A stretch of DNA of 63,115 nt, the filler included, from Olpidium bornovanus S191 (lineage: Eukaryota > Fungi > Olpidiomycota): assembly GCA_017911155.1 (NCBI GenBank). It is 23 parts of 23 records of this genome, joined end to end, with 100 filler letters (N's around TTAATTAATTAA, not from the genome) between each part and the next. Parts side by side here need not be neighbours in the genome. Positions count along the whole stretch, not along the records: positions 52,685 to 55,598 come from JAEFCI010003927.1; 22 more parts are not named here. One strand, given 5' to 3'. Positions 1 through 63,115 of the stretch are shown piece by piece. Below the pieces are notes generated by a model. That model saw nothing but the letters and a program-made list of their open reading frames with translations, ran no database searches and had not been told where the DNA came from. Within the stretch, counting starts at the first letter, position 1. Each line of letters begins with the position of its first letter. The position numbers were made by a program, and so were the translations under genes.

Positions 1-863
1 CCCACCGCTCGCAACATAGCCAGAGGCCTTTGCCCAAGCAAGAAGGTCGCGGAACACGTCGCTTTCGGTCCAAACAAGAAAAATGTCTTCTCATCAAGCA
101 GTCAAAAAAAGCTTTTGTCCTCGATGATGGCCAGCAGCAAAAGCACGTCCTTGAAATCTGCTGCCTCTGCCAGCTGGAATGCCAGTTTTCTGCAGAGGAC
201 CTTGCGTTGAGAAGGGTACGGCATCGGGCTGTGTGGGGCGTGGGGGCTGGGGCATCAAAGGTGTTACGCGTCTTGTTTTTTTTCTTCTGGCGGGGATGGG
301 GTAGCCCAGTGGGGTAGCCCAGTAAATAGCCCAGTCCCCCATCGCCGTAGGTGTGGTGATAGCAGTTTGGTCGCTCAGGTTTGACACCGGTGATAACCCA
401 CATCAACCACACCACCGTATCCCGGGTGATACGGCCATCAAAAAGTCGGTGATACGAGAAAACGGCTCTCTAATGGTTTGACACCCCCTATTGTGAGGGG
501 AAACGGCCATGTGCAAATCCTGCCTGTAGACGGAGGCTGCTCGCCACGACTTTCATAAAACTGTAAAAAGGGAAAAGGGGGCAAAAAAAAAAACTCTCTC
601 TCCCCGGGTTCTGCCAGTCCCACCGCCCCATGAAGAGGACCCCGCCGTCGACTCCGCAACTCCTCGACACCGCCGCCTGCTAACGGCTCGTCGCGCACCC
701 CGACGGACCGCGCCGGGCGTTCCGCCCGCTCCTCACGCTCCCGTTCGCCCGCCGTCCTCCGGCGTCCTTCTTTCGCCGACACGCGAAAACCGGCCCTCCG
801 ATCAGCCGTCATTCCAGCCCCCCCCTCCCCCCCCTCTGCCCCCGCGAGCGCCGGCCCAAATCC

Positions 864-2316
864 ATGGCCGTGTCCCCAACCTCCCCCGCCCCACCGTTCG
901 CCGGGCACCGGCTGGTCCCGAAAACCACGCTGTCACAGAGGCAGACCCGCAGCGCGACCGGCCCATTCGCGGCGGACACGGTGGCGCCAGCCGGCGACAT
1001 CGACCCGGCGCTCGTGTACAAGAACGCGGTGACGTCGCCCGAGGAGCTTCCCGCGTCGCGGCAGCCGCGCCACTTCGCGTTAATTAAGGGCGCCCTGCTC
1101 CTGTTTTCGCTGCTGTGCCTGGTCGCCGGGATTGCCTCGGTCGCCTTCGGGGCGTACGTCGAGATGAAGAAAGGCCTCCTCTACCCCGGCACGCGGGACG
1201 TTCCGTTCAAGATTTCAACGGGTACGAGGGGGGGGGGGGAGTGGGGGCCGAAAGCGGGGTTGTCATTTGTGTTCTTTCCCCCCCCCCCCGCCTCCCCCCC
1301 TCTTCGGGAGGAGCGGGGAGGTGAGGTTGAGAGAACGGGAGGAGCGGACGATGGGAAAGGAGCGGGAGCCGGTGGAACCGGCCCCGAGGGACGCGTGCGC
1401 CCGCGGAAAAGGAAGGCGCGCGCTTCGGACGCGTCTGCCGTCCCAGGTCGCCTCTCACTAAACCCGTAAACTGACGCGATCGTCTTGCCGGACGGTCCCG
1501 CCTCCTCTGCCTCCTCCCTCCCAACACCCTGCCTCCGCTCTTTCCGCAGCCGCTATATTCCTCGGCGCCTTTGCCGCTTCCGTTGCCGGAGCGCTGCTCG
1601 CTATCGTCTACAGGAACTGGCATCCGTCGCTGCTCACGTTCGGCCTTTTCGTGCTCTGGATCGCCTTCGCCTCGTTCTCTTTGAACAGCATGATGCAGCC
1701 GCAGCCGTCAATCCAGTACGAGAGGGTGCTGTCCTGGGCGCGGATGCCGAGCGCCAACCACAAGATGTTTTTCGATCGGTTCCAGTGCTGCGGTTACGAC
1801 AACATCAGCACCTGCAACCTGAGCGCGATCGGGAAGGGCCCGGGCGTCGTCCAGACAGCGCAGTTGGCCGCGCCGGACGTGATGATCTCGGGCGACAATA
1901 TGCCGCGCCTGCGCCGGCGGCAAGTCGACACGGAGGGTGGCGGCGCCGACCCCACCGGCGGCGGCGGCGCCGACCCCGCCCAAGCCGGGGCGACCGCGGC
2001 TCCGGAGACTCCCGCAGCTCCCGCGGAGCCCACCATCCCCATGAACGGGCCCGGGGTTCCTCTGCCGATTGACGGACCGACGCAGCTCTCGCCCTCCCCG
2101 CTGCCGACTTCGGCCCAGCCCGAGGCGGTTCCGACCAGAACCGACGTTAAACCGTGCCAGCCGTACGTCGACCCGCTCATTGACGCGGAACTGGCGCACT
2201 ACAGTAAGTACTACGTGACTGCCGCCGTGTGCAGCCTGCTCCAGCTCGGATTTCTCGCCGGATTTTGGACCCTGCTCGGCAGGTGGAAGCGCGCTCGAGG
2301 TGTCGGCAGGTGGTGA
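864..2316 (+). CDS. Tetraspanin (join 864..1221,1550..2316)
   Basis: A GT-AG phase-1 intron at 1222..1549 joins two ORFs in frame. There are four hydrophobic segments (ALIKGALLLFSLLCLVAGIASVAFGAYV; AIFLGAFAASVAGALLAIV; LLTFGLFVLWIAFASFSL; YYVTAAVCSLLQLGFLAGFWTLL). The large loop carries the hallmark CCG (FQCCGYD) plus two more Cys. Confidence 0.85.
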
Positions 2317-3016
2317 GAAGAGCGAAGTCGTGTTGGCGGGGGAAAGTGGGGTGGCCTTTGCCGAACAGTCGAAAAGATCCGTCTTCTTTATACGCACACC
2401 CGCCTTCCGGTGGCCTCGTCCCAAAAGCCCTCGGGCAACCTTAACCGCACGCCTCCCCACGCTTCTCCACTCCTTTCCTACCACCGCCGAAGCCACATCG
2501 TCGCGGGCCGGTCCCGCCATTTTCCGTTCCACGATCCCCCCGAAGCGGAGGCGCTTACAGTTTTGCTGTTTATTTTTCAGAGGCTTTCCGTTTATCCTCA
2601 AAACCTCAGGAGACACCCCTTCCCTCCCGACACAAACACACGCCCACTTCTTTTGCATCGCATATATTGCTGCGGCCGGTGCGCTACGTACGGACATATC
2701 CATCGGGCAGCGAATTCCACGTGGCCACTATGCTACGCGTCTGCAGCGGACAATGGGAACAGGGGCCGTAACGCGCCTGCAGGCGTCGAAACAAAACGGG
2801 TTTGGTCGTTTGGGGTGGGCAGATTTGCTTCGCTTCCGTCCTTCGCATGCGGCAGGATTTCAGATTTTGGAAAAATAAAATTGCGCTCGATGCGCTGCAA
2901 ACGCCTTGCATAAATGCGCGCGGAGGAAGGAGAGGATAGGGGGAAGAAAGAAAGAGGGCGGTAAGGGGAGGAAAGGGAGCGGAAGGAGAGCGTTTGAAAA
3001 AAAAAAACGCGCGAGG

Positions 3017-3116
3017 NNNNNNNNNNNNNNNNNNNNNNNNNNNNNNNNNNNNNNNNNNNNTTAATTAATTAANNNNNNNNNNNNNNNNNNNNNNNNNNNN
3101 NNNNNNNNNNNNNNNN
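3017..3116. other. Artificial contig-joining spacer (first of 22)
   Basis: N44-TTAATTAATTAA-N44, with stops in all six frames. TTAATTAATTAA starts at 3061, 5140, 6571, 9098, 14480, 15586, 24441, 25564, 27979, 29132, 31670, 34027, 35708, 40351, 42378, 44678, 48666, 50353, 52629, 55643, 58641 and 61508. Confidence 0.98.
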
Positions 3117-3699
3117 GGGCGGGGGGGAAAAAATCCCCCCCCCCCCCCCCCCCGATACCACACCCACTCGCGAGCTCGCCAGCAAAACAGAAATATAAAC
3201 AAACGTAGCACTCTTCGAAGGTGTACCGGCGGTCTCCTGTTAGGTCTCCGAGCCGTCTAGTGTCGACCGCCTGCGACTGCGACGCCCCTGAGCGGGCGGT
3301 TGGCAGCTCCCGGGGGTGGAGGGCGGCAGCGGGGAGCGAGAGGAGCGCGCCAGAGCCCACGTCGAAGAGAGCTTCGAGAACTGTAAGAAGGAAACTTCGC
3401 CGTCCTGCGGCCACCCGTACTTGCGGCGAACTGCACACGTAAAACAGCCCACAGCTGTCCGTTCAAACCTGCCAAAACCCCGTCGGAGTCGACAGTCTCC
3501 CGACACCGCACGGACGACCGCCAGGATCCGTGCAGACACCTGCGAAGTGCGGGGCAGCATGGCGGGCAGCGCGCGCCGTTGCATAAATAGCGCCCTTCCC
3601 TTCTCCGTTTGTACTTTACTGTCACGGCGCGCGCCGTACGGTAAAGTCAAGTCCCTCCCGGGCTATGCCAACACGCCCCTGGGGGGAGGCAGCCCGCAG

Positions 3700-5095
3700 A
3701 GCAGATCACGTGACCCGAGATTCGCCAAGGCCACTATACACACCGGTGTGTCTAGCCGCGATATCACGTGACTGTCGCTAGTATTTCCGAGCGCCTGTAC
3801 CCGTATTCCGAACCCGTAGTCCAAATAAAAACAAAACCAAGAACGCCGTAACCACCTACAGGTTATGAGCCCAACTCGGACTCCCTTCCCACACCCCTAA
3901 AAACCCCGTCGACCCGTCAACAACTAAAGAAGGAACCATGGAGGGACAGAACCCTGTGAAGGGCACGTCAGCAGACGCCGTGGGACGCGGCGGACAGCAA
4001 GGAAGGAAGGTAAGTGCGAGAAGCACACACCCCATGGTGTCCCAGCTTATTGAGGACGCAGGAAAGGGCGAACGCGCGGGAAGCGCCGTGCCCAGGAAAA
4101 GGGGTGACCGCGCGCGAAGCGCAGTGACCACGGGGAAGGGTGACTGGGCAGGAAACGCGGAACTCGGAGGTGCGGAAAGCGCCATCGACACAGAAAAGGG
4201 TGACCGCACGGGAAGTGCGGGTGGCGCACAAGGCGCCGCCACAGAAAGGGTAAGTGAAAACCACGTGCGAAGCGCAGGAAGCGCAGAAACACTGGAAGCA
4301 CGATTTGAACAACTTCTAATCGAACGAGAGGAGGAAAAACGCGCCGCCCGCGAGCAACTAAACCTTCAACGCGCACAGTTGGATGCCCAGCGGGCGCAAA
4401 TGGAACAGCTAACCATCCTACTACAGCAGCAGCTGGCGGCACCCCGAACGAGACTCCGGGGTTCCGTACCGCAGGACTCCGACGAGGACGACTACCATGA
4501 CGAGACTGAATCAGTTGCTTCGTCTTCCCGGGTGCGGAAACACCCCTCTGTCGTGACTAACGTCTCTTCTCTCGAGAGACACCCCCGCGCTCGAACTCAA
4601 ACAGACCGCGGTGGACAGGAAAGCGACGACGAAGAAAGTAGCAGTCCGCACACCGCTGTGTGGCAAGTAAAACAACTGCTAGCCGATGTGCCTAAGTACG
4701 ATGGCCATGGCGGAGCCGACCTATTGGAAGTTTTCATCGAGAAGTTCGATACCTACAATGCCGAGAGTGGAAGGCTTGTTTCTACCACTATGAAACTAAA
4801 CCAAGCGGTTCAAAAACTCGAAAAGAAAGCCGCAAAGTTCTGGCTTGCGCATTCCCGCAAGCACCCACAGGGCGACCCAGAGCGCATAAGTACCTGGGGA
4901 GAACTGCGTTCCGTGCTGCGTAAACAGTTTTACCCTTTTAACTATGAAGAGCAACTGCGTACCAAGTTAGCAGACATGAACTTGTCGAAATATGCTAACG
5001 TTTTTTCATACATAGACGCATTTAACGGAGTTTTTATGCAGATCCCGGACGCCGAAAAGGACGACAAGCAGTATATGCTGATGTTTAAACAAGGA
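3700..5095 (+). mobile_element. LTR retrotransposon 5' part: LTR end, PBS and gag (truncated by gap)
   Basis: ...CTACA at 3856-3860 is followed directly by GGTTATGAGCCC (3861-3872), complementary to the initiator tRNA-Met anticodon arm. The gag ORF follows. The LTR left edge was not located. Confidence 0.8.
3938..5095 (+). CDS. Retrotransposon Gag (capsid domain, Retrotrans_gag-like), partial
   Basis: Coiled-coil LEARFEQLLIEREEEKR, then VPKYDG...ISTWGELRSVLRKQFYPFNYEEQLRTKLADM...VFSYIDAF...FKQG. Confidence 0.75.
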
Positions 5096-5197
5096 NNNNN
5101 NNNNNNNNNNNNNNNNNNNNNNNNNNNNNNNNNNNNNNNTTAATTAATTAANNNNNNNNNNNNNNNNNNNNNNNNNNNNNNNNNNNNNNNNNNNNAG

Positions 5198-5278
<81 letters not shown>

Positions 5279-5288
5279 ACCCCCCCCA

Positions 5289-5325
<37 letters not shown>

Positions 5326-5516
5326 AAAGAAAAGAGAAAACCTCTCTTCCGCGCCACCCGCAGGCTGCACTCTCTTTCCCGCCACCGCCCCTCCTCTCTC
5401 CTCCCCTCCCCGCCGCGTCCCGTGTCGCTGGCCCCCCGCCGCCCCTGCCCCGTCAACCCCCCTCCCTCTCTCTCTCCTCGCCGGTTCGCGCCTCTGACCC
5501 CGGGCCGGGCAAAGTC

Positions 5517-6526
5517 ATGTCGTTTAGCGACTTCCAACGCGGCCGCAGCCCGACGAGGTCGCCGCCCGCGAGGCAGTTTATGGGCTTGGACGCCTCCTCC
5601 GCTGGCTCTGCATGGCCCCACCAGTCGCCATTCGGCGCCGTGGCGGGCCCGCCGCGCGTCGGATCGTTGCCCGTGTCGCATGCCGCGCTCTCGCCTCTCT
5701 GTAAGGGTCGGGAAGAGAGGCGCTGGGGAACGGGCGGGGAAGACCACGAGCAGAATGCCGCGTGTTGCAATTGGTTGCTCCCTGCAACAACGTTGGGAAG
5801 AGTGTCGGCGAACGACGCCTCACGGAGGGCTGCCGGTGCCTTGGCGCGAATCCTGGGGACCGCCGTCGGCTTACTGTGCACCGCTGCGAGAGAAGGTGCA
5901 CTTGCGGTCACAGGCTGCGGAGCTGCGTCGGTGTCTCCGCCGGGCAATTGCTGAGCTCTTCGCCAGCTTCCTGTGGCGAAGACTCTCTTGGACTTTATTT
6001 TTGGGGAAATGCTCGCCCTTTCAAACGTAGTCTCAATTTTGTTGCAAACATCTGCGGCAACGTGAACGAAAGCTTATTCCCTTAGTTGTTGCAATGCTCC
6101 CAGTGCGTAACTGCCAACGTCTGCTGACAGTATGCACTTTTACCTCAACGTCGTGCTTCCCCGGCAGACGTCGCAAACGAGCTCACGTACGCGGAGCTCA
6201 CGGACAAGATAAAGCAGTTCGTGTACAAGGTCCAAGACAAAATCTCCTCAATCAACGAGCAAGTGAATTACCTCGGCACTACGATGGACACCCAGAGCAC
6301 TCGGGATCATCTGTATGGTTAAGCAAATAACCTCGGTCCCGAAACGGGTGAACTGCACCTGTATCCTTTTTTTTGAGACCTCGGAGCGCCTGCGTGCTTT
6401 GCAGACATGAATTGATGGAGTCCACGCGGGAGATTATTAAACGGACGACGGAGCACATCAAGTCTTTATCCTTTCTGGTGAACGAGCCGGGTGTTGACAA
6501 CGTGAGAGGGCAAGATTTTAGCCTGC
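5517..6526 (+). CDS. Syntaxin (Pep12/Vam3/STX7-like) N-terminal Habc region, partial
   Basis: Exons 5517..5700, 6168..6312 and 6405.. join in frame through GT-AG introns: KISSINEQVNYLGTTMDTQSTRDHL|HELMESTREIIKRTTEHIKSL. Confidence 0.75.
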
Positions 6527-6626
6527 NNNNNNNNNNNNNNNNNNNNNNNNNNNNNNNNNNNNNNNNNNNNTTAATTAATTAANNNNNNNNNNNNNNNNNN
6601 NNNNNNNNNNNNNNNNNNNNNNNNNN

Positions 6627-8441
6627 CATGGTCTGCACCCTCGAGAACAATTCGCGGAGGGGCGAGAAAATGAGGACTTGAAGAACTCTATCCCTCGCCA
6701 AAATGATCTCCGTTCTTTGGGAGGCCGACGTCCGTTGACGTCGGAAAACTTCTTTGGCGTCCGGCGGCGGCCTCGCGGTGAGCGGAAGGGAGGATACCGA
6801 AAAGAAGAAAAAAAGATGAAAAGAAGTCGGGGATGGCCGAAAGAGGAAAAGCACTGCTGTGTTTTAAATGTTACCATACCGGTCACTTCAAGCGCAATTG
6901 CCGAACGAAGAAGGCTAAGGAAAAGGAAAAAGATAAAGAGAAAAAGGCGTGGCATGGGGTAGGCTTCGCATTGGTGACGCGGGGGCCGCTGACGGCGACG
7001 ACGAGGCGGTGGGGCAGGTTCTCCGTAGGGACATCGTCGGCTGCGCACGGGCAATTGCTGCTGGATAGCAGGAGCTCGTTCCATGTCACGGGATCCTCCC
7101 GAGATCTCCGGGATCTAACCCCGTGCATGATGCAAATCATCACTGGGGACGGGAAGACACTGCGTGCCACATACCACGGAACATTGGCTGTTCAGTCCGA
7201 AGAGACCGGAGCAGAGGCGACTTTTCGCCCAGGTTGCTGGCCGTCCCGGGTTGACGAGCAGCGTGATTTCTCTTGGTCCTCTCGGAAGGAAGAGAGTTTG
7301 TGCAAAGTTCTTCGACGGCGAATGTCATCTTACTCGAGACAAGGTTCCCATCGTGTCGGCTGTCCGCACAGCCTGAGGCGTTTACCAATTACGCGCGCGG
7401 GTTCTTGCGGGCGGCGGGAGTGGAATGAGGGCGGGCGTGGGCGCATGCCTTGCGCATGTAGTCACTAATTCCGGCCCAGGAAAAATTCTACGACTCTGTC
7501 GCGCCCTCTACGGCCTCAAGCAAGCCGGCCGCGCTTAGGAACAACGTTTGCAAGAGGCGATTCGGTGGCGACATTTAGATAATGAAGCCTATGTACGAAC
7601 CGAATCGGATTGAACAAAGACTTGGTTACTCACAAGGGTGGATGACCTTTCCATCTTCTTGTCAAAAAAGGAGCATATTCGAAGGGTCAAGGATAAGCCG
7701 CAGGAAGACTTCAGGATCGCCGAGGTCGATTGCCCGGTTCACTGTTGGGAATTCACCCGCGGAAAAGCGAGACATTAGACTCAGCCAGATCGCGTACATC
7801 GAAAGCTGGGGGAGCGGTTCGGGATAATTGACTACTCCTCATTATGGACTTCTAACGGTGTTGGCAAGAAGAATGCCGTTGATGACCGCGGTAAACCATT
7901 GGACATTGAGGGAAAGCGTCGGTATCGAAAGCTGGTGGGGGCACTCAAATTCGCAGCAACGGGAACAAGACCGGACATCGCCTTCTCGGTCGTTTGTCTC
8001 GGGCGCCGTCAAGCGGCTTCAAGCAAATTGGACTGGACACTTGCGCTGCGAGTCCTGCGATATTCTCTGACCACGAAGACCTTCCTCGGGCTGGTATATT
8101 GCCTGAGGTGGCCCCGGCCTCATCGGATGATGCAGACTCTGCCGAGCGCCGTGAAACCCGGCAAGCACATCGACGTGGGACACCACTTCATCCGTTAGTG
8201 CGCCGGGCGGGGAAACGTGATTTGGTCAATCCGACGTCCTCACCAAGACGCTTGCGCGTGTCAAACACGAACGTCAGGCCACGGAATTAGTAATACGGGA
8301 ACGGTGCTGCACCTCGGGCAGGCGTTGGCATCACGGGGGAGTCTTAGCCGTAGTAGACTATGTCACGTGACCTCACCCTGTGAAACCCGGCTGTGCACAC
8401 CTAAACGGCGTAAATGCAACGTCAACTTTCAAACACTAACA
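6627..8441 (+). mobile_element. Degenerate, internally deleted Ty1/copia element
   Basis: CCHC knuckle CFKCYHTGHFKRNC; copia protease-like LLDSRSSFHVT; RT motifs LYGLKQAGRA*, WVDDL and SQIAYIE; RYRKLVGALKFAATGTRPDIAF; RNase H end KHIDVGHHFIR. Many frameshifts; PPT GGGGGAG at 8335-8341. Confidence 0.9.
8342..8441 (+). repeat. 3' LTR, about 100 bp
   Basis: Follows the PPT. Begins TCTTAG (probably mutated TGTTAG) and ends CTAACA, its inverted repeat. Confidence 0.6.
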
Positions 8442-9153
8442 ACACACAAGGGCGTGCGATTGCGCCGATTGTTGCATCGTAAGCACTCGGCGGCGCGCTT
8501 AGACGTCCATTTGAGCATATGCGGGAATTAGCGTCTTACCGGCGTACGGAAAGGGCCGAAAAGTCCGCATCCGCCTGCCTGCCGAGACCGCCGTCGGCGT
8601 CAGCAACAAAGGCTCTCGTCCGTTTCGCAAAGGCGCATAAACGCGGCGGCGCCGGCCGATTCCGCAGGCGGAAGAGAAATCCCGTCCCGGAACCCCCGAC
8701 ACTCTCGCCCGCGAGATCTCCACGCGCGCTTGCTTTTTCCTCGAAACCGACGATATCACCAATCGTCTCTCCATCCCCGGGCCCAGCAACGCCAACGCCG
8801 CCGGCGCCGCCGGCGCGGGCGGTGCGAGCGCTCGCCGACGCGGCCGCGGCGAGCAGGCCCGCCGGCTTGCCACTCGGCGGACCCTCCATGCGTCTCCCCC
8901 GCGATTTCGGGAACGGCGGCGGGGCGGGGTGGGCGGAGGAAGTTCTACTGAGCGCGCTGGAGAAAAAGCAAAACAGTTGGCGCTGACCAAAACAAACCGA
9001 CCTCGACCAGTCGGCGAAGCGACCGGAGGAGCGGCGGTGGACGCGCGACAGGGNNNNNNNNNNNNNNNNNNNNNNNNNNNNNNNNNNNNNNNNNNNNTTA
9101 ATTAATTAANNNNNNNNNNNNNNNNNNNNNNNNNNNNNNNNNNNNNNNNNNNN

Positions 9154-11990
9154 CCATGGAGATTCCACCGTCCCGCAGCACGCCAGCCAGCTCCTCCATC
9201 TCCCGACGCAGCCGCGCGTTCTCATTCCGCATAAGTCGAAACCGCGCGCGGGCCGACTCGATGTCGCGCTTGAGAGCCAAGACGTCCTAGTAAGAAATCA
9301 AGCAACGCGAGGGGAACAAATTAACCGGAATTGGTGAGGCAAAAAACGATTTGCAAAGGGTGAACTGGTGCCGGCCTCACCTGCGCATGCTGCGTATTCA
9401 CGTCCTCCAGGGCCTCCTTTATCTTTTTTTCGCTTGCGGCAATGAGTTGCGCTTCCCGTTCCTGATGCTACGGTCAGAACAGATCGCCGCGCCCGAGAGT
9501 TGAGTTTAAGCAATTACAAATCGAGGCGCCGCCAAACAGGACGAAACAATTCGTTTTCTGTCACCTTCTTCTCCTCATCCTTCATACGAACGTCAAAGGA
9601 TTTAAGCTCTTGTCTCGCTTTCTCAGCAATTCTCGTGGCCTGGCTGAGTTTGCGGAAACGAGCTTGCAGCGCGTCGTACTCTGCCGTTAGTACACGGACC
9701 TGTAGGAAATAAATGGCAGAGAAATATTAAGTTTTAACGCAGCGAAAAGAAACGCAACACAACCACCCAAGTCATTGAACTGCGCAAAAAAGGGGAAACG
9801 AGCGCTCACTTTCTCCTCGATCCCATCCCGCACATCTTGTACACTCTTGGCGGCCTTCTCCCTCTCCTCCCGGACTGCCCTCTCCTTTTCCTCGCGTCCG
9901 CTCGTTTCAGCGTCGACTAACGCCTGCTTCAACTGGAAGACTTCGTCCCTAAGCGCCTGTTTATCGTCGATTGCCTGCTGGCAACGAGTCTCACGGTCGC
10001 GCAGGTTGGCAGAAAAAATCCGAAGCCCATCTGACAGGCGGACGACAGAAGCCGACAGGTCTTCGATTTGGGCGGCGCAGCCCAAGGCTGGCGAAGGCAA
10101 TTTCTGCCTTCTGCCATCTCTTTTTGCTTCCATCCCCATTTCTGGGTTGGCCGCGTCGAGCGCCGCTTCAACTACGCTTCGGATTGTCCTGATCCTGTCT
10201 TCGACCGTCTCAATCTCGGCGTACAACTTGCGGATCTTTTCCGCCGCCCTCTCCGCTTCCTCCGCTTTTTCCTCCGCCTCTCTCCGGAGTATCTCGCGCT
10301 CCCTGCGCTCCTTCTCGGTCTCCTCATCGGCCTCACGCTTCACGCGCTCGAAGTCGCCTACTGCCTCGCACAGGCGGCGCTCCAGCTCCGCGTTGCGGGC
10401 AAGCAGCTCCTCGTTGCGGCGGGAGGCTTCCTCCGCCTGATTCAATTGCAGAGCGTGCGCGGCCCGCAAGCGCTCGGCCTCCTCGTTAAGCGTCTCGGCC
10501 CTTGCGACGGCCTGGTCGGCCCGTGCGATGAGGTTCTCATGGCGCTGCTGGGATTCAGAAAGGAGAGTGGACAGCGAGGCCGTACTCGTCGAGGAGCGGC
10601 TGATGTGTTCCAGGAGAGACTGAGAAGTCGATCGAACCGCGGTGGCCGGGTCCCGGAAGAGCGCTTTGTAAACCGGGAGGCCATTGGCTTCGCCTGTAGC
10701 GAACATGTTTAACATGCAGGGATGTGGCAAACAAACCTGCTTTTCCGCGATCAACCGTTTCATCGCGTGTCGAAGGCACTCCTGCTCTGCCTCCCGCTCA
10801 AGGTCACACGGAAAAGCGCCTGTGGAGATATTGTCCGAGTAGTAGGAATGTGGTAGCTGGGACGGCGCTGCAATGCTGGGCGCTCTGTAGCCACCACCGT
10901 AGCTGCCGCTCACAGCCGGGATCGGACCCTGGTCAGCTGACGAAGCGGTATTCTCGGTGGAGGCGGCTCGCAATTGGCTAGTAATGGTGCACAATCTGAA
11001 TCAACATAAAATCCCGTACCCGGGCGAGGTGTTTCGCCGTCCATGGGACGGCCTTTTTCTCCCGGGAATTGTTCGCCATAAAGGAGACAACGTATTCCTG
11101 TTCAACGCAGAGGTTCTCTGGCCCTTGTTTACGCACAGGATCAAGCTGTCCCGTTCGAGGATCTGGACGCGGGCCTTCTCCAGCTCAAGAACCAGTTTCT
11201 CTCTTGTGAAGAATTCCGCGTCATACTCGGTGGCGCCTCTGACAGGCTTTTGGTAGGAGCGAAATGGTGCTAAGATAATCAGGATGATAAAGTACCAACG
11301 GCGAAATCGCGCACGCGCTCTTCTACCTTTCCCGTCGTTGTTTCTTGGGGGTTTGCCCGCCCTCCGTTGCCGCCTCCGGGCCGCATCTCCGGGCTCTGGC
11401 TTATAACCGGTTGTCAAAGACATGAACTGCTTAGGAACTGTCGGTTCTGCCGACGAAAAACGGCCCTGGAGTGTCGTCCAGCAAATTTTTCCCCGACTCG
11501 CGCGATATCCGTGCCAACGCGCGCAGGAAGCGGCGCCGAACAAACCTTTCCGGCAAACGGCTCGTTCCCTAATGCTCTCCCCTTCAGCCCGTCTTTGGAA
11601 AGTGCCGATCCCGACGCCTTTGTCTGTCTCCTGCTCTGGGACAGCAAAGGATACCGGCTGTACACGTCACCGCCCGGCCGACAGCGGTCGGATCCGGCCG
11701 CGCCTGTGGACGCCAGCATCGCCACTATGCTCCCGGAGCTTTTCAGTGGAACGCGCCGTCGCAAAATGCCGAAGGGGCTCGTTGGCCCCGCCACGAAGGG
11801 TACTCCCTAAATAAATGTGGCTGCGAACTTGGCCGGTGAAAGAGGGAGGGTTTCAGCACATAATAAAAAAAAACTGTGATGTGCCCGGCGCGAACCGAGC
11901 GACGCGTGGGGAAACCTGCAAGCCGATTTTTGAAGCCGGCCTGGCGAGTTGCTCCTTCGCGGCGGAGCGCGTGCGCTTCGCCCCGGACGG
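9154..11990 (-). CDS. Multi-exon long coiled-coil protein of unknown function, 3' partial
   Basis: The 435-aa ORF 9687..10994 is rich in E/R/A/K heptads. In-frame-looking flanking exons include EKLVLELEKARVQILERDSL, VRVLTAEYDALQARFRKL and ALKRDIESARARFRLMRNEN. Exon boundaries are approximate. Confidence 0.65.
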
Positions 11991-12339
11991 GACGCCGGCC
12001 GGAGGCGCTCCGCCGCTGCCGCCGGCGAGCGCTGGGCGGCGTCGCCCCGCGGCGAGAACCCGCTGGCAGCGCACGGCCCGCAGCAGCGGGCGGTTCACGA
12101 CCCGCGAAACCTCGTGTGGGGGAAGCGGGTAGGGAACGCGGCGAGGTGGCAGGTAGCAGTCCGCTGGAGTTTTTGGCCGGGCGGCGGGCTCCCGATCTGC
12201 CCCTCTAGCCTCTGCTGGCGGTGGCGGAGGGGTGGACGGGTTCTGGTGTGACGTTCGTCCCGGAACCGAGGGGCGCTTGCGGTGCGGCCTCTCGCTGTGG
12301 GCCACGCCAAAAGGGTCGCCTTTTCCAGCGGGAGGAAGT

Positions 12340-12374
<35 letters not shown>

Positions 12375-12824
12375 GGACACGGCGGGACGCGGCGGACAAC
12401 GCCGCGTTCGCGCGTGCGGCAGGCGGGATGCGGTGACCGGCGCGAACGGCGAAAAACGCGCGCGCGACGGAAACGTGTGGCGGCCCGGGAAGTGCGGACT
12501 GTGTTGGCTTTGCTTCCGGCGTTTCTCAAAACGGCCGGAACGGGCGCAAGTGCGAACGGGACCCACGAGCAATTTGGACGGAGCACGCCCGCAGCCGCGT
12601 GCAAGGCAGAAACCACACACAATCCCCGGCAAACTCGTTGACGTTACCGGTGGAACAAGACAACCCACTGTTACGGCATCTGGTAACGGTCAATGCTTTG
12701 TCAACCTTGGGCTTCAGTGAATGGTTTCGCTGACCATCTATTCACCAAACACCCGTGGGCATGTAACTGACAAAGTTGTTACTGAACAAGCGACACTTAC
12801 TGCCGGTGTACCAGCCTGGGAATA

Positions 12825-13060
12825 AGGACCTTTCGTGTCAGGATTCAATCACCCTATCCATTGCCAGTTCCTGGTGGCTAATGCATTCACAAGCCTCTTC
12901 AGTCCTGGATCGTGAAATGACAGGGAAGCCGAACCGTCGACAGTACGTCACCAATCCTATCGTCTAACACGCACTGCATAAACGCAATATCCTGTACCGC
13001 GTTTGTTGGGAGGGTTCCACTCTGGATGACGATACATAGATACCCGTAACGCCTTTCACA
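12825..13060 (+). pseudogene. Decayed Ty3/gypsy (chromovirus-like) integrase C-terminus
   Basis: GPF-like start, an LSIASSWWLMH segment, and a chromodomain-like ILYRVCWEGSTLDDDT*IP with stops. Confidence 0.45.
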
Positions 13061-14325
13061 ACGCCTGACGATCATCGCCACTGCTGGGCCGTGGGGAAAC
13101 GCCAGGACGCAGAATAACATTTAACCTTCGAGCCTTTCGCTGACATGCCTCGAACGGCCGACGAGGCCACCGTTCGTCAAAAATCCGCACATCGTTTCGC
13201 GTGTGCCCATACGCGCCGGCTGCCACAAAGAAATAAAGGTGACCCGAGACCAAAAACGGAATTTCAGAACTCAAGACGAAATCCTAACTACGAGGATAGG
13301 ATTCCAGTGTGTAGGAATATCAGTGAGGAACTGCTAAGGTTTACCCCCCCTTAACGCGTTGCCGCCTGTACGCGTTGAGGACCCCACCTCAAAAATTTTA
13401 TTGGTCCCGCTCGCCTTTGTGTAAAAGAAAAACCGATAACCGCGGGAAGCGAGACTGCCGAGATACATATACCGCCATCATTACCCTCCAAACATCAAGT
13501 CATTTTCCAATAATAGAAGTGAGGCCTTCGAGTGTCTTTGTCTATCGGAAACAAAGGCCGTAGACCAGAGAGCAGTAGAGGACAGGCAACGTGGGCCGTC
13601 TGAGCACCGTCCGGGAAGAAGCGAAGAGAAGGGGACGCGCTGACACGTTAAAGTAAATCAAACGTTTACATAGTCAAAATCACCCACAGGCGTGCCACCC
13701 AAAGTAGCAATCAGAACTCAGCGCACGACAAAAATCGCTTGTGGCATCCGTAGAGCACCCTTCCCGTTCCCCAACGGCTGAAAAAGAAAAGCCGCCGAGG
13801 CCGTTTGAAGCATTAAAAAATGGAGAGAGATGGGACACGCCGCCGAGGCGCACTCAAGCAGAGGAGGAGTTTTCTTTATTCTGGGAAACACGTTACGCCC
13901 ATGGTTTCCCCCCCCTTCCCCGCTCCCCACCAGCCTGCGGCAGGGTCAGTGGCCGTCTCCAAAAGTTAAAACGGCAAAACCGCCGAGAACTCTCCAAAAT
14001 CATAGAAAAGAAAGGGAGAAAGAAACGCTGCTGTCGGCCCCTTTTCGGCCACCAAATTAAGGACACACTTGCATTCGACCGTAGCACCCCAGTGGTCGCC
14101 ACAAAGAACTGCCCATTTCTCGGCCGAACTGCGTTTCTGCCTGCACCGGGGAACCCCGCGCCGTCACCGTAAACTTCCCACGGTCGTAGAGAACCCCGCG
14201 GAGTGACTTTCCCGTGCCGTAGATCTAGCGAGAGCAAAAACGCGTTCGGAGAGCGGCGAGAGGAGTTCGGAAAAATTTTTGCGATTTTTAAAAGGAAATT
14301 GTGAAGACGATCGAAAGAAGAAGAA

Positions 14326-14368
<43 letters not shown>

Positions 14369-14535
14369 CGGACAAAAAACCGAGGGAAATTTTAAAAAAT
14401 TGGATTTGGGGTTATAGGACAGCACCCCTTAATGGNNNNNNNNNNNNNNNNNNNNNNNNNNNNNNNNNNNNNNNNNNNNTTAATTAATTAANNNNNNNNN
14501 NNNNNNNNNNNNNNNNNNNNNNNNNNNNNNNNNNN

Positions 14536-15460
14536 AAAATTGCACTGGGTAGAAGGGAATTTCCGAAAACGAGCAAGGCGAGGAAGTGCTAAGTGTAAGA
14601 TCAGGTTTCGGCGGTAACGCCGCCGAGAGGAAGCAAAAAATAAAAAAAACGGCATGTCCAGAGCTGCCCGCGCCCACCAAAATTTCAGCCGGTCCATTCC
14701 TCCAGGCAGCACTGCTTACCCGACGAACTTGTACCCGCTGTACGCGATGAGATCGAGTAGCTGCACTTCAGTGCTGATGTTGAGCAGGTAACAACCGAGC
14801 TTGAGCAGAAGCACCTCGAAGAACATGATCGCCAAGGCGGTGCTGGCGGCTCCGCCAAGCACTTCAGGAGTGAATCTATGGAGTTCGGTCGCACAACGGC
14901 AGGGGGGGGAAAGAATCCGGTAATCTCAGTTCTCTTCCCGAAAGGTGGAGCTAATGACCAACTCCTCCAGCCATTCCTCCCAAAAGCGTACTTTGATTTC
15001 TGGCCGAACGCGATGCCGACGAGCAGTACGTATGTCACGAGAGCCATAACTGCCGCAAAGGGGTTTGGCGCGCAGGAGCAACGGAAGAAATCGCCCGGCA
15101 CCTTCAGCAACTTCCGAGCAATAAACCGAAAGACGCCGGTCGGAACCCTTGAAAAATTACCTGGTACGTACAGATCTGGGGAGTTAATATCCTCCCGTGG
15201 CGGCTTGTACGCCTCCACGCGTCCGTCCAACTCGGACCGCACCACCGCGCGAGCCCACGACTTCCCCCGGGGGATCCAAATGTTAACACGCTGAGTGCGT
15301 CCGCGGGCGCGATCTTACGGGGCCCGGCAAAGTAGCACGCGGCGTACTACCCCGGTACCCGACGGACGTCTCACCTGGTGTCGCCACGGAAAGAGCAGCA
15401 GCCCGACTTTTCGGATAACGTACGAGTTGTTGACGTTAAAGTAGTGTTTCAGAGCGGGGA
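14536..15460 (-). CDS. YIF1: YIF1/Hrf1 (Yip1-interacting factor), partial, multi-exon
   Basis: KHYFNVNNSYVIRKVGLLLFPWRH, PPREDINSPDLY, MALVTYVLLVGIAFG, FTPEVLGGAAS...LLDLIAYSGYKFVG. Confidence 0.9.
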
Positions 15461-15642
15461 GGTTGACGTATCGGTTGATCTGGCGGCGGGGCCTTCCGCC
15501 CCCCTCCCCCCAAAAAGCCCCACGGGAGGGGGAAAAAAAAANNNNNNNNNNNNNNNNNNNNNNNNNNNNNNNNNNNNNNNNNNNNTTAATTAATTAANNN
15601 NNNNNNNNNNNNNNNNNNNNNNNNNNNNNNNNNNNNNNNNNC

Positions 15643-15708
15643 ATGATCAAGGCGTTCTTCGACCTGATAGCGGAGCTGGACCCGGACGTCGTGACGGGAT
15701 ACAACATC
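15643..15708 (+). other. Fragment of family-B DNA polymerase 3'-5' exonuclease domain
   Basis: MIKAFFDLIAELDPDVVTGYNI matches the ExoII motif DPD(I/V)xxGYNI. Similarity stops before the expected FD. Confidence 0.6.
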
Positions 15709-15849
15709 CTGTCGCAACGAGTCAAACACTCTCCACAAGCCCCTGTTTTGTCTGGTCCACGGAGGCCAGAGAGATTCTTACCAAATGTTTTGCCGAACCA
15801 AAAATAGCCTGTTTGCAATTCGCCTAACAACCTATGAGAATCTTGATCA

Positions 15850-17406
15850 GAGAGTCCGTGATATGTTCACGTAAGTGTCGATCATGTAGCACATCCTCTT
15901 CTGTGCTCGAGGCTTTGGACTTGTTCCCCAGGAGCACCCCCTCAAGAGGCCGCAAGCAAAAGTGGCTCGCAGGAAGTGTTTGGAAACATGAACAGGGGTG
16001 ACCTCGAAAAAGAAATTTTGATGGAAATTCCTCCTGGCTTTGAAGCGCCGCGGGGCACGAGTTTGCGACTTTAGAAGCCCTTGTATGCACTCAAACAAGC
16101 CGGACGCGCCTGGTCCTGCAGGCTGCGCACCTTTGGAGCGCATTGGATTTAAACGCTTGGAGGCGGAACATGGCGCGAATGCGCGGCCGGAAGGCGACAG
16201 AGCCGGCACCAGCACCCAGCAAACTTGACTACTCTCGTGGGTTGACGATCTTGTCATCTTTGCCCAAAACCAGCGCACCGCAGACGACATCAAAACGGCG
16301 CTGAGGGACGAGGTTTGGCCTGACGGAGCTCGGCGAGCCCATCCTTTCGTCGGAATTCGCATTGCTCGCGATCGGAAGTGCGGCGAAATCCTGCTCGACC
16401 AAGCTGCGTACATTCATGCGTTAGCTGAACGCCACGGCGTCGAGCACGCCAAGCCTACGTACACCCCCGGTACACTCAACAAGAACCAAGACATCACCCG
16501 AGAGAAACCCTTCGACTCCACCAAGTATTGCGCCCTCGTTGGCGCCCTGCTCTTGTGTGGCCATGGCCACCCGGACATCGCGTTCGTCGTTGGATTTCTT
16601 GGACTCCTTCAATCCGGCCCCCGCCGCTCGGACTGGACCGCTGCGCTCCGCGTGTTGAAGTACGCACGACAACTGGAAACTTTGTTTTGCGCATTGGGGT
16701 GGCGGCTCCAATGCGCTAGTCACAGGATTCGTCGACGCCGATTACTTTTTCGCCGAATGCAAGGAAATGTGTTGCTCAACTAGCGGTTACGTTTTTTTGC
16801 CCGGGGGAGGCGCCGTCAGTTGGCGCTGTCGGCGCCAAGAGGTCGTGGCGACCTCGACAACGGAGGCGGAGTACATTGTGCTGGCGAAGGCATCAAAGGA
16901 AGCGATCTGGCTCCGCCAGCTTCCCCGCGGACTGGGCGTCAAGTGCCCATCGGTCCCCGTCCACGAGGACAACAGAAGTGCGTTCTAACTGGCTCAACAT
17001 CCGAACCATCATATCGACGGTGGCACTGCGTGCACGAGTGCGTGAGCGCCGAGAAATCGCTTTGCGTACCGTGGCAACCGAGGCCATGACGGCCGACATT
17101 CTCTCTAAGTGTCTCACGCGAGTCAAGCACGACAAACACGCAGCGGGACTGGGCCTTCTTCGGGCAAGACTCATTTTCTCCTTTGTTCTGTTTCCATCCG
17201 CCACTTTCTGTGTGCTTTGTTCTCTCTCTCTTTCTTTTCTTTCGATCCCCGCTTACCGTCGATGCGGTAACCTTGAGCGAGGGGGAGTGTTATGTGTTAT
17301 GCAGCGAAGCGATAGAAGTAACGTGATTTCCAATCCCTGACCACCTATCTATACTCCGCTCCCGCACTCCGTCGAAATACACGCTCCTCGTGCGCTACTC
17401 ATAACA
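15850..17406 (+). mobile_element. Degenerate Ty1/copia RT-RNase H with 3' LTR
   Basis: GDLEKEILMEIPPGF, LYALKQAGRAW, WVDDLVIF, STSGYVF..GGAVSWRCRRQEVVATSTTEAEY, EDNRSA; PPT GAGGGGGAG ends at 17287. Confidence 0.92.
17288..17406 (+). repeat. 3' LTR, 119 bp
   Basis: Starts TGTTATG directly after the PPT and ends CATAACA, a perfect 7-bp inverted repeat. Confidence 0.8.
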
Positions 17407-17845
17407 CTCTCGTCGTCCCCGTGGGCACGCGAGAGTGCGGACACCGGCTGCGTCCCTTAATCGACCTCGTTCGGATTGCAGGCGGCCAAGCCGCGCCTGT
17501 CGAACCACCCAGCCCGCCAAAAAGCCGAAAGGGCGGGGAACGCCTTCGACCGCGCGACGGTCTCCGCGAAATTTCGGATCGAAGGGGGCTAAAAAAAAAA
17601 CCCCCCGTAATCGAAGCGAATGTATAAATAACAGCTATCTGGGACTAAGAGCGGATAGAACGCGAAAGTATCTGGAAAGTGTGCAAGGAGGGCGGTTTCA
17701 CTTGTTGAAACTGGGGCGGCAACGGCGACAACCATTATACGCAGGGAATCGCGCGCGAGGTCAGTCTCCATAACGGCACCCCGAACCGGGCTCAAGTTAA
17801 CGCCGAGCATTCTCTCAGAGCCCGTTTCCTCGCTCCGCGCTGCAC

Positions 17846-19382
17846 TCACCCAAATCCCTTTTTCTTCTGCTTCTCGGGCGTCGCGGGCCTGCCGCCACCC
17901 TCAAGGCGGCGCTTCTTTTCCTCGAGGTCTGCCCGTTGCCTCTCCAGGGCCTCCTTCATCTCCTTGTGCCGGGCGTACAGCTCCTCCTCGCTTTGCTTAA
18001 GCTTGGCCTCCTTTTCCTGCACCTTCTGCTGAAACACCATCTTCATCTCTGCCTCCATCTTGGCCATCTTCGCGTCGTGGGCAGCCCGCTCCTCCTCCAT
18101 CCGGCTGTTCTGGCTATTCCACGTAACGATCGTCGAACCGATTGATGTCAGGGTTTTGCGACGGGACCGGAGAAAACATCGAGCAATACAGATAGTACTG
18201 GGGGATCAAGGAGCAATTGCACGTACTTGACGTTCTTCGAGACATCCCACCCCGAAATTCCCAGGGCTTCTAGCTTCTCCGTGCGGTAGTTTTCGTACAA
18301 AGTCTCTTTGGTATACTCTTTCAACTCCTCCATGTGAGTTCGGACGAGCATGGAGCGCAACTTGACAAAATCGCAGTGGTCCTCATTATCCACCTCGATG
18401 ACGCCCCATGGGTACTTCCGACCTCGTACAACTCGTCCCGTCGCCGGGTTTTCTACCTCCTTGTCACTGGCGACAATGGCAAAAGGAATTTTGGACTTGG
18501 TATCCATTACATATCGTTCGCGGGAACATGGAGAGAGGAGGGGTAGGGTGGAGGTGGGTGGGGGGGGAACTCGTTAGTAGCCTTCAAAACGTCCCAGAGC
18601 CTTGCGAGGGACACTCGCAGTACCATGATGTCCTTGTTCTCGGCAAGTGTCTCTGGATCATCGAACTCGTTGGTGACAGGCGAGAAGATCCTGATGTTGT
18701 GAAACGCGATCTCCTCTAGAATGCGCTCTTTGTACGCCTTGATCTCGCTGTCGGTCAGGGTGTCGGCCTTCGCGATGACGGGTATGAGGTTCACGCGGGT
18801 GTGCATCCGAGACATGAACTCGACGTCGATGGGCTTCAGGGCATGTCCCGTCGGCGAGATGAAGTAGATGCACGCGTGGACGCGATCGTCGACGATATTG
18901 GAACGGTTCACGCGGTTTTCCTGCTCGAGGTAGGCGTCGAACCGGGACTCGATGTTCTCCTGGATGGGCTTCCACGAGTCTTCGAGGTTCACAAAATCGC
19001 CGAAGCCCGGCGTGTCGATCACCGTCAATCTCAGCTTGACGTTGCCTTCCACTATTTCCGCGGGGATTGCCCGGATCGTCAGAGTCGCCTGCGGCTCCTC
19101 GAATTGGGGAACGTCCTCCTCTGGCGGGTACAGCTGGCTGTTGAAGAGGCAGTTCACGAGGGTTGACTTTCCCAGTCCCGATTCACCTAGAGCCGGATCG
19201 TCCACGGAAGATCGATAAGATGAAGTGCGGTAAACCGCGGTCCTGGCGCGTGCGTTTTTTTTTTTTTTTTTTTTCCGTTTCGCGCTCCTACCAACGATCA
19301 TGAGAGTGAAATGAAATCCGCTTTTCACTGACTTCCGGTGAGCTTGGTTCGGCAGGTTAGCGAAGCCGACATAACCCTGCAC
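17846..19382 (-). CDS. CDC3: Septin, Cdc3/SEPT7 group, multi-exon (5' end uncertain)
   Basis: GYVGFANLPNQ, GESGLGKST P-loop, DTPGFGD, AKADTLT, GRKYPWG, HCDFVKLRSML and C-terminal coiled coil KMAKMEAEMKMVFQQKVQEKEAKLKQSEEELYARH. Confidence 0.95.
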
Positions 19383-19661
19383 GTTCTTGACCTGCGCCTG
19401 CGACGGACGTCGGGCGGCGTGGAATCAGCAGTCCACCGTCTCTTTGGAACAGCCCAAGATCGCAAACGAACAAATGAACGCTTTTTTTCTTTTTCGTTTA
19501 TAACTATTATTTTCTGTTCTTTCTTTTCTGGCGCGAACCTTTGGTTTGTAATCTGCTTTTGCGATTTCCCGCGCGGCGAAAAGGCGTTAGAAAAGTCGAA
19601 AAACGACGGCAGAGCGCGGAACGCCGACAGCGCCGTTCCGGCCAGACTGTTGAAAAATTTG

Positions 19662-19695
<34 letters not shown>

Positions 19696-20404
19696 GCATT
19701 TTCACGATTTGCTTTCCGCGAAGGGGAACGTGGGTGAAGAAGGCTCGCGCGCGCCTCACTCGGAACAGGGTCCGGCGTACCCGTCATGTTTGGATCCGAG
19801 TTCGAGGTCGCGTCCACGCACGTTTTCCGAAGAGAGTGGAAAGTTCAGAAACGACGCTTGCAGGCGGAGGGCTTGCCGCCGGTGTCTGCGATCTAACGAC
19901 GGGGGACGGTCCTGCGCCGGCGAACCAAGCTCTTCCCGCCGCTAAGCTGAACAAGGGGGTGAGGATGTTGGCCGCTGTTGGTCCCCGAGGGCTTTCTCGC
20001 AGGGAGTTGTGTCGGACGAGGCGGCACACCGGAATCGGGAGAGGCAAACCTTCCCCTCTCGACCAGATCAACAGAGGTCGAGGAGCGCACACTTTCCGCT
20101 GCTGCACTGTTCGCATGTGCGCACCTGCTGGGATATGCCAACAGTTGCGTCCCCTGTAAGGTGGTATTATTTGAGTCGCAGACACGCCCGTCTCCCCTCT
20201 CCCCTGCCCCCACAAAGTTCACAGGAATTGTGCAAAACCGGCGTATCCCACGCCCTGGATGTTTTCACCATGCCTTGAATTGTATCCGTCCGGCAAGATA
20301 CAACCCGAGGTCTTTGCACTCTAAATCGTGGTTCACCTCATGAGAACCGCGGCGAAGTCGTTCGACTTCCATATGCGAACCCCCCCCCCCCGATGCTATG
20401 TACC

Positions 20405-22309
20405 CTATGGAGAATAAGAAGTGTGAGATTGCGGCGGCCAACCGCGGAAAACACCGCCTCGCCGGGGGCTCGTTGACCGCGATTGCCGCGTGACCTGACT
20501 GTGGTGGTGGGCGTCCAAAATTTTCTTTTTCTCCTGAAAGGAAAGCGCTCGTGCGGCCTCGCTGGCCGATGGGAGAATCTGTTCAGTGAACTGGCTCCTG
20601 GAGCGCAGGGACTTGTAGATGTGCACGTGGACGCCTTGATGCTGGTGAAGTGCAGAAGCCCTCCGTGAGCCGCCCCTTTCCGGGCATCCTTCGCCAAGCT
20701 GTTGGCGTTGGTTCGGTTGGGTGACGTCCTCGTCGATGGCGGACTTCGACTGCGAGCGTCGGCGAGATCTCCCCAGGCCAGGACGCTCCATTTCGTCTAA
20801 CCGCTTCGTGTAGTCCTCGCGCTTAGCTCCTTCCGTTCCTTCATCGCCTTCCTTCGCGCCCTTGAGTCTGCTGCGTTCCTCGCTGCCCCCGGACAGGGCA
20901 GAGATCGCCAGGCGAGCAGCCGCAGGCCGTACCAGCGGGTCGCCTGGGCTACCCACTTTCGTGGAGGAAGTCGATGCGGCTTTGCACGCTGCGATGGATT
21001 GGAACTCCGACAGCTTCCGTAGCGGTGGTCCGGCCTTGCTTTTCCACGTGTCGCCTGGGTCGAAGTTGTCTGGCCGGCGGTGAAAGTGTTCGCCGCGGAA
21101 CAGTATATCCAGCTCGTCGCCGATGGCATCCCATTTTGACTTCACTGGGAAGTAGATACGCGCGACGACGTTCGTCAGCTTGTAGATCGCCTTTATTTCG
21201 GTTTGAAAAACCGAATATCGAATATAGCTGATAAGTCGTCGTCCGTTCTCGCGTTCGTCCATAAGTAAACCGCAGCGGAATAAGAAAATGGCCACCTCGA
21301 AACAAGCGCGCTCAACCACGGTGTTCCTCTCTTTCGCCACTCGCACAAGAAGAAGCGAATATCGCATTCCGAGCTCCTTCATGGCCGTTTCCTTTTCTTC
21401 CTGGGAGTTCGACGCCGAGTTAGCCGCCTCGAACACTTTGGTACTGTTAGCCCAGAATGGGTTATCAAAAGAGTGAGACGTCGCAGAGGACGAGAGGGTA
21501 ACACCTGGCTCTTTCCGGAGCAGCGTCGTGACTGCAGTTGTCCTACGCACCCTGGAAACTTAGTTTCGCCCATACGCTTATGCTTCCATTCTTCGACTTC
21601 GAGGTGACGGAGGAAACAGCCGATGTATTTCATTGCTCTATCGAGGTAGGCGTTGAGCTCCGCGGAATGAAAGATTGTATTGAACAGTCGGGTGGCATTG
21701 ATGCGTATTTTGGTCCGCGCAATCTCTAAATCCAGTCGCCCGAAGCAGAGTGGCACGCTTTATCCGTTGGGGTAACCGAAAAAAGCACGTCCCAGCGTAG
21801 GGGTCCAGCAAACCGCAACGGCAACTCATACCTTTCGCTCGAAGGAGCTTTGATTCGTCCCTGCAGGTTCCGGAAGCCGCGGTCCCTGCCATCTGGGGCG
21901 ATCCAGAAGTCGCGGTATCGTCACCGACGGGAGCCTCGGAGACACTCCGTTGTCCTCTGGAGAACACGGCGCGCACGGCAGAGTCCCTCTCTCGGCACCG
22001 CGCGATCCTGCTGTTGTCCTGGAGAATCCTAACACCCTGAAGAAGGTCTTTTGGTATGGTCGTGGGAGGCAAAGAATCCGTGGCCGATATGCCCGCGGCG
22101 TGACCCGACGACGCTCCCGTAGCGCGGCGGAGCGAGGGGGGCGCCGGCGGTCCGGATGGAAGAGCGGGGGGCGGGCCCAGCAGACACAGGGACGGTGCGA
22201 GCTCCTGCTGCTGCTGCGGCGTCGTATTCACAAATGCGGCGGACATTCCGCCCGCGCGGTCCGGGGTCTTGGGCGGCTGCAGGAGCGGGAGTACAAACGT
22301 CGGAGGCAT
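20405..22309 (-). CDS. PPP1R36-like protein (putative), multi-exon
   Basis: From recall of the family pattern: YLDRAMKYIGCFLRHLEVEE...KELGMRYSLLL...ERACFE|AIYKLTNVVARIYF...AIGDELDILFRGEHF. This resembles PPP1R36 LAQKYCILIL...FFESFY...EIEEEVGRLFR. GT-AG sites support the splicing. Confidence 0.5.
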
Positions 22310-24684
22310 GGAGCCAGGGAGCGATCCGACCGCGATCCGACCGCGATCCGACCGCGACTGCGTCTTGTTCTCAGCGGAGGGGAGGCCCCTGCCGCAGACT
22401 TCGGTCGGGTTGCTCCGGGAAGCCCCCCGCGTTTACCCTTTCCCGGGACTCGTCCGCTTGCTTCTGAGTCGTTTTGCTGTCGAGGGGGATGAGCGAGAGA
22501 GCGGCAAGGCTTGGTCGCACTGACTCGCAAAGGCACGACGGATGGACGGCCTCTTTTTCTCTCTCACACACACACTCTCTCACTCTCTCTCGCTCTCGTC
22601 CGCCTGCCGCCTCCGACAGTGAGCAGCAGCGGCCGGACGCTTTTCCTCGAATGCAGTGCCGCCGGCCGTCTCTTTTCTCTGGGCAGCGGCACGTTTGGCC
22701 CCCCGCGGAAGCCCCGGTTTTCCCCGCACCGAAAAATCCGCACGAGGGAAAAGGGATCCGGAACGTACCTTATCAGCTTTGTGCAGCCGAATTTCCTGCC
22801 GGTTGTAAATCCTTTCCTGCCCTCATGCGGACAGGATCCGACGTGCGAAAAAGCTACACGTTTGATGCAGCGGCGCGGCGAAAGCCCGTTGCTCGCGCTT
22901 ATGGCAACTTCCTAGGGAGTGAACGAAAGAGAAAATACACAATCTGAAATATCATGGAAAAAAAGAGCATTTGCGCGTTTTTCCTGCGGATTCCTAGGAC
23001 GGTACATCATCAAATCCATAACGCCGCTTCCAGCGTGATTAGTGGCCGAACTGAGCGAGATAAAAAGCGGGTCCGCTGGCTGGGGCAGTGCTTCGATAAG
23101 CTGTCCTCAGTTTTAAGCAAGGGGCCGGTCAAAGCTGCTAGGTTAGAAACAGGAGAAAGAAATCAAATGCAGTGCAGCAAGTAATGCTTTTAACCATGTT
23201 GCATTCTCATTCTCATGCCTCCCTTTTTCGATCCTTTGAGAGTGAACACGCATGTACCACCGCTCCAAGTGCAAGGAGGCTCTGGGCTTTCCCAGCTGAA
23301 TTGGTTTTGTACTTTCTGAGAGGATCCTGACGGATGCTGCGGCAGCGCGGCACCACTTGACGGCAAGTTTGTCACATTTTGATTAGGTAACATACTGTGG
23401 CAAGTGGGTCACGTGCATCACATGATTTGTGAATAAAATGTGGCCGTCACAAGATCATAGTCAAAGATGGGCAGATGCAAAGTGCGTCACCCGGGCACCT
23501 CCTGTTGCCATTGTGGGCCACGTATTTTGACGGAGTGGGAAATTTTGACACCAAGTTCAACCCACATGGAATAGAAAATAATATATACCAGCTTTCTAGG
23601 GATAAATTCATTAATCAGTAATATATTATTCGCAATGAGCATGTCCACTTGCAAAACTAGTAAAGTGGACGCAAAATCGTTTACATTTACATTATGTTTA
23701 TTAACAGTGGTAATTATGTCGTAGACCGATTTACCGTTATGCGGCCTATCCGATTTGGTGATTACACTCCGGGAAACGGAACACGTCGGCAACATAGCGG
23801 AAGGGTTTATCTAAGATAACCGCATTAAACTTCAAAAACGGGAGGAGCTGCGTGGAGAGAAGCGCCAAGACGGGGTACCCTGCTTTACCAGTGGAAAGTT
23901 GAGGAAGGGTCAGGGGTTGTTTTTTCACCACTGTGACGCGGTACATTCCAATGGACACGCGCTGTCGGCAAATGGCCGCAGAAATCCGGTCCAAATTTGG
24001 TACTCCCCGGGACCCGAGGACTGTTGCTCGCGTTCCGCTGTTGCGCGTCGGGTAGTTCTAGTTCAGCGGGCTAAGAAGTTTTGGTACAGAATTCGCCGAC
24101 GGGTATTGTCCCGTTTCCGCGACGGGCGTGCCTCTCTGCTCTTGATCGCGGCCGTCGTTGCCGGCGGCAATCGCTCTGAGACGGGAACGCGTCCTAGAAC
24201 ATAGTCATTATCGATAAAGGGGTTGGCTGCGGCGCTGAGCATTCTATGCGTTACGATTTCCGGTACGCTTTTTGCTACCTGCACGCTTGGCGGTAAAGCG
24301 GAATGAGGTACGCGAGGGGAACGCCGTAGATTTCTGTTTGCGTTCGCGGAGGTGGCAACAGAAAAACGACGGATACCCTTCGGATTCCCGCCATGCNNNN
24401 NNNNNNNNNNNNNNNNNNNNNNNNNNNNNNNNNNNNNNNNTTAATTAATTAANNNNNNNNNNNNNNNNNNNNNNNNNNNNNNNNNNNNNNNNNNNNCATG
24501 TCCCTTCGTTGTTGTCCTTCACAGTCTAACATTCATCGTCAATCAAAGGACGAGCGATGTACTCTGCTGTGCAACTGACGAAAAAAGGCATTAGTGTGGG
24601 GGTTTTTTTTATTTGGCTCCCGGCAGGCGTGGGGGTGTTTTTTTATTTGGCTTCCGGATATTTGTGATCTACGAATTCACAGTT

Positions 24685-25515
24685 CTAATAAGACCATATC
24701 CGTCGAACATCCGGACGTCTGCCCCGAGGTTTGTCCCCGCCGAAGAGAGCCCCGCGGCCGCCGATCGGCAGCGCCGCCCAAAACGGCAGCGCCCGCTTGG
24801 TCCCCGCCCTGGCGATCTCGCGCGCGCACTCGGAGCCGGCCCTGCTGTTCTTCGCGTGGTCCAGCGGCGTCCACCCGTCGGCGTCCTCGGCGCTGACGTC
24901 CGCGCCGGCGGCGATGAGGGCGCGCACGCACTCCAGGCTGCCGAAGGCGGCGGCGTGGTGCAGCGCCGTCCGCCGCTTCTCCAGTGTGAGCGCGTTGATG
25001 TCCGCCGGCCGGACGCCCCGCGGCAGGGCGGGCGAGTCCACCCGCGCGTGGCGCAGGATCGCCGTCACCGCCGCGACGTTGCCCGACTGGGCCGCGCGGT
25101 GCAGCGGGGTGTAGCCGGCTCTGTCGCGCGCCGATGCGGGGTGTTCGGTCGTCAGCTCCGCCCGCTCCGTCGCCGCCGTCTCGGCGGCGTCAATCCCGCC
25201 GAGTAGTCCGTGCCCAAGACGGGCGTCCCACGACGAGGTTTGGACGGTGAAGGCTCTCCGGAGCGATGGGGCCGGGGCGCCGGCAATCGTCGGAGACCGT
25301 GACAGCCGCGGCGACTTTTTGCAGCACCCCCAAGCCGCCCGGTTCAGAATGATCTGGAAAACCTCCGAGCTCCAGAGTGAAGAAAGGTGAAGCGGCGTTT
25401 GGCCGTGCAAGTCGACCGCCGACGGGTCAGCCCCGCTGTTTAGCAGAATCTGAACGATTTCGACCGCTGAAGGGTGGTCCTTGGTTGACGCTTCCTTGAA
25501 CTTCGACTGGCGCAT
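24685..25515 (-). CDS. Ankyrin-repeat protein, 5' partial
   Basis: GADPSAVDLHGQTPLH, DRAGYTPLHRAAQSG, RTALHHAAAFGSLECVRALIAAGADVSAEDADGWTPLDHA. Confidence 0.92.
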   Translation of the reverse strand: MRQSKFKEASTKDHPSAVEIVQILLNSGADPSAVDLHGQTPLHLSSLWSSEVFQIILNRAAWGCCKKSPRLSRSPTIAGAPAPSLRRAFTVQTSSWDARLGHGLLGGIDAAETAATERAELTTEHPASARDRAGYTPLHRAAQSGNVAAVTAILRHARVDSPALPRGVRPADINALTLEKRRTALHHAAAFGSLECVRALIAAGADVSAEDADGWTPLDHAKNSRAGSECAREIARAGTKRALPFWAALPIGGRGALFGGDKPRGRRPDVRRIWSY

Positions 25516-27049
25516 GGAANNNNNNNNNNNNNNNNNNNNNNNNNNNNNNNNNNNNNNNNNNNNTTAATTAATTAANNNNNNNNNNNNNNNNNNNNNNNNN
25601 NNNNNNNNNNNNNNNNNNNATTCGCCTTCCCGCGCAAGAGGGTCACCTTGCGTTAGAACCGATTGCACGGTTCCTGCAAGAATTTCCGTCACCCCTCTGT
25701 GAACTTGCCGTTCCCCGTCGCAGTAGCGTCAGGTGACATGACCTTCGTATTTCGCCGTCTTTTTCCTCCTCCAGTCCCCTTCATGAAACAAGCTCTCTGA
25801 TGCCACATTTTTCATCGCTCGGGAATAAGCTTTGTAACGCCACAATTGGTCAGTTCGTCCCTCCCTTTGACTTTTTGCCCGGACCGGCTTCCTCCTTGCC
25901 CTCCTGCGCGAGCTTCTCCCTCCGTCTTCTGTCGTGATAAGCTCCGCGTCTGCCGACCTCCCCCCCCCCCATGACAGTGCCCTTGTCATCCCAGGTGGTG
26001 GCCTCCCTTCCTCCCCGTTCCTCCTCCCAGCACGAGTCCCTGACCGAGCTCGGTGTCCGCCTTCAGGTCCCGAAGCAGACGTCATACTCCCCCTCACTCC
26101 TACTCCGTCATTTCTCCTAGGAGAGCCCCTTGCATCTCCGTCGCTTGGCAGACCCCCCAAATAACGATCGCCGTTCGAGCATCCGCTTGCTTGTAGTCCG
26201 CTGTCGCCGCCCAAATGATCGCTCAAGCGGGCGGGTCGACGCCAGGCACCGCGTCGATGCTCCTTTGCTTTTCCTCCCGTCAAAACCAATTTGCATAATT
26301 ACATTGATTTCTCTCGACTTGCGCAGCCTCATCGATTTTTCCACTCAATCCCTTTTTGTTTTGGTTTTACCCCTTTTTTTTCTTCTTGTTGTTTTCTTGT
26401 CGCTTACGTAAAAATTTCCCGTCCCCAAAAAACCCCCAATGTCGAAATAGAAAAGGAGGAAAGGGTCGAAGTTAAAAGGGTTGCCGTCGGGCCCCTGGTG
26501 CGCGTCGAAGTCGAGGAAAGCTGTCTCGGGTGCTCTCTCTGTGCCGTCGGGCCAGGAGCAGAGCGTCTGCCTGCGCGTCGACTCCGCGATCATCTGCTGT
26601 GTCTCTGTGGGAGCGTCTTGCTTCCCCTCCGTTCCGTCTTCTCCCCTTCCGCGCCTTCCCCTTTTCGAAAGCACAAGGCCCCGGCGGGCGCGGGTCCGCT
26701 ACCTGCCATCCTATCCCCTTTCCTGTTGACTCGTCCCCACTCTCTATATCCTCGACATCGAGGAGGCTTCGGAGACGTTTCGACCCCGACACCGCTCAAT
26801 AAAAAAATCTTCCCGCACTTGTCGCGTCTGCAACGGTTGCCTACATATCCGCAGTTTGTCATGGAATCAGGGCGTCGTAGTTCCAGCATGGCAATCCAGG
26901 CATTGTCAATCTCGATAATTTTAGGAAGTCCCAGCCAAATTCGACACCTCGTTTGGTATTTCACAGCCGGAAACTGAAAACTCATTCTTCTTTCATCCAG
27001 AGGCTCGACTTGACCATCTTTCTCGCCCTCTGATATCATTTCCACGTGC

Positions 27050-27934
27050 GCAATTCCCTCTTCATAGTTTGTTTACTAGACCAATTCCCCCCTTTGCCAA
27101 AAAACCTTCACGCATTTCCCCGGGTAGCGCGTCTTTAGGCGCGTCCTGTCCAATTCCTCCACCACATACGTGGCCGTATCTCGGTAAACCTCTGCAATGC
27201 GATACGGCCAGCTCCACTTCTCTTCAAACTTCCTTTCCGCTCAATGCTGTATCTCGTTCTGCGAGTTGCGGACCAGCACCCAGTCCCCCACACGTAACGA
27301 TACAGATTGTCGCAGCCGCCGCGAGTCGACGTACTCCTTGGTCTTGTCCCGAACACGCCGCGTTTCCTCCACCACCGCCTTGCAGATATCTGACGCTCGT
27401 CGTTCCAACTGCCTTATTCGTAACGCCAGAAGCTCCTCGGTGGAAATTCCATCTGCCGACGGCAATACGGCCCACGTCACGACATCCGATTCCACAGGCA
27501 AAACCATCGGCAATCGATTCATCAGTTTAGCCGGCGAAAAGCCCGTCGTCCTCGTCACTGTCGTTTAATCCGCCCACAGTGCAAACAGCAGTTAGTTCAC
27601 CCATTCTTTAACTCGCCCATTGGCCGCTTTCTTAAGAGCCCCCAATAACGTTTGGTGACCACGTTCTGCTTGCCCATTTGCCTCCGGATTATACGCAGAC
27701 GTTAACCTCAAGTCAATATTAAACCGGCAAAGGAACTCATCTGCCTCATTCACGTTTAATTCTCCCCAATCCGCACGGACTCGCGCCAGACATCCGTACC
27801 GACATACGATATATTCAAAAATAAACTTGCATACTGCCGCGGTCTTGTTGGAGGATAATGCTTTCCCTTCGACAAAGTTCGTCAGCCCCTCCCGAGCAAG
27901 TACAAGATACCAATAATTCCCGACTCGGGGCATG
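27050..27934 (-). mobile_element. Degenerate Ty3/gypsy integrase (core plus GPY/F region)
   Basis: WYLVLAREGLTNFVEGKAL...RVRADWGE...SAYNPEANGQAERGHQTL, TTGFSPAKL, LRVGDWVLVRN, KFEEKWSWPYRI; in-frame stops. Confidence 0.9.
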
Positions 27935-28416
27935 NNNNNNNNNNNNNNNNNNNNNNNNNNNNNNNNNNNNNNNNNNNNTTAATTAATTAANNNNNNNNNN
28001 NNNNNNNNNNNNNNNNNNNNNNNNNNNNNNNNNNATCTTCGGAGGTGCTTAGCATTAAGTGAATGCCAGCGTTTCGTGGCTTCCCACCGCGGCCTTCCAC
28101 GGCACAACAGCTGTGCTTGAGAGGGTTTTCTGGCGTTCTCGCTAGTTTTGATCATTCGCATCTCTGCCCGTGCGGCAGTTACCGCTCTCTCGCCGTCGGC
28201 GCGCGTGTTTTATCACCCGTGCCCTGCGGCGGCCCCCTCCCCGCCCTCCACCCTCTGCCTCCCCCCCAGGATCGCGTGAACCCCGGGCGGGGGCCAAGGC
28301 GTGGGATTTCCAGAGCAGTCCTGCGGTCGACTTGGAGTGCTTTTTGCCGTTCTCCTGCTTGTGTGCCCAGGCAGGCCGCGCGGGCGGCGGGCGTGGTCGG
28401 CGGAGGGGGTTTGGGC

Positions 28417-28468
<52 letters not shown>

Positions 28469-28886
28469 GGGGGGGGGGGGGGCGAAGGCTGCACGCGCGA
28501 CAGGGCGGTTAGCGCGCAAACGTCGGCGGAGCAGGCGCGAACCTCTCGAGCGCCCTCTTCGTATTTTTTTTTTTGTTTGATTTTTTCGTTTTTCCGTTCT
28601 TTTTCCCCCTCCCCATTGAATCTGGCCGGTTTGCCTCTGTCGATGGGTTCCGACGACGAGAGATGCGTGCGTTGGACAACTCGCACCCGTCCTCTTCGGC
28701 CGAAGTAAGGTGGACGGCGGCGTGAAAGGAACCAGGAGTAACGGAGAGGAGAAGGGGTGGGGCTTGCGTCGCGGGGCCGCGCGAGAAGCGGCGGGAAGGG
28801 GGAAAGGTTGAGACGGCGTGCGGCAGACGGACGCGGCGCCGGCGCAGGCCGCCCGTTCGCAGTAAGATGCGCGCTGGGGAAAAAGG

Positions 28887-28919
<33 letters not shown>

Positions 28920-29888
28920 GGGGGGGGAAGGGCCCTTGGGGGGGGGGGGGTTTGGGGGGGGGGGGGGGGGGCCGGGGGGGGGAAGGGGGGGGGAAGGGGG
29001 GGGACGCGCGCGCCGGCGGCCATGTGGCGCGTGCGCCGGAGGGTGGCGTTACCCGCTGGACGCACACTCTGTCAGGTAAAAAAAAAANNNNNNNNNNNNN
29101 NNNNNNNNNNNNNNNNNNNNNNNNNNNNNNNTTAATTAATTAANNNNNNNNNNNNNNNNNNNNNNNNNNNNNNNNNNNNNNNNNNNNCGCTGGGGGGGAA
29201 AGGGGGCAAGGGGGAAAGCCCTTTGATTGGCGGACTTCGAGGGGGGAAGGGGGGAAGCGCTCTTCGATTGGCGGGCTTCGAGGGGGACTATTCTATTGGT
29301 CGACCCCCGGGTTCGGGGGCCGTCCTGCCCTCGATCCTGCCGCCACTTCCGCCCTTCGACCGCCTCTCGCCTTTTGCCCTGCGCCCTTCGCCCGCCGCCC
29401 CTCGTCCTTTGCTCTGCGCCCTTCGCCCGCCGCCCCTCGCTTGCCGCCCTTCGCCCGCCGTGGCGTCGATCAAAGACGGCGGTTCGAGGGCCGTGCTACA
29501 GCACACGCGAGCTCCCCCCTTTATTCCTCTACGTCTATATAGGAAAAGCTCGCCCGTCGGAGTCCGTCGGGGTCCGTCAGAACCTTCTCAAACCTTCCTC
29601 CCTTTCTGGGTACGCTCGGAGCTTGCCCCTTTCCCCCTTGCCCCCCTTTTAGGGACCGGAGGTTTTCCCCCTTGTCCCGTGCCCCTTGCGCACGGGCCCG
29701 GGGGGTTCAGGGGTGTGCTCCGCCACCCCCTTGGCGGAAACCAGGATTCCGCAGCCGAGATGCTATTCCCACAATTTGCATGCTCCCGTCCGGCATCCGC
29801 ATTGCGCGGTTTTGTCTCCTGCGGCGCTGTTGCTGCGTTCGTCGTCGGTCATTTCTTGGTGGCATCGGGTCACGTGAAAAAATTTCAA

Positions 29889-31060
29889 CACGTAGAAGGC
29901 CAGAAGTGCCTTGACGTTGTGGTTTCCATCCTTGCGAACATACAGACATGGTTCATGCTTGGTCGGCAGGAACTCAATCTTCTGTAATGACTTGCTCAAC
30001 TCGACATTCCATTCATAAGCGGACTGTGTTAAGCCGTAGATCGTTTTGTTTAAGCGCCAGACATGATTCGGGTGCTGTTGATCAATCGCGCCGTCGGGCT
30101 GCTCCATGAAGACGGTGTGGTGAAGTGGTGCCTGTAAATACACAGTTGCAACATCGTATCCGATGAGTATCCATGCATGTGCCGCAGCATACACAATCAT
30201 CAATCGTAACGCAGCATGTGTAGTCACAAGCGCAAATATTTCTTTGTAATCCAGTCCTTCAGTCTGGGTGTATCCACGCACAACAAAGCGTGCCTTGTAT
30301 TTATCGACTGTGCCGTCTGGACGCATTTTTTTCTTGAACACCCACCTTCCCGAACAGAGGCGCATATCTGGTGATCGTTCGACCAATGTATACGTTCCAT
30401 GTATTTTTTTCTTGAACACCCACTTTCCCGAACAGAGGCGCATATCTGGTGATTGTTCGACCAATGTATACGTTCCATGTCGGCAAAGGCTCTGCAACTC
30501 ACTGTTAACAGCTTGCTGCCACTCTACAGCATCAGGCAAACTCAGCGCTTGACAAATTGTTTTTGGTTCAACCGGGTCCAGGTGTATTGAGGAATAAGCG
30601 TTTGCCGGTGTCGGTGTCCCCGTGAGTATGAATGCAGTCGGGATCGGTCGACGCTGTCGATCATAATAATTTCGCAGTAACTGATCACAGGACAAATTCG
30701 AATACGGTTCCCATGAATCGTGTGACGAATCATCCCCCTTCCAGTGGATGAGAATTCCAGGGTGCCATCTTCAACACGATCATCCAAAATGTCCTCTACT
30801 TCGTATTCGGTGGCAATGCTATCATTGACGACTAATGAGTCTGGGATGGTCATTTCTTGCTGATAGTGTGATCCGTCCTTGTACAACCAGTTCTCGTCGA
30901 AACGTACGTTATGCCGTTCGATAATTGATCGGCTGTGAGGAGATATCCTTTGGAGGTCGTAGAGTAACCGACGAGATAGCATATCTGGGCTGCATCAGCT
31001 AGTTTTGATGATCGATCCTCCTTGAGAACATGCACGTTGTAATGATCGGCCTCGATGGGC
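29889..31060 (-). mobile_element. Ty1/copia pol fragment: integrase C-terminal domain, chromodomain, RT
   Basis: RSSKLADAAQICYLVGYSTTSKGY.../IIERHNVRFDE (copia IN tail). Then EYEVEDILDDRVEDGTLEF/IHWKGDDSSHDSWEPYSNLSCDQLLRNYY. Then EPKTICQAL...WQQAVNSELQSL...KYKARFVVRGYTQTEGLDYKEIFA...LNKTIYGLTQSAYEW (RVT_2). Confidence 0.92.
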
Positions 31061-31239
31061 ACGTGACCTGTACTATATAGCCGGTCGGGCCCCCGGGCAC
31101 ACCGAATAGACTCAACCGTCCTTCCTTTTTCGAACGTCTCACTACAAAGTTGGGAATCCGAGGAAGAACCATCCCTCTTCGACCAGCTTCCCTTTCGACC
31201 AGCTCCCTTTCGACCAGCTCTTTCGCTTCGCTCCCCGCT

Positions 31240-31555
31240 GCACCCGCGCTTCTGCGCCTGCGCTTCGCCTCCGCCGTGCCCGCGCTTCGCCTCCGCCGCG
31301 CCCGCGCTTCGCTTCCGTCGCGCCCGCGCTCCGCCTCCGCCGCGCTCGCGCCTCGGCGCCTGCGCTTCGCCTCCGTCGCGCCCGCGCTTTGCCTCCACCG
31401 CGCCCGCGCTTTGCCTTCGCCGCGCCCGCGCTTCGCCTTCGCCGCGCCCGCGCTTCGCCTCCGCCGCGCCCGCGCTTCGCTTCCGTCGCGCCCGCGCTCC
31501 GCCTCCGCCGCGCCCGCGCTCCGCCGCGCCCGCGCTCCGCCGCGCCACCCTTCGC
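31240..31555. repeat. GC-rich 22-bp minisatellite
   Basis: Repeated unit CCCGCGCTTCGCCTCCGCCGCG with variants, next to three short TTTCGACCAGCT repeats at about 31178-31215. Confidence 0.85.
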
Positions 31556-31726
31556 CGCAGCACTCGTTTTTCGCGCTTGCGTTTGTTTGTTTTTGTTTCG
31601 TCGCCGAAACGACGCCCGTTTTTGCNNNNNNNNNNNNNNNNNNNNNNNNNNNNNNNNNNNNNNNNNNNNTTAATTAATTAANNNNNNNNNNNNNNNNNNN
31701 NNNNNNNNNNNNNNNNNNNNNNNNNC

Positions 31727-32380
31727 ATGGGCGGAAGCCTCCGCGTCTCGTCCGCAGTAGGGGCGGGCAGCACATTCTCATTCACGATCCCGTTGGAGGA
31801 GCCGTCGCCGCACGATCTGGAGAGGGACCGCCCTCGTAACCCGTCCGCGCGCGCCACTCCGGTCAGCGACGGCGAGCAGCACGACCGGCGCGCTCCTGGC
31901 GAGAAGTTCCCGATCCGGATCCTGCTGGCAGAGGACAACGCCACCAACGTGAAGGTCGCGACCGCTATGCTGGCGAAGCTGCGCTTTACCGACGTTTCGG
32001 TCGTCGGCAACGGCGAGGAGGCGGTCCGGGCCGTGAGGGAGCGGAATTCCACCGCCGGATACGGCGGCGGGTTGGCGGCCGACGCCGCGACGCAACCTCC
32101 ACCAAGTCCGAAGTCGGGAGGGCGCGTCGACGTCGTGCTTATGGACATGCAGATGCCAATCATGTCCGGCATCACGGCCACGACGATAATCCGAGCGGAC
32201 GCGTCGATCCACCAGCCTATCGTTGTTGCCCTCACGGCAAACGCAATGGAAACAGACAAGCAGAAGTGCCTCGACGCAGGCATGGACGATTTTCTCACGA
32301 AGCCCATCAAGTTGGGGGCGTTGGAGGCGATCATGGAGATGTGTGCGACGAAAGTTCAGGAGCGCGAGAAAGAGACGTGA
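31727..32380 (+). CDS. Hybrid sensor histidine kinase C-terminus (HATPase end plus receiver), 5' partial
   Basis: MGGSLRVSSAVGAGSTFSFTIPL; RILLAEDNATNVKV; VDVVLMDMQMPIMSG; ALTANAM; GMDDFLTKP. Confidence 0.95.
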   Translation: MGGSLRVSSAVGAGSTFSFTIPLEEPSPHDLERDRPRNPSARATPVSDGEQHDRRAPGEKFPIRILLAEDNATNVKVATAMLAKLRFTDVSVVGNGEEAVRAVRERNSTAGYGGGLAADAATQPPPSPKSGGRVDVVLMDMQMPIMSGITATTIIRADASIHQPIVVALTANAMETDKQKCLDAGMDDFLTKPIKLGALEAIMEMCATKVQEREKET

Positions 32381-34324
32381 GAGCCGGACGCTGTACTTTA
32401 CCCATCGGTTCTTATACCCCCTGTTTATTAAATTGTATCCTAGCCTTTGCTGGCCACATTGCCACCCCTTCCCGATACCCGTCTTCTTTTTTCATTGGCC
32501 CTTCTCCCCCACAAAAAATCAAGTTCTCCGCATCGATAAAAGCATGTAAATACCCCTCTGAAAGAGGACCAGCGTTTAAAATAAATGACCGTTCGGGCCG
32601 ATGCTGACGGTAATTTACGGGCCACTAAACGCTTTTACGGGATTTTCAACCACTTCCCATTTAATTGCTACCCCGTTAACCCTTTTTTCTCCGTCAAAAC
32701 GTGTAATCCAATGTTGTAACATGACACCGCCCCCTTTGCCCGTAGCACTGGTCAGCTTTGGCAATATGGCCCTTTTTTCTTGCCAGCCAACTCCAGAAGG
32801 CGGAAGCATGACATAATTTAGGCCGAGGAGGGTTCACCGGGTGTCTCCAAAAAGTAAGGGTGTTCGAACGTGGTGGTGAGTCAGGCGACGAAAGGAGACG
32901 AACCGTGCCGGCGCGCCCGGCCGGGCGAACGCGTGTGCAGCGGCACGTCCGCGCGACCCCTGCCACGAAGTCGAGAAAGGGAAGGCGCCTGCAGGTCTCC
33001 AGCTGGAGACGGATGAGTCTCGGCGAGTCGATGCGCGTTTGGACCCGTCTGCGGCGACCGTCTTCGATCGGAGACCTTCCGCGTTTCGTCCTCGGTGCCG
33101 GCCCGTTTATCCGGCGACCCGACCTCGCTTCGATGTTGCTCACCTCGGCGCCGATTTTATTTCGCGGTTCTCGAGACGCCGCAGGCTTACTCGTCGGCGC
33201 GATCGGAAAATTAGGGGTTCTCGCCCGCGAGACGGCAGAGTCATCCCGGTGCCGGATCCGAACCGCTCGCGGCGTTCGGCGGCGATAAGGTCCCGCGAGG
33301 TCGTCGGACGAGGACTCCGACCGGACACCGAAGGCACCCTCGCACAAATATCAGAACACCTCCCGCGGGCGACAGGATGTGTTCCGAGAACGCGAACACC
33401 CCGCGCAAACGTCCTGACTTCTTTCGGCCGAACACCAAGCGTACCGCGAAATATATATCGAGCACGTTGCGGGAGCATCACGGCGTCCCACGTAAACTAC
33501 GTACTCGTTTCACTCACTTGATCTGGCAGAACGCAAATTCTGCCAATGTACCGGCTCTCAATGCCGCGGACATTTCCTGCTCGCGAAGGGGTAACCGGAA
33601 TTCGGCCTCGCCGAACCCCGGCCGACGACGGAAAGTAACGTCTCCGAACTTGCCCGGAGGAAGTCCGTTGGCGAAAATTCATTTTCCAAAAGGAAAAAAA
33701 AAAAAAAATAAACCAACAAGAAAAGCGATTGGGCCAGAATAGGCTTTTTATTTTATTTTCTCTTTGGCTACGTTAAAAGTTGCTGACGGAACCCGAGCAT
33801 CGTTAATACTCATACGCGCAAGCCCACCTTACTCAAGGACGTTCGCGACTGTACACTGTGGGAAAGAAATGTGTGCACAACACGTGCAACCGCAACAGCT
33901 GCGGTCTCGTCATGAACTCCTGCGCCTCCAGCAACAAGTCATCGAGCGCGGCATCGGCGGAGGGATGAAAGGGGGGGGGGGGNNNNNNNNNNNNNNNNNN
34001 NNNNNNNNNNNNNNNNNNNNNNNNNNTTAATTAATTAANNNNNNNNNNNNNNNNNNNNNNNNNNNNNNNNNNNNNNNNNNNNTCATGGTGAACATTGTAA
34101 TTTACGCCCAAACGTCCTGCGGGAAGAGGGCAGGTGGGCCTTTGTTTTATTTATGTTGGAAAACTCGAACCTGAAACGCGTGGAGAATACCGGACAAGCT
34201 TGGCCTCGCAAAGTTGAACATCAAACAGGAGACAACAGTGCCTCCCTGGCAATTTCCCTGCCGCCGTACCTGCAAAATCGTGAGTAAAGTTCAAAATGAA
34301 AGGCCGGCGCGGCTCAGGAGCCGG

Positions 34325-34400
34325 CATCTCGAAAAGTCCGGTACGTATAGCTGCATCTCGAAAAGTCCGGCATCTCGAAAAAGTCCGGTACGTATAGCTG
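34325..34400. repeat. Short tandem repeat
   Basis: CATCTCGAAAAGTCCGG occurs three times, two copies followed by TACGTATAGCTG. Confidence 0.8.
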
Positions 34401-35000
34401 TAGAGGGCCAGGAGGCTGCGGATGGTGGCCACCAGCGGCCTCCGCAAGACGTTTAAGGAAGCGGGGAGGCGGCCGCGCCGCTGACGCCGCGTGAAGCACT
34501 TCCGCCACCCCCATGCAAAATGTAGAAGCGAGGTTGGACGTGCGTATCCCCTGCTGCCCCCAGCTTGCCGGTGTGTGTACCAATGAACCACGTGATATAC
34601 GAGTACCCGTGCAGCAATATCTGTACCCAGTTAGCCACATCTTTCCGAATATATCCGGTGTCAAAGGGACTGCAGGGGTTTTCCATCAACCCGCACTTCC
34701 GTCCGCCGCAGGTCCTCGTCCGACGTGTCAGTCCCCACACTGTCGTCGTCAGAGTAAAGGACGAGGATCCCCTCGAATACAGCCCGATTTAAGCGGCTAG
34801 CGATTACATTTCTTCCAGTCGTTTTTGGCGCGTTGCGAGAGGTTTTCTCAAGAAAAGTCCCTCCCACGGGCCAAAGTTGCCTGGATTAGCAAAACAATGA
34901 AACTTTCATCATAATATGAATAGTGTTTATATATATATGGTAGAATTACGAGCTCGAATAAAAACGCCACCCGGCGGAATTCCCAAACACAACCGCAAAA

Positions 35001-35663
35001 GGTTATGAGCCCAAGGGCGCCCTGCCCGTGAAAGCTCCCGACGATCTCACCTCCGCTCCCCGCTCCCGAAGAGCGCAACCATCTCTTCCTTTTTCCGAAG
35101 AGCCTTCCTCTACGCTCCCGAAGAGCGCAACCACCTTCTCCTCGCGCTCCCGAAGAGCGCAGCGACCATCCCTGTTCGCGTCCGCCGCTGGGCGTCCGCC
35201 GCCGCGCAACCACCACCCTCCTGCCGCCGCGCGCCCGCTGCCGCGCGCCCACCGACGCGCTCACAGCCGCCGCCGCGGCACCCGTCCTTCATCTCGTGAC
35301 CACCATGACCAGAGACGAAGCTTCCGACACCGCCGCTGCGGCACCCCGAGCCCAGTCTACCGTCTGTACTGGAGCGGAGGTGAGTGCCACTCCGTTGACT
35401 ACGCACCTTTTTGCTGAGGCCTCCTGCGCCGGAGAGAACAAAAAACAAACCAACGCACCGGAAGGTGCAGCAAGGAGAGGCGCCGTCTCTGCGATTGGCA
35501 CTGAGAGTGACCGCGCTGCCATGCTTGAAGCACGGCTAGAGACACTAACCAGAGAACGAGAGGAAGAGAAAAAGGAAGCACGCATGCAGCTTGAAGAGCA
35601 GCGCGTGCATATAAACCAGCTTACCTCCATGTTCCAGCAGTTTTTGTCTGCGCAACAGAAACA
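35001..35663 (+). mobile_element. LTR retrotransposon PBS, repetitive leader and gag N-terminus (truncated)
   Basis: GGTTATGAGCCC at 35001-35012; CTCCCGAAGAGCGCA repeats in the leader. ORF 35296.. contains MLEARLETLTREREEEKKEARMQL, similar to the gag at 3938. Confidence 0.7.
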
Positions 35664-35844
35664 NNNNNNNNNNNNNNNNNNNNNNNNNNNNNNNNNNNNN
35701 NNNNNNNTTAATTAATTAANNNNNNNNNNNNNNNNNNNNNNNNNNNNNNNNNNNNNNNNNNNNCATGAGCGACACTCTGAAGGCGTTCACAGACAAGCAC
35801 CAGGCACCAAAAGTATAATAGAACCTCACACGCAACTCGGCGGC

Positions 35845-35960
35845 TAATTGACTTTTTTCTCTTCCCGTTTTTTCTTTTCTTAATTTTTTTTTTCTCTTCC
35901 CGTTTTTTCTTATTTTTTTTTTTTCTCTTCCCGTTTTTTCTTTTCTTAATTTTTTTTTCC
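35845..35960. repeat. Pyrimidine-rich tandem repeat
   Basis: TTTTTTCTCTTCCCGTTTTTTCT occurs three times. Confidence 0.7.
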
Positions 35961-36787
35961 TGATCCCATCAATGCGCTCCCCCGCGAGCTGCTCCGCGTT
36001 TTCTTAATTGTAAAACTCCCCCACGATTCCCAACCCAGCGTTACCACTGCCAGTGCCCCCCCCCGCCCTCGCCCTCCCGCCGCCCCCCCGGCGGCCCCTT
36101 CATAGTCTGTAAAGCGGATTTACCCACTGGGCGTTAAATACCACTGCTTACCTCGGTGTCGGCTGGCACGCAGCCCGTCGGGTGGGGCTTATGCCCCTTC
36201 TCGGCCGAGTCCTGTGGAGCGCACGAGAGTTCGGCGAGGGAGCTCCAGGAACGGGAAGGAGAGGAGCATCCGGTGAACTCCCCAAAAAAAAAGAAACCAA
36301 AAGAAACTATTTCCTTCATACCTGCCAAAGCAGCCGAAATCGGGCGCTCTCTCGAATCGAGAAAGCAGCGTTTGCAAGCGGGCCGGCCGGCCGGCTTGCT
36401 CAGCACGCGTGAATTTCTCGGTGGAACTGAAATCACGCAAAAACAAAAAGAAAAAAAAATCAAACGACGGGCCGAGAGTTTCTCAACGGCACGCAGCAAC
36501 GATGTTTCGTGCGGGCAGGGCCAAAAGGGGGGGGGGGGGCGGTTTTTTCCCCCGCTCTCACCTGCTCTCTGTGCTTCCTGCTCCCTGCTCTCTCTGCTTC
36601 CTGCTCCCTGCTCTCTGCTCTCTCGCTCTGCCCTCTGCTCTTGGCAGCGGTCCGCGCCCTGAAAGTTCCCGCCCTGAGGAAGGGAGGAAGGGCTCTTTGC
36701 ACTCGCCCCCTTCTCCCTCTTTTTCCCTCCCTTTTTTCCCAAACAAAAGGGGGAAAAACATCCCGCCCCCCCTTTCTCCACCCTCAC

Positions 36788-36820
<33 letters not shown>

Positions 36821-37596
36821 GGCGCGCCGAGGCCTGTGTCCGACCGGCACGGCAGAGGCGTCCTGGAACAGGGCGCCTGCGGGCGAGCTTCCTGAGCGAC
36901 CCGGCCGGCGCGCGGGGGGCGGCGGGGGGAACCTCTCATTAGCCCGAAAGCTGGAGCTGCGGCGACGCGGCGACCTCCTCGGCCGGCGACGACGGCGACC
37001 CACCTGAGCAGGAATTTTCTGCCGAGCGGGCGTGTGCGGAATCCACCTTGCCTATCTCCCTCTCATCCCTCATCTCTCTCATCTCTCTCTTTCTCTCTCT
37101 CTCTCATTTCTTCCGTGTCCTTCGGTCTTCGAGTTTTTGTCCAGGGAGAGGAGCAAACGCGCGCGAAACCCCTGGCCGAAATCGGGTTTCTGCGTTCGGG
37201 CACGCTCGAATGCGGTTGTGTGGCCGCAGAGCAGTGATGCTGATGCAGCGATCCTCCACGTCATCGCAGAACTGCAGGCGGGCTCGCTCGCACTATTTTT
37301 TCTTCCTTTTCTTCTCTCCCCCCCACCCGTCCCAGGCAACCTGTTTTTTTTTTTTTCGTATCTGTCCGGCTTAACGGAGAGCTTAATGACGACACCTGGA
37401 AATGTTTGGATTATAAAAGAGGGGGGCGTAAGATGTAACATGACGGTCTCAAAAGAGTTCGGGTATTCGCGCCGATCGCGGGACAGGTATGGTACAGATA
37501 GACGGTCAGTGACGAGGACGGCAAAGGGTGGGTCGGGCTTTTTAGTAAAAAAAAAAAAAAAAAAAAAAAAGGAAAGGAAAACAAACAAACAAAAAA

Positions 37597-38256
37597 CTAC
37601 TTGTTCTGCGATGCTATGCGGTTCAAGGAGCTGGTCAAGATGGACGTGCACGTTTCCACGTTCGCGGGGGTCGGCTTGCCGGCGCCGTGCGCGCCGGCCG
37701 TGCCGCCGCCGCCGCCCGCTTTCTGGACGAGGACGACGTGCTTCACGAACCGGGCCAGGCCCTCGGCGACCTGCCTGTTCGCGTCCACGTGGACCAGCGG
37801 CTCGACGTGCCGGACGATGTGCGACTTCCCCTGCTCCGTTTTACAGAAGAGCACCCGGCGGCGGTCCAGCGCCGGCGGCGGCGAGTCGTACAGCCCGCTC
37901 TGCTCCAGCCCCCACTGCACGTGCTGGGCCTCCTCCTCCGAGCCGACGACCGTGACCAGGTACAGCTCGTAGGCCGCCGCCAGGGCGCTGAGAAAGGCGA
38001 GCGTGCCCTCCAGGAAGGCGAAGTTGGGCGCCCGCGGGTCCGGCGACGGGTTCCACAGGATCACCTGCGAAAAGCGGCGGCGTCCCCGCGGGGAAACCAG
38101 GTTCTGTCAGCGGAAAGCCCCCTTCCCCGGGCCGTCGTCCCGCTTCCTCCGAGGTCGGCCGCCCCTCCGACGCACGTTTTTAAGGGACACCGTCAGCGGA
38201 CGCCTTCGGGCTTTTCCGACAGAAAGGAACCGCGAGACGGCGTGCTGTCTCGGGAC
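37597..38256 (-). CDS. PEX22-like peroxin (plant-type soluble domain); first exon not located
   Basis: PLTVSLKN|VILWN...[14 protein letters not shown]...[40 protein letters not shown] resembles plant PEX22 (KVLFCSTEIGRTSFVRQLEPDWHIDTN...LARFI), from recall. Confidence 0.7.
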
Positions 38257-38419
38257 CTGCAAGTTCGGGGGAGGAGGGTGGCCGGGAGGGGGCGAAGACG
38301 CAGGATTTGGTTCGCCGCGCGGCACCGAAAAAAAAAAAAAAAAAAAAACAAAAAAAAGGCGCCTGTGGCATTTTTCGCTGAAGGGCGCCCAAAGCACCCC
38401 CCCCCCCCCCCCCCCGCCC

Positions 38420-38450
<31 letters not shown>

Positions 38451-38502
38451 AAATCGCCCAGACCAAAAAGAACCCGCGGCGGGAACGGGGGAAAACCCAT
38501 CC

Positions 38503-40306
38503 ATGCTCAGGCAACAGAGGCTGCGGAGGGAGTACCTCTACCGCAAGTCGCTCGAGAGCAAGGAGCAGCAGATTTACGAGAGGAAGCAGAAGGTCAAGGA
38601 GGCCGTCGCGGGTGAGCGAGAGGAGGCGCCGGCCGCCGGCGACGAAACAGAGATTCTCTCCTCCCTTCCCCCCCTGGAAATGCCGGTTGCCGCTCATTTA
38701 CGCCGAGGACGCCCGCGTCAACTCGACTCTCATCGCTTCTCCGTTTGCTTCCTCGAATTTTGCTCGACGCCCCGTTCCTTTGCGACTGACGCGTGTTTTC
38801 CCTTCGTGGCCCCCTACTTCCTCTTCCCTTCGGCGACTTTTGCGTGGCCAGCCGGCAAACCAGTCCCTACCGAGTTAAGGAAGGAAAACATTACGAGGGA
38901 ACTCGCGTTTGACGAGGCGCAGGCCGGTGGGTTTCTGTTTTATACGAAAAGATTTCCTCCGGGTGAAGAGGGGGGGGGCGTGGGACTAATGATGGTGGTG
39001 GCAGTAGGGGGGGGGGGGCCGGGGGGGGAAATCCGGAAAGCGCGCGCCCTCTCCCCCTCCTCCCGAATGTCGCCGGTTATGTGGGATTGTTTTTTTTTGG
39101 TTGACACCCCCGCTTTTCCCGGGCCGGACGTCCGGCCGGCGGCGGGGCTCCTCTTTTGCGCGCGCGGCGACCGTTGCACACAAAAAAAAAGCCCCCACGA
39201 CCCATGTCGACGACGAGTACGCGCGGGCGGGCGTGAGCGACCCAAAGATCCTGATAACGACTTCTCGCGACCCGAGCAGTCGCCTGCAGCAGTTTGCGAA
39301 GGTCAGGCTATTTCCCACCCGCCCTCCTGCGCGAGGACTTTTTGCTCTACCGGAGAGGCAGGGGGGCGGAGTGAAGGGGAGGAGAGCGGTCGACGAAACT
39401 CGTTATATTCATACCGCGCAAAAAAAAAAAAATCGCTTCATCAGGAGATGCGGCTCGTCTTTCCGAATTCGCAGCGGATCAACCGCGGCGGGTACGTCCT
39501 GAAGGAAGTGGTGGACGCCTGTCGGAGCAACGACGTGACCGACCTCATCATCCTGCACGAGCACCGCGGCCAGCCGGACGGAATGATCGTCTCGCACTTT
39601 CCGCACGGGCCCACTGCCTTCTTCAGCCTCCACAACGTCGTGCTTCGGCACGACATCAAGAACCAGGGGACCGTGTCGGAGGCGTACCCGCACCTCATCT
39701 TCAACAACTTCAGCTCGAAGTTGGGAGCCAGAGTGAGAGCCGGGGGAAATCGTTTTATTTGACTTTTTGCTTTTTTTTTTTCTCCACGCCGAAACGGTGC
39801 CCGTTTGTCCCAATCAAATGTTGGCTTTACCCTGGCGAAACTCGCGCGGGTTTTTTATTTCTTCTGGCGAAACTCACGCGGTTTTTTATTTCTTACTTTT
39901 TTTTTTTTGCTTCCACTAAAACTTGTCTACATTGACTTGCAGGTAACCAACATACTGAAGTACCTGTTTCCCGTCCCAAAGGATGACAGCCAACGGGTCA
40001 TGACTTTTAGTAACGAGGATGATTACATCTCGTTTAGGTAATTGGGGAAACCACTTACATTATCGAGGTGGTCCCCGTGTTCCCGTGTTTTCCCCGCGAG
40101 CTACGCGCCCTGGCCGGGTCAAGGTGCCCGACGCTGACTTCAAAATGTTATCTCTTCCTCCCAGGCATCACGTTTTTTACAAGATTGGCAAGGAGGTTCA
40201 GCTGGCCGAGGTTGGTCCGCGGTTTGAGATGAGGAGTGAGTTCGCCGCCGGTTTTCTTCTCTCGCCCTTCCTCCATTTCTCGACACTTGCGCCCTTGAAC
40301 AACATG
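38503..40306 (+). CDS. IMP4: U3 snoRNP protein Imp4 (Brix domain), multi-exon, 3' partial
   Basis: [37 protein letters not shown]|[48 protein letters not shown]|[13 protein letters not shown]. Confidence 0.97.
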
Positions 40307-41444
40307 NNNNNNNNNNNNNNNNNNNNNNNNNNNNNNNNNNNNNNNNNNNNTTAATTAATTAANNNNNNNNNNNNNNNNNNNNNNNNNNNNNNNNNNNNNN
40401 NNNNNNCATGTCGGGGCCGGCATCGGAAGCAGTCTCCGCATCTCCCGTGCGTGCGCATTAACGCAGGAAATACAATTATACATTTAATTTAATGGTTAAA
40501 AATTAGATATGAAATATATTTGTAATATATCGGAATATAATAATAAAAATGTCGTCAATGAATGCCTGGAGCGCGAACAGCACAAGGAAGAAAATGAAAA
40601 GTGCGCAGAAAGATTCAATAGTTAACTAATTATAAATTATATTATCAGGGTATAATTACCAATTATGAATGATAATATTGATTAATTATATTTAGATTAA
40701 ATTATAATTAAAGTTTATAACATATTTATATTAGTAATAACTAACTATATCACTCCATAGTAAACTGGTGATGAATAATGTGATCAATAGTTAGCTAATT
40801 ATAATGGCTTCAAAAGACTTTCCGATCGTGTCACCGTTGCCAAAATGTTGTCGACCGCTGCACCACCGCTTGACACTTGACGCTCAAGCCGAGTGGTCGC
40901 CGAGGACACCGCTGCCGTCTTCATTTTCAAGCTGGACCGAAAACTCGGTTGAGTGGCACGAACGCGTGTAAAATGCTCAGTACGGGCCCAAAAGCAGAAA
41001 GTCCCGACGGCGCAATCCATCGATTTGAACTTCAAATTTCAAAAATTTCAAATTTCAAAGCATCAAGAAACTTTTAGCGGTGTCCCACGTGTATCCTCCG
41101 ATCCCAACGTTTCATACTACAAAACTTTTTTTGTACTACCATGTGTTATCGGCGATGAAACAAAAAAAGTAATTATTTACTGTTCATCGTTTGAACCGAA
41201 TTTTCGTTGGGCCAGAGAGAAAGATATTTTTAACCGGAGTTATTCTCGAACAGGGAGGTGCCACCATTGAGGAAAGGTTTCCTTTCCTTCCCCCCACCCC
41301 TTTTTCTCACCCGAGGTCGGGCACGTACGTTGTTGGTTTCTGGAGAACAGAATAGCAGCCTTCCGTTCCCCAAAGGCGGGCGAAAAAATCGATGAGCAAA
41401 ACGAAAAGGCGGAAGAAATTGGCAATAAGAAAATAAAACGAAAT

Positions 41445-41516
41445 CTCCGAATCGGGGAATCGAACCCCGGCCGTCCCGGGGAGAGCGGGAAATCCTAGCC
41501 ACTGGACCAATTCGGA
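41445..41516 (-). tRNA. tRNA-Glu(CTC)
   Basis: TCCGAATTGGTCCAGTGGCTAGGATTTCCCGCTCTCCCCGGGACGGCCGGGGTTCGATTCCCCGATTCGGAG has a 7-bp acceptor stem, anticodon stem TCCCG/CGGGA, T-loop GTTCGATTC and a downstream T-run. Confidence 0.9.
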
Positions 41517-42821
41517 TTAAGACAGGTGTCAACGAACATCCAGGGCGCCTAACGTACAAAAAGGAAAAAAACAAACTATTTTTCAATAAGCCGAGATTTC
41601 CGGCTCCGTCGAAGCCGGGGATAAATCTGCTTAAAGTGTAAATGATAACTATAATTAGTTAGTAATGTATTGTTGTTGGCATATAAAACGGACCGCTTTT
41701 TCGGTCCGCGGCGGAGAGAGGCCGTGGGAGGGTGGGTAGGTCCCAGAAAGGGGGGGAGGGGGGGGGGGGGGGGGGGTCGAACGGAGCCCGTTCCGCCAGC
41801 ACGGGGGGATGTTTTTTTTTTCTTTTCCGTGTGCTCTCTCTCACGCGCCGGCCCGTCTTCACGCGCCGGGCGTGGGTGGTGCATGGCCGCCGGCGTGCTT
41901 CTGCCCGCTCTCTCCGCGACTTTCCGCAACTCTAATAAATAAACGCGGCGCCCACCGGAAGGCTGGAAGGGGTGTGAGGGAGAGAGGTCGGCGCCGGTTG
42001 ACTGTCCACCCGTTTTTTGCCCGCCCCCGCCGCCAAACCCTGCCGCGCCGGACCTTCCCCCCCTTCTCCCCCGCCCCGCTCCCCCCCCCCCCCCCCCCCC
42101 CCCCGCCCCGGCTTCTCTCCTCCGTTCCCCGGCCTCCCCAGAGAATGCGCATGAATCTGGACTTTTGGGGGGGCCGCAGCCCGGCTGGGCTGGCCGGGCG
42201 GAGATGCCTCAACCGCCCGGCCCCCCTCCGCCGCTGCATTTTCTTCCCCTTTTCTTTCCCCTTTCCGCCCTTTACCCCCCTGGGGCGCTTCTCTCCACCT
42301 CTCGCCCCCCGCCCTCGCTCCCCCGTCTTCCTCNNNNNNNNNNNNNNNNNNNNNNNNNNNNNNNNNNNNNNNNNNNNTTAATTAATTAANNNNNNNNNNN
42401 NNNNNNNNNNNNNNNNNNNNNNNNNNNNNNNNNCATGTGAGTAATGCTTCACGTCAAAGACCCATTTGCCTCCGATGATTGATGTAACAAGTGAATTACG
42501 TAATCTGCGCAATGCGCGGTCTGGAGATTATATTCCACAAATCTTGCTCTGGAATCTGGATCTGGATCTGGAGTTCGGGAACGAACAGGCTATCTGGTTC
42601 TTGGTCAAGGCCGGGGATGGGTTTCTGGAATTAGCGTTCGTAAAACGCCACGGCGATTTCACCGGCGACGTGCGTCTTGTTTGTCGTTTTCCTGGTCGCG
42701 CGTCCGCCGTAACAGCCGGTGTCGGATGCTCTTTCCCCCGGACTTCCCCCGTAAAATTTCCTTGTACCGGGTAGAACCCAATGTTTTGACATGGATGCTG
42801 TTGTTGATTCTCCCCCTTTAA

Positions 42822-44633
42822 ATGGCACACAACGGGATCAACAACAACAAAACCCCCCGGACTTCTCACATCCCCCCGCAAAAAAAACGGCGCCGGGCGC
42901 ACCACGAGCAGCCGCCCATGGGCGCCCGCGCCGGCGGCGCGAGCCGAGATGGTTCTGAAGCGGGTCGGGGAGGGGAGGAGGGGGCAGCGGCGGGGGACGC
43001 GCCGCGGGTTAGAAAGCGCCGCAAGGCCTTGATGGTCTTCGTCGGCTCGTTCAACGTGAACGAGAAGCCGCTTCCCGCAGACCTCTCCGACTGGCTGAGG
43101 ACTCCCGGTCCGCGCCGCCGGCCCCGTGACGACCGCGGCGACGAGGAGGAGGAGGAGGAGGAGGAGGGGGAGGAGGAGGCGGGGGGCGGGGCGGAGGGCG
43201 ACCCCGCGCCGGACCTCCTCGCGTTCGGCTTTCAGGAGCTGCATCCGCTCCCCTGGGCGTTCGTCCACTCCGTCTCGCCTGAACCGGGCGAGCGGTGCGC
43301 CGCCGCGGACGAGTGCCGGTCCTCCGTCGAAGCGGCGCTCCGCAGGCGGTGGGGAGGAGGCGCAGGAGGAGACGGTGGTGGCGAGCCGGGTCCCGGCGGC
43401 CGGCCGGAGCCGACGACGTTCACGCTCCTCGCCTGCCACGTCCGCGTCGGGCTGCTGATCCTCGTGTACGCCAACGACGCGTCGAAGGCGACGTCGCTGG
43501 TGTCGGGCGTCCGGTGCGCCGACGTCGGGACGGGTGTCGCGGGGATGCTCGGAAACAAGGGCGCCGTCGGGGTCAGGGTGACCATGCGCTGGGAGGAGCA
43601 GGAGGAGGAGGAGGGGGAGGAGCCGCGCGGGCGGCGGCGCGAACCGTTGACTCTGTGCTTCGTCAACGTCCACTTCGCCGCGCACGAGCACAACCTCGAG
43701 CGCAGGAACCGCGATTTCTGGGACGTGTGTCGGCGCATGACGTTCTGGACCGGAGAGGGGGAAGGAGCCGATGACGACGACGACAACGACGACGGCGGCG
43801 GCGGCGACGACGGCGACGAAGAAGGAGAAGAAGAAGAAGACGCAGCGGCGGCGGCGGAAGGCGGGTGGCGCTTCCCGGATATTAGGGTGACGGGCCCCGC
43901 CCGAGGGGGCGGCGGCGGCGGAGGCGACGCGGAACACGGGTACGAACTTTCTGGCGGGCAAGGCGGCTTCGACAGCTTCCCGAGGGCCGGTTCCCCGCTG
44001 CGTCCCAGGCCCGCGAGGGAAGGCGGGCGCGGCGCGGCGGGGAAGCGCAGCAGCGGCTGGGGTCGGCGGGATTACGCCAGGTTGCGAGAGGACCACGCCG
44101 GCGGCTCGGGCACCTCCGAGCTGAGCGAATCTTGTGAGAGCCTGGACGGCGGAGACGCGCAGGCGGACGTTTCCCCGTTAATTTCCACGACCGCCGCTTC
44201 CGCGAACCCGGCCGCTTCGGCAATCTGGAACGGCGCCGCCCACTTCTCCCCCAACGGCCGCCGCCGCCGCCGCCGCCTCCGCCGGCGGAGCCCCCTCGAC
44301 CCCTTGCGGACCGGCGGCGCCAAAACGAAAGAGGCGTCGATCTTCGACTGCGACGCCGTCTTTTTTTTCGGGGATCTCAATTATCGCCTCGTGTGCGTGC
44401 ACCCGGACCTGTCGCGCTCGGCGGACCCCAGGGGTGCGGCGAAACTCTCTTTCCCCGAAATGGTGGCAAGGTTGTCGGCCGCGCAGGACCCCGGGGCTTT
44501 GGGCGGCGGTGGGGGCAGAGGAGGCGAAGACCACTCGACTCTGGCACCGTTCGACCAGCTGGAAAACGCGCGTGCGTTCTCTGCGTCCGTCTCGCCGGCG
44601 CGATCGCGCGTCAGCGGCGGCGGCGGCGGCGGG
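42822..44633 (+). CDS. Inositol polyphosphate 5-phosphatase (IPPc), 3' partial
   Basis: VFVGSFNVN, DLLAFGFQE, GMLGNKGAV, LCFVNVHFAAHEHNLERRNRDF, FFFGDLNYRL, DQL. The start codon may be 42917. Confidence 0.93.
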
Positions 44634-45049
44634 NNNNNNNNNNNNNNNNNNNNNNNNNNNNNNNNNNNNNNNNNNNNTTAATTAATTAANNNNNNNNNNN
44701 NNNNNNNNNNNNNNNNNNNNNNNNNNNNNNNNNTCCGTTGTGGACGCGACCCTTCCCGCATCCCCGTTGATGTCTGCCCTGACAATGGTGTATTCGGCCA
44801 CTGTCCTTCCTTTGTCTAAGTCTGGCGGAGGGCTGTTACCTCCCAATTCTCATGCTAACGCCAGGACGGCCCCTGCAGTATTTGTAAGCCGCCAGGACCG
44901 CGAGTATTGGTACGCTTTGCGGCGCGGAGTTAAAATCCGTTGATGGGTCACGACGGAGGAAATTCTCGACGATTGGCACTCGAACGAAGGTGGTGCTGGG
45001 ATAAATGACAATCGCAGAATTCAAAGCAGCAATTTGCATCGACGGCAGC

Positions 45050-45420
45050 ATTCGCCACACGATTCACCGCCAAATTCGAGGGAGCAATCGCCGCCGAGTT
45101 TGCGGCAAGATTCGCCGAAAATCGCGGCGGGATCTCGGTGCAATAACCGTAACATGAAACTATGCTGCAGGAACCGCGGCAGAATTTTGCGGCAGCAGTT
45201 TATGCGGCAGAATCTGCAGCGGAATTTGCCGCAGAATTTATGTGCGGCCGCGGGATTCGCGGCAGAATTTTGCTGCAGAATTCGCCGCCACGATTCATGG
45301 CGGGATTCGCCGCAAAAAATTTTTCCGGCGGGATTTGCGGAATGAAATCATGAACGGGGGTCAATGCAGAATTATTCTGGCCTTAGCCGGGATTCGCGGG
45401 GAACCTTGCGGAAAGGCGCT
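45050..45420. repeat. Degenerate array of GCGGCAGAATT / AATTCGCCGC motifs
   Basis: More than ten imperfect copies in both orientations. Confidence 0.7.
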
Positions 45421-45962
45421 GATGCTATTTTTCAGGAAGCAAAAGGCCGATGAAGTGTAGGTAATAGGATTTTTTTGTTTAAGCTTTAAAAAAAAAAAAA
45501 AAAAAAGCGGGAATTTTCCGGTGAGTTGTGGCGGGGTTGGCTGCAGGACAGGATTTTAAAAATTCACAGCAGGCGGAATTTGCAAAAGGACTTTGCGGTA
45601 GATTTCACGGGAAGAACGCAGACTTTTCGACAGGATTTGCAGCATATTAAAGGTTTGCGGGAGAGACACTCACCGAAAGTAACCGCTCCACAAATTTTAC
45701 CGCAAAAGGCAAGATTTCAGAATCCGGCTCGGGATTCGTGTCCAACCGTGGAACGCCGGGGCGACTCCGTGGTTCTACTTTTGAGCAAGCAAAACGCTCA
45801 CCGAGGTGTGTCGCCTGGAGGAGTGTGGCCCAATCATCTTCAAGAGGTCAGTTTTTCCGTTCCCAGGTTTTTCGCCCGCAAAAGCGCCTCGTGGCCGCAA
45901 CCTAAGGCTGCAAGTCGAAAGGGAACTTTGGAGGGAAAAAAAAAAAAAAAAAAAGGAAAACT

Positions 45963-46994
45963 ATGACCAGAGCTGTTCCACTCTTCGGAGGAGCAATGGT
46001 CGCGACACTGCCGACCAGCTTCATCGACGCGAGGTAAAGCAAAATGAGGGGTGGGGGTGGGGGGTTTTGTTGGTGGGTTCAACGGGGAAAACGGGTATCC
46101 CTAACCGTCCGCAGCGACTTGCGTCAAGTCCCAGACAACCAGGAGGTGTTCGTTGCCCGTGACGGCGACGACAGCATCGTCTTCGACATCCTGGAGCTCT
46201 GCGCGGAAGCCGGAGAGGAGGAGGCCGCCGCGTGCGTAAAATGTACAACAAAAAAGAATAACGAACCAACTGCTTTCTGACCTGCCCCCCCCCCACTATT
46301 CCCCCACTTTCTCAGGTATCATTTCGCCGACATCGCCGACGCGAATGCGTCGTCGGAACGAACAGTCCTGGGTGTTCGGAAGCTGGATACGGGGTACCTT
46401 CTCCGACAACGGTTAGGGAGAAAAAAAAAACCCCCCACGATTCTTTTCCTTTTTTAAAGGGAAAAAGGAAGATAAAAATGGCGTTTTCTAAAGGGAAAAA
46501 GGAAGTTAAAAAATGGCGAAACGTGAGAGACTGGGCACCCCCGTCCGTCGTCTCCCGCGCTCAATTCCCAAACCTTTTTTCCGTCGCGTTTTGCCCGCCG
46601 TCCCCACTCCACCACACACCTCCCCTCCTCCCCGTTCAGGCCGGACACCTCGGCATACATCCTGCAAGGGCTGCAGAAGGTGTCCAAGTTCGGCCGCGAG
46701 CGCGGCCTCCGCGGGACCGAGGACGTCCTCCTGCTGACACTTGTCTGTGCGCGGATGCCGTCCGTCGCCACCGACCTCGTGCTGTCGTACAACCGCCCTT
46801 TGGCGTCGTCCTCGGGCGGCGGCGGCGGCGGCGACCCCTGGTCGTCGTCATCGGCCCCCGCCGCCGCGGCCGTGGTGGACCCGCGCGTCCTCGCGGCGGC
46901 GGAGGACGTGCTGAGGACGGCATGGGAGAACTTCCAGGGGTTGGATTGGGGACTGTTCGGGATACACGGGAGTCCTGCGGCGGAGACCCGTTAA
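45963..46994 (+). CDS. MOG1: Ran guanine-nucleotide release factor Mog1, multi-exon
   Basis: PLFGGAMVATLPTSFIDAS|DLRQVPDNQEVF...SIVFDILE, YHFADIADAN, QKVSKF, TDLVLSYN, DWGLFG. Confidence 0.92.
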
Positions 46995-47965
46995 TATATC
47001 AAATGTCCTGCAAAAACAGGCGTTACGCCGCCAACCCCTCCCCGGATTTAGAACGAGAGTGCGTGACGATGCTGAGGACGGGCGACGGGACCTTTTGAGA
47101 CTGGAGAATTGCTTGTCGCCCGCACGGCAGAGGAGTGGTGGCGCACTTCGTCAGGTTCGGCGAAAGGGGGGGAAAGCAAAAGAAAGCCAGAATCCGTGAA
47201 GTTCTACCCGTTTCACGTTGTTTGCAGAGTGCTAGACTCCAAAGAAGGGAGCGCGCCTCTTGCAGCCCTCATGGCGAATTTTCCCGTTTCTTGCTGGGCT
47301 CCGTGTTTCGATGCTTAGAAATGGTATCCTTTTTTTGCGATTACGACCAAACCAAACGGTGTGCGAAAGTTGCAGCTGAGAGTTCTTTTCTTGTCGCAAC
47401 ACGGCTATTGCGGAGAGCTCTGCAAACAACTGTCATCATTGTCCTTGGACGCGGAGGGAAAACACGGGGATGCGCTCGGAACAGTACGCAAAAATGGGAG
47501 GGGAACGCGGGGCGGTTGGCTCCGTAGATTTTGCTATGTATCATGAAAGGGGAACAGAGCGGAAGAGCGAGAGAGGAAAAAACGGCCGTTTTGCCAGATT
47601 TTGCTACTGTTACGTGTGCGTGAAGAGGAGTTGAAAACGCCTCCATCCTTCCGGGTTGGGATGGGGGCGGTGGGGGTGGCATGGGATGCTGCCGACGAAA
47701 TAAAGCATCTAACCCAAGGAAACAAAAAAAAGAAAAGTAATCTACAATTCTACGATTCCGTCACGGCGCGCGTGATGGTAATGCTTCAGACCGTCGCGCT
47801 TGGTTTCTTCGGCGACCAACTCTAAATCGAGGTCGGAGCGGCGGACGAATTCTTGCCTGCTCGAACCAATCGGAAAGTCCCCGTTAGCATCGAAAAGCAA
47901 ACGGCCCGGAACTGCTGGGAAAACAGAATGGCAAAAGAACGTGAGAGATAGAAAGAAAGACGCAC

Positions 47966-48621
47966 ATCTTTAACCGCTCCGTGATCGCGTCTAGATCCAA
48001 ATCAAGGTAGCTCCGTATGAATTCGCCAATGTCCGTATTCTGAACGCAAGATTTGCGCGCGCGCGAAAAAAAAAAAACAAAAAAAACAGAAAAACAACGA
48101 AATTCCCGTGGTTAGCAAGGTAGAATTCGAGGGCGATCCTAAGTCAATTTATGCTTGGGAAAACGAGAGAAGCGGTAAAAATACCTCGTTGGAACCTCGG
48201 AGGCTCTCAGCTGCCTCGCCGTAGGCGTACAGGTTGACGTCGACGCCGGAATGTCCGTGGGTGCTGCGAGTGTTGCACGCGCATCATCAGAAAGCGGAAG
48301 TCAAACAATTCGCAGGAACACAACGGGTTTCCCCAACTCACGTCCACTGAACGTTGTTGTTCCAAACGGCAAACGAAAAATAAAATCACAATCAAGTCAG
48401 AATGGTGCCTCGCTTCCAATTCGGGAGGGGGACGAAGGTGGGGGAGGAGGGGAAGTGAAGGGTTGCGCGTAGCGCCTACGTTTACGGAGCAATCCACTTT
48501 CATGGAAGACTCACCCCGAGCTGAGCTCGCACGCTGACCATATTGGCAAGTGAGGCGTCCAACGCCCCGAATTCTTTAGTTTTACTCAGAATGTCGAGCT
48601 CTTCGTCGGTGGCGTCCGAAA
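47966..48621 (-). CDS. PHO8: Alkaline phosphatase (Pho8-like) C-terminal exons, partial
   Basis: LANMVSVRAQLG|WT|THGHSGVDVNLYAYG...LRGSNE|NTDIGEFIRSYLDLDL. Exons are ..48515, 48346..48342, 48263..48185 and 48039..47966. The final exon was not resolved. Confidence 0.9.
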
Positions 48622-49040
48622 NNNNNNNNNNNNNNNNNNNNNNNNNNNNNNNNNNNNNNNNNNNNTTAATTAATTAANNNNNNNNNNNNNNNNNNNNNNN
48701 NNNNNNNNNNNNNNNNNNNNNATCTACGGAATACAGGCCTATTTGTACCTCAAAGGTGTTGCGAGTTTACAGGAGGAGGAAAGGGGTGAACAGGGGGATT
48801 TCCGCCGGAGCCACGCGGGCACCGCCCCCCTTTGTTTCAACATCGGGGGCCGGGGGGGATGCACGGCCCGGGAGGGGGGCCGCGTCGTTTTTTTTGTGTT
48901 GCGGGGGCCCAGAACGCAGGGCGGGCGTGTCCCAGGGTGTCGGCGCCGCCCCAACGCGGGGGGGCGCGGGGGGGGGGGGGGGGGGGGGGGGGGGGAGACA
49001 CTCTCTCGAGCCGAAAGGCAAAACGGCGCTTTGGACTGAC

Positions 49041-49229
49041 CCGCTTGGTTTGCCTGTCGGCCCTGTCAAACTTCTCCTGCTGCATTTGGGCTAGTACGTA
49101 GGTGCCGGATAAGAGGGCGACGAAAAAGGGCAAGCCGAGGTAGAGGAAGGAGTTCTCTTTGGTCTTTGTGGCGACGGCATCGGCCAGGCGGTCCCAGGGC
49201 GTGAGGAGGGGCGGCTTAGGTAGTTGCAT
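49041..49229 (-). CDS. COX16: Cytochrome c oxidase assembly factor Cox16, first exon
   Basis: ENSFLYLGLPFFVALLSGTYVLAQMQQEKFDRADRQTKR followed by a GTCAGT donor; matches the Cox16 N-terminal TM pattern from recall. Confidence 0.7.
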
Positions 49230-52200
49230 CCGCGCAGCGAAACGCGCGCACCCGGGGCGGACGGCTTCTGCTCTCCCCGCAAAACCGCGACGAGCTCTCC
49301 CGGACTCGTTTCGCTCTAGCGAGAAAGAGAGCGAGAGAGAGAGAATGAGCGACCGAGACGGAGAAGCGGAGGCGCTGCGGGCGCACGAGGGGGGTGTGGT
49401 TTGGCGACCCTTTTTTTTTTTTTTTTTTTTTTCCCTTCATTTTCCTCGCGGCTTCAGCGGTCACGTGATTGCCGATTCCCCTTCCAATCGGCGGGCTGGA
49501 AATCCCGTTTTCTCGCGTTTATGGTTTTGAGCGGACATTAAACCGCACGAGCGGCCACCGCAGATCAACAGACGGAACGCCCTCTCCTTTCGAAAACTTT
49601 CGCCCGCGGTTGACCGGATTCCGTGGAGCGCCCGGTCCGCCGGGTTCCCAGGCACCTTCACCTCCCCCCGCGCATTCACCGCCGCAGTTTTCGCGCTTCC
49701 GGTTCCGGCCGCGTGTCCAAGGGCACACGCGAGCCGCCGCGCATGAACGGTCCGATCACACACACCCTCCGTATCGCTTTCTGCAATAGAAGCGCGGCTC
49801 CGCAGCCGGGTCGCGCGTGCTCTTCTCGCCGAGCACGTCGACTAAACATTGCGCAGCAGATTCCATGTCTTGCGGACACATAGCTTGATCCTGTCCCTTC
49901 CCGCCTCCCCGCTGTTTCTCCAAACAAAAAACCACAACTCAGCGGCTGCTCATTGATTCCAGTTTATCCCTTTCAAGTATCGAACGATTCCAACACGTCA
50001 CACACCCCGCCGTCCTTAGAAGACTTTTGGCCCACGTGCAGAGCGTTGATTTCGTCCGACGCTGGCGGAGGACGCTGAAGCCCCCTATATTTGGCAGAAC
50101 GTTGTGAACGGCATTGAGAGACGGGATGCGGCGCTGCGCAATCTCATACCCGAATCGTTTACGCAGACGGGCGGTTACGAATCCCTTGTGCTTTTTCTCA
50201 ACTTGCTCGCGCCTGTTTGGCCTTTCCTCTCTCGTTTCCGCCCGACAGGCTACAACACCGGGGCGAAAAAAGCAAAGAAGAAAAAAGTTACGCAGCGCAC
50301 GCCGCATGNNNNNNNNNNNNNNNNNNNNNNNNNNNNNNNNNNNNNNNNNNNNTTAATTAATTAANNNNNNNNNNNNNNNNNNNNNNNNNNNNNNNNNNNN
50401 NNNNNNNNCATTACACCAATGTATATATATAATAGCTATATATAACTATAAATATATCAATAGTTAAACTAGGTATATACTATATATAATAGTGAACCCG
50501 AGGAGGCGCAGCGAGGAATGCAGGCATGAGCGGTCGTCGCTGTGTGCAAGGAGGCCGCGGACGAGAGATGCAAGTTTACGTGCGTGCTGTGGGCCGACAT
50601 TCAGCAGCCAACCCCAGTCATGTGGGCTACGCATTTGGGCTGGCAGCGCAGTGCCCACAGCTGCGCGGTTCGAGGGCAGGCGGAGCAACATAGCCCCACC
50701 GCCCAAGCGCCGGGAGCCCCCTCCGGAAAAGGTGCGACATACATTTAAGGCACACTCCCACACTTGCCCCCCAAACGCCCCGCCGTTCCTGGCTTTCAAC
50801 CACGGCACTTCGCGCTGACCTAGAACACCCCTGCCGGCCCTCGCTCCCAACCCCGCAGCCCAGTTCCGCGGCCAACAGCCCCGCTTCCCTCTCTGTGCAC
50901 GCCAGCCGGACGCGTGGTTCTGGAAGGGGGGAACGCGCTTTCTGGCCGCCTGCGGGCGCATCCCCAAGTCGTTCCGTAATAAGTGCAAACGCGCAACTTG
51001 GATGATGCTGTTGATTGCAGATAAGCGAAATGAAGCAATTGTTGCATGCCTCTCGTCATGGATCCGCTTCAAGGATATCTGCTCCCCGTCCTTCAAGGCT
51101 TAAAGGTTGGACAGACGCAGCATCCGGGAGGATGTTTTCCGCACGAGGTTTCAGATTGACATTATCCCCTTCTTAAAATTGTGGGCAAGGGCTAAATGGC
51201 TCGGCGGCGTCCTCGGCGGCAACGTTAAGTCGGTGTGCCGCGCAATCGGCAAACTCCGCGTAAAAGGACGGCCAAATGTTGAAGAGACAAGGACTGACTC
51301 TGCGTCAGAGGACGGCCAGGCCGTTGCCCTTACCGGTCATTGTCGATGCCCCTATGATGCGCAAGACTACTGTCCATTGTCATCCGTAGAAATTTCTTCT
51401 CAAGCTTCGGGGCCGTCTGTCCCCACTGGCCGCCGATCTGCAGGGCCAGGCTTTTCCACGGCTGCGTTATTGGGAGACTAGCAGCCGTGCCGGCATCGAG
51501 AACTTTGCAAGCGAAAGCTGGCAAAGGCCCACCCCTGTGTGTAGGGCAGCGCGTCAGCAAGCTGCCTACTACGGCTTTTCATCCTTAAGCACTGAGCAGA
51601 GTTGCCGTGCAAGCTGCTTGAACCGGCGATGCTCTGCTCAGCTGACGGTTTGTTCCTCATTCTGTGGTTCCCTACCGTCCTCCCGAGCTGGCAGCAACGG
51701 GCGTTCACGCCCGCTCGTAGGTTTTGCTACACGTTCGGGGCGCGGCGAGCGGTTTCCCCTCTGCCGCGTTACGCTTTCTACGAGACCACGGGTCCTCCTG
51801 CTTACCTGCGGGGCAGGCTTCCGGGCGTTTTAATTTGCCGCCGCCGATTCCCATTAAGGAATTCTGGATGCGACCCGCCAAGTCCGCGGGGCGGTGTCCG
51901 GCCGAAAGGGAAGGGCGCTGGGACAGTTGTCGTCCGCCCCCCCCCCCTGCGCAGAACGCCGAAATCCGCACGCTGGAGCACAAAAACAGAGCACAAAAAG
52001 GGTGTGGGAAACGCGGCGCTGAACGGACTGGCACCGCCGACGAGGTCATCCGGACCGCGTGGCAAACAGTTCACGGGCCGGGTGACCACAACCGTGTTGT
52101 TGCACTTGTGCTCCCGCCCCCGACCCCCGCATCCCCCCTTCCATCTCCCCGTCCTCTTTCCCCGCCCCCGCCCTTTTATTCCCTCTTCGCCCCCACCGTC

Positions 52201-52684
52201 CCCCGAAAACGGATGTGGGGCCGCCCTGTACATGTACGCCGGTAACCAGGTTTCGAGAGTTGTTATTTTACGCGAGATCCCGCTACCCAAATCTCGCGCA
52301 AATATACCAACCAAAGCGGACCGAAGAGGGAAGAGAAACCGAAGAGGGAAGAGAAAACCTTTCCTTTGCGGGCAACCCGTACAGTCTCTCTCTCTCTCTC
52401 TCTCTCTCTCCCCCTCTCGCTTTTTCTCTCTCTCTCTCTGTCTGTCTCTCTCTGTCCTTCGGTTTTCGCGCCGTAACAAATTTTTTATTTCTTGTTATTT
52501 TGCGTTCCTTCCCCCTTTTCTTCTCATTTATTATTATTATTATTATTTGTGCGAGCCGCAAACAGACGGGGAGAGGCGGGGCGGNNNNNNNNNNNNNNNN
52601 NNNNNNNNNNNNNNNNNNNNNNNNNNNNTTAATTAATTAANNNNNNNNNNNNNNNNNNNNNNNNNNNNNNNNNNNNNNNNNNNN

Positions 52685-54320
52685 CGTAGTTCTGCTCTGC
52701 CGGCGTATTCTGAGGAACAGGAACCCCCTGGAAAAATGTCCGTACGACGCGTGCGTTATCCCGACGCACACTTGCGCGTCCGAGACGAAAAGCGGCAGCT
52801 TCATGTGCCTTACCTCGTCGGCGAACGACAGATAGTTTGGGCCTGCCGCCTCCTCGTGGCCGGTCTTAACATCCCGCGTATGCAGGTCCATTAGCTTCTG
52901 TTCGGCCACCAGCATGTCCAACTTGTACTTCTGCATTTCTTCGTACCGCGCAACTGAGTCCGTCCGTCCGCAGTGGGGACATGAGTATCTTGCCACAACG
53001 TCACGAAATGTCAACGGACCCGCCTCCCTCCCCGTCTCCCAACCCCCCCTCACCGTTCTGCGACACCCGCTCGACGTCGGCATGCGCGGCCTTCGCGATG
53101 TTCTCAAGCGACACCTTCCGCCGCTCAGCGGCAGCGGCCGCGCGGGCTTCCAGCTCCTCTTTCCTCCTCTTCCTCCTCTCCTCGGCCAGGGAGTTCAGCT
53201 GGGCTCTGATCTCGGCGTAGCGGGGGAGATCGGCGGCCTGGTGTGCTTTGGCGGCGATCTCCTCGAGAGCCAGCCTGCGGCGCTGGTAGACCGCGGCGGA
53301 GCGTTCCTCGTCCTCGCGGAGCCGGCTGAGCACGCGCTTCTCGAACTCGGCGTCCAGCCTCTCGCGGATCTCGGCGTGCTTTTCCAGATCGGCCGACTTG
53401 TGGGCCTTGGCCGCGACGTTCACGAGCGACGCCTGCCGGCGCTCGTCGGCCGCTTTGAGCCGGGCCTCCCCCTCGCGCGCCCGCGCGGCGCTGTGTTCGG
53501 CGCTGCGCTCCTCCAGCTGCCCCCTGCTCCCCGCGTGCCTGGTCCCCGCCAGCGACTGGTGCGCCCTCGCCGTGACGTCTTCGATCGACGCGCGCCGCAT
53601 CTGGGCCGCGTCGTTCGTGCGGCTCGCCAGCCTCTCGGCGTTCTGCCTCGCTTTCTCGGCGTTGGCGGCGTCGATGGCCTCCTTGTTTTTGAGGACGCGG
53701 TCGGCGTGGTCAAAGGCTTCCGCGCGGCGGAGGCGATCCTCCAGCGCCGCCTTGTGGATCTGCTCGGCGTGCTCCTCCCGCAGGCGGTGCAGTTCGGCAG
53801 GGCGGTCAAAGGCCGTCTTTTCCTGCCGGGCGGACGCGGGCTCCCCGGCCGTCCGGCCGGCCGTCGCGTCGTCCGCGCCGGCGGACGCGTTCGCCGTGCT
53901 CGGGCTCGCCCGCCCGAGTTCTTCGGAGTGGTCCCTTTTGGCGTTCAGCAGCTCCTCCTCCCTCCGGGCGATCTCCTCCCTCAGCCTCTCGCGCTGCGCC
54001 TTCCTCTCCGCGTACTTGTCCAGGCCCGACACCTCCCTGGCCCTCTCAGCCTTCTCCTCAAGCTTCAGCTCGCGGTGAACCTTCGCCTCCGCAAACCGGG
54101 CGTTCAGCAGCTCCGTCTCCCTGAGGGCGATCTCGTCGGCCAGGGAGCGCAGCCTCCCCTTCGCCAGCTCGCGTTGCTCGCCCATCCGCGTCCTGGGCGC
54201 TTCGGCGGCGATGTTGTCCAGCGACGGCCGGCGCCTCCCGTCGCCGGCCGCGGCCGCCTCGCCAACCTGCTGTTTCTGGGCGTCGCACGCCGCCGGCTTC
54301 GCGTCCGCGACCTTCGCCAT
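52685..54320 (-). CDS. Helical repeat protein with 53-aa period, 3' partial
   Basis: ORF 53001..54320 repeats RR.SL..IAAKAH..ADL.(K/R)(H/Y)AEI. It probably splices (GTGAGG donor near 53052) to exon VARYEEMQKYKLDML. Confidence 0.75.
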
Positions 54321-54392
54321 CTGCTGGGGTGGTGGTGGGCGCGGGGGAAGCGGGGAGCGCGACTCTCGCGTCGTCTGGCCGGATTTTTCTCT

Positions 54393-54423
<31 letters not shown>

Positions 54424-55879
54424 GGTTTTTTTTTTTTCCCTCCTCCTGTTTAGTTACGGCCGGGCCCCGTTCGGCGGCGCTGAATTGCCCCCGCTCAGAA
54501 GCCCACAGCAGGGAAGACCAGCGCGGACGCAAAGACCCCGATCGCGGACCGAGGAAGATCAGCCGCCCCCGGGAACTACGGCCAAGACGTTGTGCCGTGG
54601 CAAGTGGAAGGGCGCGTTCCGCAAAGTCGATCGCAGGAAGAATCGGAGTCGACGGGCGCGCCCGTTTGCGGAGAAGCGTGGGCGTGGGCGTGGGCGGATT
54701 GTTCTTCCAAACGACGACAGCGACCGCCTTGGACGAGCACAACCCGGTATTTCCGCGTCCGCGGCGGTGCGCGCCGACTTGCTCCGCCAAGGTGCACGCG
54801 TTCCACCTGAGCTCCCAGGTCAAAAGGAAGCGGAAACCCCACTTCTCGCGCAGGCGGGCACTCGACAGGCAGCAAGAACACGCAGCTCTGTCCGGCGGCA
54901 CGAACAGCAGTCATTTCCGGCCTGCTCCGCGTCGCGACGGGCGCGCTGCTCCCGAGTCCACGGGGGCGCAGCCGCCTTCGACACCACCGCCGAGGCTGGT
55001 GCCGGCGCGCGGAGCGCCGGGTTCGCTCCGCGCGTCAAGCGTCCGGTACGCCGCCAACGCTTGCCGCAAGGCGGCTCAGTCGAGACCTGGCTTCTTCGCG
55101 AGCGCTGGTCGCTGGTATTTTGCATTCTTCCGGGCTCGCCGTGCATTAAGTGCCGCGCACCGTCCAATGACAGTGGACCAGTGGAACCTCGCCTGAGGGA
55201 AAACGAAAAACCGGCGGCGTCGCAGCGAGGACTGGCATCGAAACAAACCGGCAACGCTGGCTGCAACCGGTCGCGCTAAAGCCTGAAAATTGAAGTTTCC
55301 GGCGACGCGGTCTCCTCAGGACGAAACGTGCGGCGTTCGGTGGCCAAAAAACCCACGCGAGCCCTGTTCCAGCCAGAGAACGGGCGGCGCCAGGCGACCG
55401 CCCAAGGCCACTTGCTCGGGACCTCAGCGAAACGGGGGCCCGGCAGACCGGCGGACAAAATCTGGCCTCTGGATGCGCATGTGCAAACACCCGTTACGCA
55501 GAGCAGCGAAAGGGAAAAGACGGAGCGGGGCGTGGAACAAACCGGGCAGCTGGTGTAAAGTCATACAGGTGCCTCGGAGCAGTTGGAGAGTATCCCAANN
55601 NNNNNNNNNNNNNNNNNNNNNNNNNNNNNNNNNNNNNNNNNNTTAATTAATTAANNNNNNNNNNNNNNNNNNNNNNNNNNNNNNNNNNNNNNNNNNNNTC
55701 TCGGACGGGTTGGGAGGGAATAAGGAGGCCCGGGCGGGGTGATGGTGACGGGGCGGGGGGGCGGGGGCGGGGGCGGGGGGAGAAGGGGGGGGGGGGGGGG
55801 GGGGGGGGCGGTGTGGGAAGAAGGGAAGCCGTCCGTTGGTCCGCGCGCACGCGAGCTGAAAGGGACTGATCGCCAACAG

Positions 55880-57504
55880 AGTTCTTTGCTGAGATGGTAT
55901 ACGTTCGCATTTAACTCCCCTTTACCGTCCCCCCTCCTCCTCCTTTTCCTCCTCCCCCACGTCCCCTTTCTGCGCTCGGCCTCTTCAAGTCTTTTCCCTC
56001 GCCCTGGTGGGTGAGTGTTCTGCGGCGACGGGGCGCGCGTTGACGGACGGGCCAGGCATTGCGAGCCTGCGGCGGAAGAAAAGACCACCCGCGATGCCCC
56101 TCGATGCTCACGATCGTCCTCGCGGTGCGCCCCGCTCGCCCGGCGGTCCCAGACCGCGGACAGGACTGTTTTGAAGGAAGCTGTGAGCGGTAGGCGAGTA
56201 GGAAAAAAAAAGGGCGCACAGCAGAGAGGGACCCTTCGCGAAACCGGTTGTGGGCGGAGGAGGGACGCCGCGGGGCAATTAAAACGCCGAACCAGCGTCG
56301 GCAGAACTAATTATTGTACCCTGGAAAATTGCTTCAGCCGTCGTGCACTCCATCCTTTTCCACCGCGTGTTTGGAGCCATCAACCCGCGCGAAGTTGACG
56401 TCCTTTCCCGCATAACCTACGTAAGAGTCTTTTCCCCCAGGCTCAGCTTATTTTTCCTCCAGGCCCAGCTTATTATATATTCGTCGACGTTGGCGGCGTA
56501 TTCCACGGGTGTCCGCGGTGACGCGATCCGCATTGGCGAGTTTATTTTTTCTTCTTCTTTTTTTATTCCTTTTATGACTCCGTGCCTCGCTCCTTTTCTA
56601 CAGCCCGCTATTGATGATGAGAGCGTAACATTGAAAGTCGAGGAAAAGGTCCAGGCGTTCGTCCGGTCCGTCGATGCCGGCCAACCCAGCACAACCGGCC
56701 AGGTGAATAAGGCGTCTGGTTTTGGCCCAAAGCTTCCCGACTTCCTTAAAATTTCCGCGCAAAACCAAAATCGGACGCGCCGTCCGAGCTCTGCCAGCCA
56801 TCTCAACAGCGTCTTGAATCGGTCGCTTTGCCTTCCGTTGTGAACGCCCGGAATTTGTACGTGCCCTTCGCCGAAGATTGCGGTTACGTTCTACGAGCGC
56901 CGCCCGAAGAAGGTCTGGTTCGGTAAATCGGAGGATAACGTCTGGTGGGAGAGGTGGATTGTCACTGTTAAGGTCGTGGCCCCGAGGACTGAGCGAGGCA
57001 AGTTTGCAGATTTGCTGGCTGCATGTTCGCCTTTTTGCCTCGCGCGTTCGCATGGCGCTCGCGGCTGCTTTGCAAACACGAAAAACTTTTTTTCTCCAAT
57101 TTGCCACCTTTCTGGGATTCCAGAACGGCTGAAGCTTCGATCGGACCTGGAAACGGAGCTCGCCGAAGGCCTGAAGACGATTTCGTGTGTCACACAGCAG
57201 AAGAGGGACCACATCCCTCCCATCACAAGCAACAACCTCAACCCGTTCCCTTACCAGGTGGGAATTTCCTTACCAAACGGCCACCCCTCCCCTCCCCGGC
57301 GTGCTTTTTGCTGTTCCGGGCAAACCTGTCCCCTCCGTGTTTGCTCCCTTACTGGCCGTCCGAGGTCAGTTCACAGCTTGTTTTCATTCTTTCTCACTCT
57401 GACAACAACGCGGGATCGCTGTCCAGATTTCCGTACCATCCTCGTCCGAAGGGTGGGGCATGATGCTCAAGAAGATGCTCACCGACGCTTCGCCGCTTGT
57501 ATGA
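55880..57504 (+). CDS. ATG101: Autophagy protein Atg101 (HORMA), multi-exon, first exon not located
   Basis: LKEAVSA|VVHSILFHRVF, IAVTFYERRPKKVWFGKSEDNVWWERW (WF finger), HIPPITSNNLNPFPYQ|ISVPSSSEGWGMMLKKML; stop at 57502-57504. Confidence 0.92.
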
Positions 57505-58540
57505 TTGAGAGAAATCTGAAGCAGTGATTTTTTTTGGTTGATGCATCAGATAGTTCGACGCACCTGATCGGCGACAATTATGGAAGGGAAATTTTCCGGC
57601 AATGTGGGAAATCCGTGCGAAATTGATGTGACGGGACATGTCTCGTGTGCCGTCAGAACGATTCCCTGTCGTCGAGCAGCCGTTAATCCTGACACCAGGC
57701 TGCGAGGTTACCGGCATTTGGCGGAGCAGTTTCTCAAGACATGAGGTATATAATCGAACAGTTTGGCCCACGACGAAGGTACACTTCGATCGCCCGGACT
57801 TTCGAGTAGAGGCTGCTGCAAGGGGTGGAAATCCCCGGGAAATCAAGTCCCTTCTCAATATCTCTGTGCATCATCCGCCAATTCATTTGTCCTTTCTCCG
57901 TCACGTCGAAATTTACCGGATATCTCTTTTTGGCCGGCCCTATTTGTTGTGGTCTTACACTACGCCTCACGGCGGCGGGCTCGATTCATAGGAGCGCTGT
58001 TCAAGGTATAATCTCCGGGGGTATTGCGCTCTGGTTTCGAAATGGAGTTCCGACTAAAATGAAGCGGAAACATACCGTTATCGGGGATTTGCTCGGATCA
58101 TTTACGTTTTGTTTCCAGGACTTGGTGATGAACGAAGGTGACGACGTCGACGGTCATCCCTGGGCAACGCTCACCCCACTTCGCGGGAGGAGCACCCTCC
58201 ACTTTCCCCCGCATACCCCCTCCCCCCCTCCTCCCCCCCCTCACCCGCTTCCTCTTTCGTTTCCTTCGGCTGCCAACAAACTTTGCCTCCACGCTCCGAA
58301 AATCTCCTTTCTCTCTCTCTCTCTCTCTCCTCTACCTCTGCCGTTTGCTCTGTCGTGGGGATAGGCCGGTGCAACCATGTCATCGTCATCTATCTCCGGA
58401 CGTGGGCTGCGTAACTCTCCTTTCCCTTCCGCCGACCCGACCGACTTCCAAAAAAGCAGTTTGCATCAGCAGCAGAAGCAACACCCTCGAAACCAAAACG
58501 AAACCCGAAACAAACCCCAACAATTGCAAAACGGAAAACC

Positions 58541-58582
<42 letters not shown>

Positions 58583-58696
58583 CTCGGGGGAAAAAANNNN
58601 NNNNNNNNNNNNNNNNNNNNNNNNNNNNNNNNNNNNNNNNTTAATTAATTAANNNNNNNNNNNNNNNNNNNNNNNNNNNNNNNNNNNNNNNNNNNN

Positions 58697-59835
58697 CATG
58701 TTTCCGAGCGCGACGGCCGCCTGGTTGTACAGGAACTGGCCAACGGTGGTGCTGGCGCCGTACATCATTCCAATCGTGACGAAGAACACTGCGATGCGCC
58801 GAAACGCGACGCAAAGGGGATCAGACTTTCGCTCCAAGAGACGAGCGGGAGCTTACGGGGGAATGGGAGGGAAGGAGACGCGGCAAGCCTCTTCGTGTAC
58901 ACTTACTGTTCGCAACAGAATGCTCGAAGCCGACGAGGACGAAGAGCAGAGGCGGAAACCACATGTGGAAGAACTTGCCGGCTCCGTCGCGGGCGCCCTG
59001 GCCGAGGAAGACGCCCAAGCAGACCAGCACGTTGGCCGGGATGGCCCTCAGGAACAGGACGCCGAATCCGTACTGCGTGGTTTTCGCCTCGGCCATGTAC
59101 GTGACCCAGGAGCGATAGGGGTTCGCGGCGAAGACCTCTGTCAAGTAGCCGAAGAAGTAGGCGGTTGCGACGGCACCGACCATGTTCGCGAAGTAAACGA
59201 CCGCCCAGTTACAAAGAAGGCGGCGGACGGACACCTGCACGGGGGCGCAAGTTCGGGGCGTCAGCCGCGAAAGGCCAAATCAAAACTGCGGCATAACCAC
59301 ACGATCTGGAAATTAAATACTTGCGCGCTTATTGACGAGTCCGACCGTCATAACCATAGTGTTCCCCGTAAACAGGTCGCCTCCAAATATCAGAATGAAG
59401 TGCAGGGCTGGAGCACGGAAAGCACTCGGTCAGTACTTGTTGTTCCGACGGGCGTCCTTCGCCCAATCCCCCCGGCGATAACTCACCGAACGGGAAGAAG
59501 AACCCCACCGCCATTTTGGGCAAGATCGGGTGGGTGTGACGGACGGCTTCGGAAATGCCGCCTGCGGCGGACAGGCCCGCCAGACCCCCGAGGCCGACCC
59601 AGAAGCCGGCCAGCATGCCGAGAAACACGGACTTGTCAATCGGGTTTCTGGACTTCTTGTAGGCGGTCTGCACGAACTTGGATTCCAGGGCTGGGCCCAT
59701 GAGCATCTCGAGCGCGTTCGCCTGGGCGGCGTCCGTCAGGTCCTGCAGACCTTTCGGAGTCCGGGCCGCCTGCTGCTTCATGTCGGGAACAGGCCAGGAG
59801 GTTTGAGGTATGCGTGGTGTTTCGGGGCGGGGCAC
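58697..59835 (-). CDS. Formate/nitrite transporter (FNT) family protein, multi-exon, 3' partial
   Basis: FLGMLAGFWVGLGG, GGDLFTGNTM, NWAVVYFANMVG, RAIPANVLVCLG, GFEHSVAN. Confidence 0.93.
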
Positions 59836-60695
59836 CCAGCAGGACGGGGCGGGGGGGCACGGAGCGCGGGACGGGGGAGCACGGAGCGCAGGACGGGCGT
59901 GCGCGGGCTTATAACAACTGCGGCGGGGCGGGGCGGGGAGTGGCTGCGGGCCGGAAGGCGCCCGAAGGGGAGGAGGGGCTCTGCCTGCGCAGGCGCCGCC
60001 GCGAGGGCGCGGTGTTGGTTATCGGGGGGGCGAGGGCACCCGAGGCGACCGACGTACGAGGTGGGTAAGGGGGGCAAGGGGGCCTCCGCCCCGCGCCCCC
60101 TGGAACGAACGCCTTTTGCGCGGCCCGCCCCTCCTCCCTCTCTCTCTCTCTCTCGCTCTCTCCTTCCTGGTTGCCCCGTCTGTTTCCCTCCCGCTCGGCA
60201 ACTGCAGCAACCACACACACCCCCTTTCCGTCGCTGCCGTCCAGGGAACGGGGGGGGTGCCCCCCTCCCCTTCACGGCCCCCTCACGGGCCCCCTCACGC
60301 TCCCCCTCACGGCCCCCTTGGCCCCGTTCCCCCGTTGCCGCCCCCGCCGCCCAAAAATATAAACACGGGCGATTCGTTCCGCCAAGTCCGCCCAGTCCCC
60401 TCTCCGCCCGCCCGCCCAGGGGCCTTCCCCTTCCTCCCCCAAACCACTCCCTCAACCACTTCCGCGGCGTGTTTGGAGCGGGCGGTGCCCCGGGTGTTTT
60501 CGGGCGGCCGCAACGAGGAAGGAAGGGATGGTCCGTTTAAGGAGGGAAGGGGCCGAGGGGCCGCCAAATGGGAGGCGGGGAGGGGGGGAAAAGGGGGGAA
60601 AGGGGCCCTAGTGGAACGTGTTTGGCACGGGATCGGCTTATTCTGATAATCTGATAATTGAGAACGCGTATATATTGGTTATTTCAGTGGCACGA

Positions 60696-60944
60696 GATTT
60701 CGGTGACACGTCGCTGCGAGGACGAATCGCTTTCACGCATAAGCCCTCATCACACGGACGTTTGACGTGTGTGACGGTAGCCGGCGACAGGACAAGTAAA
60801 AAAGGCACCGCGGCCGATTTTGGTGACACGTCGCTACGTGGACAAATCCGTTGCGTGGGACAAATCGCTTTCATCCACAAGCCCTCATCACGCGGACGTG
60901 TGTGGCCGGTAGCCAGCAATAGGACAAGTAAAAAGGCGCCACGG
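60696..60944. repeat. Imperfect tandem duplication of about 120 bp
   Basis: Two copies starting GATTT(C/T)GGTGACACGTCGCT at 60696 and 60816, each ending AGGACAAGTAAAAA(A)GGC. Confidence 0.85.
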
Positions 60945-61739
60945 TTGTCACGTCGCCTTTTTCGAAAGTTTGGCAAAGCTCTGCAGCAGGCTGAGATCTA
61001 TTTCTGTTGGGAGCTGGCCGTTCGGTTCCACACGTACGTTCCGGACAGGAAGTGATGAATATTGGCACTGTGCGCGTGCCCGCGTGTCACTGGAAAGAGC
61101 GTGGTTAGATCGAGGTTAGCGCGGTAACCCTGAGCCTCCCCTGCTACCCAGCAGTGCGTTGGTTCCGAGTGCTGAGGCAAGTCAGACACCGATGTTGCAG
61201 TGGCTATGCTGAACTCGATAGGCAGCATACGACGGTCGTGGACCAGTCGACACTCTTCCACGTAATCACGAAGATGTAGTCTGCTCTCGCTGCAGCGATC
61301 ATATGAAAGGGAACGAAGGGAAGTAAACCCTCACATCTCGCTGGAGCCCGGTTAGGGGCTTCGGTCACTACTGAGTTGCTACACCAGATATCGCTGGTAG
61401 GCCTGCACGTCAGGGTTGCGTGCTATCTAACATAATGTGCCGGATGCCTTTGGAGAGTCATGCNNNNNNNNNNNNNNNNNNNNNNNNNNNNNNNNNNNNN
61501 NNNNNNNTTAATTAATTAANNNNNNNNNNNNNNNNNNNNNNNNNNNNNNNNNNNNNNNNNNNNCTGAAATTTTGGGCCGAAAAGGGAGCACGAAGGCTCA
61601 AGGCGGTAGTTGGCCGGGATGTCGCCTTGGTTTTCCATCACTACCTGCCGTCAGGATGAAGTCTCACTATGGTCTGCCAGCATGACATAACAGACAAAAA
61701 GATAAACCCACGTCCCCCCCCCGTTTTCCCGCATTGGAG

Positions 61740-63061
61740 TACCTCGTAACGGTGCTTGGAATCAATAAAGACGTCTTCGATATCCAACAGATCGTAGGAG
61801 AAACGCGCGTTTGGACCGATCCCCTCGCCCTAGGCGCGGAGATTTTGAAATGTTCAGGGCAAAAGAAATAAAATCCGACGGGACGGCGTCCGAAAGCCAA
61901 AAACATACGGTGATCTGAAGCGGCAGCCGTATTTCCCGTCCGGAGACTTGGCAGAAAATTGTCTGGTTATGAACCGACGCCATGACCGGTCTAAAAATCA
62001 CGGTTATGTCCACACAGGAGTTCGGATAGATGTTACCCTCCACGGGCTCTATTGTCAGAATGTCATCGTCGAATAACATCTTGTTACGCTCAACATCCCG
62101 GTGCTTGTTCTGTCGGGAGTAAAAACAATAAGATTCGGCAGGTGGCCCCAGCCCCGCCATCATTTTCTTTCTCACCCCCCATCCCCCCTTTGTTTTTTTC
62201 CCTCTAGTTGCGGCCAAATTTTCGCCTTGCCGCGTTCAACAGAACAGGATCGCTAACGCCGACGCACTTTGTACCTCCTGCTCAAAAGGCAGATATCCGT
62301 CAGACTCGACGACCCGTACTTCGCCAGGGCGTTTCTTTCGATTTTTTCCTCTTCGTCAAGTTCGGACTGGTGACGGTAGCGAAACTGGTCTTCCTCAAAG
62401 TCGGTAGCAAACTTTTTCCACTGAAAGTGGGCCTTTCGCGTCACCCCCCTGATATATTAGCCTGGCGTCGTTACGAATTAGCCCGGCCGGGCCCCCCCCC
62501 CCACACCACACCAAAAAAATAAATAAATAAACAATTACCATAATATCGCTCCTGTTCATTATTCGGATTGTTTTCATTGATGCCCTGGTGATGTAGGTGT
62601 GATCCAGCTGAAGGAGGTTCTGCTCCAGCCGTATATCAGCGTCTTCGGCTTGCGCAATAAGGCGAACGTTCACTTGTTCCCCAGAGTGGTATTTGACCGT
62701 CAGCTCGTTATTAAAACTCCCGACCCTCTGGGTGGCCGGCGCACCGCGGTTAAGGAATTTGTTTGACCGTTTGAGCGTTCACAAGAACGGGAATCCTTGT
62801 GCATGTGTGTGTGTGCAAGGGGGGGGGGGGGCGGGCGAGGTCCGGCCAGAGTAAACGGCGTACCTCGGGCGTAAAGGCGATGTCAAGCTGCATGTTTGCG
62901 TTGACGTCAAGGTATCCGTACGAGGGTATGGCCGTAAAAGGGCCGTCCGTCTCGATAACAAATTTTGCCGGGCTGTTCCCGACGTTACGGACGAGCATGG
63001 TCTTCTTGGTCGTGTGCGCAACGGCCGATTCCGGGAAATTGATTACGTCGGGGAAGTCCAA
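61740..63061 (-). CDS. HYDIN: HYDIN (axonemal central-pair protein), internal exons
   Basis: DFPDVINFP..AV...KKTMLVRNVGN, IRLEQNLLQLDHTYIT, AHFQWKKFAT, IEPVEGNIYPNS, IFCQVSGREIRLPLQI, GEGIGP. Confidence 0.93.
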
Positions 63062-63115
63062 AATCGCTTGGGGAAGCGCGGCGGGGAAAAAGCGTCAAAA
63101 CGTTTCCGAGATATC

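Follow-up and report, generated by a model that had tools for sequence, protein, structure and literature searches.

A decayed Ty1/copia fragment in Olpidium bornovanus S191 belongs to a lineage with an HP1-like chromodomain between integrase and reverse transcriptase

The integrases of CoDi-A, a group of diatom Ty1/copia elements, carry a putative C-terminal chromodomain, and the available part of the paper that described them reports none in other copia elements by then (Llorens et al. 2009, PMC2774666). CoDi-A is the same as CoDi-I, and in the accessible portion of a later study the chromoviruses and CoDi-I are the sole prior cases named before Chronos is added to them (Ustyantsev et al. 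2017, PMC5348765). According to the accessible sections of another paper, a chromodomain is found in 94% of chromoviruses and in none of the other plant LTR groups, and its presence serves almost as a diagnosis of a gypsy chromovirus; type I chromodomains and cellular ones with three aromatic residues bind methylated H3K9, and the target preference of chromoviruses is assumed to come from their chromodomains (PMC6317226). In the available passages of PMC3248453, PMC10799480 and PMC10817607, mentions of chromodomains are either generic or concern gypsy or Maverick elements. The design considered here is already known from diatom CoDi-A/CoDi-I, the one copia exception in the literature searched as far as the accessible parts of those papers extend, and an earlier note on this DNA overstated its novelty (PMC2774666, PMC5348765). 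No fungal chromo-copia element was found in that literature, which took in few subscription papers.

The window analyzed here is a 63,115-nt stretch of the O. bornovanus S191 assembly, in which 23 short contigs are set end to end, each separated from the next by a stop-codon cassette flanked by N runs. The chromo-copia copy lies on a 2438-nt contig at 29188-31625, and sequence beyond the ends of this contig is no true neighbor (Table 1). Along the minus strand Pfam finds SH3_retrovirus, then Chromo, then RVT_2, so the integrase tail, chromodomain and copia reverse transcriptase (RT) do follow one another as the earlier note had read them, and the HMM search that it proposed recovers the SH3-like, Chromo and RVT_2 domains. 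It was also right that the second half of the chromodomain shares its frame with a copia RT, the two lying in one common open frame, and that the aromatic cage reads Tyr, Trp and Asp. The single 1-nt frameshift that it placed near 30750 is present, but a second one lies near 30941 in the SH3-like tail, and the integrase tail that it had quoted as one read spans two frames (tblastn against the intact relatives P0094 and P0179).

Table 1. Features of the chromo-copia contig, in positions of the window
Feature	Position	Strand	Basis
First part of the retroviral SH3-like domain that ends the copia integrase; no integrase core upstream	30937..31035	-	PF25597 in the frame of 31221..30853, about 31035..30937: E 2e-7, 31.3 bits, cut-off 27; 77% identity to P0094 over 30 aa
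First frameshift, ~10 nt missing relative to intact relatives	30940..30942	-	tblastn frame change from -2 to -1 against P0094 and P0179
End of SH3-like domain and 25-residue linker	30809..30940	-	Sequence and alignments
HP1-like chromodomain, broken near 30751 by a 1-nt frameshift; Tyr, Trp and Asp at the cage positions	30657..30808	-	PF00385 on C-terminal half alone (30752..30657): E 4.2e-6, 27 bits, cut-off 25.1; PDB matches CBX5/HP1; shuffle test
Basic tail (common to intact relatives), then short linker; probable integrase/RT protease site	30570..30656	-	Alignments
N-terminal two thirds of a Ty1/copia reverse transcriptase, truncated at YVDD	29890..30569	-	PF07727 E 6e-43; 54% identity to P0094 over 172 aa
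Tandem duplication of 78 nt within RT, in frame, copies 97% identical	30325..30480		Sequence
GC-rich stretch in place of remaining RT; starts TG; TATA-like and AATAAA-like motifs; likely LTR of another element	29188..29890	-	Sequence; GC 0.60-0.71, copia part 0.46-0.50
Unrelated upstream flank ending in TTACA, with 22-bp tandem array at 31254-31540 in place of integrase core	31039..31625	-	Sequence; no blastn similarity to downstream flank

This copy is dead: it has two frameshifts and a 78-nt duplication, it lacks the integrase core, and its RT breaks off at 29890 in the active-site motif YVDD, of which only the first two residues remain; upstream of the SH3-like tail no integrase core is found, and similarity to P0094 begins at 31032 (tblastn). 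GC content is 46-52% in the copia part and 60-81% in the flanks, and other repeats have likely truncated the copy at either end. Since the downstream flank starts with TG and holds TATA-like and AATAAA-like motifs, it is likely an LTR of another element. That the two flanks are the paired LTRs of one carrier element is ruled out, their mutual similarity being nil by blastn. The upstream tandem array is GC-rich, with about 13 copies of its unit. The motif CACGTGAC occurs seven times in the window (3707, 3765, 8362, 23408, 29869, 31060 and 49460); the two flanks that border the copia fragment have one occurrence each, and a putative LTR at 3619-3861 has two. No second copy of the chromo-copia fragment is present elsewhere in the window.

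Ty1/copia elements (Pseudoviridae) are defined by the Pol order PR-INT-RT-RH (PMC8515867). The window has an integrase tail followed by RT, and the full order is present in the relatives P0179 and P0247. The RT is of the copia type, matching RVT_2, with no RVT_1 match in the window copy at E<=1, and neither a gypsy RT nor the RT-RH-INT order of chromoviruses is present in the window copy, P0094, P0179, P0170 or P0247. The element is therefore copia, not a chromovirus, as the earlier note had held from the order of integrase and RT; gypsy identity is rejected by RVT_2.

The chromodomain itself is split by its frameshift. Its N-terminal half, in the other frame, scores 17.1 bits alone against a profile of 181 non-copia chromodomains, and the whole domain bridged with X scores 66.5 bits where 1000 shuffles of the N-terminal half reach at best 51.1 and on average 39.6, on a profile that is not fully independent, since three chromo-copia domains served as the seed for collecting its members. 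The best PDB sequence matches of the C-terminal half are CBX5 and HP1. The cage positions fall at 30805-30803 (Tyr), 30743-30741 (Trp) and 30734-30732 (Asp, GAT). In the four intact members of the lineage (P0094, P0179, P0170 and P0247) the first position is F/Y/Y/Y, the second W and the third Y/F/Y/Y, so that all four have the three-aromatic cage of a type I (HP1-like) chromodomain. Because the Asp codon of the window is one base from a Tyr codon, the copy has other lesions and the intact members are aromatic at this position, the Asp is likely a product of decay; its status as a lineage trait is rejected by those same four residues.

The relatives come from Logan, ENA or JGI environmental records on contigs of 2.6-6.8 kb. 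In an exhaustive search of 1.84 billion representatives the top match was P0094 (49% identity, E 2e-78), in which Pfam finds rve, SH3, Chromo (E 1e-18) and RVT_2 in order; it is colinear with the window across SH3, chromodomain and RT (E 8e-88) and is the nearest relative of the window chromodomain and of the window RT alike. To ordinary copia RTs the window RT is 37-42% identical, including 41% to a Solanum element. Three of the best 150 among 63,423 matches of this search carry a chromodomain: P0094, P0179 and P0170. A profile of the alignment of chromodomain, linker and RT start (hereafter A1) gave 322 matches, and among the 120 listed five have both Chromo and RVT_2, namely P0094, P0179 (a 1492-aa gag-pol), P0170, P0247 (1743 aa) and P0283 (1622 aa); clusters added the near copies P0244, P0362 and P0363. 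By Pfam rve, SH3, Chromo and RVT_2 follow one another in this order in P0094, P0179, P0247 and P0283, as do SH3, Chromo and RVT_2 in P0170, with Chromo E values of 1e-13 to 1e-18 in the chromodomain-bearing relatives.

When 78 linkers between integrase and RT were extracted, eight held a strong chromodomain, 69 held nothing and one, from P0056, held a weak relic. This relic is degenerate, chromodomain-like and missed by Pfam (16.0 bits, against 11.1 for the best of 1000 shuffles), and P0056 is a copia element with a Ty3-type gag. A word-index search with the C-terminal half of the chromodomain and the RT start gave no chromo-copia element among 28 candidates, and a search with the window ORF gave 89 copia proteins, none (0/89) with a precomputed Chromo domain and none by phmmer. 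Scans with A1 returned 79 metagenome loci, two viral loci and one genome locus; a chromodomain and a copia RT in tandem are absent from the 81 loci scanned. Both are present in L010, on opposite strands and 6 kb apart, and in L082 the A1 match is confined to the chromodomain part. Two other copia polyproteins, P0024 and P0034, are about 1900 aa long and have a precomputed PF05869, which we take to be a DNA N6-adenine methyltransferase family.

For phylogeny, 44 of 125 proteins were kept, chosen for a long RT-RH and the presence of an integrase and after removal of 12 near copies, together with the window RT, which fills a quarter of the columns, and unrooted LG+G4 trees of integrase, RT and RNase H were built from columns that excluded the chromodomain and linkers, without CoDi, GalEa or Ty1 as references. 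The window, P0094, P0179, P0170, P0247 and P0011 form one branch with an SH-aLRT of 100 in the 45-row tree, 99 when P0056 is added (46 rows) and 100/99 in a careful search of 24 hand-picked rows. In an RT-only FastTree of 178 rows only the pairing of the window with P0094 is supported (98), and deeper grouping is unsupported. P0011, inside the six-member branch, has no chromodomain; its exclusion from the chromodomain-bearing members gives an AU p of 0.069, and either the chromodomain is dispensable or it was gained after the P0011 split. The earlier note had named family copies lacking the domain as an observation that would count against it: the four intact relatives all carry it, but P0011 on the same branch does not. 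The separate RT and chromodomain trees that it called for place the window RT with P0094 and, as set out below, the chromodomains of this clade with four from gypsy elements.

P0283 falls apart from the main branch, with P0010 (99 in 45 rows, 98/94 in 24 rows); the 46-row tree does not resolve this pairing, and a topology constrained to unite P0283 and the main branch is not rejected (p 0.076). P0283, P0362 and P0363, from JGI and Logan, make up an intact copia cluster with a chromodomain between integrase and RT, an ordinary copia gag and Trp as first cage residue. This cluster is possibly a separate capture of a chromodomain.

With a probability of roughly 60%, we consider the window copy a dead fragment of a copia lineage with an HP1-like chromodomain between the SH3-like domain and RT, in whose intact members the domain likely stays on the integrase, likely binds methylated H3K9 and steers insertions to heterochromatin. 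The lineage counts five known members, one contig each. In all five the chromodomain stands at the integrase C-terminus, separated from the SH3-like domain by a linker of 23-25 aa, and its helix is followed in the window and the intact relatives by the shared basic tail. The element's protease would cut between chromodomain and RT, which in intact members would likely leave the chromodomain on the integrase. The ligand would then be H3K9me2/3 rather than H3K27me, and integration would be biased to heterochromatin as in type I chromoviruses, an analogy from which we infer that the lineage targets H3K9me chromatin. The window copy is unable to target by itself because it has no integrase core, two frameshifts and an Asp in its cage.

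A functional chromodomain of the same lineage could instead recognize H3K27me, a different protein with methyl-lysine or a nucleic acid, or could tether the integrase to chromatin in general and not target heterochromatin, an alternative with a minor but real chance. Chromodomain similarity does not fix the ligand, and the basic tail could bind DNA or RNA. The predicted model of the P0094 stretch has low-to-moderate confidence (mean pLDDT 54, chromodomain blocks 67-76), and in a fold search it matches HP1/CBX chromodomains, several of them in complexes with H3K9me peptides; chains of Polycomb and CBX7/8 are also returned, with E about 1e-3. By sequence, however, HP1-family and CDY chains score far better with the A1 profile (E 5e-18 to 2e-12) than Polycomb does (E 2e-9 and weaker), and the cage is complete in all four intact members. 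We give scarcely any weight to the idea that the chromodomain is a neutral passenger in the linker between integrase and RT, for which the absence of the domain from P0011 and the broken cage of the window would speak. Averaged over the ten pairs of the five members, identity reaches 46% for the chromodomain, against 40% for RT and 23% and 17% for the linkers. Such excess conservation over RT and over both diverged linkers, among elements 30-57% identical in RT, indicates long purifying selection.

The assembly is broken into many small pieces, unrelated sequence adjoins the copia fragment at either end and gypsy integrase fragments occur elsewhere in the window, all of which would suit a chromodomain brought beside the RT by an assembly chimera or by a nested gypsy fragment of this contig. 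This explanation is very improbable and largely refuted, because the window is colinear with P0094 across SH3, chromodomain and RT; P0094, the nearest RT relative, comes from an independent dataset and has the same order uninterrupted, chromodomain and RT are each nearest to it, and the C-terminal half of the chromodomain reads into RT. It is also unlikely that the lineage branches off at the edge of diatom CoDi-A/CoDi-I or was transferred from them, in which case only the host range would be new. The position of the domain is identical in the accessible part of PMC2774666, and in an Atlas feature search with chromodomain, linker and RT start the few labeled members of the top clusters (0.89 and 0.88, under 0.9 and so a lead only, with no Pfam family) are mostly diatoms. 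Yet CoDi is copia Branch 1, whereas the RT identities of the window copy tentatively suggest Branch 2; and the CoDi domain is called putative, whereas the domains here pass Pfam Chromo and group with those of gypsy. Membership of the lineage in CoDi-A is accordingly unlikely.

Where such a lineage obtained its domain may be sought among gypsy elements. Among 93 non-redundant chromodomains the five of the clade are mostly mutual best matches, and the next is that of the gypsy integrase P0289; in a 62-column tree the clade groups with gypsy P0289, L020, L061 and L009 (SH-aLRT 97), of which L061 and L020 have the gypsy order RT-RH-IN-Chromo. The clade gag (P0179, P0247, P0011) matches Ty3_capsid and Retrotrans_gag, not the usual copia Retrotran_gag_2, and the next matches of its profile are P0056, a window ORF and the gypsy loci L049, L013 and L061; Retrotrans_gag is also present in named plant copia proteins. 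Because of the chromodomain grouping and these gag matches, the domain was possibly taken from a gypsy chromovirus, which we treat as a lead only, the tree being short, without bootstrap or a tested root, and sampled with a bias to A1-like sequences. A broader reading, which we hold tentatively and think rather less than even, is an old, so far undescribed early-fungal copia lineage to which a gypsy chromovirus gave a canonical H3K9me-reading chromodomain, and perhaps a Ty3-type gag as well. Diatom CoDi-A would have had no part in this, and beside the lineage would stand at least one further chromo-copia lineage of separate origin (the P0283 cluster, the P0056 relic). If this were true, copia would have evolved heterochromatin targeting more than once, in one case through an exchange across LTR superfamilies.

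Another contig of the window, at 3117-5095, resembles over 3619-5095 (+) the 5' end of an LTR element, with a TG...ACA stretch at about 3619-3861, then GGTTATGAGCCC, which we take to be the half-tRNA-Met primer site of hemivirus-type copia, and then a gag ORF. This ORF matches the clade gag profile at E 1.6e-26 and is 34% identical to P0011, and the contig may hold the 5' end of the chromo-copia family or of a sister family. Decayed copia RT/RNase H fragments about 30% identical to chromo-copia proteins lie at 7473-8141 (+) and 15982-17157 (+), and a decayed gypsy-type integrase core at 27313-27927 (-).

The host was read from the gene content of other contigs in this assembly. Among 82 ORFs scanned with Pfam (from 83 longer, less GC-shadowed frames, minus the two of the finding and plus one other) were a septin, Pex22, ATG101, YIF1, Brix, a formate/nitrite transporter, a receiver domain and a CFAP65-like Ig domain. 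The septin is of opisthokont type: its best solved relatives are of the animal SEPT2/7 and yeast Cdc3 types, and the septin-like chain ranked last scores far below them. The CFAP65-like domain at 61765-62235 (-) stands at the cut-off (E 6e-6) and is the only flagellar hint in the ORFs scanned; CFAP65 is tied to flagella. To our knowledge, Pex22 and hybrid kinases are absent from animals, and because of these distributions the host is likely a zoosporic fungus. Of the fungal chromo-copia lineage proposed in the earlier note, the lineage stands, with four intact relatives on one branch, and the host of the window copy looks like a flagellated fungus, but that the whole lineage is fungal does not follow, as the relatives all come from environmental assemblies.

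To equate a chromodomain with gypsy can misclassify early-diverging fungal elements. A second copia lineage with a cage-complete chromodomain would show copia integrases repeatedly reaching the same targeting solution, and the intact P0179 and P0247 offer, with the chromodomain-less P0011, a natural control for whether the domain suffices to steer copia integration to heterochromatin.

Set against described systems, the window and its relatives share with CoDi-A/CoDi-I the copia order, integrase before RT, and a chromodomain after the integrase. They differ in that the chromodomain is canonical and HP1-like, with a full cage in intact members, whereas that of CoDi-A is described as putative in the available part of its account; in that CoDi belongs to Branch 1 and the present elements apparently to Branch 2, as judged by RT identities; and in that CoDi hosts are diatoms, whereas the host here looks like a flagellated fungus. 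FunCo1-27 and GalEa (Donnart et al. 2017, PMC5445492) are likewise fungal Ty1/copia, of Dikarya clades, and "chromo" is absent from the accessible portion of that text. Chronos, an oomycete Ty3/gypsy element, likewise captured a chromodomain independently at the integrase C-terminus, but according to the sections available it has the gypsy order, an extra aRNH domain and oomycete hosts (PMC5348765). With the type I chromoviruses of Ty3/gypsy (such as MAGGY and the Tcn1 clade), as far as the available parts of PMC6317226 and PMC3248453 describe them, the lineage shares an integrase-linked chromodomain with three aromatic cage residues, and by analogy it likely works in the same way; but where the chromovirus domain stands at the end of pol, here an RVT_2 RT follows the integrase, and the chromodomain, internal to pol, would need proteolytic release from RT.

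Follow-up and report, generated by a model that had tools for sequence, protein, structure and literature searches.

Does a protein whose sequence recurs exactly every 53 residues carry, in that period, the spacing of the microtubule lattice? The question is raised by a locus of Olpidium bornovanus S191 (assembly GCA_017911155.1), lying in a window (the whole stretch of DNA that was analysed) of 63,115 nucleotides, filler included, and within it in the piece at positions 52685-55598, which comes from record JAEFCI010003927.1. The first-pass annotation had described here a gene for a helical protein whose 53-residue repeat was equated with the 8-nm length of the tubulin dimer, and had proposed an unrecognised stathmin-like or axonemal microtubule-binding protein. 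In the following, the structure of the gene, the repeat, the predicted architecture of its units and the search for relatives are reported, and the possible functions of the protein are then weighed one against the other.

Gene structure and transcription

The piece 52685-55598 contains an ORF of 439 codons on the minus strand, at 53001-54320, which is the sole stop-free frame of that strand and whose GC content by codon position is 0.74/0.49/0.91. An ORF of 760 codons is also present on the opposite strand, as a usual by-product of high GC. A contig of 1588 nt from run X1, whose library type was taken as RNA by guess, matches the minus strand and skips two segments, 52954-53053 (100 nt) and 52728-52813 (86 nt), each of which opens with GT and closes with AG when read on the strand of the gene; the reading frame is kept across both introns. 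The joint 52953/53054 reads CT..AC on the plus strand, the depth of the X1 contig is 84.6, and the contig extends 58 nt past the end of the piece. This is a real protein-coding gene and, since the X1 contig skips two GT..AG introns, it is transcribed and spliced. Three raw RNA-seq runs labelled with the same species contributed zero reads to any part of the piece, a result that counts as no test. The features of the gene are the following:

54384..54437, unstranded: poly(dT) tract of 54 nt on the plus strand (poly(dA) on the strand of the gene), from TRF and the sequence
54321..54381, minus strand: 5' UTR, minimum extent; the X1 contig covers 54381..53054 and there is no upstream ATG
53054..54320, minus strand: CDS exon 1, residues 1-422 plus 1 nt, with units 1-7 and the head of unit 8; from the ORF, codon GC and the spliced contig
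52954..53053, minus strand: intron 1, 100 nt, GTGAGG..CAG, from the X1 contig joint; it holds the apparent last 17 codons of the ORF and its stop
52814..52953, minus strand: CDS exon 2, residues 423-469 (VARYEEMQKYKLDML...SFADE), from the X1 contig; diverged tail of unit 8
52728..52813, minus strand: intron 2, 86 nt, GTAAGG..CAG, from the X1 contig joint
52685..52727, minus strand: CDS exon 3 (GVPVPQNTPAEQNY...), from the X1 contig; cut by the edge of the piece

The last complete codon of exon 1 is that of residue 422 (...VERVSQN), and the last 17 residues of the ORF (GEGGLGDGEGGGSVDIS) are intronic. The gene originally placed at 53001-54320 is therefore a genuine minus-strand ORF and not a CDS, because intron 1 takes in its last 17 codons together with the stop, and two more exons belong to it. 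The visible protein is at least 483 aa long, with the C-terminus lying off the piece. Whatever its function, a corrected and RNA-supported model is thus available for a gene missing from the protein collections searched. The poly(dT) tract sits just upstream of the mapped 5' end and is presumed to act as a promoter or nucleosome-free region.

The 53-residue repeat

The mean BLOSUM62 self-similarity per residue is 0.61 at an offset of 53 residues, against 0.118 in the best of 300 shuffles, and it is 0.41 at offset 106 and 0.14 at offset 159; all the remaining offsets (5 to 199) give values of -0.117 or below. The period of 53 residues announced by the first-pass annotation is therefore recovered by repeat detection, and all the motifs on which it had been based lie where they had been placed: SLDNIAAEA at residue 33, KLEEKAERA at 86, GLDKYAE at 99 and SIEDVTARAH at 245, with SLVNVAAKAH at 298, ALEEIAAKAH at 351 and SLENIAKAAH at 404 spaced exactly 53 aa.

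In order to relate the two halves of the protein, residues 1-230 were scanned with the four C-terminal heads for 10-residue matches. The top three head matches are located at residues 33, 86 and 192, all in phase 0, so that one register holds for the N-terminal and the C-terminal groups alike and runs through the degenerate unit 139-191, which is still exactly 53 residues long. Altogether, seven heads (residues 33, 86, 192, 245, 298, 351 and 404) stand in one register with no indels, and the units are aligned by MAFFT without internal gaps. Eight in-register units of 53 residues make up the protein:

54066..54224, minus strand: unit 1, residues 33-85; head SLDNIAAEAP, preceded by RRP in RRPS33L
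53907..54065, minus strand: unit 2, residues 86-138; head KLEEKAERAR
53748..53906, minus strand: unit 3, residues 139-191; degenerate and largely disordered, from low pLDDT and the phase test
53589..53747, minus strand: unit 4, residues 192-244; head ALEDRLRRAE
53430..53588, minus strand: unit 5, residues 245-297; head SIEDVTARAH, RRAS245I
53271..53429, minus strand: unit 6, residues 298-350; head SLVNVAAKAH, RQAS298L
53112..53270, minus strand: unit 7, residues 351-403; head ALEEIAAKAH, RRLA351L; Pro366 in the hinge
53054..53111, minus strand: head of unit 8, residues 404-422; SLENIAKAAH, RKVS404L; tail in exon 2

The third-codon identity between units (0.30-0.60) lies around the 0.43 expected by chance, and no 159-bp period was detected by TRF; the duplications that generated the units are therefore old. 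Since synonymous sites between units are saturated, the unit length has long been kept without indels, and both the motif and the unit length are kept by selection at the protein level. In the MAFFT alignment, units 1-2 are matched to units 6-7 (32% identity), a possible sign that two units were duplicated together at an earlier stage.

Architecture of a unit and predicted structure

Conservation is concentrated at unit positions 1-10, that is, in a head with the consensus [S/A]-L-E-[N/D/E]-[I/V]-A-A-[K/R]-A-H, often with R-[RKQ]-x just before it; basic columns are also found at positions 17, 22, 43 and 51, and columns 31 (mainly acidic) and 38 (mixed charge) are mostly conserved as well. No helical moment was found that would gather the conserved columns on a single helical face. 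The head is followed by a hinge (positions ~11-16) that is Gly/Pro-rich and poorly conserved, with the least conserved positions of the whole unit at 12-15; leaving out the degenerate unit, positions 10-23 hold 8 of the 11 Gly/Pro residues (P=0.002). The remainder of the unit is a helix of ~37 residues, charge-dense and hydrophobic-poor, which continues into the next head. A unit is therefore composed of head, hinge and long helix, and it is not one unbroken helix.

The protein is predicted to be mostly alpha-helical. In the AF2 model, computed with no alignment, helices span residues 34-96, 102-137, 170-258 and 266-422, and pLDDT is below 50 over residues 139-168. The full-length model draws 266-422 as a continuous helix; when the fragment 245-422 is modelled, three helices of 51-63 residues are obtained; the gaps of 2-3 residues between them fall at positions 12-14, in units 6 and 7, and the dips of pLDDT are in phase as well. 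The pTM values of the two AF2 models are 0.26 and 0.29. The helical character attributed to the protein by the first-pass annotation is thus retained in the predictions, whereas the notion of an uninterrupted helix has to be replaced by the succession of head, hinge and long helix.

As far as the composition is concerned, 20% of the residues are Ala, 14% Glu and 13.5% Arg, there is zero Trp, and strong hydrophobics account for 18%. Pairs of opposite charge at i/i+4 are enriched over residues 266-456 (z=3.74) and 34-456 (z=3.89), with z=0.07 for residues 34-137. The occupancy of a/d positions by LIVMFYW, in the best register, is 0.12-0.5 in most windows of 28 residues and reaches its maximum of 0.62 near residues 328 and 412-426. 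This pattern would fit a stiff, putatively monomeric single alpha helix, over the C-terminal two thirds in particular, rather than a canonical coiled coil. A homodimer prediction for residues 266-422 gave a score of 0.00 without controls and carries no weight either way. The pI of the C-terminal units 4-7 is mildly basic (8.5-9.8). The motif R-[RKQ]-x-S-hydrophobic, which agrees with the consensus for PKA and other basophilic kinases, occurs at Ser33, 245, 298 and 404, with an Ala version (RRLAL) at 351, all in phase 0.

Search for relatives

Each exon was searched by itself, the spliced protein being joined for reading and for the statistics of periodicity. The whole ORF and six sub-fragments were compared with Pfam by hmmscan (E<=10), as was the frame of exons 2 and 3, and no family was assigned to any of them; the matches obtained (WWC1, FTA4, Caldesmon, IQ_SCN5A_C and a Zn-ribbon) are all sub-threshold noise. 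Stathmin (PF00836), in particular, was not matched at E<=10 by the ORF or by any of the six sub-fragments. No match was retrieved from PDB by phmmer at E<=10, in a search whose scope took in stathmin/RB3, MAP7, tau and doublet-microtubule chains, and a profile of the unit found only SPT16D (E=0.08) and eL24 (E=5.9) at the same threshold. The stathmin-like identity put forward by the first-pass annotation is therefore not supported by sequence, with respect either to the domain or to the stathmin/RB3 chains.

Among larger collections, phmmer gave zero matches at E<=0.001 against 1.84 billion cluster representatives; word-index searches gave none with the whole ORF and none with residues 245-422 at E<=10. 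An exact-product lookup retrieved no relative, and neither did a scan of prokaryotic genome contigs or searches of JGI metagenomes with the protein or with a two-unit alignment. In Rfam, only a sub-threshold match to c4-a1b1 was found. The literature search returned no 53-residue microtubule repeat and no stathmin in chytrids. By sequence comparison, the protein has no detectable relatives; the blanks fall short of proof that orthologues are absent, and insufficient sampling of the lineage of origin explains part of them, since the protein itself is missing from the collections searched.

The comparison by language model yielded nothing more than leads. The best look-alike in ESM Atlas is a mostly diatom cluster (0.88, and 0.91 for residues 192-422), and the sole Pfam family named among the look-alikes is Stathmin (PF00836), with scores of 0.84 and 0.88, in a range (0.84-0.91) that shuffled sequences sometimes reach. 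Foldseek returned a single row for the full model, a sperm doublet-microtubule chain with a non-significant E=2, and no match for the fragment 245-422. The structural neighbours found by VIA-align are tied generic long helices (Z 6.5-7.2), which include tropomyosin, lamin, the single helix of myosin VI and doublet-microtubule chains.

Several other families were considered and set aside. The protein has no match to MAP7 in Pfam or PDB, the length of 53 residues alone being in common. A spectrin repeat (106 residues, three-helix bundle) is at variance with the lack of a Pfam match, with the pTM values of 0.26/0.29 and with the lack of a bundle among the Foldseek results; the signal at offset 106 is no sign of spectrin either, because it is the second harmonic of 53. 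The pattern of the AKAP helix that binds RII is [AVLISE]xx[AVLIF][AVLI]xx[AVLI][AVLIF]xx[AVLISE]; it was found once, at residue 57 and out of phase, where 1.85 matches are expected in shuffles, and in the head the His at position 10 breaks it.

Possible function of the repeat

The best guess that can be offered is that the protein may be a lattice-matched microtubule binder regulated by phosphorylation, a reading drawn from arithmetic and weak leads, to which we assign a probability of about 0.3. The protein would lie lengthwise along a microtubule protofilament, with one unit for each alpha/beta-tubulin dimer. Some 50 helical residues at 1.5 Å plus 2-3 hinge residues would span ~80-85 Å, to be compared with the dimer repeat, taken as 82 Å in a study on MAP9 (PMC12667982). 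The conserved head would represent the repeated tubulin contact and the charged helix a stiff spacer, while the hinge might absorb small mismatches in length and reset the helical face in each unit. Phosphorylation of the Ser residues within the helix (33, 245, 298 and 404) would weaken binding stepwise, allowing a graded release.

The arithmetic behind the 8-nm proposal is sound in itself (53 x 1.5 Å = 79.5 Å) and has precedents in MAP7 and MAP9; what does not hold is the simple picture of a straight helix, in that 53 residues correspond to 14.7 turns, 15 turns requiring 54. Because an unbroken 53-residue helix rotates its face by ~100 degrees per unit, the model needs a hinge, and a hinge in phase that resets the face removes this objection. 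Such an in-phase hinge, the exact period over seven heads, kept across the degenerate unit, and the basic character of units 4-7 all speak for the ruler, to which the ESM Atlas scores for Stathmin and the non-significant Foldseek row (E=2) may be added as weak leads. On the other side, neither the sequence nor the unit profile matches any of the solved microtubule-binding proteins (stathmin/RB3, MAP7, tau, doublet inner proteins), the full-length AF2 model draws residues 266-422 without a break, the lack of a single conserved face suits a linear docking motif equally well, and the structural matches are generic long helices. The probability is placed at only about 0.3 because every step of the binding is a candidate one and the conserved columns do not share one face.

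The protein might instead be a multivalent docking helix with no connection to microtubules, in which seven or eight R-R-x-S-L-E-x-I-A-A-K-A-H motifs each recruit a small partner and Ser phosphorylation gates the recruitment. IQ motifs recruit calmodulin and Sfi1 repeats recruit centrin in an analogous manner. This would account for a conserved block that is contiguous over 10 residues instead of being spread on one helical face, for the charged spacer, resembling a single alpha helix, that makes up the rest of the unit, and for kinase-type sites exactly in phase. It is nonetheless a doubtful reading, in that separate partners need no exact and indel-free spacing and no known docking motif matches: the zero Trp rules out motifs of the Sfi1 or MAP9 type, no IQ motif is consistent across units (a single sub-threshold match occurs in one of them), and the AKAP pattern is out of phase and no more frequent than chance. 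Equally doubtful is that the protein serves as a plain spacer or linker, in the form of a loose coiled coil or of a single alpha helix, and that its period survives from tandem duplications, preserved by the poor tolerance of long helices to indels. A spacer would agree with the orphan status of the protein, with a charge pattern like that of single alpha helices (z up to 3.9), with its 18% of hydrophobics, and with structural neighbours that are generic long helices, the myosin VI single helix among them. A disordered linker, however, is expected to drift in length, and the disordered unit 139-191 still measures 53 residues; moreover, the head motif and the in-phase Ser/Arg are kept despite saturated synonymous sites, which argues for selection beyond helicity.

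A canonical two-stranded coiled-coil fibre, of the rootlet, striated fibre or nuclear matrix type, would read 53 as seven heptads plus a stutter (7x7+4). Conserved or Ala positions do recur roughly every seven residues (33, 40, 47, 54/55, 58, 62), and the power of hydrophobicity peaks at 6.66 and 3.54 residues; these peaks, however, correspond to 53/8 and 53/15 and are not independent evidence, because they are forced harmonics of the 53-residue period. With the occupancy of a/d positions by strong hydrophobics at only 0.25-0.5 in most windows and never above 0.62, a fibre of this kind is very improbable. Slighter still are the chances of a sequesterer of the stathmin type, which would hold a row of soluble, curved tubulin dimers, one per unit, and inhibit assembly until phosphorylated. 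The absence of PF00836 at E<=10 and of any stathmin/RB3 chain in the PDB search argues against it, as do the eight units in more than 480 aa, to be set against two sites in a domain of ~100 residues, and the lack of an evident N-terminal capping or lipidation motif. In its favour, the look-alikes by language model include one named Pfam family only, Stathmin (0.84, 0.88), and the basophilic Ser sites within the helix may recall the sequence around Ser63 of stathmin. Stathmin-like domains occur, besides, in Opisthokonta including fungi (PMC11238091).

The repeat is thus real, exact and under selection, and among the functions weighed above the 8-nm ruler is the best single hypothesis. The microtubule-binding role advanced by the first-pass annotation is a candidate one. 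The same ruler could be described in its most complete form as the first multi-unit, lengthwise, helical microtubule ruler, with eight or more helix-hinge units extending over ~65-70 nm, contacts through the heads, graded release through a kinase site within the helix of most units and an origin in a single lineage, unrelated to MAP7, MAP9, tau and stathmin; taken as a whole, this description is rather unlikely.

Relation to other helical proteins

The helical microtubule binders described so far span one dimer (MAP7), run sideways across protofilaments (MAP9) or cap two soluble dimers (stathmin). If the ruler model were true, the sequence period would equal the dimer repeat over eight units, which is the case of none of these three, and the protein would be to microtubules what nebulin or tropomyosin is to actin filaments. 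It would also offer a simple system for the reading of lattice spacing, with compacted and expanded lattices to be compared, and structural studies could use it directly as an 8-nm ruler or scaffold. Were the period only the trace of duplication, the protein would be another lineage-restricted charged helical protein of little wider interest.

The microtubule-binding domain of MAP7 forms an extended 53-residue alpha helix, which is aligned with the microtubule axis and covers about one tubulin dimer (PMC8985661). The length of the unit and the charged helix are shared with the protein described here; the resolved footprint of MAP7, however, is a single segment, whereas here eight units are arranged in tandem, their binding to microtubules is a candidate property only, and no similarity to the MAP7 sequence was found in Pfam or PDB. 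In the case of MAP9, one long helix carries five short conserved pseudo-repeats joined by spacers of fixed length, each of which meets an equivalent tubulin site (PMC12667982). The design of motif plus spacer is similar in concept only: MAP9 crosses protofilaments around the microtubule, whereas the protein of O. bornovanus would run along one of them, and the motif Phi-x-x-W-x-x-x-K on spacers of 35-36 residues is found in MAP9, in place of which the present protein has zero Trp and a period of 53, so that a MAP9-type assignment was rejected.

The stathmin-like domain (PF00836) of stathmin and STMND1 is also a long charged helix, which binds tubulin dimers in a row; it has two tubulin sites, to be compared with the eight units of the present protein, which is of much greater size and lacks a lipidation motif. 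Proteins with such domains are present in fungi and further opisthokonts, and Chlamydomonas yielded no example (PMC11238091). To find a stathmin in a fungus would therefore be no novelty as such, and the link between "stathmin-like" and "axonemal" made in the original proposal is weakened by this same distribution and by the fact that stathmins do not belong to the core axoneme.

Outside the microtubule field, the enrichment in i/i+4 charge pairs and the low hydrophobicity recall the ER/K single-helix domains of myosin VI and myosin X, from which, to our knowledge, an exact period of long range and a recurring conserved motif are both absent. The periods of tropomyosin and nebulin are about 39 and 35 residues, respectively. 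They differ from the present protein in the filament and in the period, they are not homologous to it, and the coiled-coil core is missing here, even though thin-filament tropomyosin is its top structural neighbour, tied with many others. What these two rulers of the actin filament provide is an analogy: in both of them, the period of the sequence is matched to the subunit repeat of the filament, as it would be, on the ruler model, in the protein of O. bornovanus.

Possible duplication of a two-unit block

When the repeat units of the protein were aligned with MAFFT, a shifted pairing was favoured, in which units 1-2 (residues 33-138; 53907-54224, minus strand) are matched with units 6-7 (residues 298-403; 53112-53429, minus strand), the paired identity being 31-32%. 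This pairing suggests that a block of two units (106 residues) was duplicated in an older event, superposed on the 53-residue period.

Transcription and coding strand

The following features were found upstream of, or antisense to, the repeat gene:

52914-55196, plus strand: ORF of 760 codons, running antisense over the full length of the gene and through the intergenic region
54384-54437: near-pure T tract of 54 nt, with T on the plus strand
54512-55351: second contig of X1 (a run whose library type was only guessed to be RNA), 840 nt, word depth 6.4, unspliced, upstream of the gene
54676-54696: perfect (GCGTGG)x3.5 microsatellite, inside the upstream transcribed region

The T tract separates the two transcribed regions, directly at the 5' end of the gene as mapped, and resembles a poly(dA:dT) promoter element. 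No convincing ORF was disclosed on either strand of the upstream transcribed region, nor did this region have any match in Rfam; it may be either a non-coding transcript or a long UTR that belongs to a neighbouring gene past 55598. Leu, Arg, Gly, and Pro are abundant in the product of the long antisense ORF, and the ORF was rejected as a gene, being an artefact of the high GC content and of the GC3 (0.91) of the minus-strand gene. The minus strand is the coding one, since the orientation of the splice sites fixes the strand.

Eight sets of contigs, which come from two studies distinct from those of the raw runs described next, contain 47-74% of the sampled words of the piece carrying the gene (52685-55598). 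Three raw RNA-seq runs of 2026 (X19, X22, and X23, from two studies), which have the same species label as the runs that contain this piece, gave 0 reads on it, with about 10 million sampled in each; this could be explained by stage- or condition-specific expression, by a different strain, or by a loose species label. Three single-base differences separate the RNA contigs from the window (52865 C>T, 54246 G>C, and 54888 C>T), probably reflecting strain or allele variation.

A candidate nuclear localisation signal

A basic run is confined to one unit:

53154-53183, minus strand: RRKRRKEE run, residues 380-389, unit 7

This run resembles a classical basic nuclear localisation signal. STMND1 also harbors a signal of this type within its stathmin-like domain (PMC11238091), a likeness that may be a coincidence.
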